Positions 1 through 64,000 of a stretch of 64,000 nt of DNA are shown one piece after another (positions within the stretch are counted from its first letter, which is position 1; every line of letters starts with the position of its first letter). The position numbers and the translations under genes were made by a program. The stretch spans positions 352,001 through 416,000 of the forward strand of contig CAWCNJ010000004.1 of assembly GCA_963796955.1 (NCBI GenBank). The letters run 5' to 3'. The notes below the pieces were generated by a model. It was not told where the DNA came from. It made no database searches and saw nothing but the letters and a program-made list of their open reading frames with translations. The DNA is from Endomicrobiales bacterium. Its GTDB lineage: Bacteria > Elusimicrobiota > Endomicrobiia > Endomicrobiales > JALOBY01.

Positions 1-1
1 G

Positions 2-1225
2 AAAGACAAAGGCCATCGCGGCATTGATCCCGAAGCAAAACACGAACTGAGCCAGCAGGAATTCATGATGCTATGCCGCAAACACTTCAAGAAATCCGAA
101 GGCTTGCGCGTGGTGATACAAGACCTCTCATCGAAAACATTCTCGGCTTCCCGGGGATTTCCTGTGGAGTTCGTTATCCAGGGGCCCGATTGGGGCGACC
201 TGGCGAAATATTCCCAGCTGATAATGGACGGGCTGGAAAAGACCGGCCTGGTGACCGACCTGGATACCAATTATGCCGTCGGCCAGCCTGAACTGCACGT
301 GCTGCCGGACCGCAAGAAGGCCGCGGAACGCGCTGTCAGCGTTGCAAGCATCGTGCAGACGGTGAACGCTATGATCGGCGGGGTAGTTGTCGGCACATAC
401 GAAAAAGGCGGCCACCGCTACGATATTCGCCTGAAGCTGGAAGAGGGGAAAGAAGACCCGAGAGAAAAAGTTAAAAGCCTGTATGTGCGCAACAACGCCG
501 GCGAACTGATACGTCTTTCCGACTTGGTAACCATGGAAGAAAAATCGTCGATGGTGGCTATCTGGCGTAGCAACCGCGAACGTTCCATTTCCGTATATGC
601 GAACGTAAAAGCCGGGGCCTCTCAGCAGGATGCGCTTGACGCGGTTTCCCGCGTGGCGAAAAGCATATTACCGCCGGACTACCACATAACCCTGAGCGGC
701 AGTTCCCAAACATTCATTGAATCGCTGCAAAGCCTGTTCTGGGTGCTTATCCTGGGTATATTTGTTGCCTACATGGTGCTGGCGTCGCAGTTCAACAGTT
801 TCAGCGACCCGCTCGCCGTATTGATGGCGCTGCCGTTCAGCGTTTCAGGCGCATTTGTCGCCCTGTTCCTGTTCCACCGGTCAATAAATATTTACAGCAT
901 CATAGGTCTGATCTTATTAATGGGTATCGTTAAGAAAAACTCTATTTTGCTGGTAGATTTTACGAACCAATATATGGCCGAAGGCAGCTTGTCCGCCCGT
1001 GAAGCTCTTTTAAAAGCCTGCCCGGTGCGCTTTCGCCCGATCATAATGACCTCGGTAGCGACCATTGCCGGCGCCATTCCTGCCGCTCTCGCAATTGGCC
1101 CCGGAGCCGAAAGCCGTATCCCCATGGCTATCGCCGTGATCGGCGGTGTTTTTGTCTCAACATTGTTAACGCTCTATGTTGTGCCGTGCGCTTATATAAT
1201 GTTATCGCGTTTTAAAGGAAAATAA
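2..1225 (+). CDS. RND efflux transporter permease (AcrB/AcrD/AcrF family), 5' part outside window
   Basis: Frame is open from base 2. C-terminal RND motifs LASQFNSF, GIVKKNSILLVDF, RFRPIIMTS, RIPMAIAVIGG. Confidence 0.93.
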   Translation, partial: KDKGHRGIDPEAKHELSQQEFMMLCRKHFKKSEGLRVVIQDLSSKTFSASRGFPVEFVIQGPDWGDLAKYSQLIMDGLEKTGLVTDLDTNYAVGQPELHVLPDRKKAAERAVSVASIVQTVNAMIGGVVVGTYEKGGHRYDIRLKLEEGKEDPREKVKSLYVRNNAGELIRLSDLVTMEEKSSMVAIWRSNRERSISVYANVKAGASQQDALDAVSRVAKSILPPDYHITLSGSSQTFIESLQSLFWVLILGIFVAYMVLASQFNSFSDPLAVLMALPFSVSGAFVALFLFHRSINIYSIIGLILLMGIVKKNSILLVDFTNQYMAEGSLSAREALLKACPVRFRPIIMTSVATIAGAIPAALAIGPGAESRIPMAIAVIGGVFVSTLLTLYVVPCAYIMLSRFKGK

Positions 1226-2617
1226 ATGAAGAATTTCACCAGTGGCAGTATCCCCCGGGCAATGCTTGCCTTTCTTGTGCCCTTAATGGTAACCAATATT
1301 TTGCAGGCTTTGTATATGGTCATAGACGCGATGTGGGCGGGGCGCCTGCTTGGCCCCACAGGTGTTGCAATTGTGGCCACCGGGATGCCTGTGGTGTTTT
1401 TGCTTTCGTCGTTGTTCATTGGCTTCGTTGTCGGTGCTTCAATACTTGCGGGTCAGGCTTTTGGTGCTCACGATAAGGAAAAGCTGTCCGACATAGTATC
1501 CAGCTCTGCCCTGGCTACGTTAGGTCTGTCGTTAGTTATTTCGCTGGCCAGCGTTTCATTCATAGGTAAGATATTACTGCTTATCAACACACCGGCCCCG
1601 CTTTTTAACGGAAGCCGCATATTCCTGTCGCTGATAATCCTTGCGATGCCAATAACCTCCATGGTGGGCTGGTTCAACGCCATAATGAACGCGACCGGCG
1701 ATTCAAAAACTCCGCTGCGCATAATATTGACATCTTTGGTGGTTAATGCGGTGCTTGCCCCCGTCCTTATAACAGGCGCCGGAATTTTCCCGCCGCTGGG
1801 GGTGGCGGGCTCCGCCGTTTCAACGATCATTGCCAATATTATCGCGCTGGCTGTGTGCATTATCTCGTGGCGTTCTCATCACCTCTCAGAGATCGCGCCT
1901 TTTCGTCTGCGCATACATACGCCTACCATCAAGCGCATCATCGCCCTCGGCCTGCCGCTTGGCATGCAGATGATCGTGGTCTCATCAAGCTTCATATTTA
2001 TTCTGTCGCTGGCCAATAAATTTGGCCCTACCATAACGGCAGTTTTCGGCATAGGAAGCCGCGTAGACCAGTTCGCCTTTCTTGCCATGTTCGCCGTGAC
2101 CGCCGCGATCTCCGCCATGACAGCCCAGAATTTCGGCGCGGGCAAGCTGGATCGCATAATATCCGTCTCAAAATGGGGGGTCTTAATTTCAGCCTGTCTT
2201 TCCCTGATATTCTTTACCGCCGTAACCCTCTTTCCGGACCGCATAACCGGCCTGTTCACCAAAGACCTTGAAGTGATCAGATTGACCAGAAATTATTTCC
2301 ATTACGTAAGCTTCAGCTATCTGGCCCTTGCGGTTCTCTTTACGTATCAGGGCGTCCTGCGCGGCGTTGGCGACACCATAACTTCATTTATCATCGTCTC
2401 CTGCAGCATGGTTGTATTGCGTGTCCCAACCTGTTACTGTCTTTCTCACTATACCCCCATGCACGAGTCCGGCCTGTGGCTTGGCATAACCATAAGCTCC
2501 ACCGTCGGCGCCATGACATTTTACCTCTACTATGCCGCCGGCCGCTGGAAACGCCACCCCAACCTGAACCGCGTCCCGGTAGACACTATTCCAGTGGTTC
2601 CAGAAGAGACGATGTAA
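1226..2617 (+). CDS. MATE family efflux transporter
   Basis: About 12 hydrophobic segments with the duplicated MATE motifs GQAFGA/AQNFGAG and ATGDSKTPL/GVGDTIT. Abuts the RND stop (TAAATG). Confidence 0.92.
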   Translation: MKNFTSGSIPRAMLAFLVPLMVTNILQALYMVIDAMWAGRLLGPTGVAIVATGMPVVFLLSSLFIGFVVGASILAGQAFGAHDKEKLSDIVSSSALATLGLSLVISLASVSFIGKILLLINTPAPLFNGSRIFLSLIILAMPITSMVGWFNAIMNATGDSKTPLRIILTSLVVNAVLAPVLITGAGIFPPLGVAGSAVSTIIANIIALAVCIISWRSHHLSEIAPFRLRIHTPTIKRIIALGLPLGMQMIVVSSSFIFILSLANKFGPTITAVFGIGSRVDQFAFLAMFAVTAAISAMTAQNFGAGKLDRIISVSKWGVLISACLSLIFFTAVTLFPDRITGLFTKDLEVIRLTRNYFHYVSFSYLALAVLFTYQGVLRGVGDTITSFIIVSCSMVVLRVPTCYCLSHYTPMHESGLWLGITISSTVGAMTFYLYYAAGRWKRHPNLNRVPVDTIPVVPEETM

Positions 2618-4423
2618 ATGAAAAACCGCATACTGCAAACACTTACCCAGTATTGGGGTTATAACAGCTTCAGGCCTTTTCAGGAAAAAGCCATTCTCTC
2701 TATTATGGATGAGCATGATACGCTTACGGTGTTGCCGACGGGTGGGGGCAAATCTGTCTGTTTTCAGCTGCCGGCGCTTATTTCTGACGGGATGGCGGTT
2801 ATTATTTCGCCGCTTATTTCTTTGATGAAAGACCAGGTAGATTATTTAAAGGATATGGGTATCGCCGCTGAATGCCTGAACTCCAGCCTAACCTCGAAAA
2901 AACAGCAGGAAGTGGTTGATAAGATACAGGCCGGGGAACTGAAACTGCTCTATATATCTCCGGAACGGTTGTTGATAGAGCATACGGCCGACTTGCTGAA
3001 AAGCGTAAAGCTTTCCTTCTTCGTTATCGACGAAGCGCATTGTATAAGTCACTGGGGCCACAATTTCCGTGCGGAATACCGGATGCTCGGCATGATAAAA
3101 TCGCAATTCAAAAACATAAGTGTGCATGCATTCACCGCTACTGCTACGGAACAGGTGCAGGAAGATATTATAGCTCAGCTGAGGCTTGAAGAGCCGCACA
3201 TTTATGTGGGCAATATAGACCGGCCGAACTTGAATTTCCGTCTTATACAGCGCACGGGCTCGGCGTTGAGCCAGGTAGTGGATACTATCAAAAAACACCC
3301 CGATGAACCTGGAATAATCTATTGCCTGCGCAGAAGCGATGTTGATGAAATATCTAAAAAGCTTAACGGCATGGGTTATAAGAATTTGCCCTATCACGCC
3401 GGCCTTGGCGATAAAGAACGCAAGAACAATCAGGAAGAATTTTCTCAGGAAAAAGTAAATATTATCGTGGCAACGATCGCCTTCGGTATGGGTGTGGATA
3501 GGTCCAATATCCGCTACGTGATACACGCGGCGATGCCGAAATCCATTGAGCATTACCAGCAGGAGACCGGCCGCGCGGGGCGCGACGGATTGCCTGCCGA
3601 TTGTTACCTGTTCTACTCCGGCGCCGATTACCGCATCTGGGAATTCATGCTGAAAGATTCATCCGACCGGCTGGTGATGTTGCAAAAATTACGTGCGATG
3701 TACAACTTTTGCACACGCCCCGTGTGCCGTCATAAATTCCTGGTGGAATATTTCGCCCAGGAATACGGCGACAAAAATTGCGGTGCCTGCGATTACTGCC
3801 TCGGAGAGATGGAGATGGTGGAAGACCCTTTGATAGTAGGGCAGAAAATAATTTCCTGCGTCGCGCGGGTTCAGGAAGGCTTTGGCGCCGACTATATTTC
3901 AGATATATTGAATGGCAAAGACACTCCGTCCGTTCGCCAGCGGGGGCATGAAAAGCTTTCCACATTCGGGCTTATGAGCGCTGAAACCAAGGTGTATATC
4001 CGGTTCATGATCGAGCAGCTGATTGGACAAGGTTTTCTTAAGCGTGTGGGCGAGTACCTGACTATCGCTATAACCGAATCCGGCCGCAGCCTGCTTAAAG
4101 GCGAAGTTACGCCGGTGTTGGCCAAGCCCATCGTTGCCGCCAAGAAGAAAGATATAGAGCGCAAGAGAAGATCTAAGCATTTCCAGGAGTGGGACGGTAT
4201 CGACCAGAAGTTGTTCGATCTTCTGCGTGCCAAGCGTACTGAGCTCGCCGGCGCCAAGAGCGTGCCTGCCTACATTATTTTCAGCGACAAGACGCTGCGC
4301 GATATGACGGTGGTAAAACCGGTATCGGTAGACCAGTTCGCCAATGTTTTTGGCGTCGGCGCGGCCAAGCAAAAGGAATACGGCCAGGTCTTTACCGAGC
4401 TGATAAGGGATTACATTGGATAA
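2618..4423 (+). CDS. recQ: ATP-dependent DNA helicase RecQ
   Basis: LPTGGGKS, DEAHCISHWGH, QETGRAGRDG, Zn-binding Cys cluster, RQC and HRDC (VPAYIIFSDKTL) domains. Confidence 0.96.
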   Translation: MKNRILQTLTQYWGYNSFRPFQEKAILSIMDEHDTLTVLPTGGGKSVCFQLPALISDGMAVIISPLISLMKDQVDYLKDMGIAAECLNSSLTSKKQQEVVDKIQAGELKLLYISPERLLIEHTADLLKSVKLSFFVIDEAHCISHWGHNFRAEYRMLGMIKSQFKNISVHAFTATATEQVQEDIIAQLRLEEPHIYVGNIDRPNLNFRLIQRTGSALSQVVDTIKKHPDEPGIIYCLRRSDVDEISKKLNGMGYKNLPYHAGLGDKERKNNQEEFSQEKVNIIVATIAFGMGVDRSNIRYVIHAAMPKSIEHYQQETGRAGRDGLPADCYLFYSGADYRIWEFMLKDSSDRLVMLQKLRAMYNFCTRPVCRHKFLVEYFAQEYGDKNCGACDYCLGEMEMVEDPLIVGQKIISCVARVQEGFGADYISDILNGKDTPSVRQRGHEKLSTFGLMSAETKVYIRFMIEQLIGQGFLKRVGEYLTIAITESGRSLLKGEVTPVLAKPIVAAKKKDIERKRRSKHFQEWDGIDQKLFDLLRAKRTELAGAKSVPAYIIFSDKTLRDMTVVKPVSVDQFANVFGVGAAKQKEYGQVFTELIRDYIG

Positions 4424-4670
4424 TATTACCGACAGGGATATGGGCGTGCAGCCCCTTGATGCCCTGATGAACGCCCATGAAATGACGAATGCCATGCTCG
4501 CCGGGCACTCGAAAGAACAGCTTACCATCAAGGAAGTTAACAAGGCGCGTAAAGGCCGGCTGCTTACCTGTAACATACAATCGAAAATAGTAAGGGCGAT
4601 GAATGCGGCGCTGCCCGAAAGTGTTTTTATGATCAAAGACCTTTTTACATACGAAGGGCGTAAAAAATAA
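4416..4670 (+). CDS. Small conserved hypothetical protein (possible HTH-like fold); start may be ATG at 4440
   Basis: 84-aa ORF overlapping the recQ stop. The QPLD..M / EQLT.K.V.KARKGR.LT / DLF.Y pattern resembles, from memory, a small uncharacterised family. Confidence 0.65.
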   Translation: MDNITDRDMGVQPLDALMNAHEMTNAMLAGHSKEQLTIKEVNKARKGRLLTCNIQSKIVRAMNAALPESVFMIKDLFTYEGRKK

Positions 4671-4682
4671 CGGAGAACTGAA

Positions 4683-6818
4683 CTGATAAAGAAGATCAGG
4701 TTGATATTATGGCTGGCGGCGTTACTGTTGTGCGTTTCCATCGGGCTTATTTTCTGGTTCAATACCATATTTGACCGGCTGGACATCGTTACTGCCCGGC
4801 GGGTGATGAACAACCCGGTACGGTATTATTCCGATATAACTTTCATTAAACCGGGACAGATGCTCTCCGCGGCGGGCCTTGAGACCAGGCTGCTTGAGCG
4901 CGGTTATAAGAACCAGAAAGAAGGCGCATTAGTAGAAGGCCGTTACCAATTTACAGAGGCAGCCGCCGCTGCTCATCCGGGTCAAGGTATTGAAGTATTC
5001 TTCAAACCTTTCCTTACACCCGCCGGGATCGCTACCTCCGGAATGTATCGCTTTGTTTTCAGCGGCGATGCACTTGCGTCCATAGTGCGGGTACCCTCCA
5101 ATACTGCTGCGAATGAAGTTTTACTGGAACCCATGGAGCTGGGCGATACACGCCGCGGCGAGGCCGGTATCCGCCCCTGGGTATGGATCGAAAAAGTTCC
5201 GGCCTGCCTGAAGGACGCTATCCTTGATTCCGAAGATAAACGTTTTTATCACCATCGCGGCATAGATCTGACCGGCATTGCCCGGGCGGTATTCGTAAAT
5301 GTCACGAAGGGGGACGTCCGCCAGGGCGGCAGCACCATCACCCAGCAGTTGGTACGGAACGCCTTTCTTACCCAGAAACGAACTTTCAGAAGAAAGTTCA
5401 CCGAGGCCGTCATGGCCGTTATACTGGAATTGCGCTACAGCAAAGACAGGATATTTGAGCTGTATCTTAACCAGATATATCTGGGCAAAAGCGGGCTGCA
5501 CCCGGTCTATGGTGTGGAGGACGCGGCCCTCTCCTATTTTGGCAGGCATGTTTCAGCCCTTTCTCCCTCGGAATGCGCGGTTATCGCCGGTTTGATACCG
5601 TCCCCGAACAGGAACAACCCCCGGACCAATCCCCAGGGCGCTCTCATACGGCGCAACATCACCATTAACGCTATGGTGAAGAACAAGCGGTTGGATGCAG
5701 CGCAGGCACGGGTTATCTTGTTGGAACCGCCTGTATACGCGCCGGTAACGAACCTGGGGATCGGCAGTTATTATATCGATTACGTCCGCCAGCTGCTGGA
5801 GGCTGAATGCGGCGCCCGGGCGATGGAAGTGAGCGGCTATAACGTTTACACCGCCCTGGACCCCGAAGTTGAAAAAGCTGCTGAAAAGGCTCTCTCTAAC
5901 CAGGGCTATGAGGGCGCCATAGTGGCCATGGATGCCTACACCGGTTACGTTCGCGCTTTGGCAGGGGGAAAAGATTTCGGTAAGTCGCCGTTCAACAGAG
6001 CGGTCCTTGCTAAAAGAAGTCCCGGCTCCGTATTTAAACCTCTGATATTTGCCGCCGGCCTTGAACAAAAGATCTTTAAGCCCGGCACTATGGTGAAAGA
6101 TGAACCCTTTACCGTTACTATAGACGGCAAGAAATGGCAACCGCGCAATTACGACGGCAGGTATATGGGCGCGATAACCTACCGTGATGCGCTGGTCTTT
6201 TCCAGAAATATTCCCGCAGTACGGCTGCTGCAAAAGATCGGTCCCGCGTATATCACCGAGTTTGCCCGTAAAATGGGCTTAAGCAGCGAGATGAAGATAG
6301 TGCCTTCGCTGGCCCTTGGCACCTCCGAGGTAACGCCGCTTGAGATGACGGCTTCGTTCGCGCCCTTCGCCAACGGCGGCAATGCCGTTAAGCCGGTCTT
6401 TATCCGCTGGGTTACGGATGCCTCCAACCGGGTTATACAAGAGAATAAGCCGGAGCTGACACCCGCGATCTCGCCTAAAACCGCTTCTCAGATCACGCTG
6501 ATGCTGGAAGACGCGGTCAACCGCGGCACCGGCAAAAACGTACGGAAGCTTGGTTACAGGGGGCCGGCCGCGGGGAAAACAGGGACCTCTGACGATTTCA
6601 ATGATGCCTGGTTCATCGGCTATACGCCGGACATCCTGTGCGGCGTGTGGCTTGGCAACGATATGCCCTCATCTCTCGGCGGTGTTGCGGCCGAGGTCGC
6701 CGTGCCGGTCTGGACCGAGTTCATCAGCTCTCTGCCTGCGCCCACCAAGGACGCCACATTCGGTAAAAAATACCCGCCAGGTATAAAAGGCTTTTTGCTG
6801 AAACTTTTCGGACAGTAA
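4683..6818 (+). CDS. Class A penicillin-binding protein (PBP1B-like: UB2H, transglycosylase, transpeptidase)
   Basis: EDKRFYHH and QGGSTITQQL (GT51); SVFK, SRN and KTG transpeptidase motifs. Start is either CTG 4683 (after GGAG) or TTG 4701. Confidence 0.93.
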   Translation: MIKKIRLILWLAALLLCVSIGLIFWFNTIFDRLDIVTARRVMNNPVRYYSDITFIKPGQMLSAAGLETRLLERGYKNQKEGALVEGRYQFTEAAAAAHPGQGIEVFFKPFLTPAGIATSGMYRFVFSGDALASIVRVPSNTAANEVLLEPMELGDTRRGEAGIRPWVWIEKVPACLKDAILDSEDKRFYHHRGIDLTGIARAVFVNVTKGDVRQGGSTITQQLVRNAFLTQKRTFRRKFTEAVMAVILELRYSKDRIFELYLNQIYLGKSGLHPVYGVEDAALSYFGRHVSALSPSECAVIAGLIPSPNRNNPRTNPQGALIRRNITINAMVKNKRLDAAQARVILLEPPVYAPVTNLGIGSYYIDYVRQLLEAECGARAMEVSGYNVYTALDPEVEKAAEKALSNQGYEGAIVAMDAYTGYVRALAGGKDFGKSPFNRAVLAKRSPGSVFKPLIFAAGLEQKIFKPGTMVKDEPFTVTIDGKKWQPRNYDGRYMGAITYRDALVFSRNIPAVRLLQKIGPAYITEFARKMGLSSEMKIVPSLALGTSEVTPLEMTASFAPFANGGNAVKPVFIRWVTDASNRVIQENKPELTPAISPKTASQITLMLEDAVNRGTGKNVRKLGYRGPAAGKTGTSDDFNDAWFIGYTPDILCGVWLGNDMPSSLGGVAAEVAVPVWTEFISSLPAPTKDATFGKKYPPGIKGFLLKLFGQ

Positions 6819-6835
6819 CTTCACACCGATTAACC

Positions 6836-6864
6836 TTGCGTAAAATACCCTCAACAGTTATAAT
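6836..6864 (+). promoter_or_regulatory. Sigma70-type promoter for the Hpt-REC / kinase pair
   Basis: TTGCGT (6836-6841), 17 bp, TATAAT (6859-6864) in an AT-rich intergenic region. Confidence 0.7.
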
Positions 6865-6904
6865 TATTCTAAGATTGCTAGTTTTACTATCTTAAAGGTA
6901 ATAA

Positions 6905-7777
6905 ATGGCTATAGACAGGGCTAAATTCCTCCATCAGTTCCAGTTAGAGGTAAGCGAACATCTTTCTAATCTCTACCGCGGGCTTGTTCATCTTCAAAAT
7001 AATACGGCGGATATAAATTTGGTGAAATCCCTTATGATAGATGCGCATACTATCAGTGGGACTTCTTCTATGATGGGCTTGCAGGATATTGCAATGGTGG
7101 CGCGCAGCCTGGAAAACGGTTATATGAGAGTTTTTCAGCGTTCAGGTGAGATGACTGGCGCCCAGTTTGACGTATCATTCAGGGCGTTGCTCAGCATCTC
7201 TTCAGTAATGGATCAACTAAGCCGTTCTCCCGAGAGCCATTCTGAAGCCCTGGAACTCGGAGCTCTGAGCAGAATGATCAATGATGTCTTCATCGATACT
7301 TCTGAACCCTTAGCCCAAGATATAAATCGCCGCGCAGACGTTGTGCGGTCTGGCAGGCGTTGCTCTCCAGCCCGGACAATAGCGGTGCTTATAGTTGATG
7401 ACGCGCCGGTGATCACTTCCTTTGGAAGGGAAGTATTGGAGGCTGGTGGATACAAAGTATTCGTCGCATGTGACGGTGAAGAGGCCATGCATTTGCTGGA
7501 GCATCTTCATTTCGATCTCATAGTCACTGATGTTTCTATGCCGCGGATGGATGGAATAACTCTAACCCGAAGGGTAAAGCAGGATGGCCGCTTTAAACAC
7601 ATCCCGGTCGTTATCATGTCGACACGCTCATCGCTGCAAGAAGTTCAGTACGGCCAGGATGCCGGCGCCGACGCGTACATGGCTAAAAAAGATTTTACCA
7701 TAGAAAAACTTTTGAATGTTGTATATTCCCTTACTCACAAGGAGCCGTGCAATGAACAAAAAAATTCTGGTTGCTGA
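6905..7777 (+). CDS. Hpt + receiver domain protein (CheA-like termini without a kinase core)
   Basis: N-terminal Hpt (AHTISGTSSMMG). C-terminal REC (IVDD...DLIVTDVSMPRMDG...GADAYMAK). Confidence 0.85.
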   Translation: MAIDRAKFLHQFQLEVSEHLSNLYRGLVHLQNNTADINLVKSLMIDAHTISGTSSMMGLQDIAMVARSLENGYMRVFQRSGEMTGAQFDVSFRALLSISSVMDQLSRSPESHSEALELGALSRMINDVFIDTSEPLAQDINRRADVVRSGRRCSPARTIAVLIVDDAPVITSFGREVLEAGGYKVFVACDGEEAMHLLEHLHFDLIVTDVSMPRMDGITLTRRVKQDGRFKHIPVVIMSTRSSLQEVQYGQDAGADAYMAKKDFTIEKLLNVVYSLTHKEPCNEQKNSGC

Positions 7778-9317
7778 CGACAGCGCGACGGCGCGAAGCC
7801 TGGTGGCCTCATTATTAAGGGAGCAGGGGTATCAGGTAATAGAGGCTGAAGACGGCCTTGAAGCGGTTAAACAGGCGTATCAAACCTATCCTGACCTGAT
7901 AGTTCTGGATATATACATGCCCAAAATTAACGGTTATCAGGTGTGTAGAATGTTAAAAAATGATGAACTTACAAAAGACATACCAGTTCTGATGCTAACT
8001 AGCGCTGCGTCCAGGGAAAACAGGTTCTGGAGCCTGCGAACGGGTGCAGACAAGTTTGTTACAAAAACTGATGAATCACTGAATGCACTTGGATCGGTGG
8101 TGGGTGAAATGCTGGCGGCAACCATATCTCGGAAGTTTACGAAGGAACACGTGGCGAAAGTGGTTCCCTCGGACCCGTCCGAGATCTTTGAGAAGCTGGC
8201 AGGCCTGCTGGATAAGGAATTGTACACGGCAACCCTGGATAAAATGAAATTGGAAATAATTCTACAGGGCATCGGCGACGGGTTGTTCAGTATTAACCGT
8301 GAAGGCGGGGTCACTGAATTCAACGCGGCTATGGAAACGCTCACCGGCATTGCCAGGGCACAGGCGCTCGGAAAGAATGCCCGCGAATTGTTTAAAGACA
8401 CTCTTTGCTCGGAGTCATGCCTGTTCGATGAGGCGTTTAACACCAGAACTGATATTGTTGACCGCGAGCGGTCTCTTTCAGTGCCAGGGTGTAATGAAAC
8501 AATACCGGTTGTTGTAAGCGTCTCCCTGATAAAAGAGGATCAGGATAAGATAGAAGGCGCCATCTGCGTTATCAGGGATATCTCAAAAACGAAGGCTGCG
8601 GAAAGGATGAAGGAAGACTTTGTTTCAATGCTTACGCATGAATTGCGCAGCCCGATCGCCATTGTCATAGAAGCCATTGATGTTGTGTTATTCATGGGTC
8701 AGCTTACTGAGGCCCAGAAAAAATACTGTCAGATGGCAAAAGATCGCGCGAGCGGCCTTCTGGGGCTTGTCAACAACCTGCTTGATATTTCGAAAATGGA
8801 GTCAGATGTTCCGGTGCTGAACATTGCAGCGACAGATATAGCGAATGTGGCATCCAAGTGTATATTGGAAATGAACATACTAGCCAACGAGAAGGGTATC
8901 ACAGTGCTTTCCGATGGTATGGAACAACCGGTAATGGTGCCCGCGGATGCATCGCGTATTGAACAGGTGTTTATTAATCTTCTATCGAACGCCATAAAAT
9001 TCACTCCTGAGCAGGGAACTATTACCGTACGCATTAAGGACGGCCCTCAGATGGTTGAATGCGCGGTTGTTGATACCGGCATGGGTATGAAGCCCGATGC
9101 CGTAAGCAAGATATTCGATAAATACCACCAGATACATGATACGTCCGTTCGTCAAAAAGGCGGCACTGGTCTTGGTCTTTCAGTAGTGAAAAGCATTATA
9201 CTGGCGCATAATGGCGTTGTGTGGGCAGAATCTGAAGCAGGAAAAGGCGCACGAATGCTATTTACCCTGCCGAAAACTCAGGGAAGCTCTGCGTGCCAGT
9301 TGCCAAAAAGGGTTTAA
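7752..9317 (+). CDS. Hybrid sensor histidine kinase REC-PAS-HisKA-HATPase
   Basis: REC (VADD, LDIYMP), PAS (FNAAMETLTG), H-box THELRSP, N-box NLLSNAIKF, G boxes DTGMG and GTGLGL. ATG 7752 follows AAGGAG. Confidence 0.92.
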   Translation: MNKKILVADDSATARSLVASLLREQGYQVIEAEDGLEAVKQAYQTYPDLIVLDIYMPKINGYQVCRMLKNDELTKDIPVLMLTSAASRENRFWSLRTGADKFVTKTDESLNALGSVVGEMLAATISRKFTKEHVAKVVPSDPSEIFEKLAGLLDKELYTATLDKMKLEIILQGIGDGLFSINREGGVTEFNAAMETLTGIARAQALGKNARELFKDTLCSESCLFDEAFNTRTDIVDRERSLSVPGCNETIPVVVSVSLIKEDQDKIEGAICVIRDISKTKAAERMKEDFVSMLTHELRSPIAIVIEAIDVVLFMGQLTEAQKKYCQMAKDRASGLLGLVNNLLDISKMESDVPVLNIAATDIANVASKCILEMNILANEKGITVLSDGMEQPVMVPADASRIEQVFINLLSNAIKFTPEQGTITVRIKDGPQMVECAVVDTGMGMKPDAVSKIFDKYHQIHDTSVRQKGGTGLGLSVVKSIILAHNGVVWAESEAGKGARMLFTLPKTQGSSACQLPKRV

Positions 9318-9328
9318 TGTGCTAATAT
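9300..9328 (+). promoter_or_regulatory. Sigma70 promoter of the rpsF operon
   Basis: TTGCCA (9300-9305), 17 bp, TAATAT (9323-9328), with extended -10 TG. Confidence 0.65.
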
Positions 9329-9337
9329 CATTCCTGT

Positions 9338-9430
9338 TAGCTTACACCCTGTAAGCTATTTTGCTCTTCCAGTCGAGGAAGGGCTACCCCGCGCCGCCAA
9401 CGGCCCGGGAATCCAAAAAAGGAGGTCATA
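9338..9430 (+). promoter_or_regulatory. Structured rpsF leader, candidate S6:S18 autoregulatory RNA
   Basis: Hairpins TAGCTTACA/TGTAAGCTA and GCTCTTCC/GGAAGGGC, a CCC run, then CCAAAAAAGGAGG SD. Position matches known S6:S18 leaders. Confidence 0.45.
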
Positions 9431-9835
9431 ATGACCTACGAAAGCACATTTATCTGTTCCCCTGAAGTGCCGGCTGAAAAGCTGGAAGAGATCGTCGAAA
9501 AAGCCAAAAAGATCGTAGAGACCAACGAAGGCAAACTTACGCTTCTCCAGCAGCTGGGAAAAAAGAAGCTGGCATACCCTATCGCCAAACACCGCGAGGG
9601 CAGCTACGTCTATATGGAGATCACCGGCCCGGGCAAGATCGTGAACGCCCTGGAGACTTTTTACAAGGTCAACGAAGCCGTTATTCGTTCCCTGACCATA
9701 AAAGTTGAGAAGAAAAAGAAAGTAGTTAAAGAAGTGAAACCGGAAGAAGTAAAGCCGGAAGCTGCCGCGGCTCCCGCCGTGGAAGCAAAACCAGAGGAGA
9801 AGGCCGATGTCAACACAGAATCTGCGGCTTCCTGA
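9431..9835 (+). CDS. rpsF: 30S ribosomal protein S6
   Basis: YESTFI, LGKKKLAYPI, VIRSL motifs; rpsF-ssb-rpsR-rplI order. Confidence 0.96.
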   Translation: MTYESTFICSPEVPAEKLEEIVEKAKKIVETNEGKLTLLQQLGKKKLAYPIAKHREGSYVYMEITGPGKIVNALETFYKVNEAVIRSLTIKVEKKKKVVKEVKPEEVKPEAAAAPAVEAKPEEKADVNTESAAS

Positions 9836-10268
9836 ACAGAACAGCATAACCCTTGTGGGACGCCTTACCCACGACCCTGAAGTGCGTTTTACGACAAAGG
9901 GACAGGCGGTCTGCCGTTTTTCCATAGCCGTTAACCGCCGCTACAAAGATCAGGCGGGTTCCTGGCAGGACGATACTTCTTTCGTTCCGGTAGTGGTCTG
10001 GGGCGATAGCGCCAACCGCTGCGGAGAACGCCTTAAAAAAGGTGGTCCGGTGCACGTGGAAGGACGTCTGCAAAGCCGCGCCTGGGAAACCAAGGAAGGC
10101 CAGAAACGCACGAGCCTGGAAGTCATCGCGCGCCGCGTGCAGTTCCTCTCCAAAACAGAGGGCACAGCGGATTCAGGCGCCGAAGCTTCAGAGGACGCGC
10201 CATCAGCGGCTCCTGCAGCGCCGGCAGCCTCAACCGACACAACCGACGAAGACGAAATACCGTTTTAA
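9807..10268 (+). CDS. ssb: Single-stranded DNA-binding protein
   Basis: LVGRLTHDPEVR, VEGRLQSR, acidic tail DEDEIPF. Confidence 0.97.
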   Translation: MSTQNLRLPEQNSITLVGRLTHDPEVRFTTKGQAVCRFSIAVNRRYKDQAGSWQDDTSFVPVVVWGDSANRCGERLKKGGPVHVEGRLQSRAWETKEGQKRTSLEVIARRVQFLSKTEGTADSGAEASEDAPSAAPAAPAASTDTTDEDEIPF

Positions 10269-10293
10269 CTAAAATCAATCAAGGAGATATAAT

Positions 10294-10632
10294 ATGACAC
10301 CAACTGGTCCTTCATCTCATTCTCGTCCTTCAAGCGGTCCCGGCGGACGTCGCCCGGGTCCCGGCGGAGCGCGCCCCGCGGGCGGCCCCGGCGGAGCAGG
10401 CAGGCCGCGCCGTCCCGGCGGTATGATGGCAAAACGCAAAGTTTGCCGTTTCTGCGCCGACAAGCTGGACATAGATTATAAGAACATAAATATGCTTCGC
10501 ACATTCATAACCGAACGCGGCAAGATAGTTTCAGGCCGTGTAACAGGCACCTGCGCGAAGCATCAGCGCGGACTTGGTGAAGCCATTAAACGGGCGCGCA
10601 TGCTTGCATTGCTGCCCTTCGCCGTAATATAA
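10294..10632 (+). CDS. rpsR: 30S ribosomal protein S18 with Gly/Pro/Arg-rich N-terminal extension
   Basis: [38 protein letters not shown] before ATG 10294. Confidence 0.95.
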
Positions 10633-10650
10633 TCGGAGGTTCTATATAAA

Positions 10651-11151
10651 ATGAAAGTTATTCTTCGTGGAGATATCAAAAGCGTAGGACGCCTTGGCGA
10701 AATTAAATCAGTAGCCGACGGCTTCGCGCGTAATTACCTGCTGCCCAGAGAGCTGGTCTGGGAAGCGACCCCCGGCAACATGAAACGCTGGGAAAAAGAA
10801 AAGTCTAAGTTCGAAAAAGAACAGGAAAAACAGCTGGCTGCCGCAAAGATCCTCGCGGAGCAGATCGAAAAGACCGCTATCACCTTGTCAGTTAACGTCG
10901 GTGAGAACGGCAAGCTTTTCGGCGCCGTGACCAGCCTTGACATAGTTAAGGCCTTCGCGGAAAAATCCGTAAAAGTATTGAAGCAGGATGTGGTAATGGA
11001 GCCTATCCGTGAAGTTGGCGCCTATACCGTGGAGATCCGCCTGCACCACGATATTACGGCCAAACCGAAGGTTTGGATAGTTTCCAAGAAAGACAAAAAT
11101 AAGCACGAAACGGCCGAGACGGAAGAAACCGAAGAAGCCGCCAAGGAATAG
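10651..11151 (+). CDS. rplI: 50S ribosomal protein L9
   Basis: MKVIL, VADGFARNYLLP, GKLFGAVT. Confidence 0.97.
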   Translation: MKVILRGDIKSVGRLGEIKSVADGFARNYLLPRELVWEATPGNMKRWEKEKSKFEKEQEKQLAAAKILAEQIEKTAITLSVNVGENGKLFGAVTSLDIVKAFAEKSVKVLKQDVVMEPIREVGAYTVEIRLHHDITAKPKVWIVSKKDKNKHETAETEETEEAAKE

Positions 11152-11162
11152 TAAGCTCTGAC

Positions 11163-11210
11163 AAAAGAAGGCAGTGGATATGCAGTTCCTGTGTAGCACT
11201 GCCTTCTTTT
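11163..11210 (+). terminator. Intrinsic (possibly bidirectional) terminator after rplI
   Basis: Perfect 14-bp inverted repeat AAAAGAAGGCAGTG / CACTGCCTTCTTTT with A/T tails. Confidence 0.8.
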
Positions 11211-11234
11211 ATATAGCCGCACCCCGGGATACTT

Positions 11235-12587
11235 ATGGCAGAACTTATTGATAAGATTCCACCCCGTTCGCTGGACGCGGAAATGGCCGTTCTCGGTTCT
11301 ATGCTTATCGAGAAAGAGGCCATCATAAAAGTTGTGGATCTTATAAAAGACACCGACTTTTATACCGACGCCCACCGTTATATATTTCGCGCCATACGCG
11401 ATATGTATATAAACAATGCTCCTGTTGATGCCATAACGATCTCTGATGAGATGAAAACGCGCCAGCTGCTGGAAGCCGTCGGCGGCGCCGCCTACCTTAC
11501 TTCCCTTATCCATTCCGTAGCTACCGCCGCCAACGTGGAACATTACGCCGGCATAGTCCGTGAAAAATCAATTTTGCGCCAGCTGATAATTACCGGCACC
11601 GATATGGTGACCGCTGCCTATAACGAGAAGAATTCCCCCGAAGAGATACTGGATAAATCCGAGGCGATGCTGTATAACGTTTCGGAGCGCAATGCCTCAA
11701 AAGGCTTTTCTTCAGTGCCGGATATGATACATTCGACATTGGAATTTATCGAGAAAGTCCATAAAGACAGAAAAGATATACCGGGCCTGCGCACCCATTT
11801 CGACGATCTTGATAATATGCTGGCAGGGCTTCAGCCGTCAGAACTTATCATTCTCGCCGCCCGCCCGTCAATGGGCAAAACATCTCTCGCGCTGAACATG
11901 GTGGAGAATGTCGCGCTGTATGAGAAAAAGCCGGTCGCCGTTTTTTCCCTTGAAATGTCAAAAGAAGCCTTAATGATGCGCCTGCTGTGCTCTACGGCAA
12001 AAGTTGATCTGCAAAAAGCCCGCCGCGGCTACATCGCCAATGTCTGGTCAGACCTTACCACGGCCGCGGGAAAACTCTCGGAAGCGCCGATATATATTGA
12101 CGACAGCTCAAGCCTGAGCGTGCTGGAACTGCGCGCCCGGGCCCGCCGTCTTGCCATGGAACTTAAAACCCAGGGCAAAGAACTTTCCATGATCATGATA
12201 GACTATATCCAACTGATGCGCGGCAGCGGTAATTCGGAATCGCGCCAGCAGGAAATATCTGAAATTTCCCGTTCCCTTAAAGGCCTCGCCAGGGACCTGA
12301 ACGTTCCCGTGGTCGCCCTTTCGCAGCTGTCGCGTAAAACCGAAGAGAAAGGCCGCGAAGGAAAACCAAAACTTTCCGACCTGCGCGAATCCGGCGCCAT
12401 CGAACAGGACGCCGACGTCGTTATGTTCATTTTCCGCGAAGGCTATTATAAACCCGAAGATCCGGACCTCGCCAAACTCGCGACTATCATCGTCGCCAAA
12501 CAACGTAACGGCCCGACGGGAGATGTGAATGTGGCCTTCCTGAGGGAATTCACCCGATTCGAGAACCTGGAGCGCCGCCCGACCTAG
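11235..12587 (+). CDS. dnaB: Replicative DNA helicase
   Basis: AEMAVLG, AARPSMGKT, IDYIQL, SDLRESGAIEQDAD, AKQRNGPTG. No intein. Confidence 0.97.
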   Translation: MAELIDKIPPRSLDAEMAVLGSMLIEKEAIIKVVDLIKDTDFYTDAHRYIFRAIRDMYINNAPVDAITISDEMKTRQLLEAVGGAAYLTSLIHSVATAANVEHYAGIVREKSILRQLIITGTDMVTAAYNEKNSPEEILDKSEAMLYNVSERNASKGFSSVPDMIHSTLEFIEKVHKDRKDIPGLRTHFDDLDNMLAGLQPSELIILAARPSMGKTSLALNMVENVALYEKKPVAVFSLEMSKEALMMRLLCSTAKVDLQKARRGYIANVWSDLTTAAGKLSEAPIYIDDSSSLSVLELRARARRLAMELKTQGKELSMIMIDYIQLMRGSGNSESRQQEISEISRSLKGLARDLNVPVVALSQLSRKTEEKGREGKPKLSDLRESGAIEQDADVVMFIFREGYYKPEDPDLAKLATIIVAKQRNGPTGDVNVAFLREFTRFENLERRPT

Positions 12588-12602
12588 TATGGGGAAAATC
12601 AT

Positions 12603-13787
12603 ATGAAAAAAGCTGTGCCTGCCATGAATGAAGGGCGCATATCGTCTTGGAAGTGCCGCTGTGACGAGACGGCTTTTTATCGCCCGACATGGGCGGAGAT
12701 CAACACTACCGCTTTCAATCATAACCTTTCTTTTATTAAATCCCGGCTGCATTCAAAAACTAAAATTCTTGCCGTTGTAAAAGCCAACGCCTACGGGCAC
12801 ATGGTGGTGCCGATAGCGCGCCTGGCCGAGAAGGCCGGTGTGGCTATGCTCGGCGTTGCCTCCATCGAAGAAGGTATTTATCTGCGCGAGCACGGCATTA
12901 AGATGCCGATACTGATACTGGGCAGCATTTACCCGCTGGATAATCTGGCGGTAGTGGTGAAACATAACCTTATTCCGTCTATCTCCAGCGCGCAGGGTGT
13001 TATAGAGCTTATGCGGCTTGGTTCCCGTCTTAAAAAAACTCTGCAGTTCCATCTCAAAGTTGATACCGGCATGGGACGCATCGGCATTTTGCCGCAATCG
13101 GCGCTGACCCTGCTTAAAAAGATCGCCGGACGCAGGGAAATTTCCATGTCGGGAATGTATACTCATTTTTCCGAGGCCGACTCTGATCCTGCATATACAC
13201 GCCTACAGTTCTCCAAATTTATGGAAGTGGTAAAAACAGCGCGCAAACTGGGAATAAATTTTACGGCCCACTGCGCCAACTCTGCGGCGCTGCTTAAATA
13301 TCCGGAGATGCAGCTGGATATGGTACGCCCCGGCATAGCGCTTTACGGCCTTTCGCCCTGGCAGAAAATAGATAAAAAGATTGATCTTAGCCCCGTGCTC
13401 ACATGGAAATCGGCGGTAGTTTACCTGAAAAATGTGAATAAGGGAACTCCCATTAGCTACGGCCGCACTTTTACCGCGAGAAAGCCGATGACAGTGGCGA
13501 CCCTGCCCGTCGGCTACGCGGACGGTTATCCGCGTTCGTTGTCCAATAGGTCCGAAGTGCTGATCAGGGGGCGCAAGTGCCGCGTGCTCGGCCGCGTGAC
13601 CATGGATATGATGATAGTGGATGTTACGCGCGTTCCAAACCCCGCCATAGGCGATGAAGTCGTTCTGGTCGGCACGCAGGGCAAGGAACGCATACGCGTA
13701 GAAGACCTTGCCGCAATCGCCGGTACCATAAGCTATGAAATAACGTGCGGTATAAGCCACCGCGTGCCAAGGATCGAGACAAAATGA
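12603..13787 (+). CDS. alr: Alanine racemase
   Basis: AVVKANAYGH, KVDTGMGRIG, PVGYADG, GRVTMD, TISYEI. Confidence 0.96.
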   Translation: MKKAVPAMNEGRISSWKCRCDETAFYRPTWAEINTTAFNHNLSFIKSRLHSKTKILAVVKANAYGHMVVPIARLAEKAGVAMLGVASIEEGIYLREHGIKMPILILGSIYPLDNLAVVVKHNLIPSISSAQGVIELMRLGSRLKKTLQFHLKVDTGMGRIGILPQSALTLLKKIAGRREISMSGMYTHFSEADSDPAYTRLQFSKFMEVVKTARKLGINFTAHCANSAALLKYPEMQLDMVRPGIALYGLSPWQKIDKKIDLSPVLTWKSAVVYLKNVNKGTPISYGRTFTARKPMTVATLPVGYADGYPRSLSNRSEVLIRGRKCRVLGRVTMDMMIVDVTRVPNPAIGDEVVLVGTQGKERIRVEDLAAIAGTISYEITCGISHRVPRIETK

Positions 13788-14578
13788 TCCTGAGTTCCTT
13801 AGAGTTCATAGGAAAAAAATCGTCCGATATTGCGACCAGCGTGGGAAAGTTCACGACGCTGGTGACAGAAACTTTCTACTGGGTTTTGCGCGGCAGGATA
13901 AATGTAAGGAACACGGTCATCCAGATGGTGAAGGTGGGCTGGGATTCCATGCCGGTGATCTGCCTGACCTCTTTTTTTACGGGCATGGTGCTGGCACTGC
14001 AGGCCGGTTCCTCTACCAGAAATGTTTTCAACGAGCCGGTGTATGTCGGTACGCTGGTAGGTTTTTCTCTGGTCAAGGAACTGGGTCCGGTTATGACGGC
14101 AATAGTACTTTCCGGCAGAATGGGCGCTGCTATCGCCGCCGAGCTTGGCACTATGAAGGTAACCGAGCAATTGGACGCTTTAAGGACCCTCGGCACGAAC
14201 CCGGTTAAATATCTTGCGGTGCCCAGATTTCTGGCTTTTATCACGATGATGCCGTTACTTGGCGTGCTCTCAAATGTGGTCGGCATCGCGGGCGGTATGC
14301 TGGTGGCTTCTTCAGTCTTGAACGTGCCCACAACGGTCTTCTGGGAAGATATTATAACGTTCATGGACACCGGTGACTTTTTTCACGGCTTTATTAAAAC
14401 GGTCGTCTATGCCGCGATAATCGTTTTTATTTCCTGCTACAAGGGGTTTGAGTGCGAGGGCGGTGCCGAGGGTGTCGGGAAGGCTACAACCGATGCCGTG
14501 ATGGTTTCTATGATACTGATACTGGTATCGGATTACTTCCTGACGGCAACGCTACGGGGCATTGGTATCGGCGGATGA
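13784..14578 (+). CDS. mlaE: MlaE-family ABC permease
   Basis: KELGPV, AAELGTMKVTEQLDAL, GGAEGVGKATT. ATG 13784 overlaps the alr stop. Confidence 0.93.
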   Translation: MILSSLEFIGKKSSDIATSVGKFTTLVTETFYWVLRGRINVRNTVIQMVKVGWDSMPVICLTSFFTGMVLALQAGSSTRNVFNEPVYVGTLVGFSLVKELGPVMTAIVLSGRMGAAIAAELGTMKVTEQLDALRTLGTNPVKYLAVPRFLAFITMMPLLGVLSNVVGIAGGMLVASSVLNVPTTVFWEDIITFMDTGDFFHGFIKTVVYAAIIVFISCYKGFECEGGAEGVGKATTDAVMVSMILILVSDYFLTATLRGIGIGG

Positions 14579-15339
14579 TAAGTATCGTAGATCTCCATAA
14601 GAGTTTCGGTGATAACCATGTGCTGAGAGGCACCAACCTGGAGATCCAGGACGGCGAAACGGTCGCTATTATCGGTGGTTCCGGTACCGGCAAAAGCATA
14701 TTGCTGAAAAACATCATCGGCCTGGTGAAACCCGATTCCGGGCAGGTTTGCATAGACGGCAATGAAGTGACGTGTATGGACGACCGTGAATTATTATCCG
14801 TACAGAAGAACATCGGCTATTTGTTCCAGGACGCAGCGTTGTTCGATTCCCTTACTATCGAAGAGAATGTCGCCTTTGGCCTGCGTACCGTTGATAAAAT
14901 GAAAGATGAGAGAAAGATACGCGACCGGGTGAATGACTGTCTGGCGATGGTGGGTTTGAAAGGCGTCAATAAGCAGCTGCCGGGCGAACTTTCAGGCGGC
15001 ATGCGGAAACGCGCCGGCCTTGCCCGCGCGATAGCCTACAAGCCTAAATATCTTTTGTACGATGAGCCGACGACCGGCCTTGATCCCATTATGTCGGACG
15101 TGATCAACGACTTGATCTTGCGGATGCAAAAGCAGATAAATGTTACATCGATAGTCGTATCCCATGATATGAAGTCCGCCTACAAAATATCGAACCGCAT
15201 AGCAATGTTGTACAAAGGCACCATTATCGAGATCGGTACACCCGATGAGATAAAGCATTCGAAAAATCCGGTCGTCCATCAATTTGTGGAAGGGTTAAGC
15301 GAAGGACCCATTACCTTAGATCTTGAAAAGAGCAATTAG
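14575..15339 (+). CDS. mlaF: MlaF-family ABC ATPase
   Basis: GGSGTGKS, LSGGMRKR, LLYDEPTTGLDP. ATG 14575 overlaps the mlaE stop. Confidence 0.93.
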   Translation: MISIVDLHKSFGDNHVLRGTNLEIQDGETVAIIGGSGTGKSILLKNIIGLVKPDSGQVCIDGNEVTCMDDRELLSVQKNIGYLFQDAALFDSLTIEENVAFGLRTVDKMKDERKIRDRVNDCLAMVGLKGVNKQLPGELSGGMRKRAGLARAIAYKPKYLLYDEPTTGLDPIMSDVINDLILRMQKQINVTSIVVSHDMKSAYKISNRIAMLYKGTIIEIGTPDEIKHSKNPVVHQFVEGLSEGPITLDLEKSN

Positions 15340-15351
15340 GAGACCGTATCT

Positions 15352-16677
15352 ATGAACCGTGAAACGAAACTGGGGATGTTCGTGCTGATGGGACTGGCGC
15401 TGCTGGTTGCCAGTATCATGCTGCTGGGCGACTTTCATATACGGCGTTCATACGAGATCTCCGTGAGCTTTAATGACGTTTCAGGGTTGCCGGATAAAGC
15501 AAAAGTGAAAATAGCCGGTGTGGTCGTCGGATCGGTCAGAAAGATAGTTTTGCAGGGTGATAAAGCGATCGCATACGTGAGGATAAACGCCGGGGTGCGC
15601 GTTCACAGGGACACAAAACCCTGCATTGTTTCAACCGGTATTATCGGCTCAAAATATTTGCAGTTGACGGCCGGAACCGACCAGGCACCTTTGCTTGAAG
15701 AAGGTGACGCTATATCCGGCGAAGAATGCGTTTCTCTTGAGCAGATGGCCTCAAATCTGGTTAAAAAAGTTGATGAGTTATTTTCTTCTTTCAAAGGTAA
15801 AGAGGGGCAGGGCAGCCTGGGCGAGAATCTTGGCGACACGGTTGCCAACCTTAAGGCTGTTTCGAGAACGCTTAAAGTTGCCATCGGCGACCAGGAAGAA
15901 AAGATCCGCAGGATAGTGAACAATATCGACGACTTCACCGCTGATGTCGCGGAGATGACCGCAGAGAATAAGCAGGATATCCGTGATGCCGTCGCCAACA
16001 TTAAAGAGCTGAGCGCCAAGATGGACCGCGTGATGACGAAGGTGGATAAAGGGGAGGGCACGATCGGCAAGCTGCTATCCGACGAAAAAATGGGTAACGA
16101 CCTGAAAGACACCTTTGCTGACGTGAAAGAGACCGCGAAAGAGGCCAAACGCGTGCTGAAACGCATCAATTATATAGAGACCAGCTGGGACTATACCCAG
16201 CGCTATGACAGCACATACAGCACTTTTCGTTCTGACGCAGGGCTTCTTATCAATCCCCGTCCTGACAAATTTTATTATGTAGGCGCCTCGAATGTTGGTG
16301 ACAGTACGAATTCGACGGACATAGAAAAGATGAATACGATCAACTTTTTAATAGGAAAAAATCTGGGACCGGTAACGGCCTACGCCGGGGTGATCCGTTC
16401 CAAAGGCGGCCTTGGCGTGGTGATCCGCCCACTATGGCATTGGGAGCCGTGGCGCAAACTTGAAATTACAGGTCAGTCGTATGATTTCTCAAGGACCACC
16501 CCGAACAAGCCTGTCGTTACCGCTGGCGCGCGGGTGCAGTTGACCAGGTGGGTCGCTATCGGTTCACAGGTAGAAGATATGAGCAACCGGGCGAATGTGA
16601 ACAGCTATATAAACTTTACCGTCCGCGACGACGACCTTGGGTATGTTCTCGGCCTAGTAGGCCTTGCCAGGCCGTAG
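15352..16677 (+). CDS. mlaD: MCE/MlaD-family protein with helical linker and C-terminal beta-rich domain
   Basis: N-terminal TM helix, MCE motif SGL...VKIAGVVVG.V...GIIGSKY, long helical region, GEGTIGKLL, amphipathic beta strands at the C-terminus. Confidence 0.88.
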   Translation: MNRETKLGMFVLMGLALLVASIMLLGDFHIRRSYEISVSFNDVSGLPDKAKVKIAGVVVGSVRKIVLQGDKAIAYVRINAGVRVHRDTKPCIVSTGIIGSKYLQLTAGTDQAPLLEEGDAISGEECVSLEQMASNLVKKVDELFSSFKGKEGQGSLGENLGDTVANLKAVSRTLKVAIGDQEEKIRRIVNNIDDFTADVAEMTAENKQDIRDAVANIKELSAKMDRVMTKVDKGEGTIGKLLSDEKMGNDLKDTFADVKETAKEAKRVLKRINYIETSWDYTQRYDSTYSTFRSDAGLLINPRPDKFYYVGASNVGDSTNSTDIEKMNTINFLIGKNLGPVTAYAGVIRSKGGLGVVIRPLWHWEPWRKLEITGQSYDFSRTTPNKPVVTAGARVQLTRWVAIGSQVEDMSNRANVNSYINFTVRDDDLGYVLGLVGLARP

Positions 16678-16691
16678 CGTCCCAGGAAATC

Positions 16692-18055
16692 ATGAAACAA
16701 AAAAATAAAACGATATTCAGGTGTCAGGAATGCGGCTATGAGTCATCAAAATGGCTCGGCAAGTGCACTGATTGCGGTAAATGGAATACTTTTATAGAAG
16801 AAAAGCAGGAGACCGTCGCAGGCATACGCCATAGTTCTCACCTTACTGATTTCACTTCTGAAGTGACGCTGCTAAACGATGTCTCCACAGCCCAGTGCGA
16901 CCGCTGGCAGACGGATATCGGTGAGTTTGACCGCATAGTCGGCGGGGGTCTGGTACCGGGCTCCCTGGTGCTGCTGGGCGGTCCTCCGGGTATCGGTAAA
17001 TCCACGCTCATGCTGCATATCAGCGCGGCCCTGGCGCCGCAGCACAGCGTGCTCTATGTTTCCGGCGAGGAATCCCTTGCGCAGGTAAAGGCGCGCGCCG
17101 ACCGGCTGAACATTAAAAGCGATAATCTGTACCTGCTTTCTGAAACAAATCTTGAAAGCATTCTTACCGCGATAGATAAGATAAAACCTTCCGTCCTGGT
17201 GATAGATTCCATCCAAACGACGTATCGCGGCGATATGGTGGGCGCCCCGGCGCCGTCGGGCAGGTGCGCGAGTGCTCTGCCGAATTCTTACGCATCGCGA
17301 AATCCCGGCATATCTGCATTTTCCTTCTCGGCCATGTCACTAAAGAAGGTGACCTTGCCGGGCCCCGCATTCTTGAACATATCGTTGATACCGTGCTGTA
17401 TTTTGAGGCCGAGCGGCAGCAGATCTACCGGGTGTTGCGTGTGTACAAGAACCGCTTCGGCGCGACGAACGAGATAGGGGTTTTTGAAATGCGGGAACAG
17501 GGTCTGATAGAAGTCCCTAACCCTTCGCTCATATTCCTCGGCGAGCGTTCCATGAACGCGCCCGGCAGCGTGGTAGTGCCGACCGTTGAAGGCACACGGC
17601 CGCTATTGCTTGAGATACAGTCTCTGGTCAGCCGCACCAGCTTTGGCCTGCCGCGGCGCATGGTGACGGGGTATGATGCCAACCGTGTGATGCTGCTGAT
17701 CGCCGTCCTTGAAAAACGTGTCGGCCTGCATTTGGAGACACAGGATGTTTTTGTCAATGTCGTCAGCGGTATTAAAATAAAAGAGACAGCCGTTGATCTG
17801 GGCATAGCCTGCGCGATAGCTTCGGCGAACGGCAATTACGTCTGCCCGCCGAAAACACTTATTATCGGAGAAGTGGGTCTGGCGGGTGAAGTGCGTTCGG
17901 TAAGCCGCATAGAGGAACGCCTGACTGAAGGGGAAAAACTGGGTTTTGAAAAAGCGATCGTGCCGAACAGCAATGTAAAGTCATATAATTACAAAGGCAG
18001 TATGCAGGTGGCGGGTGTTGACACCGTAAGCGCCGCCATTGAACATCTGCGATAG
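16692..18055 (+). CDS. radA: DNA repair protein RadA/Sms (apparent 1-bp frameshift near 17245-17250)
   Basis: CQECG/CTDC Zn finger, GGPPGIGKS and VIDSIQT in one frame; GHVTKEG, KNRFG and GEVGLAGEVR in the next. One extra C restores GAPGAVGQVREC. Confidence 0.93.
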
Positions 18056-18064
18056 GGGTTATCT

Positions 18065-19225
18065 ATGATCCGTTTTGTCACAGCCGGTGAATCTCACGGA
18101 AAACAATTGACCGTCATCATTGAGGGGATCCCCGCCGGACTTTCGTTTACCGCCGCAGATATCGATACAGACCTTGCCCGTCGCCAGAAGGGTTTCGGCA
18201 GGGGCGCGCGCATGAAGATAGAGAATGACACCGTGGAATTTGTCGCCGGGGTTCGCGATCAGGAAACCACGGGCGCGCCGGTTTGTATGATCGTGAAGAA
18301 CCTTGATTGGGCAAATTGGGAAAAACTTATGTCACCGGCGTCCGCCGCTATAGCGCCCGGGGACATTCAGACAAAACCGCGCCCCGGTCATGCCGATCTG
18401 CCGGGTGTATTGAAATACGACCGCGAGGATATCCGTGATATTCTGGAACGTTCTTCCGCGAGGGAAACCGCCATGCGTGTGGCGGCAGGCGCGTTGTGTA
18501 AAAAATTCCTTGCCTCGTTCGGTGTTGTCATCGGCTCCTTTGTTACGGAAATAGGCGGCATTAAGGCGGAACATTCAACCGTGTCCCTTGAGGATGCCAT
18601 CAATACGGCAGAGAATTCCGAGGTGCGCGCGCCGGTTGCGGCGGCGGGCGAAAAAATGAAGGCAGCCATTACCAAAGCCGCTCAGGAGGGTGACACTCTT
18701 GGCGGCGTTTTCACGGTGGCGGCTCGCGGGGTAGTGCCGGGTCTGGGAAGCCACGTCCAGTGGGATAAAAAGCTTGACGCCCTGATCGCTTATGCTATGA
18801 TGTCTATACAGGCGGTAAAGGGTGTTGAAATAGGCGCCGGGTTCGGCTCCGCTGCCCTGCCCGGATCAAAAGTGCATGATGAGATATATTTTCATGAAAA
18901 AATAGGTTTCCACAGAAAGACGAACAACGCCGGCGGGATAGAAGGCGGAATTTCAAATGGCGCAACTGTAGTTGTGTCTTGCGCCATGAAGCCGATACCG
19001 TCACTTAAAAAACCTTTGAGCTCCGTTGACATTCACACAAAAGCGGTGGTAAAAGCTGAGGCCGTTAGATCTGATGTTTGCGCTGTCCCGGCAGCCGCCG
19101 TGGTTGGAGAGGCCGCACTCGCGATCGCCCTGGCCGCTGCTTACCGCGAGAAATTCGGCGGCGATTCCATGAAAGAAATACTGCGTAATTATCAAAATTA
19201 TCGTCAGCAGATAGCGGCATATTAA
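18065..19225 (+). CDS. aroC: Chorismate synthase
   Basis: TAGESHG, RPGHAD, ERSSARETA, NNAGGIEGGISNG, RSDVC. Confidence 0.97.
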   Translation: MIRFVTAGESHGKQLTVIIEGIPAGLSFTAADIDTDLARRQKGFGRGARMKIENDTVEFVAGVRDQETTGAPVCMIVKNLDWANWEKLMSPASAAIAPGDIQTKPRPGHADLPGVLKYDREDIRDILERSSARETAMRVAAGALCKKFLASFGVVIGSFVTEIGGIKAEHSTVSLEDAINTAENSEVRAPVAAAGEKMKAAITKAAQEGDTLGGVFTVAARGVVPGLGSHVQWDKKLDALIAYAMMSIQAVKGVEIGAGFGSAALPGSKVHDEIYFHEKIGFHRKTNNAGGIEGGISNGATVVVSCAMKPIPSLKKPLSSVDIHTKAVVKAEAVRSDVCAVPAAAVVGEAALAIALAAAYREKFGGDSMKEILRNYQNYRQQIAAY

Positions 19226-19235
19226 CGGAGGGGCT

Positions 19236-20480
19236 TTGGGAGCGATCACTTCGACTCTGGGTAAACGGTTCTCATTGAACGAAAAAACAATACTGATAGT
19301 GTTGCGCTCGCTGGTGTTATGCGTTTCGCTTTTCCTGGTGTTCTACAACGCGGATGACAATACCCGCCTGATGCCGGTGTGCGTCACGATAACGCTGATG
19401 TTCCTCTCTATTGCGGGGCTGATCTTCGTACGGCGTTCATACTTTTCCGCGCGCTGGTTCCGCAATACCATATTCGTGCTGGATGTGGTCCTGATTTCAG
19501 CGATCATTTATTTCGCCGGCGGCATGGGTACCGACCTGTACCTGGCGTACTTCCTGATCATCTTTATGGCGAGCTCCGGCCAGAACGTAACCAATGCATT
19601 CTTCCTGACCATCGTTGTTGCCTCGGTTTACGCCATGCTTCTTTTTGCCAGGGGCATGACGTTCTCACTGGCGAATCCCGGTATTTTGCTGCGCATCCCG
19701 TTCTTTTTCATAGTCTCTTTTATTTTCACGCATTACGCCCAGGAAGACCGCAAGCTGCTGCAGGTACAGTCGGCGAGGATGGAAAAACTGTCCGTGCTCG
19801 GCGAACTAATGGCGGGTGTTCTGCATGAGCTGAAGAACCACCTTACGATAATTATCGGGTACGCGCACCTGCTTGATGAGATAAAGGAACCCGAGAAACA
19901 AAAACTCGTCTGGGACAAGATAGTTAAGGCGAGCGGCGAAGCTAACCATGTCATGAAAAATATCCTGGCTTTCGTTTCTTCGAATTCCGAAACCGAACAG
20001 GCTAATATCGACGTAAATCAGATGGTCAACACGACCCTTGAGATGCTTAACGAGAACCTGAAGATGGATCAGGTAAAACTGGTCAAGGTACTGGATTCAA
20101 ATTTGCCGCCGGTCCTGGGCACCGCCTCTCAGCTGCAGCAGGTGATCATGAATCTGGTCACCAATGCCCGTTACGAGCTGGTAAAGTCCCGCGACACATC
20201 AAATCGAAATATCATGGTCACGACGATACAAAAAGGCCGCGATATCTGCATACGGATACAGGACAATGGTGGCGGAATAAAGACGGAGAACCTGGAAAAG
20301 ATCTTCGACCCGTTCTTCACCACCAAACCCGAGGGCGAAGGTACCGGTCTCGGCCTTAGTATTTGTTACCGCATTATAAACCACCACGGCGGGGAAATAA
20401 CACTGGACAGCAAAGTAGGCGAAGGGACGAGCTTTACCATCAGCCTGCCCGCAGCCTCAAGGCCGGAAAATATACTATGA
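19236..20480 (+). CDS. Membrane-bound sensor histidine kinase (orphan)
   Basis: About 6 TM segments, [36 protein letters not shown] start after GGAGGGG. Confidence 0.88.
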
Positions 20481-20977
20481 ATCTGGCATTAACCGGTTTT
20501 ATGGGCACGGGGAAAACCGCGGTCGGCAGGCTGCTCGCCGGACGTCTTGCCTGGCAGTTCATTGATATTGACGCGGAAATAGAAAAACTGGTGGGTATAA
20601 AAATATCCGATATCTTCGCAAAAAAAGGCGAGCCCTATTTTCGCAATGCCGAAACGAACGCCATTAAACTGGTCAGCCTTTTGAACCATGCCGTTATCGC
20701 CACCGGCGGCGGCGCCGTTCTTCGACCGGAGAACATGACCGCCTTAGAAACAACAGGCCAGATAGTCTGCCTGCGCGCCTCCGTAGAAACGATCTGTGAA
20801 AGAGTAAAGAACGACACCAATCGCCCCCTGCTGCAAGTCCCCGACCCGAAAAAGAAGATCGAAGAAATGCTATCCTCCCGCGCCCGCGCCTACTCCCACT
20901 GCACCTTCGCCGTAGACACCGACGGCAAAACAGTAGAAAAGATCGTTGATGAGATAATAGAAAAAGCCGGGGTGTAG
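20477..20977 (+). CDS. aroK: Shikimate kinase
   Basis: GFMGTGKT, GEPYFR, ATGGG, RPLL. ATG 20477. Confidence 0.95.
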   Translation: MNLALTGFMGTGKTAVGRLLAGRLAWQFIDIDAEIEKLVGIKISDIFAKKGEPYFRNAETNAIKLVSLLNHAVIATGGGAVLRPENMTALETTGQIVCLRASVETICERVKNDTNRPLLQVPDPKKKIEEMLSSRARAYSHCTFAVDTDGKTVEKIVDEIIEKAGV

Positions 20978-20978
20978 G

Positions 20979-21452
20979 TTATTTCTTTTCGAGGGTTTCA
21001 AAAATTTCTGGGAGGTTTACGTCGGTGTTGGCGCAGCCGTCTTTGGTGAGAGGAACGAATTGGACGGTCAACTTATGTTTTTCGCACAGTTCCATGCCCT
21101 GGGCGCCTTCGAACGAGCAGGCGACGCCGATTATCGCGCCGGGTTTTTGCTCAGCGATCAGTTTTTCTATTGTTCTGCCGCCTTTCAGGATGTACAAGCC
21201 GTTATAGCCGAGCTGTTTGCATTTTTTGCTGATATCGGCGATCTTGCATTTGCCGCATTCTATGCAAATATAGTAGCTGCCGTGGTCTTTGGCCTTGCAA
21301 ACTTCATGGTTGCGCAGGCAGTGGGGGACCAGGGCAATGCGCTTGTCCATGGGAACGGCGCGGTATTTCGCGTCCATCGCCTTGTTCCGCCTGGTCGTTG
21401 CGGCAGCGTAGGCAGCCTGCCTGGTCTTCTTCAGCACCTTGCATAATTTCAT
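20979..21452 (-). CDS. DUF116-like Cys-rich protein
   Basis: PHCLR...C...CIECGKCKI...GG...IIGVAC...GC.NT.V pattern. Confidence 0.75.
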   Translation of the reverse strand: MKLCKVLKKTRQAAYAAATTRRNKAMDAKYRAVPMDKRIALVPHCLRNHEVCKAKDHGSYYICIECGKCKIADISKKCKQLGYNGLYILKGGRTIEKLIAEQKPGAIIGVACSFEGAQGMELCEKHKLTVQFVPLTKDGCANTDVNLPEIFETLEKK

Positions 21453-21516
21453 GAATTCATTGTACTAAAATCCGATCAAAAATCAAAACTTTTCGTCCCA
21501 AAACCCTTGATAAATA

Positions 21517-21525
21517 TGCTATAAT
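21517..21525 (+). promoter_or_regulatory. Extended -10 promoter element for the aroB operon
   Basis: TGCTATAAT in the divergent intergenic region. Confidence 0.55.
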
Positions 21526-21560
21526 ACCCTTCGGGTAATATTGTGCAGAGGATCATTTTT

Positions 21561-22634
21561 TTGAAAAAAATAATTGTTAAACTGAAAGAACGCTCATATG
21601 CCATTACCATCGGCGGTGCTTTGGCCGGTGTTGGCAGGGCAATGTCTTCCGCAGGGCTGCGCGGGAAGGTGTTGCTGGTCACCAATACTACCGTGCAGAG
21701 GCTGTATGCCAAAGAGGTTCAGGATAGTTTAAAACGGGCCGGTTTTACGGTCGCTGCTATCGCGCTTCGCGACGGAGAGGAATATAAGGATCTCACGTCG
21801 GTATCAAATATCTACACCGCGGCCCTGAAAGCCGGATTGGACAGAAAGTCCACGATAGTCGCCCTTGGCGGCGGGGTTGTGGGTGACATCGCGGGTTTTG
21901 CCGCGGCCACGTATCTGCGTGGTATTTCGCTGGTACAAATACCCACGACGCTGCTTGCCATGGTAGATTCATCTGTCGGCGGCAAGACCGGGGTTGACCT
22001 TAAAGAAGGGAAGAACCTTGCCGGCGCTTTCTATCAGCCCAAACTTGTCTGGATAGATCCCGCCGTACTTAAGACCTTGCCCCCCCGGCAGCTGCAAAAC
22101 GGCATGGCCGAGGTCATAAAATACGGCGTTATCGCGGACCTCCAATTGTTTTCTTTCCTCGAAAAGAAGTTAACTCCGGTCTCCGGTCTTCGGTCTCCGG
22201 ACCTGGTTGGCGTAATTGCCCGTTGCTGCGGTATAAAGGCAAAGGTCGTGGAAAAAGACGAATTTGAAACAAAGGGTTTGCGTGAAATACTGAACTTTGG
22301 GCATACGTACGGCCATGCGGTGGAAGCCGCTTCCGGCTACAAGGTTTTGCATGGCGAGGCGGTGGCCATTGGTATGATGGCGGCCGGCAAGATAGCTGTG
22401 AAGCTTGGGTGCCTGAAGCTGAAAGATCTGGCAAGGCTTGGTGATCTTATTCAAAACACCGGTTTGCCGGTTCTGTCAAAGGTGAAATACCCTTTTTCCA
22501 CGATCGAAAAAATAATGCTGAAAGATAAAAAGACGCGTGACGGGAAATTTCGTTTTGTGCTGCCAAATAAAATAGGGCATGCCGCCGGTGGAATAATGGT
22601 GCCGGCCAATGTCCTGCGCGAGGTGCTGGAATGA
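21561..22634 (+). CDS. aroB: 3-dehydroquinate synthase
   Basis: [45 protein letters not shown] 21561 after GAGGA. Confidence 0.96.
22174..22201 (+). repeat. Heptamer tandem repeat inside aroB
   Basis: CTCCGGT-CTCCGGT-CTTCGGT-CTCCGGA. Confidence 0.7.
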
Positions 22635-23068
22635 AAAAAAAGATACTGGTCATCCATGGGCCAAATTTGATGATGTTGGGCGAGCGCGAACCGGAGATAT
22701 ACGGAACCATAACGCTGGACAAGATAAACGACGAGATATGCGCCCTTGCGATAGAACTGAATATTGACGTCGAAATATACCAATCCAATATTGAGGGAGA
22801 GATCGTAACCAAGATCGGCGATGCCCGTAAACTTTTCGACGGCCTTATAATCAACCCTGCCGCCTATACCCATACCTCGGTCGCCATCCGCGACGCGATA
22901 GCGGCTTCAAAGCTTCCCGCGATAGAGGTGCACATCTCTAACGTTTACGCGCGCGAAGAGTTCAGACAAACATCCATCACCGCGCCGGTATGCAAGGGCC
23001 AGATAGCGGGCCTCGGCATAGACAGCTACCTTCTTGGGCTGCGCGGTCTTTCTAAACTGCTTGCCTGA
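22631..23068 (+). CDS. aroQ: Type II 3-dehydroquinate dehydratase
   Basis: [35 protein letters not shown]. Confidence 0.96.
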
Positions 23069-23072
23069 GATC

Positions 23073-24104
23073 ATGCCTTCCAGAATAACAAAATTATCCC
23101 AAAGCCTGAAAACCGGGGCCTTGCTGCTTACCGGCAAGACTGATATTTTCTATTTAACGGGAATAGAGCTGGAAGGTTTCTGGCTGGTGGTCACAAAAAG
23201 AGGTTGCACGGCGATCGCTTCTCCTATGCTCGCGGGCCAGCTGCGCGCCATGAAGCCCGGGTTGGAAGTCATAGAATCGGACAACATGGCAAAAACTCTT
23301 GGGGAATACTGTCGAAAACGCCGCATTCGTTCTATCTTTGTTGATATGGATGTTACCACAGTGTCATTAGCCGCACGGCTGAAGAAATTCATTGCTGTAA
23401 CACCTATTCCTTCCCAACTGTCGTCTTTGAGGCTTATTAAGGATGTTCAGGAAGTAAACGCGATCAGAAAAGCCTGCCGGATAGCTGTCGACGCCTGCAA
23501 TTATGCGCGCACGTGGTGCAAGCCGGGAGTAACTGAACACGAGGTATATTTTAAAATAGAGGAATATTTCGCGCGCAACGGGGTAAAAGCCTCATTTCCA
23601 ACCATCGTGGCTTTCGGCCCGAACTCGGCAAACCCGCATCATGTGCCGGGGGCAAGAAAACTGCGTATAAACGATACGGTTTTGATGGACTTGGGCTGCG
23701 TCTGGAAAGGCTATTGTTCCGACTTGACACGCACCTTCTTTTTGGGTAGAATTACAGGGTTACAAACGCGTGTATTTTCATGTGTAAAACGCGCCCAGCA
23801 TGCCGCTTTAAAGGCGGTCGTTGCTGGTGCTTTTGCATATACGGTAGACGCCGCCGCCCGGGACCTTATAGGCGCCGACGGCTATGGGCCGAACTTTATC
23901 CATACCACGGGGCATGGCGTCGGTATAGATATTCACGAAGCCCCGCGTATAAGCGCGAAGGACAAAACCGTACTGAAGGCCGGTATGGTAGTTACCGTTG
24001 AACCGGGTGTGTATCTTCCCGGAAAGTTTGGCGTAAGGATAGAAGATACCGTGCTCGTTACTGGTAAAGGTTTCGAGATTTTAACCAAGGAGTTTCATAA
24101 ATGA
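23073..24104 (+). CDS. Xaa-Pro aminopeptidase (M24 family)
   Basis: DLG...[34 protein letters not shown]; aroQ-pepP-efp context. Confidence 0.92.
23724..23752 (+). promoter_or_regulatory. Candidate internal sigma70 promoter within the peptidase gene, upstream of efp-accBC
   Basis: TTGACA (23724-23729), 17 bp, TAGAAT (23747-23752). Confidence 0.55.
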
Positions 24105-24664
24105 TTTCAACCGCAGATTTTAAGAATGGTTTAACGATCTTCGTAGATAAAGAACCCTATCAGATAATCTGGTTCCAGAACCACAAACCGGGCAAGGGCG
24201 GCGCCGTTATGCGCACCAAGATGAAGCACCTGCGCAAAGGCAGCATTATAGAGCGCACCTTTAAATCCGGCGAAAAGTTCGATTCTGTTGACGTTGAACG
24301 CCGCAAGAAGCAGTTCATGTACGGTGATGGAACGGATTTTCATTTTATGGATATGGCCAGCTTCGATCAGGTGGCGGTCTCAAAAGAAAAACTCGGCGAC
24401 AGCGCCCTCTTCCTGATGGAAAACATGGAAGTTCAGGCCATATATCTGGAAGGCGAACTGGTGGAGATAGAAATGCCCCTGAGCGTGGTGCTGACCGTTA
24501 CCGAAACGGAGCCCGGCTTGAAAGGCGATACGGTTTCCAACGTAATGAAACCTGCCAAACTTGAGACCGGCGCTAATGTGAAGGTGCCAATATTCATCAA
24601 GCAGGGAGATAAGATAAAAGTAGATACCCGTACCGGTGACTACGTTGAACGCGTAACAGAATAA
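24101..24664 (+). CDS. efp: Elongation factor P
   Basis: KPGKGGA loop, PGLKGDT, VDTRTGDYVER. Confidence 0.97.
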   Translation: MISTADFKNGLTIFVDKEPYQIIWFQNHKPGKGGAVMRTKMKHLRKGSIIERTFKSGEKFDSVDVERRKKQFMYGDGTDFHFMDMASFDQVAVSKEKLGDSALFLMENMEVQAIYLEGELVEIEMPLSVVLTVTETEPGLKGDTVSNVMKPAKLETGANVKVPIFIKQGDKIKVDTRTGDYVERVTE

Positions 24665-24685
24665 GGTTGCATTATAGAGTGCCCG

Positions 24686-24763
24686 ATCCCGCCATTGTGA
24701 GGCACACACGCCGTTGACGGCGGGATTTCGCGGTACGGCAATGATAACAGCAAGAGGTGCTCC
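24686..24763 (+). repeat. Hairpin+RBS leader module, copy A (upstream of accB)
   Basis: Ungapped 67/78 match to 33072-33149. Stem ATCCCGCC/GGCGGGAT; ends CAAGAGGTGCTCC-ATG. Confidence 0.88.
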
Positions 24764-25201
24764 ATGAACACTGATTCCCTGAAAAAACTGTTGTGCTCCC
24801 TGAGGGAGACGGACGTCGAAGAATTGAAATATGAAGCCGGTGAAACCAAGATATCTTTTCGCAAAAGCAACGTAAAGGCCGCTGCTGTTTCCCAGTCCGC
24901 GGTCGCGGTTGCCGCTCCAGTTGAACTGGCAAAGAAGATGGTATCCATCAAGTCCAACATGGTCGGCACCTTCCATCAGGCCGACAAGGCCAACCGCCCG
25001 CCGTTCGTTATGGAGGGTAACCATGTGCTGCCCGGCAAGAAAGTAGGCGTCATCGAAGCAATGAAGATAATGAAGGATGTTACCAGCAACGTAAAAGGCA
25101 AGATCGTTAATGTTCTTGTTAAAGACGGCCAGCCGGTAGAGTACGGACAAGAACTTTTTACCATTGACCCCAACGACGTGAAAGAAGAAGACGATAAATA
25201 G
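24764..25201 (+). CDS. accB: Acetyl-CoA carboxylase biotin carboxyl carrier protein
   Basis: IEAMKIM biotinylation motif, VGTF, VEYGQELF; precedes accC. Confidence 0.93.
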   Translation: MNTDSLKKLLCSLRETDVEELKYEAGETKISFRKSNVKAAAVSQSAVAVAAPVELAKKMVSIKSNMVGTFHQADKANRPPFVMEGNHVLPGKKVGVIEAMKIMKDVTSNVKGKIVNVLVKDGQPVEYGQELFTIDPNDVKEEDDK

Positions 25202-25231
25202 TAGCTATCAAATCGACATTGAGAGGCCAGC

Positions 25232-26584
25232 ATGTTCAAGAAAGTTCTTATAGCCAACCGCGGTGAGATCGCCTGCCGCGTCATCCGAGCCTGTAAAGAG
25301 ATGGGCATGAAGACGGTAGCTATCCATTCCGAACCGGACCGGGATTGCCTGCATGTACGCCTAGCCGATGAATCTATTTGCATCGGTCCGGGACCTGCCT
25401 CTGAAAGCTATCTTAACATTCCGAGCATTATTTCCGCCGCGGAAATAACCGGCGCAGATGCGATACACCCGGGCTACGGTTTCCTCGCAGAAAATACCTA
25501 TTTCGCGGATGTGTGTGAATCGTGCCACATCAAGTTCATCGGGCCGGATAAATCTTCCATTGAACGCATGGGCGATAAGATCCGCGCGCGCGAACTGATG
25601 ATTAAACGCGGCGTGCCCGTGGTGCCCGGCTCGGACGGCCCGGTAAGCGCGGATGATCCCGATCTTTTCAAGATCGCGAAAAAGATCGGCTATCCGGTCA
25701 TCATCAAGGCGTCGGCGGGCGGCGGCGGTAAGGGCATGCGCGTCGTTGCGTCAGAAGAGGCGTTGAAGAACGCTATCGCGATGGCTTCATCCGAGGCAAA
25801 GGCTTCTTTTAACAATGAACAAGTGTACATGGAAAAATATATTGAGGAACCGCGCCACATAGAGTTCCAGATCCTTGGAGACAGCAAAGGCAAGGTCGTG
25901 TACCTGCCGGAGCGCGATTGCTCTATTCAGCGCCGCCATCAGAAATTGTTGGAAGAAAGCCCCTCGCCGTTCGTTGACGCGACGCTTCGTAAAAAAATGG
26001 GCAAAGCCGCGCGTCTTGCGGCCGAGGCTGTTGATTACGTTACTGTCGGCACCATAGAATTCCTGGTTGATAAACACGGGCATTATTATTTCATGGAAAT
26101 GAATACCCGTATCCAGGTAGAGCATCCCGTCACGGAAATGATAACCGGCGTTGACCTGATAAAGGAACAAATTCGCCTTGCTGCCGGAGAAAAGCTCAGC
26201 TTTGATTCCGAAGACATAAAGATACTCGGCCACGCCATAGAGTGCCGTATAAACGCCGAAGATCCGGATCGCGATTTCATGCCGAGCCCGGGCAAGGTCA
26301 CCCAGTTCATAGTGCCCGGCGGACCCGGCGTACGCGTAGAAAGCCACGTCTACACCGGCTACACCATACCGCCCTTTTATGACAGCATGATCGCCAAGGT
26401 CATTGTGCTGGATTCAACCCGCGAGGCCGCCATCACAAAGATGCAGCGCGCCCTTAAGGAAATGGTGGTTGAAGGCGTAAAGACCACCAAGTCGCTGCAC
26501 ATCAAGATCATGGATAATGAGGTATTCAAGAGCGGTGATGTTGCCACTGACTTCCTGCCCAAACATTTTTTCGGGCAGAAATAA
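25232..26584 (+). CDS. accC: Biotin carboxylase
   Basis: ANRGEIA, HPGYGFLAEN, GGGGKGMR, EMNTRIQVEHPVTE, YDSMIAK. Confidence 0.97.
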   Translation: MFKKVLIANRGEIACRVIRACKEMGMKTVAIHSEPDRDCLHVRLADESICIGPGPASESYLNIPSIISAAEITGADAIHPGYGFLAENTYFADVCESCHIKFIGPDKSSIERMGDKIRARELMIKRGVPVVPGSDGPVSADDPDLFKIAKKIGYPVIIKASAGGGGKGMRVVASEEALKNAIAMASSEAKASFNNEQVYMEKYIEEPRHIEFQILGDSKGKVVYLPERDCSIQRRHQKLLEESPSPFVDATLRKKMGKAARLAAEAVDYVTVGTIEFLVDKHGHYYFMEMNTRIQVEHPVTEMITGVDLIKEQIRLAAGEKLSFDSEDIKILGHAIECRINAEDPDRDFMPSPGKVTQFIVPGGPGVRVESHVYTGYTIPPFYDSMIAKVIVLDSTREAAITKMQRALKEMVVEGVKTTKSLHIKIMDNEVFKSGDVATDFLPKHFFGQK

Positions 26585-26595
26585 GGGGAACACGA

Positions 26596-27174
26596 GTGGA
26601 AAAAACAATAGCAGGTTTTATCGGCGACAGTATAGCGGCGAAGCAGGGAATGCTTGCCCCTGAGCAGATCGCCATGGTCAAGGCAATAACGGAGATGATC
26701 GTTAAGGCTTACCGCGCCGGCAAAAAGATAATCGTTTGCGGCAACGGCGGCTCGGCTGCGGACGCCCAGCATTTCACCGCTGAGCTTGTGGCCCGCTTTG
26801 AACGCGAACGCCCCGCCCTGCCTGCTATCGCGATAACCACTAACAGCTCTACCATTACAGCCATCGGCAATGATTATGGCTATGACGCCACCTTTCGCCG
26901 CCAGGTGGAAGCGTTCGCCCAGGAAGGCGATGTTGTTATAGGCATTTCCACCAGCGGTAATTCTGTTAACGTTCTCCTGGCGCTTGAAGAGGCCAAGAAA
27001 CGCAAAGCATTCACCGTCGGCATGACACGCAAGCAGGGCGGCAAACTTACAGGCGCTGCTGACCTTTGCTTTTGTGCGCCCTCAGACCACACGCCAAGGG
27101 TGCAGGAATGCCACATTCTGGTAATTCACATTATCTGCAAGCTGGTTGAGGAGTCGTTGTTTGGCGATAAATAA
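26596..27174 (+). CDS. gmhA: D-sedoheptulose 7-phosphate isomerase
   Basis: GNGGSAADAQH, GNDYG, ISTSGNS, RVQECH. Confidence 0.95.
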   Translation: MEKTIAGFIGDSIAAKQGMLAPEQIAMVKAITEMIVKAYRAGKKIIVCGNGGSAADAQHFTAELVARFERERPALPAIAITTNSSTITAIGNDYGYDATFRRQVEAFAQEGDVVIGISTSGNSVNVLLALEEAKKRKAFTVGMTRKQGGKLTGAADLCFCAPSDHTPRVQECHILVIHIICKLVEESLFGDK

Positions 27175-27646
27175 GCCCCCTAAAATTCAGCCCCGCGCGG
27201 CTCTCCGCAGGATACTGGTTGCGCTCAAAAAAAGAAAGCAAAGCATCGTTATTACGAATGGTTGCTTTGATATTTTACACGCCGGTCATATTAAGTCTTT
27301 CGAGACGGCCCGTTCCAAGGGCGATGTGCTGGTGGTCGCCATTAATACCGACGCCTCGGTGCGGCGCCTGAAGGGTAATAAGCGTCCCATCGTCGATGAA
27401 ATGAACCGGGCAAAACTCCTTGCGGGCCTTGCCTGTGTGGATTTTGTTACTTTTTTTGAAGAAGATACGCCTGAAGAGCTGATAAAAGAACTAAGCCCGG
27501 ATATTCTGGTAAAGGGCGGGGATTATAAGCTGGAAGAAATAGCCGGCCGGCAATATGTAAAAAAAGTCGTCCGCGTGCCGTTAGTGAAAGGAATTTCCAC
27601 TACAAAGATCATAGAGAAGATAGTTAAAGCGTATGGTCCCAAATAA
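27161..27646 (+). CDS. rfaE2: D-glycero-beta-D-manno-heptose 1-phosphate adenylyltransferase (RfaE domain II)
   Basis: TNGCFDILHAGH, SVRRLKG..RP, PDILVKGGDY, STTKII. Confidence 0.92.
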   Translation: MAINKPPKIQPRAALRRILVALKKRKQSIVITNGCFDILHAGHIKSFETARSKGDVLVVAINTDASVRRLKGNKRPIVDEMNRAKLLAGLACVDFVTFFEEDTPEELIKELSPDILVKGGDYKLEEIAGRQYVKKVVRVPLVKGISTTKIIEKIVKAYGPK

Positions 27647-28055
27647 AAAGTTTCTCAGGCTTTTCGACGCGAATGTGAACCGATGCCGGGAAGGGTTGAG
27701 GGTGCTGGAAGACAGCGCCCGGTTCGTAATGAACAAGCCGGCGCTCTACAAGAAGTTAAGATCTCTGCGCCATAGTGTTGATAGATTGACGAGAAATATT
27801 TATCCTGAAATGCTGGCGGTCAGGGATTCTGTTTCGGACAGCGGTCGTTCGATGAAAGAAAATAGCAAAAGATCCGGACTTGGAGCGGTCCTTGCGGCGA
27901 ATTTTCGCAGGGTTGAAGAATCTCTCCGGGTCCTTGAAGAGTATGGAAAGATAGTTTGTCCTGATTCCGCAAAAGAATTTAAAGCGATACGATACGCCGC
28001 ATATACCATGGAAAAAAAGGTCAGCCTTGAAAACGAAAGCTCTGACGTTGGTTGA
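27633..28055 (+). CDS. Stand-alone ThiD2-like domain (usually fused to the N-terminus of ThiE)
   Basis: DAN.NR.REGLRVLED ... RD...D.G ... ANFRRVEESLRVLEE...RY..Y..EK; overlaps thiC. Confidence 0.78.
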   Translation: MVPNKKFLRLFDANVNRCREGLRVLEDSARFVMNKPALYKKLRSLRHSVDRLTRNIYPEMLAVRDSVSDSGRSMKENSKRSGLGAVLAANFRRVEESLRVLEEYGKIVCPDSAKEFKAIRYAAYTMEKKVSLENESSDVG

Positions 28056-29301
28056 AGCAGCAAAAGCACATAAACAACACCCATCAATAACAGCGGCCGC
28101 AAAAAGCGAGAAGCTTTCCGCCTCATTTATCAGCAAGGGTGTGGCGGATGGTACCATCGTTATACCGCGCAACCGCAACCGCAAATTAAAACGCGTCGTC
28201 GGCGTCGGCAAGGGCCTTGTTTCCAAGGTCAACGCCAATATCGGCTCATCACCAAAACATATTTCAATAGAAAAAGAACGCCAAAAGCTGCAGGCGGCCA
28301 TCTCTGCGGGCGCTGATGCTGTTATGGACCTTTCCACCGGCGGCGACTTGAAAAAGATACGCCGTATGGTGCTGGACGAATGCCCCGTGCAGGTCGGCAC
28401 CGTGCCGCTGTACCAGGTTTCCTGCGAGACGATGAAACGCGGGAAAGGTCTTTCGGACCTTGACGGTGAACATTTATTCGACGTTATAGAGCAGCAGGCC
28501 GAAGAGGGCGTTGATTTTGTGACCGTGCACTGCGGCATAACGAAGCGTACCGTGCAGGCATTGCACAGCCGCAAGCGCCTGGTCGGTGTTGTCAGCCGCG
28601 GCGGCTCTATGCTCAGCAAATGGATACTGGCTACCAAAAAAGAAAATCCGCTCTTTGAGCAGTTCGACCGGCTGCTGGCCATAGCAAAAAAACATGACAT
28701 GACCTTAAGCCTCGGCGACGGACTGCGCCCGGGCTGCCTCGCGGATGCTAATGATGCCGGACAGCTTTCAGAATTGTCGGTGCTTGGCGATCTTGTGCTG
28801 CGCTGCCGTAAGGCCGGTGTGCAGGCTATGGTAGAAGGCCCCGGTCACATGCAGCTGAATTATATCGCCGACCATGTTAAAGCTGCCAAGAAAGTAATGC
28901 ACGGCGCGCCGTATTATCTTCTTGGGCCACTGGTATGCGATGTCGCTGCCGGCTACGATCATATAACCGGTGCCATAGGCGGCGCTATAGCCGGCGCCGC
29001 TGGAGCCGACTTTTTGTGTTACGTTACACCCGCGGAGCACCTGCGGCTGCCTAACGCCGACGATGTTTATCAGGGAGTGATCGCCAGCCGTATAGCGGGA
29101 CACGCTGCCGACATTGTTAAATATGGACAGAAAGCCCGTCAGTGGGATGATACCTTTTCAAAACACCGCAAGGCCTTCAACTGGAAAGCCATGGGAAAGC
29201 TGGCTTTGGACCCGATAAAATTCAATAAAGAAAAAGAAGTTATAGTAGGCGAAGGCGCGGAAGTTTGTACGATGTGCGGCGAATTTTGCGCGATGAAGTA
29301 A
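28027..29301 (+). CDS. thiC: Phosphomethylpyrimidine synthase ThiC (short form)
   Basis: KVNANIG, MDLSTGG, VSRGGS, SLGDGLRPG, EGPGH, YVTPAEH, C-terminal CTMCGEFC. Confidence 0.9.
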   Translation: MKTKALTLVEAAKAHKQHPSITAAAKSEKLSASFISKGVADGTIVIPRNRNRKLKRVVGVGKGLVSKVNANIGSSPKHISIEKERQKLQAAISAGADAVMDLSTGGDLKKIRRMVLDECPVQVGTVPLYQVSCETMKRGKGLSDLDGEHLFDVIEQQAEEGVDFVTVHCGITKRTVQALHSRKRLVGVVSRGGSMLSKWILATKKENPLFEQFDRLLAIAKKHDMTLSLGDGLRPGCLADANDAGQLSELSVLGDLVLRCRKAGVQAMVEGPGHMQLNYIADHVKAAKKVMHGAPYYLLGPLVCDVAAGYDHITGAIGGAIAGAAGADFLCYVTPAEHLRLPNADDVYQGVIASRIAGHAADIVKYGQKARQWDDTFSKHRKAFNWKAMGKLALDPIKFNKEKEVIVGEGAEVCTMCGEFCAMK

Positions 29302-29313
29302 ATTGAAACGGTC

Positions 29314-29436
29314 GTACATTTCGGCCATCTTTCGGATTCACACTTTCAGAACGGCCTCCTGAGACTGCGTCTCATAGCGGAGGCCTCTAGAACCAACACA
29401 CTCTGAAAGTGTTCACCCGAAAATAGCCTCGTGTAC
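29314..29436 (-). repeat. ~120-nt structured hairpin element, copy 1 (inverted)
   Basis: Reverse complement aligns end to end with copies 2 and 3. GTACA...TGTAC ends; invariant GAGACGCAGTCTC core. Confidence 0.92.
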
Positions 29437-29476
29437 GCCGCATTAAGAACAACTGCTGTTCTGTCAACGAAAAACC

Positions 29477-29603
29477 GCTATGTACGAGGGTATTTTCGGG
29501 GAGCATTTTCAGAGTGTGTCGCCTCTCGAGGCCCTCGTCATGAGACGCAGTCTCAGAGGGCCGTTCTGAAAATGCGAGTCGAAAGATACCCGAGATGCAT
29601 AGC
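29477..29603 (+). repeat. ~120-nt structured hairpin element, copy 2
   Basis: Nested stems GCTATGTA/TGCATAGC, GGGTATTTTCG/CGAAA-G-ATACCC, GCATTTTCAG/CTGAAAATGC, GGCCCTC/GAGGGCC, GAGAC/GTCTC. Confidence 0.92.
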
Positions 29604-29620
29604 ACCTTAAGGGAAAAAGT

Positions 29621-30250
29621 ATGAATATAGTGTGTTTAGACCTTGAAGGTGTGTTAGTGCCTGAGATATGGATAGCTTTCTCTGAAAAAACAGGGATTGC
29701 CTCCTTGCGGGCGACGACCAGGGACATCCCTGATTATGATGTTCTTATGAGACAGCGTTTAAAGATACTGAAAGAAAATAACCTTAAGCTGAAAGATATT
29801 CAGGACGTGATCGGTACGTTGAAGCCGCTTGATGGGGCGCTGGATTTCATTAACTGGCTTAGAGAGCGCTTTCAGGTGGCGATATTATCAGATACATTCG
29901 ATGAATTTGCTTTGCCGTTAATGCGCCAGCTTGGCTACCCGATGTTGTTGTGCCATCGACTGGAGATCGACAGTAACGGTATGGTAGCAGGTTACTGTCT
30001 GAGGCAAAAAGAGGCCAAACGCGAATCGGTCAAAGCTTTCAAGAGCCTGAAGTACCAGGTGATCGCCGCAGGCGATTCTTATAATGATACGGCTATGCTT
30101 TCAGAGGCGCACGCGGGGATACTGTTTAAACCTCCCCAGAACGTGATAAACGATTTTCCTCAATTTCCGGTAACAAAGAGCTACGCGGAACTGCAGGATA
30201 CTTTGCTGAAAACTCAAAAACGCTTAAGTGAGGGTAGCATATGCCTTTAG
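29621..30250 (+). CDS. thrH: Phosphoserine phosphatase / homoserine phosphotransferase ThrH
   Basis: HAD motif CLDLEGVLVPEIW, TTRDIPDYDVLM, AAGDSYND. Confidence 0.93.
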   Translation: MNIVCLDLEGVLVPEIWIAFSEKTGIASLRATTRDIPDYDVLMRQRLKILKENNLKLKDIQDVIGTLKPLDGALDFINWLRERFQVAILSDTFDEFALPLMRQLGYPMLLCHRLEIDSNGMVAGYCLRQKEAKRESVKAFKSLKYQVIAAGDSYNDTAMLSEAHAGILFKPPQNVINDFPQFPVTKSYAELQDTLLKTQKRLSEGSICL

Positions 30251-31473
30251 TGGTCATGAAGTTCGGTGGTTCATCGGTAGCGAACGCGGAGAAAATTCGC
30301 CACGTGGCCGGGCGCGTTATTGCCAAAAAGAAGGCCGGTAACAAAGTCGTCGTAGTGGTTTCGGCACCAGGCGACATGACCGACGATCTGATAACAATGT
30401 CCGAGGGCGTGACGGATTCACCCGACGAACGTGAGATGGATATGCTGCTCGCCACAGGTGAACAGGTTTCTATAGCGTTGTTGTCCATGGCCATTAAACA
30501 CATCGGCGGCAAAGCGATATCCCTTACGGGGCCGCAGGCGGGAATTTTCGCGGATGCCTCTCACACGAGAGCCCGCATTACCAGTATCGTGCCGACAAAG
30601 GTGCACCGTGAACTAAAGAAGGGAAATATAGTCATAGTAGCGGGTTTCCAGGGTTTGAACCCTAATGAAGATATCACGACGCTCGGCCGCGGAGGCTCTG
30701 ACCTTACCGCTGTCGCGCTCGCCGCCGCCCTTAAGGCGGACATGTGCGAGATATATACCGACGTTGAGGGCGTTTACACGACCGACCCGCGCGTTGTGCC
30801 TGAAGCGAGAAAGATAAATTACATTTCCTACGAAGAAATGCTGGAGATGGCGGGCCAGGGCGCGCAGGTAATGCAGGGTCGCAGCGTGGAGGTAGGTAAA
30901 AAATACGGGATAGAGATACATGTACGTTCCACGTTCTCAGACAACAACGGCACAATAATAACGACAGAAGAGATCGCCCGGAGGAAGAATATGGAAGAAG
31001 TCGTCGTTTCATCAATAGCGTTCGATAAAAATCAGGTTAAGCTCTCTATCGTTGAAGTGCCCGACCGCCCCGGAATAGCCGCCAAGGTGTTCGGCGCGAT
31101 GGCAAAAGGCAACGTCAACGTAGACATGATAGTACAGTCCGCCGCAGCCGACCGCACGAACGACATTTCCTTCACGGTAAACCGCAGCGAGCTGAAAAAA
31201 GCCATGCCGATACTTGAAAAAGCGCAAAAAGAGCTCGGCGCCAAAGAAATACTGAGCGAGGATAAAGTTGCAAAACTCTCTATAATCGGCGTAGGCATGC
31301 GCAGCCACCCCGGCGTTGCCGCAAAAATGTTCGAGACCCTTGCCGATGAAGGCATCAACATAGAGATGATCTCCACCAGCGAGATCAAAGTAGCCTGCGT
31401 AGTCCGGGAAGATCAGCTCCACGACGCCGTAAAAGCGCTGCATAAGGCCTACGGCCTGGATAAAAAGAAATAA
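30241..31473 (+). CDS. lysC: Aspartate kinase
   Basis: KFGGSS, TTLGRGGSD, YTDVEG, two ACT domains, ISTSEIK. Confidence 0.95.
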   Translation: MPLVVMKFGGSSVANAEKIRHVAGRVIAKKKAGNKVVVVVSAPGDMTDDLITMSEGVTDSPDEREMDMLLATGEQVSIALLSMAIKHIGGKAISLTGPQAGIFADASHTRARITSIVPTKVHRELKKGNIVIVAGFQGLNPNEDITTLGRGGSDLTAVALAAALKADMCEIYTDVEGVYTTDPRVVPEARKINYISYEEMLEMAGQGAQVMQGRSVEVGKKYGIEIHVRSTFSDNNGTIITTEEIARRKNMEEVVVSSIAFDKNQVKLSIVEVPDRPGIAAKVFGAMAKGNVNVDMIVQSAAADRTNDISFTVNRSELKKAMPILEKAQKELGAKEILSEDKVAKLSIIGVGMRSHPGVAAKMFETLADEGINIEMISTSEIKVACVVREDQLHDAVKALHKAYGLDKKK

Positions 31474-31475
31474 GA

Positions 31476-33056
31476 ATGAAAAAAATACAGTTGTTCGATA
31501 CGACGTTGCGGGATGGTGCACAATCCGCGGGGATATCTTTTTCCATCGAAGATAAACTTAAGATCGCGAAGGCGCTTGATGCTTTCGGGATGGATTATAT
31601 CGAAGGCGGCTGGCCGATGGCCAGCGCCAATGTTGAACAATTTTTCAGGGAAGCCGCCAAAATTAAATTCGGTCATTCAAAACTGGTGGCATTCGGTTCT
31701 ACGCGGCATAAGGCGAACAAGGCGCACAACGATCCGAATTTGAAGTCCATAGTGGCTTCAAAGGTAAAGGTGGCCTGCATATTCGGAAAGACGTGGGCCT
31801 TGCACGTGGAACACGCCCTGCATTCGACGCTTGACGATAATTTAAAGATGATCTCGGAGAGCGTCGCGTATTTGCGTTCGAAAGGTCTGAAAGTTGTTTA
31901 TGACGCCGAGCACTTTTTTGACGGATATCTGGATAACCCTGATTATGCCATGGCGACACTGAAGGCAGCGGCAGACGCCGGCGCCTTTAATTTAACGCTG
32001 TGCGAGACCAACGGCGGTAAGCTGCCGGGCGATATCAGGGAACTTGTTGGTGTAGTGCGCAGGGCTTTTCCTGAAATGGAGCTTGGCATACATACACACA
32101 ATGATTCCGATTGCGCCATAGCAAACTCCATAGTCGCCGTTCAGGAAGGCTGCACAATGGTGCAGGGCACCATAAACGGGCTTGGCGAACGCTGTGGTAA
32201 TGCGAACCTTTGTTCTATAATACCGGCGCTGCAGTTAAAACTTGGTTACGGTTGCGTTCCGGAAAAGAAATTGCGCCAGCTTACTGAACTTTCATATTAT
32301 GTGGATGAGGTTGCCAATATCGTCCCGAACGACAACCAGCCCTACGTCGGGCGCAATGCCTTCGCTCATAAAGCCGGCATCCATGCTTCCGCAGTAGCGC
32401 GCTTGTCAGCGACTTACGAGCACCTTGACCCTGCCTGCGTTGGCAATGAACGCAGGATACTGGTCAGCGAGATGGCCGGGAAAAGCAACGTCTCCTTTAA
32501 GGCCAAAGAGCTGGATCTGGATTTTGAGAAAGATCCTCAGGCAGCAAAAAAAATAATAAGCGCCGTAAAAGAAATGGAGAACAACGGTTATCAGTATGAA
32601 GACGCCGATGGTTCCTTTGTACTGCTGACTAAAAAAGCTCTGGGTACCTATATACCAAGCTTTACCCTGAAAGGTTTTCGTGTGAGCGTTGAAAAAGACG
32701 ACCGGGGTGAAATAGTTACCGAAGCGACCGTTAAGCTGGATATTAACGGCCATATCGTGCACACCGTCGCCGAAGGGGACGGACCGGTGAACGCGCTGGA
32801 TAGCTCGCTGCGGAAAGCGCTGCTTAAATTCTACCCCGAGATCGGCGATGTTTCATTGATGGACTTTAAAGTTCGTGTTATAAATGCAGGCGCCGGTACA
32901 GCGGCCAAGGTTCGCGTTTTGATAGAATCAAAAGATGCGCACAGCACCTGGGGCACGATCGGCGTATCAGAGAACTTGATAGATGCTTCTTGGAAAGCTT
33001 TAGTTGATGCGGTAGAATATAAACTTATTGGAAAGAAAATAAAGAAGAAAAAGTAA
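31476..33056 (+). CDS. cimA: Citramalate synthase (alpha-IPM synthase family)
   Basis: DTTLRDGAQ, YIEGGWP, YDAEHFFDG, HTHND, GERCGNAN, AFAHKAG; these match the CimA subfamily. Confidence 0.88.
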   Translation: MKKIQLFDTTLRDGAQSAGISFSIEDKLKIAKALDAFGMDYIEGGWPMASANVEQFFREAAKIKFGHSKLVAFGSTRHKANKAHNDPNLKSIVASKVKVACIFGKTWALHVEHALHSTLDDNLKMISESVAYLRSKGLKVVYDAEHFFDGYLDNPDYAMATLKAAADAGAFNLTLCETNGGKLPGDIRELVGVVRRAFPEMELGIHTHNDSDCAIANSIVAVQEGCTMVQGTINGLGERCGNANLCSIIPALQLKLGYGCVPEKKLRQLTELSYYVDEVANIVPNDNQPYVGRNAFAHKAGIHASAVARLSATYEHLDPACVGNERRILVSEMAGKSNVSFKAKELDLDFEKDPQAAKKIISAVKEMENNGYQYEDADGSFVLLTKKALGTYIPSFTLKGFRVSVEKDDRGEIVTEATVKLDINGHIVHTVAEGDGPVNALDSSLRKALLKFYPEIGDVSLMDFKVRVINAGAGTAAKVRVLIESKDAHSTWGTIGVSENLIDASWKALVDAVEYKLIGKKIKKKK

Positions 33057-33071
33057 CAGTTAAAAGTTTTT

Positions 33072-33149
33072 ATCCCGCCACTGTGAGGCACACACGCCGT
33101 TGGCGGCGGGATTTCGCGATGAAGCTATGACAAAAACAAGAGGTGCTAC
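33072..33149 (+). repeat. Hairpin+RBS leader module, copy B (upstream of ilvD)
   Basis: Same length and spacing to ATG as copy A; ends CAAGAGGTGCTAC-ATG. Confidence 0.88.
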
Positions 33150-34799
33150 ATGAGAAGCGATGCAATAAAGAAAGGGGCGCGACGCGCGCCGAACCGCTGC
33201 CTTATATATGCTACTGGTATATCAGATCGTGACATAAACAAACCTTTTATCGGTATAGCCTCATCTTTTACCGACCTTGTTCCGGGCCACATAGGCATGC
33301 GCGACCTTGAACGTTATATCGAACGCGGCATCGCTGCCGGCGGCGGAGTTCCATTTATTTTCGGAACACCCGCTATCTGCGACGGTATTGCTATGGGCCA
33401 CGGCGGCATGCACTATTCCCTGCCCAGCCGCGAACTAATTGCCGACATGGTTGAATCCGTCGCTAACGCTCATGCGCTTGACGGCCTCGTGCTGCTCACC
33501 AATTGCGATAAGATAACCCCGGGCATGTTGATGGCCGCGGGGCGCCTGAATATTCCGACGATCGTCGTTACCGCCGGCCCCATGATGACCGGCCGGTACG
33601 GTGGCAAGCGCCGCAGCTTTGTGCGCGATACCTTCGAAGCTGTCGGCCAGTATCAGGCGGGAAAAATGAAGGGATCCGAGCTGACCGCCCTTGAGATGGC
33701 GGCCTGCCCCGGTGCAGGTTCCTGTCAGGGTCTTTATACGGCTAATACAATGGCCTGCCTGACCGAGACCATGGGTATGTCCTTGCCCGGCTGCGCTACG
33801 GCTCTTGCGGTTTCGGCTAAAAAACGTCGTATCGCCTATGAATCCGGTATACGCGTTGTTGAGCTCGTAAAAGAAAATATTACTCCAAGAAAGATAATGA
33901 CGGAAAAAGCCTTTCATAATGCCGTTATGGTAGACGTTGCACTCGGCGGTTCATCCAATACCGTTCTGCATTTGCCGGCTATCGCCCATGATGCCGGAGT
34001 GAAACTTGAACTGGATATGTTCGATAAGGTGTCTAAGAAGACTCCACATATAACCTGCATGGAGCCCGCCGGAGACCATTACATGGAAGACCTGGATTAC
34101 GCGGGCGGCATACCGGCTGTTCTTTCAGCGCTCAGGGCAAAACTGCTGCCCGGTCTTACGGTGAGCGGGAAAAATATACTTGATATAGCAAAAAATGCAG
34201 CCGTGCTTGATACAGATGTTATCCGCGCGAAGAACCCGTATCATAAAGAAGGCGGCATAGCCATTTTGAAGGGCAATATATCGCCAGATGGCTGCGTAGT
34301 GAAGCAAAGCGGAGTCTCGGAAAAAATGATGGTCTTTACCGGCACTGCCCGCGTTTTTGAATCCGAAGAAACAGCGATGAACGCCATCCTTGGCAAAAAG
34401 GTCAAGAAAGGCGATGTCGTGGTTATACGCTACGAAGGTCCCAAAGGCGGCCCGGGTATGCGCGAGATGCTTGCCCCGACGGCAACGCTGCAGGGCATGG
34501 GCCTTGCCGATTCAGTGGCACTTATTACTGACGGCAGGTTCTCAGGCGGCACCAGGGGCCCCTGCATAGGCCACATTTCGCCTGAAGCAGCGGAAGGCGG
34601 ACCTATCGCCGCTATACGCGACGGAGATATTATTAAAATAGATATACATAAACGCCAGCTGAACGTTGAGCTGACGCCGGATGAGATAAAAGCGCGCATG
34701 GCCAAATGGAAGCCGCCTGCGCCGAAATTCACCACCGGTTATCTGAGCCGATACCAGAAGATGGTAACATCGGCGAGCACGGGCGCCATTGTCAAATAA
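33150..34799 (+). CDS. ilvD: Dihydroxy-acid dehydratase
   Basis: [40 protein letters not shown]. Confidence 0.97.
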
Positions 34800-34862
34800 T
34801 ACCGTGTTAACGCCGCTGGGCGCCCACGGGCGCATAAACTCGGATAATTCAGGAGAAGTATA

Positions 34863-36598
34863 ATGATAAAAACAGGAGCAGAGATACTGGTGGAATGCCT
34901 TATGCGCGAAGGGTCGGATATGGTTTTTGGCTATCCGGGCGGCCAGGTTATTCCGATATTTGACGCAATATACCGCAGTAAGCTTAACCTTGTGCTGGTG
35001 CGCCATGAACAGGGCGCCGCCCATATGGCAGACGGTTTTTCACGCTCGACCGGCAGGGTCGGCGTTTGTCTTGCCACATCAGGGCCGGGCGCCACAAACC
35101 TTGTTACCGGTCTTGGCACGGCATACATGGATTCTATACCCATGGTCGCTATTACCGGACAGGTGCCGACAACATTGATCGGCAACGATGCTTTTCAGGA
35201 AGCCGATACGACGGGCATAACGCGCCCTGTCACAAAACATAATTTCTTGGTGAAAGATGTTAAGGACCTTGCGCGTACGATTCGCGAGGCTTACCATATC
35301 GCTTCCACCGGCAGGCCGGGTCCCGTCCTGGTGGATATTCCCGCTGACGTTCAGCGGGCTTCTACGGAATTCATTTGGCCAGAAAAAGTCGATATCAGGT
35401 CGTATAAACCGAATCTCGTTGGACATCCCGGACAGATAAAAAAAGCCGCGCAGGCTATAAACGAGGCGAAACACCCGGTGCTCTACATCGGCGGCGGAGT
35501 TATTACGAGCAGTGCGGAAAAAGAGTTATGCGAGCTGGCTGCCAAGGCTGAGATCCCGGTTACAAATACGTTACTTGGGATCGGCGCTTTTCCGCCTCAG
35601 TCGCCGCTTTATCTGGGTATGCCGGGCATGCACGGAACATATTACGCCAATATGGCCATACAAAATTCCGATCTGATAATTGCCGTAGGCGCCCGTTTGA
35701 CGACAGGGTTACCGGAAAGGTCTCGGCTTTCGCACCGAAGGCAAAAATAGTCCATATTGACATCGACCCGACCTCGATCTCTAAAAGTATTGTGGCAAAT
35801 ATTGCCATAGTCGGAGACGCAAAAGGCATACTGAAAGAATTGCTTAAAGATGTCCGCAACAATAAGCATGCCGAGTGGATGAAGACCATCGCAAATTGGA
35901 AAAAGACACATCCTCTCACATATAAAGACACAGACAACAGGCTGCGCCCGCAGTACGTGATCGATCAGATCAGCGAACTGACAAAAGGCGAGGCGATAGT
36001 CGTTACCGAGGTGGGCCAGCATCAGATGTGGGCGGCCCAATTCTATAAGGCCAGCAAGCCGAGGAATTTCTTGAGCTCAGGCGGTCTTGGCACCATGGGT
36101 TTTGGATTTCCTGCCGGTATAGGCGCGAAAATGGCCAACCCTAAAGAGCAGGTTATAGTTATAGCGGGAGATGGTTCCATTCAGATGAACATTCAGGAAA
36201 TGGCTACCGCCGTGCTTAACGGGGTGAACGTTAAAATAGTTATACTTAACAATTCATATCTTGGCATGGTGCGCCAGTGGCAGGAGATGTTCTGGGACAA
36301 GCATTATTCTTCCGTCTGTCTGAAAAAGAACGACCAGTGCCCGTTCCGCTGCAACAAGCGCACCGCCGACTGCCCGGGCTATATACCGGACTTCGTGAAA
36401 CTTGCCGAGGCCTACGGGGCGGTGGGTATGCGTGTCACTGATAAAAAAGATGTAATCTCGTCATTGAAAAAGGCATTAAAACTCAACAAGACGGTTGTTA
36501 TGGAATTTATAGTTGAAGAGCAGGAAAATGTTTATCCCATGGTGCCGGCCGGCCACGCTCTGGATGAAATCGTCACTCTTACAACTAACCTCGCATAA
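34863..36598 (+). CDS. ilvB: Acetolactate synthase large subunit (apparent 1-bp frameshift at 35696-35698)
   Basis: [14 protein letters not shown] and GMPGMHG in the first frame; VGQHQMW, GGLGTMG and GDGS in the second. One extra T restores GARFDDRVTG. Confidence 0.94.
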
Positions 36599-36609
36599 GG
36601 AGAAATAGA

Positions 36610-37104
36610 ATGCGCCATACCATATCAGTCCTGGTGGAAAATAAGTTCGGTGTCCTTGCGCGTATATCAACATTGTTCGCGGCGCGGGGTTTTAACATAG
36701 ATTCGCTTTCAGTCGGTGAGACGGAGAATCCTGATGTTTCACGCATGACCATCATCGTTCAGGGCGACGACCGCATACTTGAGCAGGTGGAAAAACAGCT
36801 TAATAAACTTGTCGATGTTATCAAGGTGCTGGACTTTCAACAGACCAAGCACATTGAGCGTGACCTGGCTCTGTTGAAAGTGAAAGTTGATAAACATAAC
36901 CGCTCTGAGATTATGCAGATGGTAGATGTCTTTCGGGCGAAGATAATCGATGTCGCCCAGGATTCTATAATAGTAGAGATAACGGGCACGGAAGATAAAG
37001 TTGACGCTTTGATGGAGCTGTTCAAGCCCTTCGGCATCAAAGAAATGTCCCGCACCGGTGTTATCGCCATGGCTAGAGGTTCTAAGCTTGGTAATAGTAA
37101 ATAG
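36610..37104 (+). CDS. ilvN: Acetolactate synthase small subunit
   Basis: ACT domain ENKFGVLAR, RGFNIDSL, KQLNKLVDV. Confidence 0.95.
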   Translation: MRHTISVLVENKFGVLARISTLFAARGFNIDSLSVGETENPDVSRMTIIVQGDDRILEQVEKQLNKLVDVIKVLDFQQTKHIERDLALLKVKVDKHNRSEIMQMVDVFRAKIIDVAQDSIIVEITGTEDKVDALMELFKPFGIKEMSRTGVIAMARGSKLGNSK

Positions 37105-37105
37105 A

Positions 37106-37225
37106 GTACACGAGGCTATTTTCGGTGGGCATTTTCAGTGTGTGTCGCCTCTCGAGGCCCATGTTATGAGACGCAGTCTCTGAGGGTCGTTCTGAAAATG
37201 CGAAGCGAAAGATAGCCGAATGTAC
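37106..37225 (+). repeat. ~120-nt structured hairpin element, copy 3 (ilvN-ilvC spacer)
   Basis: GTACACGAGGCTATTTTCG...GAGACGCAGTCTC...CGAAAGATAGCCGAATGTAC. Confidence 0.92.
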
Positions 37226-37288
37226 GATAATGATCGAGATGTAGGTTTTTGAATTAAAGTAATATACGTTAAAACAGGAGGAAGTAAA

Positions 37289-38290
37289 ATGGCAGCCAAA
37301 ATGTATTATGACAAAGATGCGAATCTGGATCTTCTTAAGGGTAAAAAAATAGCGGTGATCGGTTACGGTTCACAGGGCCATGCACAGGCGCAGAACCTGC
37401 GTGATTCAGGCTTGAACGTTGTTGTCGGCCAGCGCGAAGGCGGCGACAATTATAAGAAGGCGATCGCCGACGGTTTTAAGCCGGTCAGCGCTGCTGATGC
37501 TACCAAGGGTGCGGATTGGATACATATCCTTTTGCCCGACGAAGTACAGGCGGGCATCTGGAGCAATGACATATTGCCGAATTTGAAAAAAGGCGCCACC
37601 GTCAGCTTCTCTCATGGTTTTAATATCCGTTTCTTCCAGATAGAGCCGCCCGCGGATACGAATGTGGTGATGATAGCTCCCAAGGGCCCCGGCCATCTTG
37701 TGCGGCGCCAGTATGAGGAAGGCAAGGGCGTTCCCTGCCTTATAGCCGTGCATAACGACGCGACCGGTAATGCCAAGGATCTGGCACTTGCGTTCGCCAA
37801 AGGCGTCGGCGGAACACGCGGCGGTGTGCTTGAAACAACGTTCTCTGAAGAGACCGAGACGGATCTTTTCGGCGAGCAGGTGGTACTGTGCGGCGGACTT
37901 GTTGAACTGATCCGCGCCGGATTCGAAACGCTTGTTGAAGCCGGCTACCAGCCTGAGATCGCGTACTTTGAATGTCTGCACGAGTGTAAGCTTATAATAG
38001 ACCTGATATGGGAAGGCGGCATCAACCGCATGAATTATTCCGTTTCAGATACCGCGGAATACGGTGAATATAAAGTCGGCAAACGCATTATTACCGACGA
38101 GACACGCAAAGAAATGAAGAAAGTGCTTGCCGATATCGTTTCCGGACAGTTCGCGCACGACTGGCTGCTGGAGAACCGCCTCGGCCGCCCTAAATTCAAA
38201 CATTCACGCAAAGTCTGCAAGGAAGAGCCTATTGAAGTCGTCGGCAGCAAGCTGCGCGCGATGATGCCGTGGCTGAATAAGGGGAAATAA
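37289..38290 (+). CDS. ilvC: Ketol-acid reductoisomerase
   Basis: [32 protein letters not shown]. Confidence 0.97.
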
Positions 38291-39256
38291 ATGCTTAAGC
38301 CGTTCTTTAAGCCTAAGACGGTGCGGCTTGGCATTATCGCCGCTGTCGTGCTGGTATTGGGCGGCGTTACGGTTGACCTTGTTATGGACACTATCGTCCA
38401 TTCCCGCAAGGATGTGATGGTGCCGGACTTTAAGGGAAAATCCCTGGGCGAAGCGATGACCATGACCGCCTCCATGAACCTGGGCATTAAAAAAGAAGGG
38501 GACGAGTTCGCTCAGAACCTTCCGGCGGGCACCATCATACGCCAAAACCCGCTGCCCGGTATGACGGTGAAAGAAGGTAAGATCATAAAGGTCACGCTCA
38601 GCCGCGGCGGAGAAGTGCTGTTCGTCCCTTCGCTTACCGGCCAGCCGGTGCGGACTGCCGAGATCGCTATTCGCCAGGCCGGGCTTGCCCTTGGTGAAGA
38701 GGGAACGCGTTTTTCTCTCAAGGTTGAAAAAGGCGATGTTATATCACAGGATCCGCAGCCCGGCGCGATCGCCGATAAAGATTCTATCGTGAGCCTTGTC
38801 GTTTCAGCAGGTCGCCCGCCGGAAGGCACCCTGCTGGTCCCGGATTTTTCAGGGAAAAGCATCGATGAGGCAAAGTCGTGGGCTTCCTCCAACAAGATCA
38901 GCCTGCAGATAGCGGAAGAAAAATCTACTACCGCAGGCGCGGGCACCGTATTACGCCAAAATCCCACGCCAGATCAGGAAATAACCGGGGGGGGCACCGT
39001 TTCGGTAGTGATAGCGTCCGGCCAGTCATCCGGCAACGCACCGTCAATAGGGCGTAATTTCTATTACGAGATACCCCAGGGCGGCGAAACCCGTAAAGTA
39101 CGCATCACCATGCTTGACGATACGGGTGAAACCGAGATATTCAAGGGTGAACGCGCGCCCGGCAGCAAAATAGAGATACCGATCAATGCACGGGGTGCGG
39201 CCCGGGCAAGAATATACCTTAACGGCATATTGGTTGAGGAAACGGATATTAAATAA
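38291..39256 (+). CDS. Membrane-anchored triple-PASTA-domain protein
   Basis: TM helix, then three VP.x.G...Q.P.PG repeats; no kinase domain. Confidence 0.88.
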   Translation: MLKPFFKPKTVRLGIIAAVVLVLGGVTVDLVMDTIVHSRKDVMVPDFKGKSLGEAMTMTASMNLGIKKEGDEFAQNLPAGTIIRQNPLPGMTVKEGKIIKVTLSRGGEVLFVPSLTGQPVRTAEIAIRQAGLALGEEGTRFSLKVEKGDVISQDPQPGAIADKDSIVSLVVSAGRPPEGTLLVPDFSGKSIDEAKSWASSNKISLQIAEEKSTTAGAGTVLRQNPTPDQEITGGGTVSVVIASGQSSGNAPSIGRNFYYEIPQGGETRKVRITMLDDTGETEIFKGERAPGSKIEIPINARGAARARIYLNGILVEETDIK

Positions 39257-40390
39257 ATGAATAAGATAAAGATAGCTGACTACGTAAGGCCGGAAAGCAG
39301 CAAGTTCGAGCCGTATATCGCCGGCAGGCCTGTTTCCCAGATCAAACGGGAACTGGGTCTTAAGAAAGTCGTTAAGCTCGCTTCTAATGAAAATCCGCTT
39401 GGTCCTTCCCGGGCCGCGATCACGGCAATAAAGAATGCCGCACGCGAAAGCTATTTTTACCCTGACGGGAATTCTTTTTTATTGAAGCAGGCTATCGCGG
39501 AAAAATTCGATATACCCGTGTCGCAGATAATACTGGGCGCCGGTTCCGATGAAATAATAGAGCTTTTGGCCAAGACGTTCTTTAAACCTACCGACGAAAT
39601 AGTGGTCTCCCAATACGCCTTTATCCGTTATAAGATGGCGGGCGACCTGATGGGCTGCAGGGTAGTGACGGTTCCCATGAAGAATTACCGCCACGATCTT
39701 CCTGCGATGCTGCAGGCCGTTACTAAAAGAACGAAGGCTGTTTTTATCGCGAACCCCAATAATCCCACCGGAACCTATAATTCGGCGCGGGAATTGGAAG
39801 CGTTCCTGAAAGGCCTTTCAAAAAAATTCGGCGCGCACGCGCCGCTGGTCGTGCTGGATGAAGCTTATTATGAATTCTCGAGCATAAACCCCGATTATCC
39901 TCAGTCGATGGAATATCTGGAACAGTATCAGAATCTAGTCATCACGCGCACGTTCTCAAAAGTTTACGGCCTGGCGGGCATCCGCGTCGGCTACGGCTTC
40001 GCATCTTCCGAAATAGCGGGTTTCATAGACCGCGTGCGGCCGCCATTCAATATTAATTCCGCGGCACAGGCAGCGGCTGTCGCCAGCCTTAAAGACAGCG
40101 GCCAGGTCACCAAAAGCGTACGCCTGGTTGAACAACAGAAAAAAGTCTTGTACAGCGCGTTCCTTAAGCTCGGCATAGAATATATCCCTTCTGCCGGAAA
40201 TTTCATGTTGTTCCGCTCAAAGCCGTACGGCAGTTCGGAGCTGTTCAAGCTGCTGTTGAAAAAAGGCGTCATAGTAAGGGCCATGGACGAGTATTGCCTG
40301 CCCGACTGGGTGCGGGTGAGCGTGGGCCTGCCGTCGGAAAATGCGTTCTTCATCTCAAAACTAAAGCAGCTTTTTAAGGAAGGCCGGTAA
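39257..40390 (+). CDS. hisC: Histidinol-phosphate aminotransferase
   Basis: KLASNENP, NPNNPTG, DEAY, RTFSKVYGLAGIRVGY. Confidence 0.93.
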   Translation: MNKIKIADYVRPESSKFEPYIAGRPVSQIKRELGLKKVVKLASNENPLGPSRAAITAIKNAARESYFYPDGNSFLLKQAIAEKFDIPVSQIILGAGSDEIIELLAKTFFKPTDEIVVSQYAFIRYKMAGDLMGCRVVTVPMKNYRHDLPAMLQAVTKRTKAVFIANPNNPTGTYNSARELEAFLKGLSKKFGAHAPLVVLDEAYYEFSSINPDYPQSMEYLEQYQNLVITRTFSKVYGLAGIRVGYGFASSEIAGFIDRVRPPFNINSAAQAAAVASLKDSGQVTKSVRLVEQQKKVLYSAFLKLGIEYIPSAGNFMLFRSKPYGSSELFKLLLKKGVIVRAMDEYCLPDWVRVSVGLPSENAFFISKLKQLFKEGR

Positions 40391-40392
40391 CC

Positions 40393-41409
40393 ATGATCAT
40401 AACACTGAAGAAAGGCGCCGACAAAAAAAAGGTTGAGGCAGTTATAGCACGGGTCAAGAAGCTTAAGTACACACCGCATGTTTCCCGGGGCGCCAACCTG
40501 ACCGTTATAGGCATGATCGGCGAGCGGGCTGAACGCTACCGTGAGATGTTCGAGGCGATGGAAGTCGTAGACCATATCAGTGAAATTGAAAAGCCGTATA
40601 AGCTGGCAAGCCGTGAGTTCAAGAAAGATAATTCAGTCATCAAGATCGCCAAGGGCGTTGAGATCGGCGGCAAGAAAATAGTCGTTATGGCCGGGCCCTG
40701 TGCGATAGAATCCCTGCACAATTCCCTGCTCACCGGCGGTCTAATAAAGGAGGCGGGCGCGACTATGTTCCGCGGCGGTGCCTTCAAGCCCCGCAGCTCT
40801 CCCTACGCCTTTCAGGGCCACGGCGAAAAAGCGCTGAAATATATCGCGGCCGTAAAAAAGAAACTGGGGTTGGCGACGATCAGCGAAGCGATGGCTGTCG
40901 ATCAGATAGGCCTGGTGGCGAAATATTGCGATGTGCTGCAGATAGGCGCCCGCAACGTGCAAAATTACGATCTGCTGAAAGAAGCCGGCCGCCAGAAAAA
41001 GCCCGTGCTGCTGAAACGCGGCATGGCGACGACTCTCAAAGAGCTATTGCTTTCAGCCGAATATATCATGGCGCAGGGAAACTATAACGTTATCCTGTGC
41101 GAACGCGGAATCCGCACATTTGAAGACTCGACCCGTAACACTCTGGACCTGAACGCTGTACCGGTGCTGAAAAAACTAAGTCATTTGCCGGTCGTTGTCG
41201 ACCCTTCTCACGGCATCGGCATCCGCGAACACGTAGCCACCATGGCCAAAGCCGCCGTGGCTGCTGGCGCGGACGGTCTTATCATTGAAGTTCACCCGAA
41301 CCCGGAAGAAGCCCTCTCGGACGGACCGCAAAGCCTGCTGCCAACGCAATTCAAGACCATGATGGACGAACTTCGGCTGATAGCCGCCGCAGTTGGCCGG
41401 GAAATTTGA
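40393..41409 (+). CDS. aroF: DAHP synthase (class I-beta) with N-terminal regulatory domain
   Basis: AGPCAIE, GGAFKPRSSPY, QIGARN, LCERGIRTF, DPSHG. Confidence 0.93.
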   Translation: MIITLKKGADKKKVEAVIARVKKLKYTPHVSRGANLTVIGMIGERAERYREMFEAMEVVDHISEIEKPYKLASREFKKDNSVIKIAKGVEIGGKKIVVMAGPCAIESLHNSLLTGGLIKEAGATMFRGGAFKPRSSPYAFQGHGEKALKYIAAVKKKLGLATISEAMAVDQIGLVAKYCDVLQIGARNVQNYDLLKEAGRQKKPVLLKRGMATTLKELLLSAEYIMAQGNYNVILCERGIRTFEDSTRNTLDLNAVPVLKKLSHLPVVVDPSHGIGIREHVATMAKAAVAAGADGLIIEVHPNPEEALSDGPQSLLPTQFKTMMDELRLIAAAVGREI

Positions 41410-41411
41410 TC

Positions 41412-42278
41412 ATGAAGTCCGCTAAGACAACTGTTGCGATAATCGGTGTCGGACTGATAGGCGGCTCACTGGGCCTTGCGCTTAAAAAACGTAAGCCCTG
41501 CAAATACCGCGTTATCGGTATCGGGCGCCATCCTCAAAAACTCTCGCAGGCTAAAAAATGCGGCGCGATAGATGAGGTTTTCACCGACATTTCTTCCGGT
41601 GTGCGCGAAGCTGATATTGTTGTTGTGTGCTCTCCGGTTGATACTATCGGCGCCATCGTCGGCACGATCGCACCGTTCATTAAGCCCGGTGCGGTTATTA
41701 CTGACGTCGGAAGCGTAAAAGGGAATGTGACCAAAGAGGCTCTTGCCGCTTTGCCTAAGGCCTTAAGGAAAATATTCGTCGGCGCTCACCCCATGGCGGG
41801 TGCGGAAAAATCGGGTATAGCGGCCGCCGACTGCTCGCTGTTCTGCAATAGTTCGGTTGTTATCGATCCGGCTAACAAAACAGCTGCGGCAGTAGTAGCA
41901 GCTCTCTGGAAGGATGCCGGAGCTATACCCGTATGGCTTTCTCCCCGGACACATGATACGATAGTCGCTGTTACCAGCCACCTTCCGCATATACTCGCTT
42001 ACGCGCTTTGCGCCCAGGCTTCAAAACTGGATCATGACGGCGAGGTATCCAGGATAATTTCGGGGTCTTTCAAGGATCTCACCAGAGTCGCCGATTCCGA
42101 CCCGGATGCCTGGGCAACTATATGTTCTTCGAACGCAAAACAGATCGCTCTTGCGATCGACAATATGATAACGGCGCTCAAAAAAAATAAAACGCTATTG
42201 TTTTCCAAAACGTCCCATAAAAAACTTCTTACGCACGGCCACTTATGCCGCTCTAAACTGCTTAAAGGTACAAGGTAG
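41412..42278 (+). CDS. tyrA: Prephenate/arogenate dehydrogenase
   Basis: GVGLIGGS, TDVGSVK, HPMAG.E, HD...A..SHLPH, DLTRVA. Confidence 0.92.
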   Translation: MKSAKTTVAIIGVGLIGGSLGLALKKRKPCKYRVIGIGRHPQKLSQAKKCGAIDEVFTDISSGVREADIVVVCSPVDTIGAIVGTIAPFIKPGAVITDVGSVKGNVTKEALAALPKALRKIFVGAHPMAGAEKSGIAAADCSLFCNSSVVIDPANKTAAAVVAALWKDAGAIPVWLSPRTHDTIVAVTSHLPHILAYALCAQASKLDHDGEVSRIISGSFKDLTRVADSDPDAWATICSSNAKQIALAIDNMITALKKNKTLLFSKTSHKKLLTHGHLCRSKLLKGTR

Positions 42279-42287
42279 ATAAATTTT

Positions 42288-43589
42288 ATGGAATGGACGA
42301 TCACTCCCGTCAGCAACGTTTTCGGCGAAATTTTAACCCCGCCGGACAAATCCATCACACACCGGTCTATCATGTTCGCCGCTCTGGCTGAAGGTGAATC
42401 GGTCATCGAAAATTATCTCGCGGCGGAAGACTGCATCAGCACCCTGAACGCTTTTAAAGCGATGGGCGTTGTTATAGACCGTTCCCCGGGTAGACTTTTG
42501 ATCAGCGGCCGCGGTCTGAAAGGCCTGAAAGCGCCGAAAAAAGATATCGATGCCGGCAATTCGGGCACGACCGTGCGTATGTTGTGCGGCGTAGTGGCAG
42601 GCTGCGATTTTTCTGTAACTTTTATCGGCGATAACAGCCTCTCCCGCCGCCCTATGAAGCGCATCATGGAACCGCTGCGCCGCATGGGCTGCACGTTCAC
42701 CGCACGGGAAGATAATTTTTTGCCGCTGACCATAACCGGCAACCCGCAATTGAAGCCGATAGATTGGAAAAGCGAGGTTGCCAGCGCTCAGGTAAAGTCT
42801 TCCATACTGATCGCGGGATTGCAGGCTATAGGCACTACCAGTGTTACAGAGCCGGTAAAATCGCGTGACCATACCGAACGCATGCTTGCCGCGCAGGGCG
42901 CCCGCATTACCGACAAAGGTCTTACGGTTTCAGTAGAAGGCCCCGCCAAACTAAAGCCCCTTAAGATCAAAGTACCGGGCGATATCTCATCGGCGGCGTT
43001 CTTTATGGCCGCGGGTCTGCTGGTGCCGGATTCAAAGATCATCCTCTATAACGTCGGTATTAACCCGACCAGGGACGGCATCATCGAAGTGCTGCAGCGC
43101 ATGAACGCGCGCATGACCATATTGAAGAAATATAACGTCTCGGGCGAGCCGACCGCAGATATCCTGTTTGAATCGTCTCATTTGAAAGCCGTTAAGATCG
43201 GCGCGTCTCTGATACCCCGGCTTATTGACGAAATACCGATACTGGCTTTGCTTGCGACCCAGGCAAAGGGCACCACGGTCATTTCCGGCGCCCAGGAATT
43301 GCGCGTTAAGGAAAGCGACCGGCTGCGGGTCATAGCAGTCATGCTTAAAAAGATGGGGGCAACGGTCGGCGAGACGACCGACGGGCTTATCATAACGGGC
43401 CCCACAAAACTGAAAGGTATCACGGTAGACAGCTGCGGCGATCACCGCATCGCGATGACAGCCGCTATCGCGGGCCTTATCGCCGAGGGAAAAACTACCG
43501 TACAGAAAGTGGAATGTGTGAACACATCGTTCAGTTCATTTCATTCCAAACTAAAAACTATTTGCAAGGACTGCAGAGACAATGGCTAA
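42288..43589 (+). CDS. aroA: EPSP synthase
   Basis: DKSITHR, GNSGTT, SAQVKS, RDHTE, ELRVKESDR, DHRIAM. Confidence 0.96.
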   Translation: MEWTITPVSNVFGEILTPPDKSITHRSIMFAALAEGESVIENYLAAEDCISTLNAFKAMGVVIDRSPGRLLISGRGLKGLKAPKKDIDAGNSGTTVRMLCGVVAGCDFSVTFIGDNSLSRRPMKRIMEPLRRMGCTFTAREDNFLPLTITGNPQLKPIDWKSEVASAQVKSSILIAGLQAIGTTSVTEPVKSRDHTERMLAAQGARITDKGLTVSVEGPAKLKPLKIKVPGDISSAAFFMAAGLLVPDSKIILYNVGINPTRDGIIEVLQRMNARMTILKKYNVSGEPTADILFESSHLKAVKIGASLIPRLIDEIPILALLATQAKGTTVISGAQELRVKESDRLRVIAVMLKKMGATVGETTDGLIITGPTKLKGITVDSCGDHRIAMTAAIAGLIAEGKTTVQKVECVNTSFSSFHSKLKTICKDCRDNG

Positions 43590-44175
43590 CAAACATCCGT
43601 CGCATTTCGTTTTTATTTTTTTCCGGTTCATATTCTGGCTGCTTTCTTCTACCATCTGGCGCCGCAAGATCATCGGTATCGAGAATATCCCGAGAACAGG
43701 CGGGGTTTTAATAGCGCCCAACCACCGCAGCGTTGCCGATCCGCCTATCGTAGGCTCAGCGGTTAACCGCCCGATGTTCTTTATGGCGAAACAGGAACTT
43801 TTTGACGTGCCGGTTTTCGGCTGGATAATGCACCGGACGAATTCTTTTCCCGTAAAGCGCGGAGCGCAGGACATGGGCGCGTTCCGCAAGGCGCTTAAAC
43901 TGCTGAAGGACGGCATGCCCGTGCTTATATTCCCAGAAGGGGGCCGCTCTAAAACGGAAGGTTTCAGAGAAGCGAGGCCGGGCCTCGGCATGTTCGCCTG
44001 CATGGCGCAGGTGCCTGCTATACCGGTGCGCGTTATCAACTCTGACCGTCTTTCCAGTTTCAAGCCTATCAAGATCATTTTCGGGAAACCGATCTATCCT
44101 CCCAGGGAATGTACCAAGGACGATTATCAAAAGTTCTCGGAACAGGTATTGGAAGCGGTGAAAAAACTTGCGTGA
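43582..44175 (+). CDS. plsC: 1-acyl-sn-glycerol-3-phosphate acyltransferase
   Basis: NHRSVAD, MAKQELF, FPEGGRS. Confidence 0.88.
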   Translation: MANKHPSHFVFIFFRFIFWLLSSTIWRRKIIGIENIPRTGGVLIAPNHRSVADPPIVGSAVNRPMFFMAKQELFDVPVFGWIMHRTNSFPVKRGAQDMGAFRKALKLLKDGMPVLIFPEGGRSKTEGFREARPGLGMFACMAQVPAIPVRVINSDRLSSFKPIKIIFGKPIYPPRECTKDDYQKFSEQVLEAVKKLA

Positions 44176-45091
44176 CAATAAACGGCGGGTTAAGGCTCAG
44201 GTTAAGATCAAGACAGCGAAAACCGCCGGGTTTTGTTTTGGGGTACGGCGTGCTATAGAGTTGGCGGAAAAGACAGTACGCGGTAAAGAAAAGATATATA
44301 CGCTCGGCCCTATAATTCACAATCCTCAAGAAATAAACAGGCTTTCAACACTGGGTATTAAAGCGGTGGAGCGGCCCCGGGGTTTAAAGAACGAGACGAT
44401 CATAGTGCGGACCCACGGCATTCCCGCCGGCCTGAATGAAAAATTAAAACAGAATTGTCTGACGGTAGTTGATGCGACATGCCCGTTCGTTAAGCGTGCC
44501 CAGGAAATTGTGAAGCGCCTGTTCGCGAAAGGTTCCCAGGTGATCATCGTTGGGGACAAAACGCATCCCGAGGTGGTGGGCCTGGTATCGTACGCGAAAG
44601 GCAATTGCCGTGTCGTGGAAAAGAAGACCGATCTTAAAAAGATATCCCTTGCCGCTCAGGTCGGGGTGGTCTGCCAGACGACCCAGTCCCCCGAAAATTT
44701 CAAAGAGATCATGGCGGAAATACGCAGGCGCAGGCCCCTTGCCGAGGCGCACAACACGATATGTCGCGCGACGGAAGACCGGCAAAGCGATGTGCGGCGC
44801 CTGGCAAAAACAGTTGATGTCATGATCGTGGTAGGCGGGAAAAATTCCGGCAACACCCAGCGCCTTGCCGAGATAGCCCGCGAATATGTTCCTACGCACC
44901 ATATAGAAACGGCTGCGGAACTCAAAACAGCCTGGTTAAAAAATGCTATAATAACAGGCATCACGGCCGGAGCTTCTACGCCGGATTGGATAATAAAGGA
45001 TGTTCAGTGTCGTATTCGCGCACTTGTGCGCGCCCCGCTAAAGGGAACTTTTAAATATAAGGAGCAGTACGATGGCAAACACAGACATTAA
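44168..45091 (+). CDS. ispH: 4-hydroxy-3-methylbut-2-enyl diphosphate reductase
   Basis: GFCFGV, IIHN, DATCPFV, HPEV, TIC.AT..RQ, TAGASTP. Confidence 0.95.
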   Translation: MRDNKRRVKAQVKIKTAKTAGFCFGVRRAIELAEKTVRGKEKIYTLGPIIHNPQEINRLSTLGIKAVERPRGLKNETIIVRTHGIPAGLNEKLKQNCLTVVDATCPFVKRAQEIVKRLFAKGSQVIIVGDKTHPEVVGLVSYAKGNCRVVEKKTDLKKISLAAQVGVVCQTTQSPENFKEIMAEIRRRRPLAEAHNTICRATEDRQSDVRRLAKTVDVMIVVGGKNSGNTQRLAEIAREYVPTHHIETAAELKTAWLKNAIITGITAGASTPDWIIKDVQCRIRALVRAPLKGTFKYKEQYDGKHRH

Positions 45092-46763
45092 GCATGACGA
45101 TATCGATAACGATGAAGAGATGACGATGGAACAATTGCTTGGCCCTGAAAAAACGATGGAACAGGGCAAGGTCATATCCGGCACGATCATCAGTTTCAGC
45201 GATGAGGGCGTGATGGTGGATCTGGGCACTAAATCCGAGGGGCTGATCCCTAAATCGGAATTCGGCTCCAAGGCGATGCCCTCTGAATTCGTGGCGGGTG
45301 CCCGTGTGAATGTCAGATATGTAAAATACGATCCGGATCTCGGCCACGCTATCGTTTCTTACCGTCAGGTGCGCGATCAGGAGATATGGGATACGCTGGA
45401 TACGGCTTTTAAAGCCGCCACCCAGGTAGAAGGCACTATTCTGAGAAAGATCAAGGGCGGTTTTACCGTCGACATTGGTGTGGAAGCCTTTTTGCCGGCG
45501 TCCCAGCTGGAACTGCGCATGCCGAAGGACCCGGATAGTTATGTGGGTAAAAAATTCACTTTTGCTGTTGCAGAGTTCAACCGCACACAGCGTAACGTCG
45601 TGCTTTCCCGCCGTACCTTGCTTGAAAAAGAGCACAAAGAAAAAGCCGGTGTGATCATGGCCACCCTCGTCGAAGGCAGCATTCTGGACGGTGTGGTTAC
45701 CAATATTACCGAATTCGGCGCTTTTGTCGACATCGGCGGTATCGAAGGCCTGTTGCACATCGGCGATCTTGCATGGTTCAGGGTCGCGAAAGTTACCGAT
45801 ATATTAAAGCCGAAACAGACCGTGCGCGTGAAGGTGCTGCGCGTAGACCGTGAGAAAGGCAAGATCTCCCTGGGCCTTAAGCAGCTGGCTGCCCGCCCCT
45901 GGGAAACCGCCGAAGAGCGCTACCCCGTGGATGTGGTCGTTAAGGGCACCGTTTCTTCTATCACGGATTTCGGTGTATTTGTGGCGCTTGAGCCGGGCCT
46001 TGAAGGCCTTTTGCACGTTTCTGAAATTTCATGGAACGAAGATTCCCGCAACGTAAAGAACCTGTTCAAACCGGGACAGGAAGTTGATGTAAAGGTCATC
46101 GGCATAGACAAAGAGAAAGAAAAGATCTCTCTTTCCATTAAGCGTCTGCACTCAAACCCGTGGGACGATGCCTTTAAGCATTATGTTCCCGGTACCAGGG
46201 TAAAAGGTCCCATAACCCATCTCGCGCCGTTCGGTGCTTTTGTTAAGCTTCCTGAAGGGATAGAAGGCCTGATACATGTGGGCGATATGTCCTGGACGAA
46301 AAAAGTAAACCATCCGCAGGATGTCGTCAAGGTTGGCGAAGAAGTGGAAGTGGTCGTTCTTGAAGTAAAACCCAAGAGCGAAAAGATATCGCTTTCCCTT
46401 AAGCACGCTAACGAAGACCCATTCAAAAAATATAAGGTAGGCAAGGCTGTGGAAGGCGTGGTTACGCGCATCACCGAGTTCGGCGCTTTTGTAGAATTAG
46501 AGCCGGGCATAGAGGCGCTGTTGCGTATCGGCGAGATCAGCAGTGAAAAACGGCTGGAAAGCGTTTCAGAAGCATTATCCGTCGGCCAGAAGATAGAGGC
46601 GAAGGTCATCAAAAGCGATACGAAAGACCATAAGATAGATATCTCCATGCGCAAGCATGAGCGCGACCAGGAACGGGCGCTGGTAAAGAAGTACGCTAAT
46701 AACACCGACGAACGCCCGACGCTCGGCCAGATGCTGCGGGACGATTCTGAGGAAGGGGATTAA
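45072..46763 (+). CDS. rpsA: 30S ribosomal protein S1
   Basis: Six S1 domains (FGAFV...EGLLH repeats). Confidence 0.95.
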   Translation: MANTDIKHDDIDNDEEMTMEQLLGPEKTMEQGKVISGTIISFSDEGVMVDLGTKSEGLIPKSEFGSKAMPSEFVAGARVNVRYVKYDPDLGHAIVSYRQVRDQEIWDTLDTAFKAATQVEGTILRKIKGGFTVDIGVEAFLPASQLELRMPKDPDSYVGKKFTFAVAEFNRTQRNVVLSRRTLLEKEHKEKAGVIMATLVEGSILDGVVTNITEFGAFVDIGGIEGLLHIGDLAWFRVAKVTDILKPKQTVRVKVLRVDREKGKISLGLKQLAARPWETAEERYPVDVVVKGTVSSITDFGVFVALEPGLEGLLHVSEISWNEDSRNVKNLFKPGQEVDVKVIGIDKEKEKISLSIKRLHSNPWDDAFKHYVPGTRVKGPITHLAPFGAFVKLPEGIEGLIHVGDMSWTKKVNHPQDVVKVGEEVEVVVLEVKPKSEKISLSLKHANEDPFKKYKVGKAVEGVVTRITEFGAFVELEPGIEALLRIGEISSEKRLESVSEALSVGQKIEAKVIKSDTKDHKIDISMRKHERDQERALVKKYANNTDERPTLGQMLRDDSEEGD

Positions 46764-46771
46764 CAAACCGC

Positions 46772-46990
46772 ATGCCCCTGTTCGAATATGTATGCATGTC
46801 ATGCGGTAAAAAAATAGAGTTGCTGCTTTCCGCCGGTGAAACGCCTTCGTGCAAACACTGCGGCGGAAAGCAGTTGGAAAAACAGTTCTCGACGTTCGCA
46901 TCCTCTTCGGGCGAGCATAAAAGCGGCCATAGTCATGGCGGCGGCTGCGGTTGCTGCTCTAAAAGAGAAGCCTGCCCGGGAGCTGAATAG
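46772..46990 (+). CDS. FmdB-family zinc-ribbon protein
   Basis: MP.FEY.C..CG...C..CG, with a His/Cys-rich tail. Confidence 0.8.
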   Translation: MPLFEYVCMSCGKKIELLLSAGETPSCKHCGGKQLEKQFSTFASSSGEHKSGHSHGGGCGCCSKREACPGAE

Positions 46991-47020
46991 TCTCTAAAAA
47001 ATCCGCGGTCTGTGAGCGAC

Positions 47021-49806
47021 ATGAAAAGCCTGTTGCGCCGCCCTTTGTTGGCCGTTGTCCTTCTTTCCTTGCTGCCCGTCTTTCTTTATTCGCAAAACAA
47101 AGTCATCACCCACGATATCCGCTGGCGGCTCAGCGCAATACCTCATTTTGATCTGTACCACTACGACACCGGCGGCACCGTTCTGGAACCCGTGGTTTCC
47201 CGCTATCTTGAAGACGCCTGGCAGCGTTCCACCATCATTCTTTCGACACAACCTGCCCAAATATATCCGTTCTTTCTGTATAATAACCACAATGATTTTG
47301 AAGGTTCTAATATCGTCGATATTACCGATAATACCGGCGGTGTCACCGAAGCCTTTAAAGACCGGTTCCTTATCGCCCAGACCGGCTCCCAGCGCACGCT
47401 GCAGCATGTTATAGCCCACGAATTCACCCACGAGCTGGAGTTCGAATATCTGTATACCGGTTTTTGGAAGTCCTTCAGACTGCTTAAGACAGTGCTGTAC
47501 CCGTCGTGGCTTATGGAAGGGCTGGCGGAATACACCAGCGGTGATCTGGACTGGGTGCTGAGAGAGATGATCGTGCGCGACGCCGCCACCTCCGGCGGGC
47601 TTTTAAGCCTCGATGACCTGCATAATTTCAATCATTTGCTGCCGCATCAGGTAACGCTGGCTTATAAGGAAAGCGAGCTGTTGATGCGCTATATCGCCCG
47701 TGAATACGGACAGGAAAAATTTGCCGTCATACTAACGCTCTTTCACGACGCCTATGCGGTAGACCCGGTCTTAAAAAACGCTATCGGGATCGGCTTGAAT
47801 ACTCTGGACTGGCGGTTCCGTGAAAGCCTTGAGGACTATTATAAGACGCAATCAGCGCAATTGTTCGAGCCGGAGCATTTCGGCCGGCGGCTTACCAATG
47901 ATGGTCCCTATCCGCGTTTTTACAGCGGTCCCGTGTATTCCGGTGACGGCGCACATATCGCCTGGCTTGGCGATGATAACGGCGCGCAGGAGTTGTACCT
48001 GGCTGACGGTGACGGCCGCAACGCCCGGCGTTTATGGCGGCAGAGCGGTGCTATAAAAGAAGAAGCGATCTATACGGAAGGAAGCTGTGTCAGGTTCTCG
48101 CCGGACAATACCACGCTCGCTTTCGCCGGGAAATATGCCCAGCGGGACAAGATCTATCTGTATTCGATCAACAGCGGCGGTCTCAGAAGCTTTCGCCCGG
48201 GTACCGACTCGGTAACCGACCTGTGCTATTCCCGGGATGGGGAAAAAATATATTTCTCCGGTCTTGCCGACGGCATGAGAGACCTCTACGGGTATTCTCT
48301 GAAAGACGGTTCTCTGCGAAAGTTAACGAACGGTTATATGGACAAAACGAACTGCGCCCTTTCGCCTGACGGCAGCACGCTGGTGTTCGCTGCTGAACGC
48401 CTGAACGCGCGCGGACGTATCGAATACGACCTGTGCGCTTTGAACCTTGGGACGCTGGAAAGGCGCTGGCTTACGGCGATGCCCGGGGATGAAACGCAGC
48501 CCTGTTATTTTCCTGATGGGAAGCATCTTGCTTTTATCTCCGACCAGGACGGAGTCAAAGATATGTATACCATAGATCTTTCGAACGGTGAGACGCAGCG
48601 GCTTACCAAAGTTATCGGGGGGTGTTTTTCTCCGAAAGTCTCGCCTGATGGGAAAAAGGTATTGTTCACATCATACCGCAGAGGGCAGCGGCATGTTTAC
48701 GAGATGCTATTAGCTGAACAACCGCCGATGCCGGCCGGCGCAGTCGTCGCATTTGATGTCGCGCGCGCTTCAACGACCGTGCCTGCCTTCGTTGCAGCGC
48801 AAGCCGCAAAGCCTTACAAAACCAAGGCTTCCCTTGACCTGTTCTTCCCGTTCGCCTTCTATTCTTCGGTAGACGGTTTTATCGCCGCCACCTATGCTCA
48901 GGGTTCCGATTACCTCGGCAACCATCAGGCGGCCGGCCTTGTCAGCTACACCAGTGCGGCGGACTCCCTGAACTACGACCTTACCTATTCATATTTGCGC
49001 TGGCGTCCCAAAGTGTATTTCACGTTCAACGGCAAGGCCTATTACGACGATCAAGCGCTTTCTCATAGAATAAGCGAGGACCGTCAGGGCCTGCAGGTCA
49101 ATTATCCGCTTAACCGCGAACAAAGTGTTTTAACCGGCGCTTCAACGATCGACCGGCGCGATACCTATTCTCACACTCCGGCTCTGAACGCGCATTCCAG
49201 GGAGAACAATGTTACGCTCGGTTTTTCTCATTCCAACGTTGAAGGGCCGTATTTGGAAATAACTTCGGGCTTTCAGGCGTTGATCCTGGGACAATATTCC
49301 GGACATGCTGTTTCAAGCGATCTTGAATACCAAAATTACAGCGCTCAGTTAACCGGCTATATTCCTGCCGGATGGGGAAGTGTTGTTATGGCGAATTTAT
49401 TCACCGGGGAGAATTTTGGCCGTAATGCCGGAACGTTCCGCCTGGGAGGCGTCGACCGTATCCGCGGTTTGTCAGATAAGGTGGCCGATACGGGTGTGGC
49501 CGTTGCCAACGTGGAACTGCGCTTCCCGCTGTCGTACAACCTGAACTACCATGCCTGGTATATTTTCCCGGATCTCTACTGCAAAAGTCTGTACGGAGTG
49601 GTTTTGCCGACGGTGGATGCGGCTGGCCGGATAACGCCCGATTGTCCGGCGTTGGTTTTACCGACACGTATGCCAGTTACGGCGTAGGTCTCAGGCTTAA
49701 CACCTATGTCATTGAAACCTTTCCGCTGCTGATAAAGCTTGATCTGGCCCGGCGCACGGATTCCGGCGCCGGAGCCGTATACATCAGCTTCGGCGCGATC
49801 TACTGA
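47021..49806 (+). CDS. Metallopeptidase + PD40 beta-propeller + Omp85-type barrel outer-membrane protein (apparent 1-bp frameshift at 49602-49605)
   Basis: Signal peptide; HEFTH...WLMEGLAEY; repeated SPDG..L.F units; IRGL motif. One extra T extends the frame to ...YGVGLR...YISFGAIY* at 49806. Confidence 0.8.
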
Positions 49807-49814
49807 AGTGAGAT

Positions 49815-50447
49815 TTACCAGAATTTAGACGGGAATTGTTTCAGCGTGCCGATCGAGATCGTGTCGGCCACGTTCATCGCCTGGTTGAAGGTCGCATCAA
49901 AGCCCGCCACATCCACCGTGCCGGGGTTAGGGTACTGCAGATTGATCTCAGCGATAAGCAGATCGTCGTATTTCTTTAACGAAGCCGTAAGCTCGTCTTT
50001 GTTCCAATACATATTTTGCAGGCATAGCAGGGATGCCAATGCCGTGGCATTGTCGTAAAACGCGGTAATGATCTGGGTCTTATCGCCGCCGCCGCTGCGC
50101 ACCATGTTGGCGTAATCATCAATTGTCTGCGCATTCTGCTTTAAAAGCATCGAGGCCTGGTTTCCGGTATCATCGCCGTAATAGGTTCTGATCAGGTTCG
50201 CAATTTCGTCCTGGCTTGCCAGCAGGCGCGTCTTCGCTTTATCCGTATCCGGCGTGTTCGCGACGCGGTCAACGGCAAAGATTCTCGCCCATGTCAGGTT
50301 CTGTGCGTACGTTGCTCTAACGGTAGACATGAACTGAACTTCTTTCGGTGAATAGGAAGTTTTGTCCAGGGTCATTTGCGCGAAGGCGGTACTGCCGAGG
50401 AAACAAAGGGTGAGAGCGAGCTTCAGAGTGCCGAAAACGTTTTTCAT
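49815..50447 (-). CDS. Secreted helical protein of unknown function
   Basis: Signal peptide (AFA-Q), GGAGG SD. RLL.xQDEI...YYG...N.YW...KQFP.KF pattern. Confidence 0.75.
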   Translation of the reverse strand: MKNVFGTLKLALTLCFLGSTAFAQMTLDKTSYSPKEVQFMSTVRATYAQNLTWARIFAVDRVANTPDTDKAKTRLLASQDEIANLIRTYYGDDTGNQASMLLKQNAQTIDDYANMVRSGGGDKTQIITAFYDNATALASLLCLQNMYWNKDELTASLKKYDDLLIAEINLQYPNPGTVDVAGFDATFNQAMNVADTISIGTLKQFPSKFW

Positions 50448-50550
50448 AGGTCCTCCGTTGAGTTAGTGAAAATATTCTACCTGATTTTTAGATGTTTGTC
50501 ACGCCTGCAGCCGGTAGATGAGTGGGTATAATAAATGATACAATTTAAAC

Positions 50551-52434
50551 ATGACCTCTAAACGCGTCGCATTAACGATCCTGTCGGTGTTGTCGTTGCT
50601 TTGCGCGTTGAGAGTTCTGTCCCCTATTTTCAAACAATCGGCCACTTTTGACGAGGGCGTGAAGATCGGGGCAGGTTACGCTCAGTTCAAACAGCACTAT
50701 TTTCTGTATGACCACCGCAGCCCTCCTTTTTCCAAGTTCCTTATTTCATGGCCGTTGCTGTTGCTGAACCCGTCCATTCCCGTGCCCGAGCCCGCACTCG
50801 CCGCACAGGATCCCGCGTTTTTTAAAGACCACTTCCCGTTCGGTTATCGGTTCCTTTTCAACAACCGGTTGCCAGCTGATACCATGCTGGTCTACACCCG
50901 GCTGGGCGTTTGGGGTGTATATGCATCAGGCGGGATATTTCTTTTTCTTTTTCTGTATAGAAAATACGGGCTTTCGGCCGCGGCTATCGGCAATGTCTTG
51001 TATTTTCTGTGCCCTGATATCGCGGCCACCGCCGCAGTCGCGACAAGTGACATTCTTGCCATAGTCTTCGCCATACCCGTGGTGATAGCAGCCATATCTC
51101 TATATGAAAACCCATCCCGTAAGAATGCCGTTATTGCCGGGATCGCGCTGGGGCTTGGCGTCTGCACAAAATACTCCCTGCTTATATTCATACCGTTGTT
51201 CGCCTACATCCTTTTTAAATTCTATCTGCGAAAGGCAAAAGCATCGGAACTGGCGGTATACGGTACCATCCTCATTGGCTGCCTGTTGTTCATTATCGAA
51301 GCGAATTATCTTTTCATGGACCCGTCGGCGATCTACGGCATGATACACGAAACCCTGGATGTGGTGACCGGCGCACGGATGTCCTATTTCCTCGGCCAGT
51401 ACACGACCGGCGGCTTCCTGTATTATTTCCCGCTGGCGATACTGCTTAAAACCCCGCTCCCCGTGCTCGCCGCGGCCGCCTATGCCGTGTATTTGTACGT
51501 GACAAAAAAGGGATGCCGCGAACCCGCTGCAGAGATAACGGGCCTGGCGATAGTGCTTTTGGCGGGTGTTTCGATATTTTCAACGCTGGATCTGGGTATA
51601 CGCTATATATTGCCCATTTATCCTCTTGTCTTTCTGTTCATCGCAATAGTCCTGCACCGTTCAGTAGTAGATCACAAAAAGCTGGCGGCTATTTTTCTGT
51701 GTCTCGTTATTTCCAACGTTATGGTACATCCGCATTACCAGTCTTATTTCAATCTGCTGATTGGGAAAAATGAGAATGCCTACAAATATTTCGCCGATTC
51801 AGCCGTCGATTGGGGCCAGGACCTGAAAGAGCTGGGTGAATATCTGAAGAGCGAAGGCAGCCCGGAATTAACGCTCTCATATTTTGGCACCGCGAGCCCG
51901 AACTACTACGGTATTCAATATCAGAACCTTGAATCCAACGGTTTGGACGCAGTCTATGATAATACCCGGTACCGGCAGATCAACAGCGACACCCCGAGAA
52001 GGGAACTGCTTGCGGTCTCGGCGACCTGCCGTATTGGCGTTGACTACCCGAACCACCATTGGTTCGATTTCCTGAACGAACTTAAACCCATAAGGGTCAT
52101 TGGAAACTCCATATTCGTTTATGACATAACCGGCAACGTCAGCACATATAAACATATCGCGCAGATCTATTACGAAAGCAGGCATCAGGTGCATCTGCTG
52201 CGGTGCGGCAGGGTCATAGCAGGTCTTGATCCAGCCGATCCGTTCGGAAAGTCCGCCGTCGAGGCCTCGCAGGCAAAATACCGGACGTATTACGATCTTG
52301 GCGTACGCTACGAAAGATCGCATGATCTTACCAACGCCCGTAAGGCTTACATTGCGGCCCTTGCCTTTAAGCCGGGCGACGCGCAGGCTATCGCCGGTCT
52401 TCAAGATGTTCAAGCATCCAAAGAGGTTAAATGA
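50551..52434 (+). CDS. GT-C fold membrane glycosyltransferase (GT39/PMT-like) with C-terminal TPR
   Basis: SATFDE, many TM helices, KTPLP, RYILP, DS..DWGQ; terminal TPR. Confidence 0.82.
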   Translation: MTSKRVALTILSVLSLLCALRVLSPIFKQSATFDEGVKIGAGYAQFKQHYFLYDHRSPPFSKFLISWPLLLLNPSIPVPEPALAAQDPAFFKDHFPFGYRFLFNNRLPADTMLVYTRLGVWGVYASGGIFLFLFLYRKYGLSAAAIGNVLYFLCPDIAATAAVATSDILAIVFAIPVVIAAISLYENPSRKNAVIAGIALGLGVCTKYSLLIFIPLFAYILFKFYLRKAKASELAVYGTILIGCLLFIIEANYLFMDPSAIYGMIHETLDVVTGARMSYFLGQYTTGGFLYYFPLAILLKTPLPVLAAAAYAVYLYVTKKGCREPAAEITGLAIVLLAGVSIFSTLDLGIRYILPIYPLVFLFIAIVLHRSVVDHKKLAAIFLCLVISNVMVHPHYQSYFNLLIGKNENAYKYFADSAVDWGQDLKELGEYLKSEGSPELTLSYFGTASPNYYGIQYQNLESNGLDAVYDNTRYRQINSDTPRRELLAVSATCRIGVDYPNHHWFDFLNELKPIRVIGNSIFVYDITGNVSTYKHIAQIYYESRHQVHLLRCGRVIAGLDPADPFGKSAVEASQAKYRTYYDLGVRYERSHDLTNARKAYIAALAFKPGDAQAIAGLQDVQASKEVK

Positions 52435-54689
52435 ACAAACGTAATATCTTTATATTTATTTTAGCTCTTGCCGTGGCAAGCAGCTTCAGATTAGTAGTGC
52501 CGTTGGTGCGCCAATCCGCGACCTTTGACGAGCCCTTTAAAATAGCTTCTGCCTATCTGCTGGTAAAAGACGGCGCTTTCGATTACGCCACCTGGGACCC
52601 GCAGATAATCTTCAACCCGCCGCTTTATAAATACCTGATCGCCCTGCCCCTGCGCTTGCTGGATCCTGAGATACCCCGCCCTTCTCCTCAGATGGAGATG
52701 AAGGGCCGCCCCGGCTATTTCGCGAACGCCTTCGCCTTCGGCTATCGCTTCCTGCACGAGAACAGGGTACCCGCTCAAAAACTGCTTATCTATAGCCGCG
52801 TCAGTTCTCTGGCGCTCTATATTGCGGGCGGCATTTTGTTGTTCTTCCTGCTTAAGATCCTTTTCGGCGCGGAGCCCGCCCTGATATTTATGGTATTATA
52901 TTTTCTATGTCCGAACCTGGCGGCCTCGGCGGTCCTCGCGACCAACGATATCCATGCCGCGGTGCTTGCCGTTGTGTACACCGCGCTATTGCTGCTGTTC
53001 ATGAAAAAGCCCGGCCGCCTCTACACTGTCTTGATAGCTGCTGCCTTTACCCTCGGTATCTGCACAAAGGTCACGTTTGTTTTGCTTGCTCCCTTATACG
53101 CGGTCGCGTTGGTGCTTATGTTCCGACATAAAAAAGTTACGCCCCGCCAGGCTGCTATATTTACGGCCTACGCCGCCATAACCTGCGCCCTTCTGCTTGA
53201 AATAATATTCCAGTTCCTGGAACCCGCCGCTATTATCGGTATGTTCAACAGCGCCATGCACATAACGGGCATCAAACTGCTCTATTACGCCCTCGGCAAA
53301 TATTCTTTTGAGGGATTTTCCTATTACTTTCCGCTCGCGTTTTTGCTGAAAACTCCGCTGCCGGTGCTCGCGCTGCTGGGGTACAGCCTCTACCTTATTT
53401 ATCGCGAGAAGGCATATAAGGAAGATGCCGTCATTATTATTTTCGCCGGTATACTTACTTTCTTAATAACAGGTATCAACTCCCGCTTGAACGCCGGCCT
53501 CCGGTATATATTGCCCGTGTACCCGCTATCCTTTATGCTGATAGCAGCAGCCATGCGCTACAAGCCGAAGATGCGCCTTGAACTTGCGGGTTCCTTGCTG
53601 GCCGCCCTGCTGGTCTCAAACTTTCTGGTCCACCCGCACTACCAATCTTATTTCAACGTGCTGATAGGAAAAAATGACAACGCCTATAAATATCTAGTCG
53701 ATTCTTCTCTGGACTGGGGGGAGAACGTTGGTGACCTGGCGAAGTATTTGAACGAGACCGGCTCGCCGGAACTGCTGCTTTCATATTTCGGCAGCGCCGA
53801 TCCCGCTTCCTACGGCATTACCTATCAGGACCTGGGCTGCGACGGCCTGGACCTGGCGCAGGACGATAAGCGCTTCATGCACGTAAACTCCGACAACCCC
53901 GCGAAAGAATACTGGGCCGTTTCCGCCACCAGCCTGGTCGGCTTAAATTATCCCGACCACAACTGGTTCGCCTTCCTTAAAGACCGCGAGCCGGTAAAAG
54001 TGATAGGCAGCAACATCTTTATTTATGATATTACCGGCAACGCTGCCATTCACCGCAGCATTGCGGGGGTATATCTGCAGATGGGCCGCATGGCACAATT
54101 TCTGCGGGAAGGCCGCACCATCCTTGCGCGCGCACCCGGTGATACTCTGGGCATGCTGTGTCTTTCGATCTCTGAATACGGCCGCGACAAAGCCAAAGCC
54201 GCCGATATCCTGAAAGGAACAGCGCTTACGCCGGCCACCCTGGTCGCCGATAACGCCCTTCCAATGAATGCTGCCATGACCTACACCGGCATCATGGTAC
54301 AAAACAAAGATTTCAAATCCGCCCACGCCTTGATTACCAGACTGCTTGACGCCAAGATCTCACCATACGAGACCCGTTTGTATAATTTAAACGGCGTCGC
54401 CTACCTGCGGGAAAAAGACCTCCCAAAAGCAAAAGAGAATTTCGAAAAAGCGATAAACAACGAACCAACCTATCCGGTTTCATACTACAACCTCGGCCTG
54501 GTATCTGAAAAATCGGGTAACCTGGAACAGTCAGTTGGTTTATACCGCAAAGCCCTGGCCTACAACCCAAAGTTTGTCCCTGCGCTTAGAAAACTGCGTG
54601 CCCTGCAACAACAATATTCCAAGAACCATCCCGCTCCCCAGCGCCCAGAAGGCTCTGCGATCGCTCCTGATTCTGAAATGTTGCAATAG
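52431..54689 (+). CDS. GT-C fold membrane glycosyltransferase (GT39/PMT-like) with C-terminal TPRs; paralog of the upstream gene
   Basis: Same motifs (SATFDE, YYFPLA.LLKTPLP, HPHYQSYFN.LIGKN, DWG), plus TPRs (YYNLGL). Confidence 0.82.
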   Translation: MNKRNIFIFILALAVASSFRLVVPLVRQSATFDEPFKIASAYLLVKDGAFDYATWDPQIIFNPPLYKYLIALPLRLLDPEIPRPSPQMEMKGRPGYFANAFAFGYRFLHENRVPAQKLLIYSRVSSLALYIAGGILLFFLLKILFGAEPALIFMVLYFLCPNLAASAVLATNDIHAAVLAVVYTALLLLFMKKPGRLYTVLIAAAFTLGICTKVTFVLLAPLYAVALVLMFRHKKVTPRQAAIFTAYAAITCALLLEIIFQFLEPAAIIGMFNSAMHITGIKLLYYALGKYSFEGFSYYFPLAFLLKTPLPVLALLGYSLYLIYREKAYKEDAVIIIFAGILTFLITGINSRLNAGLRYILPVYPLSFMLIAAAMRYKPKMRLELAGSLLAALLVSNFLVHPHYQSYFNVLIGKNDNAYKYLVDSSLDWGENVGDLAKYLNETGSPELLLSYFGSADPASYGITYQDLGCDGLDLAQDDKRFMHVNSDNPAKEYWAVSATSLVGLNYPDHNWFAFLKDREPVKVIGSNIFIYDITGNAAIHRSIAGVYLQMGRMAQFLREGRTILARAPGDTLGMLCLSISEYGRDKAKAADILKGTALTPATLVADNALPMNAAMTYTGIMVQNKDFKSAHALITRLLDAKISPYETRLYNLNGVAYLREKDLPKAKENFEKAINNEPTYPVSYYNLGLVSEKSGNLEQSVGLYRKALAYNPKFVPALRKLRALQQQYSKNHPAPQRPEGSAIAPDSEMLQ

Positions 54690-54714
54690 TTACGTCTTTC
54701 TGCTGGGTTGACTC

Positions 54715-56061
54715 TTAGCTCAGGATTTCTAGGATGCTCTTTTTGACGATATTGACCATGCGGGATATTTCCGGATTGGTAATGGTTATTGGTGGCATAA
54801 GCACAAGGGTATTGCCGAGGGGGCGGATGATAAGGCCTTTGGGGCGGCATGCTGCGCAGATACGGGCACCGATCCTTTCTTTAGCGGGGAAATCTTTCAG
54901 CGTAATGCGGTCCTTTGCAAGTTCAATTCCAGCCATTAAACCAACTTGCCTTACATCAACGACATTCGGCAAATCCTTAAGTGAAGTAAGTTGCTTTCCC
55001 AGGTGTTCTACCTTGGCCGGCAGGCTTTCAATAATTCTGTCTTTCTTAAGGATGTTGATGGTTGCAATGGCAGCGGCGCAGGCAAGCGGATTTGCTGTGT
55101 ATGTGTGGCCATGAAAAAAAGTTTTAAATTCCTCGTAACATCCTAAAAAACCTTGGTATATCTTTTCATCGGTCAGGGTAACGGCAAGAGGCAGGTAGCC
55201 TCCCGTGATGCCTTTTGAAAGGCACATGAAATCGGGCTTAACGCCTTCCTGCTGGCAGGCAAACAATGTTCCTGTCCTACCAAAACCCGTTGCCACTTCA
55301 TCGGCTATTAGCAATATTCCATATTTTCTGCAAAGTGCGGCGAATGCCTTAAGATATCCCGTAGGCATTTTTATCATACCGCCTGCCGCTTGCATAAGCG
55401 GCTCAATAATAGCTGCTGCTATATTTCTTCCGTTAGTTTGTAATATCCTTTCTACGTCCTGAAGGCACTGATGCTTGCAATTCCCCTGGTGTTTGCAGCG
55501 CAGGCAGTAAGGCGACTGCGCAAAGTGTGTTTTAAAGAACAGCGGCCCGAATTTGGCGTGGTATATATCGATGCCGCCGACGGCTGAGGCACCGATCGTG
55601 TCGCCATGGTAGGCGTTGCGCAGGGCAAGAAAAGTTGTTTTACCTTTGTGGCCTGTTTGCAGCCAATACTGATACGCCATTTTAAGAGCTATCTCAACGG
55701 CGGTAGAGCCGTTGTCGGAATAATAGACTCGGGAAAAACCTTTTGGCGCGATAGCAATGAGCATTTGTGAAAGTACGGCGGCGGGTTCGTGCGTAAGACC
55801 AAGGAACGTGGTGTGCGCAACCTTGTCCAACTGTGTTTTTATTGCCTTGGTTATCGCAGGGTGGCGGTGGCCAAGCAGATTGCACCAGAGAGAGGAAACT
55901 CCGTCTATATATCTTTTGCCGTCAGTGTCGTAAAGATAAATACCTTTAGCACGGCTTATGGCCAGAACAGGGGAGGGCGCGTCTTTCGCCCAATCGGCCA
56001 TCTGGGTGAACGGGTGCCAATTATATTTTTTGTCGAGCGCTACGATCTCTTTTGAATTCAC
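54715..56061 (-). CDS. bioA: Adenosylmethionine-8-amino-7-oxononanoate aminotransferase
   Basis: WHPFTQM, DGVSSLW, YHGDT, ADEVATGFGRTG, SKGITGGYLP, HGHTY. Confidence 0.96.
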   Translation of the reverse strand: MNSKEIVALDKKYNWHPFTQMADWAKDAPSPVLAISRAKGIYLYDTDGKRYIDGVSSLWCNLLGHRHPAITKAIKTQLDKVAHTTFLGLTHEPAAVLSQMLIAIAPKGFSRVYYSDNGSTAVEIALKMAYQYWLQTGHKGKTTFLALRNAYHGDTIGASAVGGIDIYHAKFGPLFFKTHFAQSPYCLRCKHQGNCKHQCLQDVERILQTNGRNIAAAIIEPLMQAAGGMIKMPTGYLKAFAALCRKYGILLIADEVATGFGRTGTLFACQQEGVKPDFMCLSKGITGGYLPLAVTLTDEKIYQGFLGCYEEFKTFFHGHTYTANPLACAAAIATINILKKDRIIESLPAKVEHLGKQLTSLKDLPNVVDVRQVGLMAGIELAKDRITLKDFPAKERIGARICAACRPKGLIIRPLGNTLVLMPPITITNPEISRMVNIVKKSILEILS

Positions 56062-56071
56062 AGGGGATGTG

Positions 56072-56765
<694 letters not shown>

Positions 56766-56771
56766 GATACC

Positions 56772-57791
56772 TTATCTAAAAATAATTATAGTCGATATGT
56801 AACCCAGGTAAAACAGCCCCAGAAAAAGCGCTGTGTAAGGTGATAACTTTTTACGGAATTTAACTTCGGCCAACATGATCAACGCTGATGAAAGGGCTAT
56901 TATCGCCGATAACAACGGAAGGCCTTTTACCTGCCAGTCGGTAAGGAGCAATCCTACTGAAACGGGGAACGTCGCCTGAAATACCATGGCTCCCGTAATA
57001 TTGCACATCGCCAACGTGTCTTTGTTCTTCAGTGTCCAGGTTATGGAGTTGAATTTTTCAGGCAGCTCGGTGGCAATGGGTGCGACGATCAAAGCGAAAA
57101 GCATCGGGTCAAAACCGAAATAAGCACAAACGTCAGATATCGAGTTTACAAAAACCTGGGCGCTGCCGACCATGATAGCCAGGGTGGAAACTCCCTGGAT
57201 TATTATCAGCCACATCCGGCTGTGTTCGGGCTCGGCCATTCCTAACTTCCCGAGTAAATTGCTAAGGTGCAGGTTGCCGTCATGCTCTACATCCGCGCTG
57301 TCGGCTTTCGCGGTTAAGTGAATGTAGTAGCCGTAGCCAAGGATAAGTAGAACAGCCAAAGGTATTTTTATGGAGTGCCCGAGTACCATCGGAAGAAGAA
57401 CGGCTGAGCCGTACAGGATAACAAAGAACGTCAGATCCCTTTGAACGGATCTGTATTCCAGGTTCAACGAAAATTTGCGGCGGCCTAATAAATAGGTTAC
57501 CAGCGCGGTCACGCCGACAAGGCAGGTGGTAAGCGTTGACAGCATGAACGGGGCGCCGAGAATAGCGCCGACACCGATCTGATCGCTGGTCTCTTTTGAG
57601 TCCATCAGTATGGCCACGAGCGGCAATATGGTTTCCGGTAAGGCGGTACCGACAGCCGCGAACACGCTGCCGACAACAGCCTGCGACAATTCCAGTTTTC
57701 TGCCAAGGGCCTCAACCGAATTCGTAAATCCCTCGGCGGCGGCAAGGATGGCAAGAAGGCTGACGATCAGCAGCACTATCGAAAATAGCAC
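56772..57791 (-). CDS. Ca2+:cation antiporter (CaCA / sodium:calcium exchanger family)
   Basis: Two alpha-repeats GTALPE and ATELPE, about 10 TM helices. GTG 57791 follows a GGAG that overlaps the end of bioF. Confidence 0.85.
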   Translation of the reverse strand: MLFSIVLLIVSLLAILAAAEGFTNSVEALGRKLELSQAVVGSVFAAVGTALPETILPLVAILMDSKETSDQIGVGAILGAPFMLSTLTTCLVGVTALVTYLLGRRKFSLNLEYRSVQRDLTFFVILYGSAVLLPMVLGHSIKIPLAVLLILGYGYYIHLTAKADSADVEHDGNLHLSNLLGKLGMAEPEHSRMWLIIIQGVSTLAIMVGSAQVFVNSISDVCAYFGFDPMLFALIVAPIATELPEKFNSITWTLKNKDTLAMCNITGAMVFQATFPVSVGLLLTDWQVKGLPLLSAIIALSSALIMLAEVKFRKKLSPYTALFLGLFYLGYISTIIIFR

Positions 57792-57793
57792 GG

Positions 57794-58905
57794 TTACTCC
57801 TTGATCAGACCTATCAACGTATCGATATGTTCGTCGGTGTGGTCGGCGGTTACGGAAAAGCGTATGCGGCACTGGCCGTCGGGCACCGTGGGCGTCCGGA
57901 TGGCCGGCGCGTATATAGTATGCTCTTGCAGCAAACCGGCTAACTCCTGCGCGCTCGCCGCGGTCCCTGTTATAAGGGGGATGATCTGGCTTTGGCTTCC
58001 GGCTATGTTTTTACCGGCGAGAGTGAAAGCTTCTCGTACGCGTCGAGCGTTAGAAAGCACCCGCGCTCTCAAATTCGGTTCTGTTTTGATTATCTCGATG
58101 GCTTTCAACGCCGCTGCCGCGTTCGCCGGAGCCAGGGCGGTGGTATAAATAAATGAACGGGATTTGTTGATCAGATAGTCCACAAGTTCCGTGGAACCGC
58201 AGACGTACGCTCCCTGCGAGCCTATTGCCTTGGAAAGCGTTCCCATTATTATATCAATTTTTTCGCTGAGATTGAACTGCTCCGCAAGGCCCGCGCCATT
58301 CGCCCCGAAAAGGCCGGTGGCGTGCGCTTCATCAACCATGGTCAACGCCCCGTACATCGCAGCAAGTTCGACGATACTATCAAGCGGTGCCATGTCGCCG
58401 TCCATGGAAAAGAGTGTGTCGGTTATCACAACCTTCTTTTTATAGCCTTTGGCCCGTTTGAGCACTTTTTCAAGGCTGTTCATGTCGGTATGTGCGTACG
58501 GGAATATGCGGGCGCCCGAAAGTTTCGCGCCGTCCCAGAGGGATGCGTGGTCGAGGCGATCCATAATAATGCAATCGCCGCTGTTGAACAGAGAACTGAT
58601 TATGCCAAGGTTCGCCTGATAACCGCTGGGGTACACCAGCGCCGCCGGTGTGTATTTGAAGGCCGCCAGTTCCTCTTCCAATTGCCGGTGTATCGCCATA
58701 GTGCCGGAAATAAGGCGGGAAGAAGTGCCGCCGGTCCCGAAGGTGTGCAGGGCATCAACAGCAGCAGCGATCATTTTGGGGTGGTGGGAAAGGCCCAGGT
58801 AGTCGTTCGAGGAAAAATGTATGTCTGCCGGTCGCGCGTGTCTAAGGGTGCGGTACAATCCTATCGTTTTAGCTGCTCCAATTCCTGGCGCATGAAGTTT
58901 TGCAC
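57794..58905 (-). CDS. bioF: 8-amino-7-oxononanoate synthase (apparent 1-bp frameshift at 58867-58870)
   Basis: SSNDYLGL, SGYQAN, HASL.DG, FSMDGD, DEAHA, TLSKA. One extra A restores the N-terminus (GTG)QNFMRQELEQLKTIGLYRTLR. Confidence 0.93.
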
Positions 58906-58913
58906 GGATAGCC

Positions 58914-60044
58914 TCAAAGTCTGCGCGCGCTCAGCACGCCGATCTGGCCGCCGAAGCCGAAGGAGAGCGACATAGCGGTTGTGACGGCGCGGCGGCGGCT
59001 TAAGTGCGGCGTATAGTCAAGATCGCAGTCAGGGTCGGCAAAATGCAGGTTCAGTGTCGGGGGAATGGTGTTATCCCGCATGGCAAGCAAAGAAATGCCG
59101 AACTCTACGGCGCCCGAAGCGCCAAGCAGATGGCCGGTCGCGGCCTTTGTGGATGATACGGAAATGCCCGCTGCGTTCTCGCCAAAAGCCTGTTTGATCG
59201 CCAGTGATTCGGCCCGGTCGTTTTGTGTTGTCGCGGTGCCGTGGGCGTTAATATAGTCCACCGTGGTTTGGCCGGTCATTTTAAGGGCGTTGCTGATAGC
59301 GCCGGAGATGCTTGTACCATCCGGTGTGAACGAGCAGGGCATATGGATATCGTTAGCCATCGCCCAGCCGTTAAGTATGCCATACACCTTCGAGCCCCTC
59401 AGCAAGGCGTGGTGTTTGTTCTCCAGTATCAAAATGCCGGCGCCTTCGCCTATGGCGAAACCCTGGCGGTTCCTGTCAAAAGGCCGCACCTGGTCTTTTG
59501 CCAGCACGCCCATCTTGTTAAAGCCGGCTATGTATAACGGGTGCAGGGAAGATTCCGCGGCGCCGGCGATAACCACATCGCACACACCATCGCGTATCCA
59601 CTGGGCGCCCAGCATTATGGAATGTGTTCCGGTCGCGCAGGCGGCGCTGATAGAGCGCAGGGGGCCGCGCAGCTTCAATATTCTGTAGAGCTGTTCGCCG
59701 ACGGCGCCCGGATAGTAGGCTTCATTAAAGGGGATACTGCGGACATCTGAACTCGCTAAGTTTGGTTTGCTGGCGCTTACGGTGCATCCTATGCGGGCGG
59801 CCGCGATCTCATGCAAATTCATCTTTGCATCATCAACGGCCTCAGCCGCCGCCAGAAAGCTCATGGAGAGCAGGCGCAGTTCGGGGGGAAAAGACAGACC
59901 CTCGACAGAGGCCGAAACAATGCCCGGAAAAAGAGGATTATCCTTAACGGCGCTCGCTGAGGCAGTAAGCGCGGCCCAGGTCTTTTCCCGGCCAATGCCA
60001 AGCGGCGTCACCATCCCAATACCTGTTATCGCTACTTCGTTCAT
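58914..60044 (-). CDS. Beta-ketoacyl-ACP synthase (FabF/FabB-like) within the bio operon
   Basis: Cys-His-His triad (AACATG, YINAHGTAT, TGHLLGA), RPFD, GEGAG, SFGFGG. ATG 60044 after AAGGA. Confidence 0.9.
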   Translation of the reverse strand: MNEVAITGIGMVTPLGIGREKTWAALTASASAVKDNPLFPGIVSASVEGLSFPPELRLLSMSFLAAAEAVDDAKMNLHEIAAARIGCTVSASKPNLASSDVRSIPFNEAYYPGAVGEQLYRILKLRGPLRSISAACATGTHSIMLGAQWIRDGVCDVVIAGAAESSLHPLYIAGFNKMGVLAKDQVRPFDRNRQGFAIGEGAGILILENKHHALLRGSKVYGILNGWAMANDIHMPCSFTPDGTSISGAISNALKMTGQTTVDYINAHGTATTQNDRAESLAIKQAFGENAAGISVSSTKAATGHLLGASGAVEFGISLLAMRDNTIPPTLNLHFADPDCDLDYTPHLSRRRAVTTAMSLSFGFGGQIGVLSARRL

Positions 60045-60077
60045 AATTTCCTTTACGACCATTCGCAATCGCTCATA

Positions 60078-60809
60078 CTACAACAGCCTTGAATCCCAAT
60101 TAAAAGTTTGACCCGAAATTGTTTTTGTTGACGCCAGCATTACTACGAACTGTGCCAGTTCGTGTATATCTGTTGTCGTTTTGAGTACGCTGTCTTCCCT
60201 GCTTTGTTTTATATAATTTTCGCTGGCATGAGCGCCCATGCCGGACAGGTGAAAGCCGGGCATTACGGAGTTGACGCTAATTCCGTGTTCACCGAGCTCA
60301 ACAGCTGCTTGCCTGCTTAGTTCAATAAGCGCGCCTTTCGCGGCGGCATAATTGGCCGAGCCCGCCATGCCTTTGATGCCGCCTATGGAAGCAATGTTTA
60401 TTATGTTGCCGGAGTTTTGAGAGATCATAGCCGGGGCGCAGGCGCGGATCATGTTCCAGGGGCCCTTCAGGTCTGTCTCTACTACCAGGTCCCAATGCGC
60501 CTCGTCCATCCTTGAGAGGGAAGAATTATGGCATACGCCGGCGTTGTTGATAAGGGCGTCGATACGTCCGTACTCATCTAAAACAGATTCTATCATTTTA
60601 TGTACCGTATTTGAATTCGAAACATCCGCCTGAAACGGTTTCGCTGTGCCGCCGAGCGTCTTGATCTTCCGGCAGAGAGCTTCCGCCTGTTCCGCCGAGG
60701 TGTGATAGTTTACCGTTACCGCCCATCCTGTCCGGGCAAATGTTTCAGCCAAAGAGCTGCCGATACCCCGGGCTGCGCCGGTAATAATGACCGTTTTCGC
60801 ATTATTCAT
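60078..60809 (-). CDS. SDR oxidoreductase (FabG-like) within the bio operon
   Basis: TGAARGIG, NNAG, NIAS, YAAAK; overlaps the bioB stop. Confidence 0.88.
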   Translation of the reverse strand: MNNAKTVIITGAARGIGSSLAETFARTGWAVTVNYHTSAEQAEALCRKIKTLGGTAKPFQADVSNSNTVHKMIESVLDEYGRIDALINNAGVCHNSSLSRMDEAHWDLVVETDLKGPWNMIRACAPAMISQNSGNIINIASIGGIKGMAGSANYAAAKGALIELSRQAAVELGEHGISVNSVMPGFHLSGMGAHASENYIKQSREDSVLKTTTDIHELAQFVVMLASTKTISGQTFNWDSRLL

Positions 60810-61764
60810 TTATTGTTAAACCAAGATCGGTTATCATTTGAATATCGGTTTTGGGTGAGCGTCCGGGTGTGGTAAGATAGCCGCCGGTCATGGTGCCGTT
60901 CGCGCCGGCGTAAAAGATCCAGGAAAGGCAATCCCGCAGGTTCGTTTCCCTGCCGCCGCAAACGGCGATGTCCTTGTCCGGCATGATGAAACGGAAAATG
61001 GCGACAGTGCGCAGGATATCGGCGACAGGTAAGGGGCTGGTGTTCGCCAGAGGAGTGCCTTCGATGGGGTTGAGTATGTTAATGGGAATAGAATCAACAT
61101 CAAGCTCCCTGAGCGTTAAAGCGAATTCCACCCGCTGCTGTGCGTTTTCTCCCATACCGATTATGCCGCCGCTGCAGATTTCCAGGCCTGCTTCTTTCGC
61201 CAGGCGGATCGTGCGCAGTTTATCGTCGATCGTGTGGGAGGTGCAAATGGAGGGGAAATAGCTGGGCGCTGTTTCCAGGTTGTGGTGAAAACGGTACATG
61301 CCGTGTGATTTGAGTTTTTCAAGGGATCCTTTATCCATAACGCCGAGCGAGCCCGAGATACCTATCTTAAGATGCTGTATCTTGTCGAGAGCCTTGCAGA
61401 CGACCTCCGTTTCATCATCGGTCAACGAGCGGCCGCTGGTAACGATGCCAAAACATTTCGCGCCGGCATTGGCCGCCTGCGTGCAGGCTTTGACCAGTTG
61501 TTCTTCGTCGACAAGCGGGTAGGTGGCGACAGAGGTCTTATTATGGGAGGATTGGGCGCAATAACGGCAGTTTTCAGAACAACTGCCGGATTTGGCATTG
61601 ATGATGCTGCACAGGTTGATGGCATTGCCTTTGAAGTGTTTACGCAGGCGATTGGCCTGATATAACAGCTCGTCATAGTCGGCGCTGAGGAGCGCTGTTG
61701 CTTCGGTCTCACTGATGCGGTGGCCGTTAATGATCCTGTCTGCTAAAGCTGTTGATCCTGTCAT
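60802..61764 (-). CDS. bioB: Biotin synthase
   Basis: CSENCRYCAQS radical-SAM motif, HHNLET, CSGGIIGMGE, GGYLTT. Confidence 0.96.
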   Translation of the reverse strand: MTGSTALADRIINGHRISETEATALLSADYDELLYQANRLRKHFKGNAINLCSIINAKSGSCSENCRYCAQSSHNKTSVATYPLVDEEQLVKACTQAANAGAKCFGIVTSGRSLTDDETEVVCKALDKIQHLKIGISGSLGVMDKGSLEKLKSHGMYRFHHNLETAPSYFPSICTSHTIDDKLRTIRLAKEAGLEICSGGIIGMGENAQQRVEFALTLRELDVDSIPINILNPIEGTPLANTSPLPVADILRTVAIFRFIMPDKDIAVCGGRETNLRDCLSWIFYAGANGTMTGGYLTTPGRSPKTDIQMITDLGLTINE

Positions 61765-61767
61765 GTG

Positions 61768-61799
61768 TTGTTAACCTCTAAAAATGTTGTGGTTGACAA
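61768..61799 (-). promoter_or_regulatory. BirA operator upstream of bioB
   Basis: Palindrome TTGTCAACC-N14-GGTTAACAA on the coding strand, overlapping the bioB RBS. Matches the TGTnAAC-N16-GTTnACA BirA box. Confidence 0.82.
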
Positions 61800-61836
61800 T
61801 GACTGCATAAAAATGCGGGAGAACGCCCGGCAAATG

Positions 61837-63132
61837 CTAGGCGATGACCCGCAATTTCATAGATGGTTCTTTGGTGAAATTTTGTTTGTCGATCTCTTTT
61901 ATCGCTTTCGAGATATTGCCTTCCATCGCGATATGCGAGAGCATAACCACCGAGACTTTTTTGCGGGCCGGGTTGAGCCCTTCCCGTTGATAGACGCTCG
62001 CGATAGAGACTTTGTGTTTGCCGAGTATGCCGGCGATCTTGGCGAGCACGCCCGGCTGGTCCGCGACGGTAAAGCGCAGGTAATAGCAGGATTCTATTTT
62101 TTCGGCCGGAAGGAATTTTACTTTATTGGCCGGGTTGTACGTCACATCGGGCAGTATGCCGGCGGTGCCGTGCGCGACGTGGCGGGCCAGGTACATAATA
62201 TCGCTGACGACGGCGGAGGCGGCGGCAAGCTGCCCCGCGCCTTTGCCGTAGAGCATGACATCGCCGACGGAATCGCCGGTTATGGAAACGGCGTTATATT
62301 CTTTTTCAACGTTGGCGAAGGTATGTTTCTCGCTGATCAGGCAGGGTTCAACGGAAAGGGCGAGCCGGCCGTCCATCATCTCGGCGGAGCCTATCAGCTT
62401 TATAACGTGGCCGAATTCTTCGCGCGCCGCTTTTACGTCTTCGTCGGAAATTCTGGTGATGCCGGTGGTCTTAATATCCTCTATCTTGATCCAGGTGGAC
62501 CAGGCGAGCGATGAAAGAACTGCCAGCTTATGGGCGGTGTCTATGCCGTCCACGTCGAATGCCGGGTCTGCTTCCGCAAATCCCGATTTCTGGGCACGGG
62601 CAAGGGCTTTTGCATAGTCCAGTTTGTTATGCGTCATTTCTGAGAGAATGAAATTGGTTGTGCCGTTAAGGATGCCGGTAATTTTCTCAATGCGGTTAGC
62701 GGCGAGGCCTTCGTTCAGGGCCTGTATCACGGGTATGCCGCCGCCGACGGAAGCTTCAAAATAGACCAGTTTCTGGTGTTTTGTGGCCTCGGTGAAAACC
62801 TCTCCCCAATATTTCGCGAGCACGGCTTTGTTGGCGGTAACCACGTGTTTGCCGGCTTTCAGCGATTCCATTATGATGGTGCGGGCCGGCTCATAGCCGC
62901 CGATAAGTTCGACGATGATCTCTATTTCGGGGTTTTCAAGCAGGTCCTGATAACGTTTCGTGAATATATCTTTACGGCCTGCAGGCGCGGGGCGCAGGTC
63001 GCAAATACCGGCGATCTCTATGGGAACGCCGATCCTTTCAGATATGCATTTTTCGTTGTCCTCAATGATCTTGTCGACACCCTGGCCGACAGTGCCGTAG
63101 CCTATCAAGCCCACTTTTATTGAATTGGTCAT
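61837..63132 (-). CDS. hom: Homoserine dehydrogenase
   Basis: GYGTVG, VVTANKA, EASVGGGIP, GILNGTTN, AEADP..DVDG, C-terminal ACT domain. Confidence 0.96.
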   Translation of the reverse strand: MTNSIKVGLIGYGTVGQGVDKIIEDNEKCISERIGVPIEIAGICDLRPAPAGRKDIFTKRYQDLLENPEIEIIVELIGGYEPARTIIMESLKAGKHVVTANKAVLAKYWGEVFTEATKHQKLVYFEASVGGGIPVIQALNEGLAANRIEKITGILNGTTNFILSEMTHNKLDYAKALARAQKSGFAEADPAFDVDGIDTAHKLAVLSSLAWSTWIKIEDIKTTGITRISDEDVKAAREEFGHVIKLIGSAEMMDGRLALSVEPCLISEKHTFANVEKEYNAVSITGDSVGDVMLYGKGAGQLAAASAVVSDIMYLARHVAHGTAGILPDVTYNPANKVKFLPAEKIESCYYLRFTVADQPGVLAKIAGILGKHKVSIASVYQREGLNPARKKVSVVMLSHIAMEGNISKAIKEIDKQNFTKEPSMKLRVIA

Positions 63133-63154
63133 CTATAGATCCTTATCCTTTTTT

Positions 63155-64000
63155 CTATTTTCCGTGAGTTTTTATGAATTGTTTCAGGCGCAGCAGTACG
63201 TCGTGGAAGCGCTTGTCGTGCGTAACCAGCGCCATGCGGATATAGCCTTCGCCGCATTCGCCGAAGCCGGTACCGGGGGAAACCACCACACCGGTCTCTT
63301 TCAGCAGCAGCTCGGAGAACGTCATACTGTCCATGTGGCACAATTGTTTCGGCAATTTAAGCCACAGGTACATGGTGCCTTTGGTCATCGTGCAGGGCCA
63401 GCCCATTTTGTTAAGGCCGTCCACCATCATTTTAGCACGGTGCTCGTAGATCTTTGATTGTTCCTTCACGCAATCCTGCGATCCTTCCAGGGCGGCGACC
63501 GCGGCCAGCTGAATGAACGTTGGGGCGCCGTAATCAAGGAAAGACTTGAATTTTTCTATCGGGTACAGAAGTTTTTGATCTCCGCACGCCCAGCCGATGC
63601 GCCAGCCGGCCATGTTGAACGTTTTAGACGTCGAGTGGAATTCCAGAGCGATATCGCGGGCGCCGGGTATCTCGAAGATAGAGGGGGCAACGTAATCGCC
63701 GAACGTGATCTCAGAATAGGCGTTATCATACACCAGCAATATCTCATGCTTTTTGGCGAAGGCGACGGCTTCGTAGAGGAACCCGATATCTTCGACCACG
63801 GCTGTCGTCGGGTTGCTGGGGTAGCTGAGGAACATGAGCTTGGCTTTTTTTGCCGCGCTTTCCGGTATCTTTGAAAAATCGGGCAGGAATTTGTTCTCTT
63901 CTGTAAGAGGCACGGAGTGCACGACGCCGCCGGCAAGCACCACACCGTTAAAATGCACGGGGTACGTGGGGTTGCAGACCAGCGCGGTATCGCCCGGGTT
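63155..64000 (-). CDS. Class I/II PLP-dependent aminotransferase (AlaC/LL-DAP aminotransferase-like), 5' part outside window
   Basis: Frame is open to the window edge (NPGDTALVCNPTYPVH). YPSNPT, DNAY, STSKTFNMAGWRIG, PGTGFG..GEGYIR. Confidence 0.88.
   Translation of the reverse strand, partial: NPGDTALVCNPTYPVHFNGVVLAGGVVHSVPLTEENKFLPDFSKIPESAAKKAKLMFLSYPSNPTTAVVEDIGFLYEAVAFAKKHEILLVYDNAYSEITFGDYVAPSIFEIPGARDIALEFHSTSKTFNMAGWRIGWACGDQKLLYPIEKFKSFLDYGAPTFIQLAAVAALEGSQDCVKEQSKIYEHRAKMMVDGLNKMGWPCTMTKGTMYLWLKLPKQLCHMDSMTFSELLLKETGVVVSPGTGFGECGEGYIRMALVTHDKRFHDVLLRLKQFIKTHGK

Follow-up and report, generated by a model that had tools for sequence, protein, structure and literature searches.

Mycobacterial interspersed repetitive units (MIRU) insert at start codons with little harm to the host gene (PMC12548453), and the REP2 repeats of Neisseria and IR-A/IR-B repeats of Borrelia carry internal stem-loops, a ribosome-binding site (RBS) and an ATG directly upstream of unrelated open reading frames (ORFs), with REP2 spanning 120–150 bp, including a promoter and marking co-regulated genes (PMC3184786). 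Among transposable elements, the autonomous IS900 (IS110 family; 1,451 bp), which encodes a transposase, targets translation initiation signals (PMC8141618), and IS608 (IS200/IS605), whose right end has TCAA after a hairpin, transposes as one strand (PMC3201880). The GTAG and CGTC REPs are described in PMC3733652 as mostly head-to-head dimers that lie mostly downstream of genes in either orientation. For the start-codon repeats (MIRU, REP2), neither the mobiliser nor the targeting rule is known.

The window analysed here is a 64,000-nt stretch (G000:C4:352001-416000) of the genome of an Endomicrobiales bacterium of the Elusimicrobiota (hereafter G000; assembly 81% complete). The nearest relatives of its EF-P come from Elusimicrobiota/Endomicrobiales. 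The window contains three copies of a short leader cassette, one each before accB, ilvD and bioD, with the following features:

24686..24763, + strand: cassette copy before accB, whole unit (pairwise alignment, tail model).
24686..24726, + strand: GC-rich variable hairpin of the accB copy, long type, with an 8-bp outer stem.
24725..24731, + strand: left arm of the covarying end pairing (ATT-TC-RC) in the accB copy.
24754..24759, + strand: Shine-Dalgarno (SD) hexamer brought by the cassette in the accB copy (predicted duplex with the 16S 3' end, -9.5 kcal/mol).
24759..24765, + strand: right arm of the covarying end pairing (GY-TC-AAT) in the accB copy, extending into the AT of the accB start codon.
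24764..25201, + strand: accB (biotin carboxyl carrier protein, BCCP), host gene (NCBIfam).
33072..33149, + strand: cassette copy before ilvD (hairpin 33072-33112, SD 33140-33145).
33150..34799, + strand: ilvD (dihydroxy-acid dehydratase), host gene (NCBIfam).
56711..56764, - strand: cassette copy before bioD (short hairpin 56748-56764, SD 56715-56720).
56072..56710, - strand: bioD (dethiobiotin synthase), host gene (NCBIfam).

As an earlier note on this DNA had reported, the accB and ilvD leaders (24686-24763 and 33072-33149) align without gaps at 67 of 78 positions and the reverse complement of 56711-56754, before bioD, agrees with the accB copy in 37 of 44 positions; with the ilvD copy it agrees in 34 of 44. 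All three leaders are sense-oriented, with the hexamer GGTGCT and 2 nt preceding the ATG of accB, ilvD or bioD, and their stems agree with the earlier description, forming 41-nt hairpins at accB and ilvD and a 17-nt hairpin with one T-G pair at bioD. The likeness of the three leaders is beyond chance, and in a profile scan eight copies outside the seed scored 29–50 bits against a maximum of 19.7 in the reversed genome. The accB assignment follows the best family, BCCP, with an NCBIfam score under the curated cut-off. Folding energies of the whole leaders are ordinary relative to shuffles (z -0.2 to -1.4), and no promoter or terminator was found within the cassette in the three window copies. 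Specifically, a consensus scan gave no sigma-70-like promoter inside the accB or ilvD copy and, at bioD, placed a sense sigma-70-like site upstream of the hairpin and an antisense site that just touches the first base of the hairpin. Rfam 15 gave the cassette no identity: there were no matches at gathering score across the whole window, and a search of eight loci at E<=1 returned one tRNA and two weak miRNA matches, none of them on the cassette.

Beyond the cassette, the window holds a second, unrelated repeat family, consisting of a long inverted pair before thrH (29335-29593) and a 110-nt copy before ilvC (37110-37219) that is 89% identical. Additionally, ilvB (acetolactate synthase large subunit; 34863-36598) reads as two ORFs because of a frameshift near 35690-35700, which is either an assembly indel or a real break.

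Genome-wide, the cassette is a non-coding unit of 55–80 nt made up of a GC hairpin, a 36-nt A-rich tail and an SD site that fits the 16S end of G000 itself. A model of the tail recovered 18 units at 17 sites in G000, with two units in tandem at rplU. Every one of the 17 sites is in the sense orientation and faces a downstream reading frame, and 16 of them end at ATG (the rpsN and C7 copies having been put into this start-codon group by eye). The hairpins belong to at least four unrelated types of 13–45 nt, and the distance from core to ATG is 36 nt in 14 of the 24 copies from G000 and its sister species and 32–39 nt in all of them. The three window genes are thus three of the 17 sites, two of which are biotin-linked; the remaining targets include atpA, rplU, obgE, rpsN, rplO, infA, rpmJ, glyQ, a flavodiiron protein (fprA), a DtxR-like regulator, parB (tail only) and two hypothetical genes, and five of the G000 targets are translation genes of ribosomal-protein operons. 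Many randomly oriented copies unlinked to starts, the pattern that the earlier note had associated with an ordinary REP, were not found, and in SD-free searches of G000 the hairpin-only look-alikes numbered just one or two. By a manual reading of block-wise GC skew, 15 of the 17 sites lie on the leading strand, so gene orientation and replication-fork orientation are largely confounded, with the bioD and parB sites on the lagging strand, yet sense to the gene.

Some loci in G000 depart from this pattern. The one site of the 17 that lacks an ATG, a full cassette at G000:C3:152744-152813 (L087), ends in AAGATC, and directly behind it is a long reading frame without a start codon; this frame presumably encodes a protein resembling LarB. 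Two diverged look-alikes (E 1.5–1.8) are arranged divergently around a 125-aa ORF at G000:C8:280860-281460 (L092), one before a 294-aa ORF and the other an antisense array of three hairpins abutting the 3' end of a tRNA. The genes pgk and xseB (L091 and L093; G000:C8:89800 and 109653) are preceded by a cassette-type SD-spacer-ATG end that has no hairpin or core and is possibly a decayed copy, and an isolated, short cassette-type hairpin lies between two giant ORFs of about 4000 and 5100 aa (G000:C6:14142-41734).

The carriers of the cassette are a few uncultured Elusimicrobiota bacteria. The tail model matched five of the 104 genomes of the order: G000; G009, which lies outside the family of G000 and has many copies; and three further genomes, G007 (3–4 copies), G004 (one copy) and G184, where the match is without a hairpin. 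The sole genome from the same family as G000 (G001; 99% complete) had no copies by the tail model. Across the phylum, the tail model matched three of 151 genomes and a strict pattern one of 401, while an SD-free pattern matched 15 of 401, with multiple copies in G000 and G009 only; the 12 single SD-free matches outside G000, G009 and G007 were all without hairpin and tail. A pattern scan of metagenomes added 11 loci of sister species at ~73–85% identity to G000, all of them sense and before genes. Viral contigs gave no strict-pattern matches and 25 loose ones, each without hairpin and tail, phages gave no matches and plasmids only two 21-nt chance matches. The tail profile matched none of the loci L001-L080, which include the efp-accB gap of relatives, and a literature search that covered few subscription papers found no description of the cassette family. 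As the copies are kin, the P values given below for cassette statistics are too strong.

The cassette is a real feature, a start-codon-targeting repeat and most likely not a riboswitch, and it is probably a non-autonomous mobile element that inserts at translation starts and leaves the gene translated from the imported SD. Eight orthologous sites were compared between G000 and sister species at 73–85% identity. The atpA and rpsN sites are filled in G000 and sister alike, with the sister copy at atpA having an unrelated hairpin on an unchanged tail. Four sites are empty in G000 and filled in sisters: rpmA, a PTS-IIB-like gene, phoU and a cupin-like gene (names taken from sequences, without a family scan; the phoU site of G000 was read by eye as its reverse complement, and the upstream neighbour of the cupin-like gene differs between the compared genomes). 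Conversely, rplU is filled in G000 and empty in the sister-species locus L106, and obgE is empty in L106 and filled in both G000 and L113. At two loci, the PTS site and rpmA in L113, the RBS of the empty site can still be seen ahead of the hairpin, while at obgE it is not kept at the filled site; two of the sister comparisons could also be taken to show an AT duplication. The cassette is absent upstream of rpsN and rplO in three relatives and of infA and rpmJ in two, and none of 15 upstream regions of accB, ilvD and bioD orthologues from five relatives carries it. When the genes at G009/G007 sites were traced to G000, only one of 21 orthologue-like genes there was filled, with 33 of the 54 G009/G007 ORFs lacking a qualifying G000 orthologue. 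The biotin link that the earlier note had pointed out is unsupported, since the targets share no pathway, and a biotin or branched-chain regulon was rejected on the unrelated targets and the unfilled orthologues.

The largest collection of copies comes from G009, with 73 tail-model matches (E<=0.1) forming 56 sites before unrelated genes (e.g., enolase, ribonucleotide reductase, atpF, Lon, rubredoxin and P-II; the family scan covered 50 of the 54 G009/G007 ORFs). The sites fall into two registers. By script, 22 end at a start codon (23 after C1:17656 was assigned to this group by eye) and 24 stop directly ahead of a native SD, which is AGGAG in most cases; the rest comprise three with a more distant ORF, six without an ORF and one unparsed. 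The SD of the cassette itself is strong where it is the sole SD and weak where a native SD comes after it (duplex energy -8.8 kcal/mol for the start-codon register, n = 22, vs -4.7 kcal/mol for the pre-SD register, n = 24; P=7e-7), and in the pre-SD register the native SD and its spacer look like the unfilled RBS at the G000 orthologue (nrd, eno). The positional preference was also recovered with the SD-free pattern, which gave 21 matches at 19 sites in G009; 17 of these are at the start of a gene and in sense, compared with a crude background of 0.18 (P=3e-11), the count being a manual reading with hrcA judged by eye and the background having been computed on G000. Arrays in G009 are head-to-tail and all sense at gene starts, and on C14 one unit is nested in the tail of another, where excision restores the consensus tail with no target duplication. 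A cassette array before hrcA (L172; G009:C35:86300-86500) extends the apparent HrcA reading frame, and upstream of this array is an inverted repeat that we take to be CIRCE-like.

The earlier note had offered two readings of the leaders, a shared control element that responds to a protein or ligand and a mobile repeat that supplies an RBS. The presence and absence of copies in sister species, the tandem and nested units and an SD strength that tracks need all speak for the mobile repeat, while the responsive element is not supported, given targets without a common pathway, the single gene in 21 filled in both lineages and an SD accessibility like that of control genes (see below).

It is unlikely that the cassette is instead a domesticated module for translation or stability, in which duplicated copies were positively selected and the hairpin, A-rich spacer and strong SD insulate and stabilise the cistron that follows, so that AtpA or AccB, for instance, would exceed their upstream neighbours. 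The swapped hairpin on a kept tail at atpA would fit such a module, as would the atpA, rpsN and obgE sites common to sister species and a compensatory pair in the long hairpin (C-G in 10 and G-C in 5 of 15), which is possibly a single inherited event. Against it, close relatives have the same genes without the cassette, and the multi-unit and nested arrays, together with the six of 56 G009 sites lacking a downstream ORF, suggest element turnover; the covariation between the two ends is left unexplained. Domestication is partly compatible with the mobile element, as a later step.

This covariation joins the two ends of the tail, where ATT-TC-RC pairs with GY-TC-AAT through three covarying pairs. 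The R-Y pair is G-C in 41, A-T in 30, G-T in 4 and A-C in 3 of the 78 tails parsed out of 88 (P=6e-14) and is significant both in G000 with its sisters and, on its own, in G009. It was the top pair in a covariation scan of all columns of 77 tails, with none of 500 shuffles reaching its signal, and two more pairs of the same helix (T-A/G-C/C-G and C-G/T-A) rank high. On a tree with the pairing columns masked (a weak tree, built on 45 nt), the R-Y state switches 20 times (mean 25 and minimum 19 for shuffles) and the lineage four times, and therefore the pairing is not one inherited switch. The helix is predicted to be unstable on either strand (+2.2 to +4.7 kcal/mol), and RNAalifold predicted no pairs.

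Such a helix could make the cassette a cis-regulatory RNA, a reading that we consider quite unlikely: the weak end helix would cover the end of the SD and the AU of the AUG, and a protein or ligand would close it to control translation of a set of genes jointly. Consistent with this, the three covarying pairs would cover the start region, the distance from core to ATG is nearly constant and several G000 targets are translation or growth genes. However, the targets have no common pathway in either genome, and the two target sets hardly overlap (1/21). The pairing also covaries away from start codons, being Watson-Crick at R-Y in 17 of the 18 copies that sit upstream of a native SD, and the helix is less stable on the mRNA strand (+4.3 kcal/mol, with tandem pyrimidine mismatches) than on the opposite strand (+2.2 kcal/mol, with tandem G-A mismatches). 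Further, the predicted SD accessibility of 27 copies (0.16–0.67) is similar to that of 40 control genes (mean 0.41), and an Rfam match is absent. Because the pairing covaries where no start codon is covered, it is read as a feature of a moving single strand, which would be held by a protein, and not as an mRNA switch.

An ordinary, untargeted REP-like palindrome, its position and orientation arising from lagging-strand insertion and the loss of harmful copies, is very improbable, for although the hairpins are short GC palindromes, most G000 sites are on leading-strand genes and one of the two C8 look-alikes is antisense against a tRNA 3' end, neutral intergenic positions are nearly unused (in G009, 17 of the 19 sites from the SD-free pattern are at a start, vs 0.18 expected), the lagging-strand bioD and parB copies are still sense, hairpin-only look-alikes are nearly lacking in G000 and the head-to-head dimers that dominate the GTAG/CGTC REPs (PMC3733652) are absent.

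As a mobile element inserting at translation starts, the cassette would move as a folded single strand with paired ends, in which tandem G-A pairs would form at the two central mismatches on the non-mRNA strand. A host enzyme, most plausibly an HUH/tyrosine transposase acting in trans, would cut the right end (..YTCAA), and joining would leave no target duplication. The cassette would land either just before a native SD (between AA and GGAG) or at, or 1–3 nt before, a start codon; in the latter register the native SD would be pushed ~80 nt upstream, so that only copies with a strong SD of their own would be retained. Effects on mRNA stability or translation level would be a side effect, with no shared regulon.

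The right end is YTCAA in most copies, and left flanks are more similar to the right end than intergenic DNA is (P=0.002). In G000 and sisters, left flanks do not exceed intergenic DNA in likeness to an SD (P=0.21), and duplication of an RBS target site was unsupported (own vs permuted end similarity, p=0.065). Support is mixed for a native SD generally left upstream of the cassette: the tests for a displaced SD were not significant by duplex energy (P=0.70) or by motif (5/18 vs 2/19, P=0.23), and the significant motif result (11/23 vs 2/24, P=0.003; energy P=0.37) came from the third method tried, with automated left boundaries in arrays being visibly noisy.

The search for a cognate enzyme covered 11 of the 13 Y1/RAYT matches in G000, G009 and G007, all of which have other flanking repeats. 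Three Y1/RAYT-like genes in G009 (L163, L159 and L166) have long perfect palindromes of their own on either side, which bear no relation to the cassette. The IS110 transposase domain (PF02371) was not found in G000 (81% complete), G009, G007 and G001, and neither of its two matches in G004 has cassette ends.

A broader proposal is possible, though doubtful: the paired single-strand ends may steer the enzyme to the SD motif or start codon, hairpins may be swapped and the RBSs of core genes rewritten, letting a lineage adjust translation across its whole genome by means of one portable part. If the targeting is enzymatic, it would represent a natural means of addressing translation starts. The cassette offers several testable handles: it has two landing registers and an SD strength that follows need, its ends covary at three pairs, and essential genes (ribosomal proteins, IF-1 and ATP synthase alpha) have both filled and empty alleles. 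There is also a warning for annotation, as leaders of this kind mimic a regulon and may pass for new riboswitches.

The class of repeat is already known; what makes targeting directly testable here is the pair of registers, the tuning of the SD, the exchange of hairpins, the covariation of the ends and the presence of both filled and empty alleles. Relative to the GTAG/CGTC REPs (PMC3733652), the cassette arrays differ in being all head-to-tail, sense and at gene starts. The cassette resembles IS608 (PMC3201880) in its hairpin, in the TCAA terminus of most copies and in its proposed one-strand behaviour, and the single nested site that is legible shows no target duplication, but its hairpin-to-TCAA distance is ~36 nt, vs 10 in IS608, and, unlike IS608 and REPs, it has no fixed left tetranucleotide and flanks none of the 11 Y1/RAYT genes examined. 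The oriented insertion into translation-initiation regions is common to the cassette and IS900 (PMC8141618), whereas the cassette contains no ORF and no IS110 gene was found in the three carrier genomes searched.

The comparison with MIRU and with the Neisseria and Borrelia repeats is one of described features. Like MIRU (PMC12548453), the cassette is a short and apparently mobile repeat that settles at start codons (16 of the 17 G000 sites and 22–23 of the 56 G009 sites), seemingly with little harm to the gene. Expression past a MIRU depends on an internal ORF coupled at -4 nt in that account, while the cassette relies on its own SD; a MIRU-type relay ORF at -4 nt occurs in eight of 23 G000 and sister copies, and the G009 core is without that ATG. 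Similar to REP2 and IR-A/IR-B (PMC3184786), the cassette has a 3' RBS and ATG before unrelated ORFs and a similar copy number. Compared with REP2 as portrayed there, it is shorter (55–80 nt), shows no promoter by consensus scan in the three window copies and no sign of co-regulated targets, and it is further distinguished by one exchangeable hairpin, by tandem and nested arrays and by a second register before a native SD.

What the first reader, a model, noticed from the sequence alone, without database searches (positions are those of the whole stretch)
29314..29603. Unrecognised ~120-nt hairpin element family with strong covariation (three copies)
Seen: copies at 29314-29436 (-), 29477-29603 (+) and 37106-37225 (+) fold into the same long nested hairpin, and stem differences preserve pairing. 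P1 is GTACA/TGTAC versus ATGTA/TGCAT. P2 is GGCTAT/ATAGCC, GGGTAT/ATACCC or GGCTAT/ATGGCC. P3 is GCATTTTCAG/CTGAAAATGC versus ACACTTTCAG/CTGAAAGTGT (two compensatory pairs). P4 is GGCCCTC/GAGGGCC versus GGCCTCC/GGAGGCC. Invariant parts are TTTCG/CGAAA, one bulged G, a 17-nt/3-nt asymmetric loop and the apical GAGAC-GCA-GTCTC. The termini covary rather than stay fixed and I see no target-site duplication, which is unlike a classic MITE. Inference: a structure-selected dispersed element (non-autonomous mobile unit, recombination site or ncRNA). No cognate enzyme lies in this window.
Basis: partly seen in the sequence, partly recalled or inferred. Interest (0 to 1): 0.85.

Follow-up and report, generated by a model that had tools for sequence, protein, structure and literature searches.

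The report
Paired rod-hairpin repeats between housekeeping genes
The three hairpins are real copies of a small, gene-less repeat of one uncultured bacterial lineage that folds on one fixed strand, tends to sit in back-to-back pairs between housekeeping genes and changes little once in place; it resembles known bacterial palindromic repeats, but the enzyme that spread it and what it does for the cell are not shown.

Summary
Confirmed. The genome holds 7 copies, all between co-directional genes; 2 metagenome contigs add 3 more. Arms covary (19 of 43 pairs, 0 of 500 shuffles) around a conserved core. Mismatches favour one strand (G·A 30 vs T·C 0; G·T 15 vs A·C 3) whichever way a copy faces transcription or replication. 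Copies form head-to-head pairs of unlike partners, as does a second, longer family in this genome (5 of 5 pairs). At one orthologous site the arm is 39/40 identical while neighbouring four-fold sites are 37/71. No target-site duplication, fixed ends, Rfam match or adjacent enzyme; not found in 121 other genomes of the class. Best reading (0.5): a non-autonomous element recognised as a folded single strand, probably DNA, now resident and under purifying selection. It works like ERIC, REPIN and TwoAYGGAY doublets but fails their membership tests. The scan's own notes report the class 'conserved core, variable paired arms' on other DNA, so the family is undescribed in what I searched, but the kind is not new.

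The parts
29309..29440 (-). Copy c1, partner 1 of the doublet. Apical hairpin of subtype A; right arm, P4 and loop motif closer to subtype B
29441..29476 (.). 36-nt spacer between the 5' ends of c1 and c2, ending in AAAAACC. Holds all six indels listed for the piece of run X4 that spans the pair
29477..29603 (+). Copy c2, subtype A, partner 2 of the doublet. Right arm 39/40 and core 50/51 identical to the copy before thrH in contig L009
29513..29529 (+). 5' strand of the 17/3 asymmetric loop of c2 (3' strand GTT at 29563-29565)
   Evidence: read; fold
29542..29554 (+). Apical stem with a GCA triloop closed by C-G in c2
37106..37225 (+). Copy c3, solo, subtype A, starts 2 nt after the ilvN stop codon; P4/P5 partly broken
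28027..29301 (+). thiC (upstream neighbour of the doublet)
29621..30250 (+). thrH (downstream neighbour of the doublet)
36610..37104 (+). ilvN (upstream neighbour of c3)
37289..38290 (+). ilvC (downstream neighbour of c3)

Best explanation
A lineage-restricted, gene-less mobile repeat whose working form is a folded single strand, more likely DNA than RNA. SHOWN: dispersed paralogues in short gene spacers, presence/absence between relatives, a covarying rod, a strand-specific mismatch pattern, head-to-head pairs of unlike partners, no duplication and no fixed ends, strong conservation of one resident copy. INFERRED: an enzyme acting in trans recognises the conserved asymmetric loop and apical core of the extruded hairpin, not the ends, and moved copies (often as a pair) into spacers just after stop codons without duplicating the target. 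The likeliest enzyme is an HUH/Y1-type or other nicking nuclease; none was found beside any copy. The outer arms are free to diverge between sites as long as they pair, and now and then one arm is rewritten from the other (copy c5, the argG-argH remnant). Once in place, copies are held by purifying selection, which implies an acquired host role or a cost of mismatched hairpins.
For: 7 copies at 6 unrelated sites, all intergenic, both orientations. None in the ilvN-ilvC region of 20 relatives or the thiC-thrH spacer of 5 (best E 0.073). A doublet at argG-argH in L007 where G000 keeps only the two outer stubs. Covariation: 93% of cells paired, 19 of 43 pairs with double changes, 0 of 500 shuffles, at most 5 pairs in slid controls. 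Core 87% vs outer arms 59% and 56% identical among 7 subtype-A copies; own arm is the best partner in 8 of 9 copies. G·A 30 vs T·C 0 and G·T 15 vs A·C 3 (p 0.008), with G·T:A·C 7:2 in sense and 8:1 in antisense copies; by my count from that:2 where the folded strand is the inferred leading strand and 8:1 where lagging. The G·A mismatches stand mostly as tandem pyrimidine-GA-purine loops, a motif that stabilises DNA hairpins (PMC10085684, passages). GNA triloops are a DNA mini-hairpin motif, and the related RNA hairpin is much less stable (PMC13037366, passages). 5 of 5 pairs of this and family Y are divergent (0.25^5 = 0.001), as are 68.4% of TwoAYGGAY doublets, for which a mobile-element-like spread is proposed (bioRxiv 10.64898/2026.09.22.753630, section 8 and passages).
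Against: No mobilising gene found: the four Y1 domains of the genome lie in elements with their own terminal inverted repeats and no model hit nearby. No IS110 or reverse transcriptase in an 81% complete genome; DUF559, GIY-YIG and integrase genes lie away from all copies. No clean empty allele from a close relative, so no insertion was seen; the only near-relative difference is a deletion. A purely selfish element should decay at the synonymous rate, yet one orthologous arm is 39/40 identical. Tandem G·A and G·U pairs are also common in RNA (established knowledge). The triloop here is ACGCAGT, not the GCGNAGC of the paper, and the 2 subtype-B copies of 10 lack it. Copies share descent, so mismatch counts are not independent, and the structure came from the same alignment. 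Low copy number (7) suggests little present activity.
Confidence: 0.5

Rival explanations
1. A structured RNA element that acts in operon transcripts (double-strand RNase cleavage site, stability element or protein-binding rod), spread earlier by duplication and kept for its effect on metabolic mRNAs, as proposed for ERIC and Correia repeats.
For: All 6 G000 sites and the L007 site lie between co-directional genes; G·U-type bias and tandem G·A suit RNA; strong conservation at the thrH site; the reviews describe ERIC and NEMIS effects on mRNA through RNase E and RNase III (PMC2229807, PMC3184786, passages).
Against: 4 of 9 copies have the favoured strand antisense to the host operon with the same bias; no promoter- or terminator-like site in 29200-29700 (sigma-70 consensus only); no Rfam family; co-directional junctions are 1428 of 1843 in this genome anyway.
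Confidence: 0.2
2. A host-maintained single-stranded DNA signal (priming, replication-restart or protein-loading site). A head-to-head pair would offer one folded site on each strand, like ssiA/ssiB of plasmid origins.
For: Conservation well above four-fold sites, unpaired bases included; indifference to transcription direction; DNA-type motifs; unlike partners in 5 of 5 pairs; mini-hairpins occur at phage and plasmid priming signals (PMC13037366, passages); 5 of 6 sites on one contig (p 0.002, 0.008 for any contig).
Against: Not found in 121 other genomes of the class, nor in the one other genome of the family; lost from argG-argH in G000; most copies are solo; no primase or other partner shown; the conservation test rests on one contig.
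Confidence: 0.12
3. An old, decayed classic MITE whose terminal repeats and target duplications have been erased by drift and by copying of one arm from the other; covariation is a by-product of template switching, without selection on the fold.
For: Copy c5 has a 38-bp arm duplex with the internal loops erased, and the argG-argH remnant carries the complement of a left arm, so arm copying does occur; size and intergenic habit match MITEs.
Against: 8 of 9 copies keep G·A loops that copying would erase; one-sided G·T bias; orthologous arm nearly unchanged where neutral copying would give near-synonymous divergence; the ends are the least conserved part.
Confidence: 0.12
4. A site for site-specific recombination between copies (attC-like folded substrate), rearranging the chromosome.
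For: L009 joins the purB-side left arm (87% to c5) to the thrH-side right arm (97% to c2), and its left arm pairs better with the c5 right arm (-54.0) than with its own (-30.6 kcal/mol); one piece of run X4 leaves the window sequence inside the c2 core.
Against: The join puts purB and thrH back to back with only the element and two ribosome sites between them, which would cut both from their operon promoters, so a mis-assembly across the shared core is more likely (inference); no attC-type GTTRRRY ends (consensus recalled); no recombinase nearby.
Confidence: 0.06

Closest known systems
TwoAYGGAY elements (Rfam RF01731; extended form in bioRxiv 10.64898/2026.09.22.753630, abstract, section 8 and passages read)
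   Same: Multi-copy intergenic structured repeats with a long basal stem, covariation, variable presence, significant excess of divergent doublets, no known mobilising enzyme.
   Different: No AYGGAY terminal loops, no two-hairpin head, no 3' extension or upstream 5-6-mer arrays seen; pair spacers 24-36 nt against a median 249 bp; no RF01731 match.
ERIC/IRU (127-bp enterobacterial repeat; seen through passages of PMC2229807 and PMC3184786)
   Same: Same size, imperfect rod palindrome, intergenic in operons, both orientations. That orthologous ERIC copies are unexpectedly conserved and carry inserts is recalled from Wilson and Sharp 2006 (not held).
   Different: ERIC has fixed 7-bp terminal repeats, TA ends and a target duplication; here the ends vary and no duplication is found.
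REPINs / REP doublets moved by RAYT Y1 transposases (PMC3116915, passages)
   Same: Non-autonomous, extragenic, inverted doublets that fold into a hairpin, compensatory changes in the arms, single-strand mechanism proposed.
   Different: In REPINs the ends are conserved and the middle varies; here the reverse holds. Units are about 125 nt, no copy flanks a RAYT gene, and copy number is 7, not hundreds.
Unnamed rod family with a CTGTTTGA / stem-loop / GAGTT internal loop (motif recalled from memory, then found in 22 viral-contig loci, 6 related genomes and family Y of this genome; possibly the family of note e1-7657207)
   Same: Variable but paired stems around a fixed asymmetric loop ending in GA opposite GTT, tandem G·A loops beside T-run/A-run helices, GNA triloop, unlike divergent pairs (family Y). 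Model R2 scores one member 27.9 bits on the right strand.
   Different: Model R3 and a sequence profile of 21 members do not find the finding's copies; R2 found nothing in 5 whole genomes that hold members; an unrelated hairpin reached 20.3 bits. Kinship is suggestive only (about 0.35).
bcr1 of the Bacillus cereus group and YPAL of Yersinia (review passages)
   Same: 100-170-bp dispersed repeats; bcr1 keeps its fold by compensatory changes.
   Different: Both make target duplications (5 bp; 3-26 bp); bcr1 is cruciform.

Membership tests
Classic bacterial MITE / ERIC | Fixed terminal inverted repeats shared by all copies | tested here: not met
   Outer arms 56-59% identical between copies against 87% for the core; ends listed
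Classic bacterial MITE / ERIC | Target-site duplication or TA ends | tested here: not met
   Longest repeat near both ends 2-3 nt, different in 7 of 7 copies; no empty allele of a close relative to confirm
Classic bacterial MITE / ERIC | Short, non-coding, intergenic, multi-copy, long stem-loop | tested here: met
Classic bacterial MITE / ERIC | Ends match an autonomous IS | tested here: inconclusive
   No similarity to the ends of the genome's Y1 elements; ISfinder not available
REPIN / REP | Conserved short REP palindromes at both ends with a variable spacer | tested here: not met
   Conservation is central, not terminal
REPIN / REP | Same repeat flanks a RAYT gene | tested here: not met
   4 Y1 domains in 3 places, all below the REP_Tyr_transpos cut-off for the 3 proteins scanned, no R2 hit within 1.5 kb; genome 81% complete
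REPIN / REP | Inverted doublets over-represented | tested here: met
   1 pair among 7 copies (p 0.01-0.03), a second in L007, both divergent
REPIN / REP | Excision intermediates in reads | not testable with these tools
   Only contigs of distant relatives were available; no joint skipping the element
TwoAYGGAY (RF01731) | Two hairpins with AYGGAY terminal loops on a basal stem | tested here: not met
   Single apical hairpin with a GCA loop; no match (the control rang nowhere)
TwoAYGGAY (RF01731) | Divergent doublets | tested here: met
   2 of 2 pairs of this family, 3 of 3 of family Y
TwoAYGGAY (extended model) | Match to the extended covariance model of the 2026 preprint | not testable with these tools
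   Model and supplements not available
CTGTTTGA/GAGTT rod family | Profile or covariance-model match | tested here: inconclusive
   Negative; one reverse hit of 27.9 bits
IS200/IS605 ends (PATE-like) | Short subterminal hairpins with tetranucleotide guide and cleavage sites, tnpA or tnpB nearby | tested here: inconclusive
   No tnpA beside any copy; ends too variable to show a fixed tetranucleotide
Any Rfam 15 family | Score at the gathering threshold | tested here: not met
   0 in the window; best E 0.1 in 29250-29650; 0 at E 1 in 8 loci

The most novel reading that the evidence does not exclude
The element is a structure-encoded single-stranded DNA device that works as a head-to-head pair of two unlike rods, one on each strand. 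It is a compacted branch of a large, cross-phylum family of rod repeats (CTGTTTGA/GAGTT loop, GNA triloop) that spreads without target duplication or a linked enzyme and is then kept by the host, for instance as a priming or protein-loading signal.
Probability: 0.12. Interest if true: 0.8.

Novelty: new variant of a known kind. Interest (0 to 1): 0.45.

Why it matters
How ERIC-like and TwoAYGGAY-like repeats spread, and why resident copies are kept, is still open; the 2026 preprint says the link between mobility and function is unresolved. This small family offers a compact test case: the conserved part is the loop and not the ends, the fold is strand-specific regardless of transcription, partners in a pair are unlike, and one resident copy is more conserved than the coding sequence beside it. 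If the DNA-fold reading is right, it points to a mobilising or host factor that reads a hairpin interior. On its own it is one more unnamed repeat in one uncultured genus.

Tried and rejected
Rfam: nothing at threshold. Wider spread: 0 of 40 relatives by DNA; 0 of 150 phylum genomes with model R1; 0 of 40, 0 of 121 and 0 of 5 with R2 (these searches score only prefiltered candidates and missed the 27.9-bit site). A loose pattern gave single hits in 5 of 400 phylum genomes (control pattern 2 hits), and none of the 5 folds like the element. Pattern scans: 0 hits in viral contigs; 7 viral hits of a subtype-B motif, none real; 9 hits in genome contigs, none real, and 8 of 10 metagenome hits not real. 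Plasmids and phages: no match. Family Y outside G000: 1 short chance-like hit in 400 genomes, 10 viral motif hits not real, 0. Enzyme search: Y1 genes have their own ends; IS110 and reverse transcriptase not found; DUF559 is flanked by a different palindrome; none of 67 neighbours of 28 loci of the wider rod family is a transposase (67 of 103 reading frames were scanned). Homology to the wider rod family was not confirmed. A search for further deletion scars gave 1 hit, inside a coding region. No RNA holder was listed, which says nothing on expression. Alignment A5 was discarded because it held opposite-strand matches; c5 was left out of model R2 for that reason. In one search the two subtype-B left arms were cut at the wrong place (corrected). 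In one search purB was out of frame (corrected). The hybrid contig L009 was left out of the mismatch counts. Literature searches found no description of this family; subscription journals, ISfinder and the preprint's supplements were not seen.

Full report
Observation. Each folds into one nested rod, far better than shuffles as RNA and as DNA. They lie between thiC and thrH (two copies, head to head, 36 nt apart) and between ilvN and ilvC. The stem variants are as described, with two caveats: the long loop strand varies, and the third copy has a damaged inner stem. The window holds housekeeping genes and no mobile-element enzyme. Earlier notes on this genome call the organism an uncultured Elusimicrobiota bacterium (unchecked, though the genes fit).

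The family. The genome (2.1 Mb, 81% complete) holds six close copies and a seventh, divergent one: acpS-nnr, proA-moxR, recN-ferredoxin, purN-purB and the window's sites (neighbours outside the window named by eye from translations). All lie between co-directional genes, in both orientations. A metagenome pattern scan gave 2 true loci of 10. L007 has a pair at argG-argH, one partner of a second subtype (B) shared with the seventh copy; G000 keeps only the outer stubs there. L009 joins the purB-side left arm to the thrH-side right arm, most likely an assembly join. Contigs of three of four runs cover parts of the window's pair; in run X4 two pieces run from thiC through c1 and the spacer into the c2 core, with all six listed indels in the spacer (246 pieces not shown). 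The family was not found in 121 other genomes of the class, 150 of the phylum, plasmids or phages. The orthologous spacers of 20 and 5 relatives lack it; they are short or hold unrelated hairpins.

Anatomy. From the outside in: a 5-11-bp helix, a tandem G·A loop with one extra base, a helix with a T-run, a second tandem G·A loop, an 11-12-bp helix, the 16-17/2-3 asymmetric loop, a 7-bp helix, a 4-nt bulge and a 6-bp stem with a GCA triloop (subtype B has another tip). Among seven subtype-A copies the core is 87% identical and the outer arms 59% and 56%. On six copies 93% of cells pair and 19 of 43 pairs show double changes, above all 500 shuffles and all slid controls (structure and alignment are not independent). 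With a strand-neutral aligner on nine copies, mismatches are G·A 30, T·C 0, G·T 15, A·C 3. The G·T excess holds in copies sense (7:2) and antisense (8:1) to the host operon, and on both inferred replication strands, so it follows the element's own strand rather than a transcription or replication bias. Related copies are not independent, so the p value of 0.008 overstates. Tandem pyrimidine-GA-purine pairs and GNA triloops are known stabilisers of DNA hairpins (passages of PMC10085684 and PMC13037366); they lean towards DNA but do not exclude RNA. One copy (c5) has arms made fully complementary with the loops erased, so arm-to-arm copying happens, but it is the exception.

Conservation in place. 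Between G000 and L009 the thrH-side arm is 39/40 and the core 50/51 identical, and the purB-side arm 34/38, while four-fold sites are 37/71 in thrH and 6/22 in purB and the short flanks differ (Fisher p 1e-7 for the right arm). The arms are site-specific, so conversion among paralogues does not explain this. It is one contig, and a possibly chimeric one, but each half is compared with its own flanking gene. Run X1 agrees (4 differences and 1 gap in 147 letters), run X4 less so (28 in 235 including the spacer).

Pairs and the wider context. Both pairs are head to head and join unlike partners. An all-against-all search of spacers showed a second family (Y, ten ~200-nt rods) with three such pairs. 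Random placement gives p 0.01-0.03 for one pair among seven and 3e-5 or less for three among ten; five of five divergent has p 0.001. Y carries a CTGTTTGA/AGTT loop. A motif I recalled from memory found 22 viral-contig loci with that loop, a GCGNAGC tip and covarying stems, and a model of these and Y found members in 6 of 39 relatives. The finding's family shares short features with them, and one descriptor written after the fact picks 12 members of both families among 14 hits with 2 in each control. Independent tests of kinship were mostly negative, with one hit of 27.9 bits against 20.3 for an unrelated hairpin. I treat kinship as possible, not shown.

Mechanism. The best reading (0.5) is a non-autonomous element recognised through its folded interior as a single strand, probably DNA, inserted without duplication by an enzyme in trans and now held in place by selection. 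Dispersal, strand-specific covarying fold, pairing and local conservation are shown; the enzyme, the DNA-versus-RNA choice and any host role are inferred. No candidate enzyme lies beside a copy. Rivals are an mRNA-level element (0.2), a host single-stranded DNA signal (0.12), a decayed MITE with arm copying (0.12) and a recombination site (0.06).

Comparison and novelty. It works like ERIC, REPINs and TwoAYGGAY doublets, but fails a defining test of each: no fixed ends or duplication, conserved middle instead of ends, no flanked RAYT gene, no AYGGAY loops (passages). Six literature searches found no description of it. The scan's notes hold no look-alike sequence but report the same kind of element, a conserved core with variable paired arms, in at least six other genomes, and a rod family on another piece of this genome, which gave me the TwoAYGGAY lead. 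Verdict: real, an undescribed family and a variant of a known kind; interest 0.45.

Noticed in passing
G000:C8:29490-29685, C8:230776-230968, C8:457001-457192, C6:97922-98131 (solo); C7:74165-74652, C1:2525-2936, C6:94815-95243 (pairs): Family Y: ten ~200-nt rod hairpins of two subtypes. Three pairs, each one of each subtype, head to head; one copy carries a ~56-nt insert. It belongs by profile to a wider rod family found in 6 related genomes and viral contigs.
   Followed up: partly
G000:C9:54806-54835: argG-argH spacer keeps only the outer stubs of the doublet that is whole in L007: a deletion scar, with one stub the complement of a left arm.
   Followed up: yes
L009:891-1019: Hybrid element joining purB and thrH back to back; assembly join or real rearrangement.
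   Followed up: partly
G000:C4:1-1510, C6:71910-72980, C5:189380-190330: Y1 (HUH) transposase genes bounded by terminal inverted repeats, with a C-terminal helix-turn-helix region in the longer proteins; unusual for IS200/IS605-type elements. The C4 copy starts with a partial tandem duplication at the contig end, and the C6 copy is interrupted at its right end by another IS.
   Followed up: no
window 24688, 33062, 56710: Copies of a different repeat, a hairpin plus ribosome-binding site just before start codons; probably the leader repeat of note e1-7657206.
   Followed up: no
window 34863-36598 and 16548-18055: ilvB and radA each appear as two reading frames, domains split between them: frameshifts or assembly errors.
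   Followed up: no
G000:C7:84935-85571: DUF559 gene bracketed by two copies of a C-rich/G-rich palindrome that also occurs solo.
   Followed up: no
L045, L050, L054, L056, L057, L067, L068, L069: The same ilvN-ilvC and thiC-thrH spacers hold unrelated hairpin or heptamer repeats in other genomes of the order: these spacers are landing places for several repeat families (judged by eye).
   Followed up: partly
L108, L110, L123, L125 and L109, L118, L122, L126: Members of the wider rod family sit in two groups of similar phage or prophage contigs, with covarying stems.
   Followed up: no

Follow-up and report, generated by a model that had tools for sequence, protein, structure and literature searches.

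The final steps of biotin synthesis are shared almost universally, but where the pimelate arm comes from is unsettled in many lineages; BioF requires a pimeloyl thioester. One described system comparable with the ketosynthase (KAS) considered here is BioZ of the α-proteobacteria: according to excerpts of PMC7645780, PMC8024396 and PMC12625853, it is a bio-operon condensing enzyme that replaces BioC/BioH, a role in which the present KAS appears to resemble it, and Ser/Arg residues at the end of its tunnel hold the carboxylate (PMC8024396, in the same excerpted form). Another is the Desulfovibrio cluster DVU2558-DVU2565, in which FabF- and FabG-like genes lie in a BirA-controlled bio operon without bioC or bioH, and the genes of which were needed in the absence of biotin in transposon fitness experiments (PMC545781, PMC10102598). 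The structural reference is housekeeping FabF (KAS II; TIGR03150), for which the available portion of PMC9006962 places the I108-F202 gate at around C7-C8 of the bound chain, and describes an I108F substitution that caps elongation at C6 to C8.

The window analysed, a stretch of 64,000 nucleotides, carries on its minus strand an Elusimicrobiota operon arranged as BirA site-bioB-SDR-KAS-bioF-CaCA-bioD-bioA (Table 1), the KAS and SDR of which probably build the seven-carbon arm of biotin without the methyl-ester route. Gene calls and family profile scores both reproduced the minus-strand gene order given in an earlier sequence-only reading, and none of the operon's genes proved to be a known pimelate gene, as that reading had also maintained; its operon list needed correction for a frameshift in bioF and for the CaCA gene. 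The former, a one-base shift placed by the reading frames in a short A run (58867-58870) at the 5' end of the gene, is probably an assembly error, because about 5 of 90 gene-sized loci having a homologue are also frameshifted in this indel-prone assembly (completeness 81.46%). The CaCA gene found no match at any of 40 related loci; it has been inserted locally and probably plays no part in the pathway. The last gene, bioA, is convergent with a flanking TPR/glycosyltransferase gene, and a promoter and terminator scan at the operon ends returned nothing above chance.

Table 1. Features of the biotin operon, in positions of the window
Feature	Position	Strand	Details
BirA-type operator TGTTAAC-N16-GTTGACA	61769..61798	.	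4 bases upstream of bioB ATG
bioB, biotin synthase	60802..61764	-	TIGR00433 398 bits, cut-off 225
FabG-like SDR, 243 aa	60078..60809	-	S141/Y154/K158; H187; C-terminal D-S-R241
FabF-fold KAS, 376 aa from ATG	58914..60044	-	C136/H268/H305, Lys93 at FabF Ile108 back gate
Lys93 codon, motif S-x-S-K	59766..59768	-	aligned with E. coli FabF Ile108
bioF, 8-amino-7-oxononanoate synthase	57794..58905	-	TIGR00858 436 bits, cut-off 426; 5' end frameshifted
CaCA-family cation antiporter	56772..57800	-	PF01699
bioD, dethiobiotin synthase	56072..56710	-	TIGR00347 178 bits
bioA, DAPA aminotransferase	54715..56061	-	TIGR00508 559 bits; operon end

The operator pattern occurs twice genome-wide against an expectation of some 0.2 from base composition, recurs at the operon head in seven related loci, and resembles the BirA sites in Table 1 of PMC545781. 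A BirA of 331 aa bearing an HTH is encoded on contig C8 and would repress the operon. At five loci in Nitrospirota the KAS gene stands alone and directly adjoins a BirA-type site, with Ser-Ser-Arg at the gate in all three of those genes whose gate region was read.

The earlier description of the KAS as a 376-residue protein of the FabF/B rather than the FabH type, with a Cys-His-His triad, was borne out in each respect. By sequence and structural model, the protein has the FabF fold (Z ~62, rmsd 1.5 Å over 375 residues, against FabF/KAS II structures PDB 4LS5 and 1KAS), and on alignment its triad corresponds to C163/H303/H340 of E. coli FabF, with K300 equivalent to K335 and F364 to F400. Fold, triad and the last two residues are thus common to both enzymes; by way of contrast, the KAS scored 299 bits against the TIGR03150 cut-off of 494, falls in a separate clade, and has Ser92-Lys93 in place of G107-I108, so that the hydrophobic Ile108 gate is replaced. 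Lys93, which the alignment places in the acyl pocket at the C7-C8 gate, is also the basic residue that the sequence-only reading had suggested looking for there. In addition, Tyr171 occupies the position of FabF Gly198, and the helical region following the gate is shorter by about 20 residues. Among 160 aligned homologues, lysine stands at the gate in 155, H268 and H305 in all, and K300 in 159. A family profile confined to residues 55-185 separated the family from FabF (at least 106 bits versus at most 97), whereas the full-length K/R profile A2 gave no separation, a full-length profile search against protein representatives brought up modular polyketide synthases in such numbers that it was of no use, a single-protein locus scan recovered mostly housekeeping FabF, and the ESM Atlas returned generic ketosynthase clusters only. 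One member of the clade, P0112, has no basic residue at the gate.

The SDR possesses the Rossmann glycine motif of FabG 3-oxoacyl-ACP reductase and its catalytic Ser-Tyr-Lys residues (S141, Y154 and K158), among which the YxxxK had been noted previously, and scored 203 bits against TIGR01830, below the cut-off of 298. It departs from FabG at N145/Q148, replaced by M148/S151, and at the C-terminal DGG, replaced by D-S-R. The resultant R241 is present in all 47 SDRs that adjoin a Lys-KAS, where all 43 housekeeping FabG proteins have Gly, and H187 is present in 42 of the same 47.

Compared with BioZ, the operon likewise lacks bioC and bioH, and both enzymes are alike in combining a basic residue with serines at the end of a pocket for a free ω-carboxylate, a function that in the KAS is predicted. 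They differ in that BioZ is a FabH-type enzyme with a Cys-His-Asn triad and a CoA primer, while the KAS, which shows neither the FabH/KAS III fold nor that triad, is a FabF-type Cys-His-His enzyme accompanied by its own reductase, and places its basic residue at the Ile108 gate. With the Desulfovibrio-type cluster, the operon shares FabF- and FabG-like genes, BirA regulation and the lack of bioC and bioH; however, an ACP and two FabZ-like genes belong to that cluster itself. The window has none of these, nor are they conserved in the 40 related loci, and the cluster's FabZ-like and ACP proteins, taken from the Oleidesulfovibrio cluster L503, found no counterpart in the present genome beyond the housekeeping ACP. 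The L503 KAS, the one representative on which this comparison rests and which stands in for DVU2563, scored 44 bits on the family profile, under most housekeeping FabF proteins (48-87 bits), and fell outside the Lys-gate clade on a long branch; the L503 SDR is 25% identical to that of the window. Since this KAS is 27% identical to that of the window and its gate carries neither Lys nor Arg, the operon would not seem to be simply a reduced Desulfovibrio cluster. The precedent of fab-like genes in Desulfovibrio bio operons, which the sequence-only reading had mentioned, has gained genetic support (PMC10102598), but the one KAS examined represents a different enzyme lineage.

Elsewhere in the genome, a housekeeping plsX-fabH-fabD-fabG-acpP-fabF locus is present on contig C8 (34-35% identical), establishing that the operon pair is not the sole fabF/fabG. 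Genes for ACP, FabZ and a FabK-like enoyl reductase lie outside the operon, in line with the proposal that housekeeping FAS II parts are borrowed. Within this 81% complete genome the best BioC match reached 52 bits against a cut-off of 185, and neither BioW, BioH, a P450 nor a BioG/BioK-like protein was found; hence neither an alternative route elsewhere nor a lack of other fabF/fabG genes, the two computable outcomes named beforehand as contrary to the proposal, was encountered. The weak BioC-like matches were attributable to other methyltransferases (UbiG-like, arsenite methyltransferase), and a second FabH paralogue on contig C5 was rejected as a BioZ, being part of an ACP-SDR-acetyltransferase cassette that is distant from the bio genes.

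Comparative data strongly support a link between this KAS and the supply of pimelate. Among 40 loci of KAS relatives, 36 contained bioF and 35 the SDR, most of the absences falling at contig ends; and in a generic KAS scan of 80 loci, bioB or bioF lay near 18 of 19 Lys-gate genes versus none of 61 with Ile, Val or Met at the gate. The SDR-KAS-bioF module was also found in Omnitrophota and FCPU426. Of 151 Elusimicrobiota genomes, 41 contained the KAS, 13 a full-length BioC and none both, and within one family the corresponding figures were 23 and 5, although these counts include related genomes that are not independent and so overstate the evidence. The profile of KAS against BioC proposed in the sequence-only reading was thus one of mutual exclusion. 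In the same family, strong bioF matches were confined to KAS-bearing genomes (22 of 23), the bioF of the remaining genome being cut by a contig end. In other groups, 13 of 201 Planctomycetota genomes have a Lys-KAS, one of which adjoins a bio gene; a Flavobacterium bio operon ends in a Ser-Ser-Arg KAS; and 301 genomes from the phylum to which G151 belongs (record name Thermodesulfobacteriota) yielded no Lys/Arg-gate member, the four matches of 95-100 bits there looking like ordinary FabF, with Gly-Leu at the gate in the three that were read.

The best full-length family match of the window KAS (residues 3-372) is the cyanobacterial PRK05952/NF004618, against which it scored 258 bits, below the cut-off of 455. 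All 30 PRK05952 sequences read have Ser-Ser-Arg at the same gate, and with the motif columns removed the family grouped with the Lys clade at an SH-aLRT of 96, in quick trees for which this was the sole measure of support. Among 54 photosynthetic cyanobacteria, 47 carry PRK05952 without BioC, six have BioC instead, and one (G228) has neither and also lacks bioB and bioD; independent pairs numbered two on starred branches and five on the best tree, with none against prediction (sign test p 0.5). The two enzymes are therefore alike in their S-S-[R/K] gate, shared clade and exclusion of BioC, and differ in that PRK05952 deploys Arg rather than Lys and is encoded alone, with no partner SDR and, in the loci read, without any bio gene closer than 1.5 kb. 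In most photosynthetic cyanobacteria, the equivalent role may fall to this sister enzyme. On balance, we lean towards regarding FabF-type KAS proteins with an S-S/x-[Lys/Arg] gate as a single, broadly distributed family of pimeloyl-ACP synthases that has no name as yet and extends across Elusimicrobiota, Omnitrophota, FCPU426, Planctomycetota, Nitrospirota, flavobacteria and most photosynthetic cyanobacteria, the cyanobacterial member of which would supply the missing first step of biotin synthesis. Such a role for PRK05952 would realise an old proposal that three malonates are condensed with a carboxylate left free, and points to a gene open to testing in a cyanobacterium that serves as a model: Synechocystis slr1332, which we take to be probably a member and which is presumably the gene currently labelled as a second FabF. 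A search that did not extend to subscription papers or bioRxiv supplements found no paper assigning the Lys-gate KAS family or PRK05952/slr1332 to biotin synthesis.

It is likely that the window KAS is a dedicated condensing enzyme of biotin-precursor synthesis acting on acyl-ACP primers with a free ω-carboxylate, and because it would accept such primers, methylation by BioC and demethylation by BioH would not be needed. The methylation-independent KAS/reductase route put forward from the sequence is thereby supported by the comparative data, while the primer and the number of cycles are matters that we infer; we regard a malonyl-primed, two-cycle chemistry as about evenly balanced. In this scheme, Lys93 would neutralise the free carboxylate of the chain on Cys136, first malonyl (C3) and later glutaryl (C5), and close the pocket to C7, so that two condensations with malonyl-ACP would yield 3-oxoglutaryl-ACP and then 3-oxopimeloyl-ACP. 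The SDR, bearing His187 and the invariant Arg241, would reduce these carboxylated 3-oxo intermediates, housekeeping ACP, FabZ and the FabK-like enoyl reductase would complete each cycle, and pimeloyl-ACP would pass to BioF. As described in an excerpt of PMC7645780, E. coli FabG, FabA and FabI carried the product of BioZ on to pimeloyl-ACP in vitro, and housekeeping enzymes can therefore handle a free C7 carboxylate. What the proposal offers is a candidate route of two genes, a hypothesis that turns on one residue (Lys/Arg at Ile108) and a marker by which such sequences can be annotated; if right, it would show a FabF pocket rewired for dicarboxylic chains, with a bearing on the production of pimelate and other diacids in cells.

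The alternative that differs from this scheme only in its primer would have the KAS act as a BioZ-like enzyme in a FabF body, condensing once a glutaryl-CoA or -ACP drawn from another pathway with malonyl-ACP before reduction by the SDR. A glutaryl chain would place its carboxylate near the C7-C8 gate (PMC9006962, as far as its available text goes), and BioZ is a proven precedent for glutaryl priming (PMC7645780 and PMC12625853, both in excerpt); yet no glutarate-supplying gene was conserved across the 40 loci, FabF-type enzymes normally take ACP primers, and a dedicated reductase would seem superfluous given that, in the excerpt of PMC7645780, E. coli FabG served BioZ. We consider such priming rather unlikely, though deserving of real weight. 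A greater departure, which we judge improbable, is that the pair makes a short ordinary acyl-ACP, for example octanoyl-ACP for lipoate, or is a fatty acid module merely sharing BirA control. That a blocked Ile108 gate yields C8 products (PMC9006962, available text), that LipA is encoded in the genome, and that the cyanobacterial and most planctomycete members lie apart from bio genes are all compatible with this; but the gate residue is charged rather than bulky and hydrophobic, KAS and BioC are mutually exclusive in two phyla, the KAS tracks bioF within a family and is absent together with bioB and bioD in G228, and KAS genomes would be left with no known source of pimelate.

The incomplete assembly could conceal a BioC/esterase or BioW route for which the pair is a passenger. 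The BioW search covered this genome alone; however, full-length BioC was found in none of the 40 further Elusimicrobiota genomes that carry the KAS, the majority being more than 90% complete, and no extra gene is conserved at the 40 related loci, making a concealed route highly improbable. Slighter still is the chance that the KAS has a transacylase or retro-Claisen activity, by which a dicarboxylate made beforehand would be loaded onto ACP or trimmed rather than built up: a carboxylate-binding pocket would fit equally well, and acyl transfer is among the half-reactions of KAS enzymes, but the near-invariance of the decarboxylation histidines and K300, and the co-conservation of a ketoreductase, argue for the condensing role preferred here.

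Some individual KAS genomes count against the proposal: the SDR is absent beside the KAS at one intact locus (L063), G022 has a split KAS together with intact bioF, bioD, bioA and bioB, and in G085 and G099 bioF is located elsewhere in the genome.

In the biotin operon of the window, the FabF-like ketosynthase (KAS, 376 residues) and the adjacent FabG-like reductase (SDR) quite probably form the dedicated part of a route to pimelate, in which primers with a free carboxylate would be accepted by the KAS, the SDR would act beside it with ACP, FabZ and enoyl reductase borrowed, and the resultant pimeloyl-ACP would pass to BioF.

Features of the biotin operon, in gene order on the minus strand, and of its flank
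Feature	Position	Strand	Remark
Palindrome TGTTAAC-N16-GTTGACA	61769-61798		immediately ahead of bioB
bioB	60802-61764	-	over NCBIfam cut-off
SDR	60078-60809	-	203 bits, below FabG cut-off of 298
KAS	58914-60044	-	299 bits, below FabF cut-off of 494
bioF		-	over NCBIfam cut-off
bioF, frameshifted 5' end	58858-58905	-	one base, in a short A run
CaCA antiporter	56772-57800	-	between bioF and bioD
bioD		-	over NCBIfam cut-off
bioA		-	over NCBIfam cut-off
PMT-family glycosyltransferase-like membrane proteins, two in tandem, each with a TPR tail	50551-54689	+	converge on bioA

The AlphaFold model of the KAS (mean pLDDT 96) matched FabF with a Z of ~62 and an rmsd of 1.5 Å, and C136, H268, K300, H305, F175 and F364 corresponded to C163, H303, K335, H340, F202 and F400 of E. 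coli FabF. The sequence-only reading had proposed that the acyl pocket be inspected for a basic residue, and alignment to E. coli FabF located one, K93, at the position of I108: G107-I108 is replaced by S92-K93, and G198 by Y171. Among 160 aligned homologues, K93 was retained in 155, S92 in 156 and Y171 in 135. According to PMC9006962, FabF I108 and F202 form a gate near C7-C8 of the bound chain, and the I108F substitution restricts elongation to C6 to C8; the top PDB match of the KAS was a B. subtilis I108F mutant. A lysine at the gate would be well situated to contact the carboxylate on a short dicarboxylic chain, and to stop growth at seven carbons. Condensation of three malonates is an old proposal, doubted on account of hydrophobic FAS pockets (PMC7645780), an objection that a basic gate residue would answer. 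The SDR retains its catalytic residues, and carries a C-terminal Arg241 (47/47, versus Gly in 43/43 FabG sequences) and His187 (42/47).

Searches of the assembly (2.1 Mb, 11 contigs, 81.46% complete) extended to the genome the absence of known pimelate genes noted for the operon: the best BioC match, at 52 bits, fell short of the 185-bit cut-off, BioW, BioH and P450 searches gave no match, and BioG-, BioK- and BioW-like queries found nothing. A BioC or BioW route hidden in this incomplete genome is considered the less likely explanation. Nor are the operon KAS and SDR the sole copies of their kind, a housekeeping plsX-fabH-fabD-fabG-acpP-fabF locus being located on contig C8, to whose products they are just 34-35% identical. 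An acyl-CoA dehydrogenase gene (apparently frameshifted) and etfB/etfA lie directly 3' of that locus (G000:C8:242589-245882), possibly coding for an enoyl-reducing or glutaryl-handling activity. A second FabH paralogue sits in an unrelated ACP-SDR-acetyltransferase cassette (G000:C5:234121-236834), which probably serves acylation of surface polysaccharide.

The main variant of the proposed route is a single glutaryl-primed condensation as in BioZ (PMC12625853, PMC8024396), likewise a condensing-enzyme route to pimelate and of the same logic, the window enzyme being FabF-based instead. The genome has genes for FabZ and a FabK-like protein, and also for LipA. Deployment of the KAS/SDR pair in octanoyl-ACP synthesis is considered less likely than pimelate formation, as is a KAS engaged in pure acyl transfer, against which the complete catalytic set and the neighbouring reductase count. 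Condensing-enzyme routes as such being known from BioZ, the novelty of the pimelate route favoured here would lie in its FabF-type enzyme; a literature search found no paper on this KAS family.

The names of homologues assign the organism to Elusimicrobiota. Regions around the KAS taken from 40 genomes of that phylum contained bioF in 36 cases, SDR in 35, bioA in 25, bioD in 24 and bioB in 21, with no conserved ACP, dehydratase, methyltransferase or esterase. Absences mostly reflected contig ends, the real exceptions being L063, which lacks the SDR, and genomes G085 and G099, with bioF elsewhere; bioB was present in all five genomes checked, in four of them apart from the KAS locus. A generic KAS pattern picked out 80 named loci, nine of which lay beyond the script's pattern and were classed from alignments: 18 of the 19 with a Lys gate, Omnitrophota and FCPU426 included, have bioB or bioF nearby, as against none of the other 61, with Ile, Val or Met. 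At one locus (L540:4314-5437, genome G022) the Lys-gate KAS is split into two frames, with SDR, bioF, bioD, bioA and bioB intact, which points either to a pimelate step beginning to decay or to an error of sequencing. Around bioF, relatives hold different unrelated inserted genes (TPR/glycosyltransferase-like, YjbQ, a 257-residue protein); the CaCA gene occurs in none of the 40 loci.

A profile of KAS residues 55-185, which tells the family from FabF, detected one copy each in 41 of 151 Elusimicrobiota genomes; full-length BioC occurred in 13 (nine over cut-off), and no genome held both. Profiling of the pair against absence of BioC had been suggested in the sequence-only reading; the counts come from related genomes and are not independent. 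In one family the KAS is present in 23 genomes and BioC in five, where it adjoins a bioF-like and an esterase-like gene.

The fab-like genes of Desulfovibrio bio operons, cited earlier as a precedent, hold as such in outline only. For that cluster, a pimelate route of a new kind was put forward by Rodionov et al. (PMC545781), and transposon fitness data later showed its FabZ-, FabG-, ACP- and FabF-like genes to be required without biotin, the chemistry being left open (PMC10102598). In the one such cluster compared, from Oleidesulfovibrio (L503), the KAS shares 27% identity with that of the window, has the gate sequence G-S-G-P-N-L, in which there is no basic residue, reaches 44 bits with the family profile and sits on a long branch apart from the clade, and the SDR is 25% identical; the resemblance is therefore one of outline, and the comparison offers no support for descent.

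Among protein families, PRK05952, a cyanobacterial beta-ketoacyl-ACP synthase family with S-S-R at the gate in all 30 members read, gave the window KAS its best full-length match. A quick tree placed Lys and Arg sets, together with one Gly-gate sequence (P0112), on one side of a branch (SH-aLRT 99), and with motif columns removed the cyanobacterial and Lys sequences still grouped together (SH-aLRT 96). Nitrospirota and Flavobacterium SSR proteins took no resolved position in the motif-stripped tree, and a single origin of all these sequences was not rejected (AU p 0.72).

The survey covered 121 Cyanobacteriota genomes, 54 with psaA, large genomes being scored for 20 BioC candidates each. PRK05952 was present in 47 of the 54, all with bioD and none, within those candidates, with full-length BioC; six lacking PRK05952 each have, within a bio cluster, a BioC-like gene of full length that scores below the curated cut-off, and one (G228) lacks PRK05952, BioC, bioD and bioB. 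Another 48 genomes, none with psaA or PRK05952, have BioC over cut-off. When 32 of the 54 were placed on a psaA tree, five changes were required to explain the pattern, only two of them forced by well-supported branches, and formal significance is therefore not reached. Counting against a biotin link, the PRK05952 loci read had no bio gene within 1.5 kb and no BirA-pattern match. Pimeloyl-ACP synthesis is described as undetermined in Synechocystis, a cyanobacterium without BioC or BioH (PMC7133116); slr1332 (404 residues, 30% identical to FabF), listed under unknown proteins in that paper's supplement and treated as FabF in another (PMC5798194), would be the PRK05952 member there. These results are chiefly of value for the candidate they provide, open to direct testing, for the missing step of cyanobacterial biotin synthesis. 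One photosynthetic cyanobacterium without PRK05952 (G172; L354, L359) holds a full bioF-esterase-bioC-bioD-bioA-bioB cluster and a second, stand-alone bioD, the pattern that displacement of an older route by an acquired operon would produce.

In five Nitrospirota loci (L462, L489, L490, L493, L517), a BirA-type site abuts or overlaps the start of a stand-alone KAS, with S-S-R in the three read and a split copy in L490; the gene is divergent from a RodZ-like gene. Four such genomes were searched: bioF was over cut-off in all and BioC in none, two having BioC matches of 81-88 bits and uncertain identity. Another Nitrospirota locus (L516:5071-9652) holds a bioB-bioW-bioF-SDR-bioD operon, its FabG-like SDR 37% identical to that of the window, with no KAS. 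A Flavobacterium bioF-bioD-bioA cluster ends with an SSR KAS. Family members occurred in 13 of 201 Planctomycetota genomes, with Lys read in 12 and only one adjoining bioF; a conserved gene of 150-170 codons precedes the Lys-KAS in 6/13 (L565-L576).

The palindrome ahead of bioB is similar to the sites listed for BirA in PMC545781; the genome has two copies, where ~0.2 would be expected, and the palindrome also heads the operon in seven related loci. Two biotin-carrier proteins are encoded, as well as a BirA whose N-terminal region is of the DNA-binding type. The second copy (G000:C8:508367-508397) is intergenic, upstream of a 113-residue membrane-protein frame, a possible biotin-regulated gene. 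The bioF frameshift is likely an assembly error because frameshifts also affect ~5 of the 90 gene-sized loci that have homologues, among them what we take to be murA, coaB/C and clpB; a downstream TTG start would preserve the conserved YRxLR motif. The gltB gene, directly right of the window, is also frameshifted.
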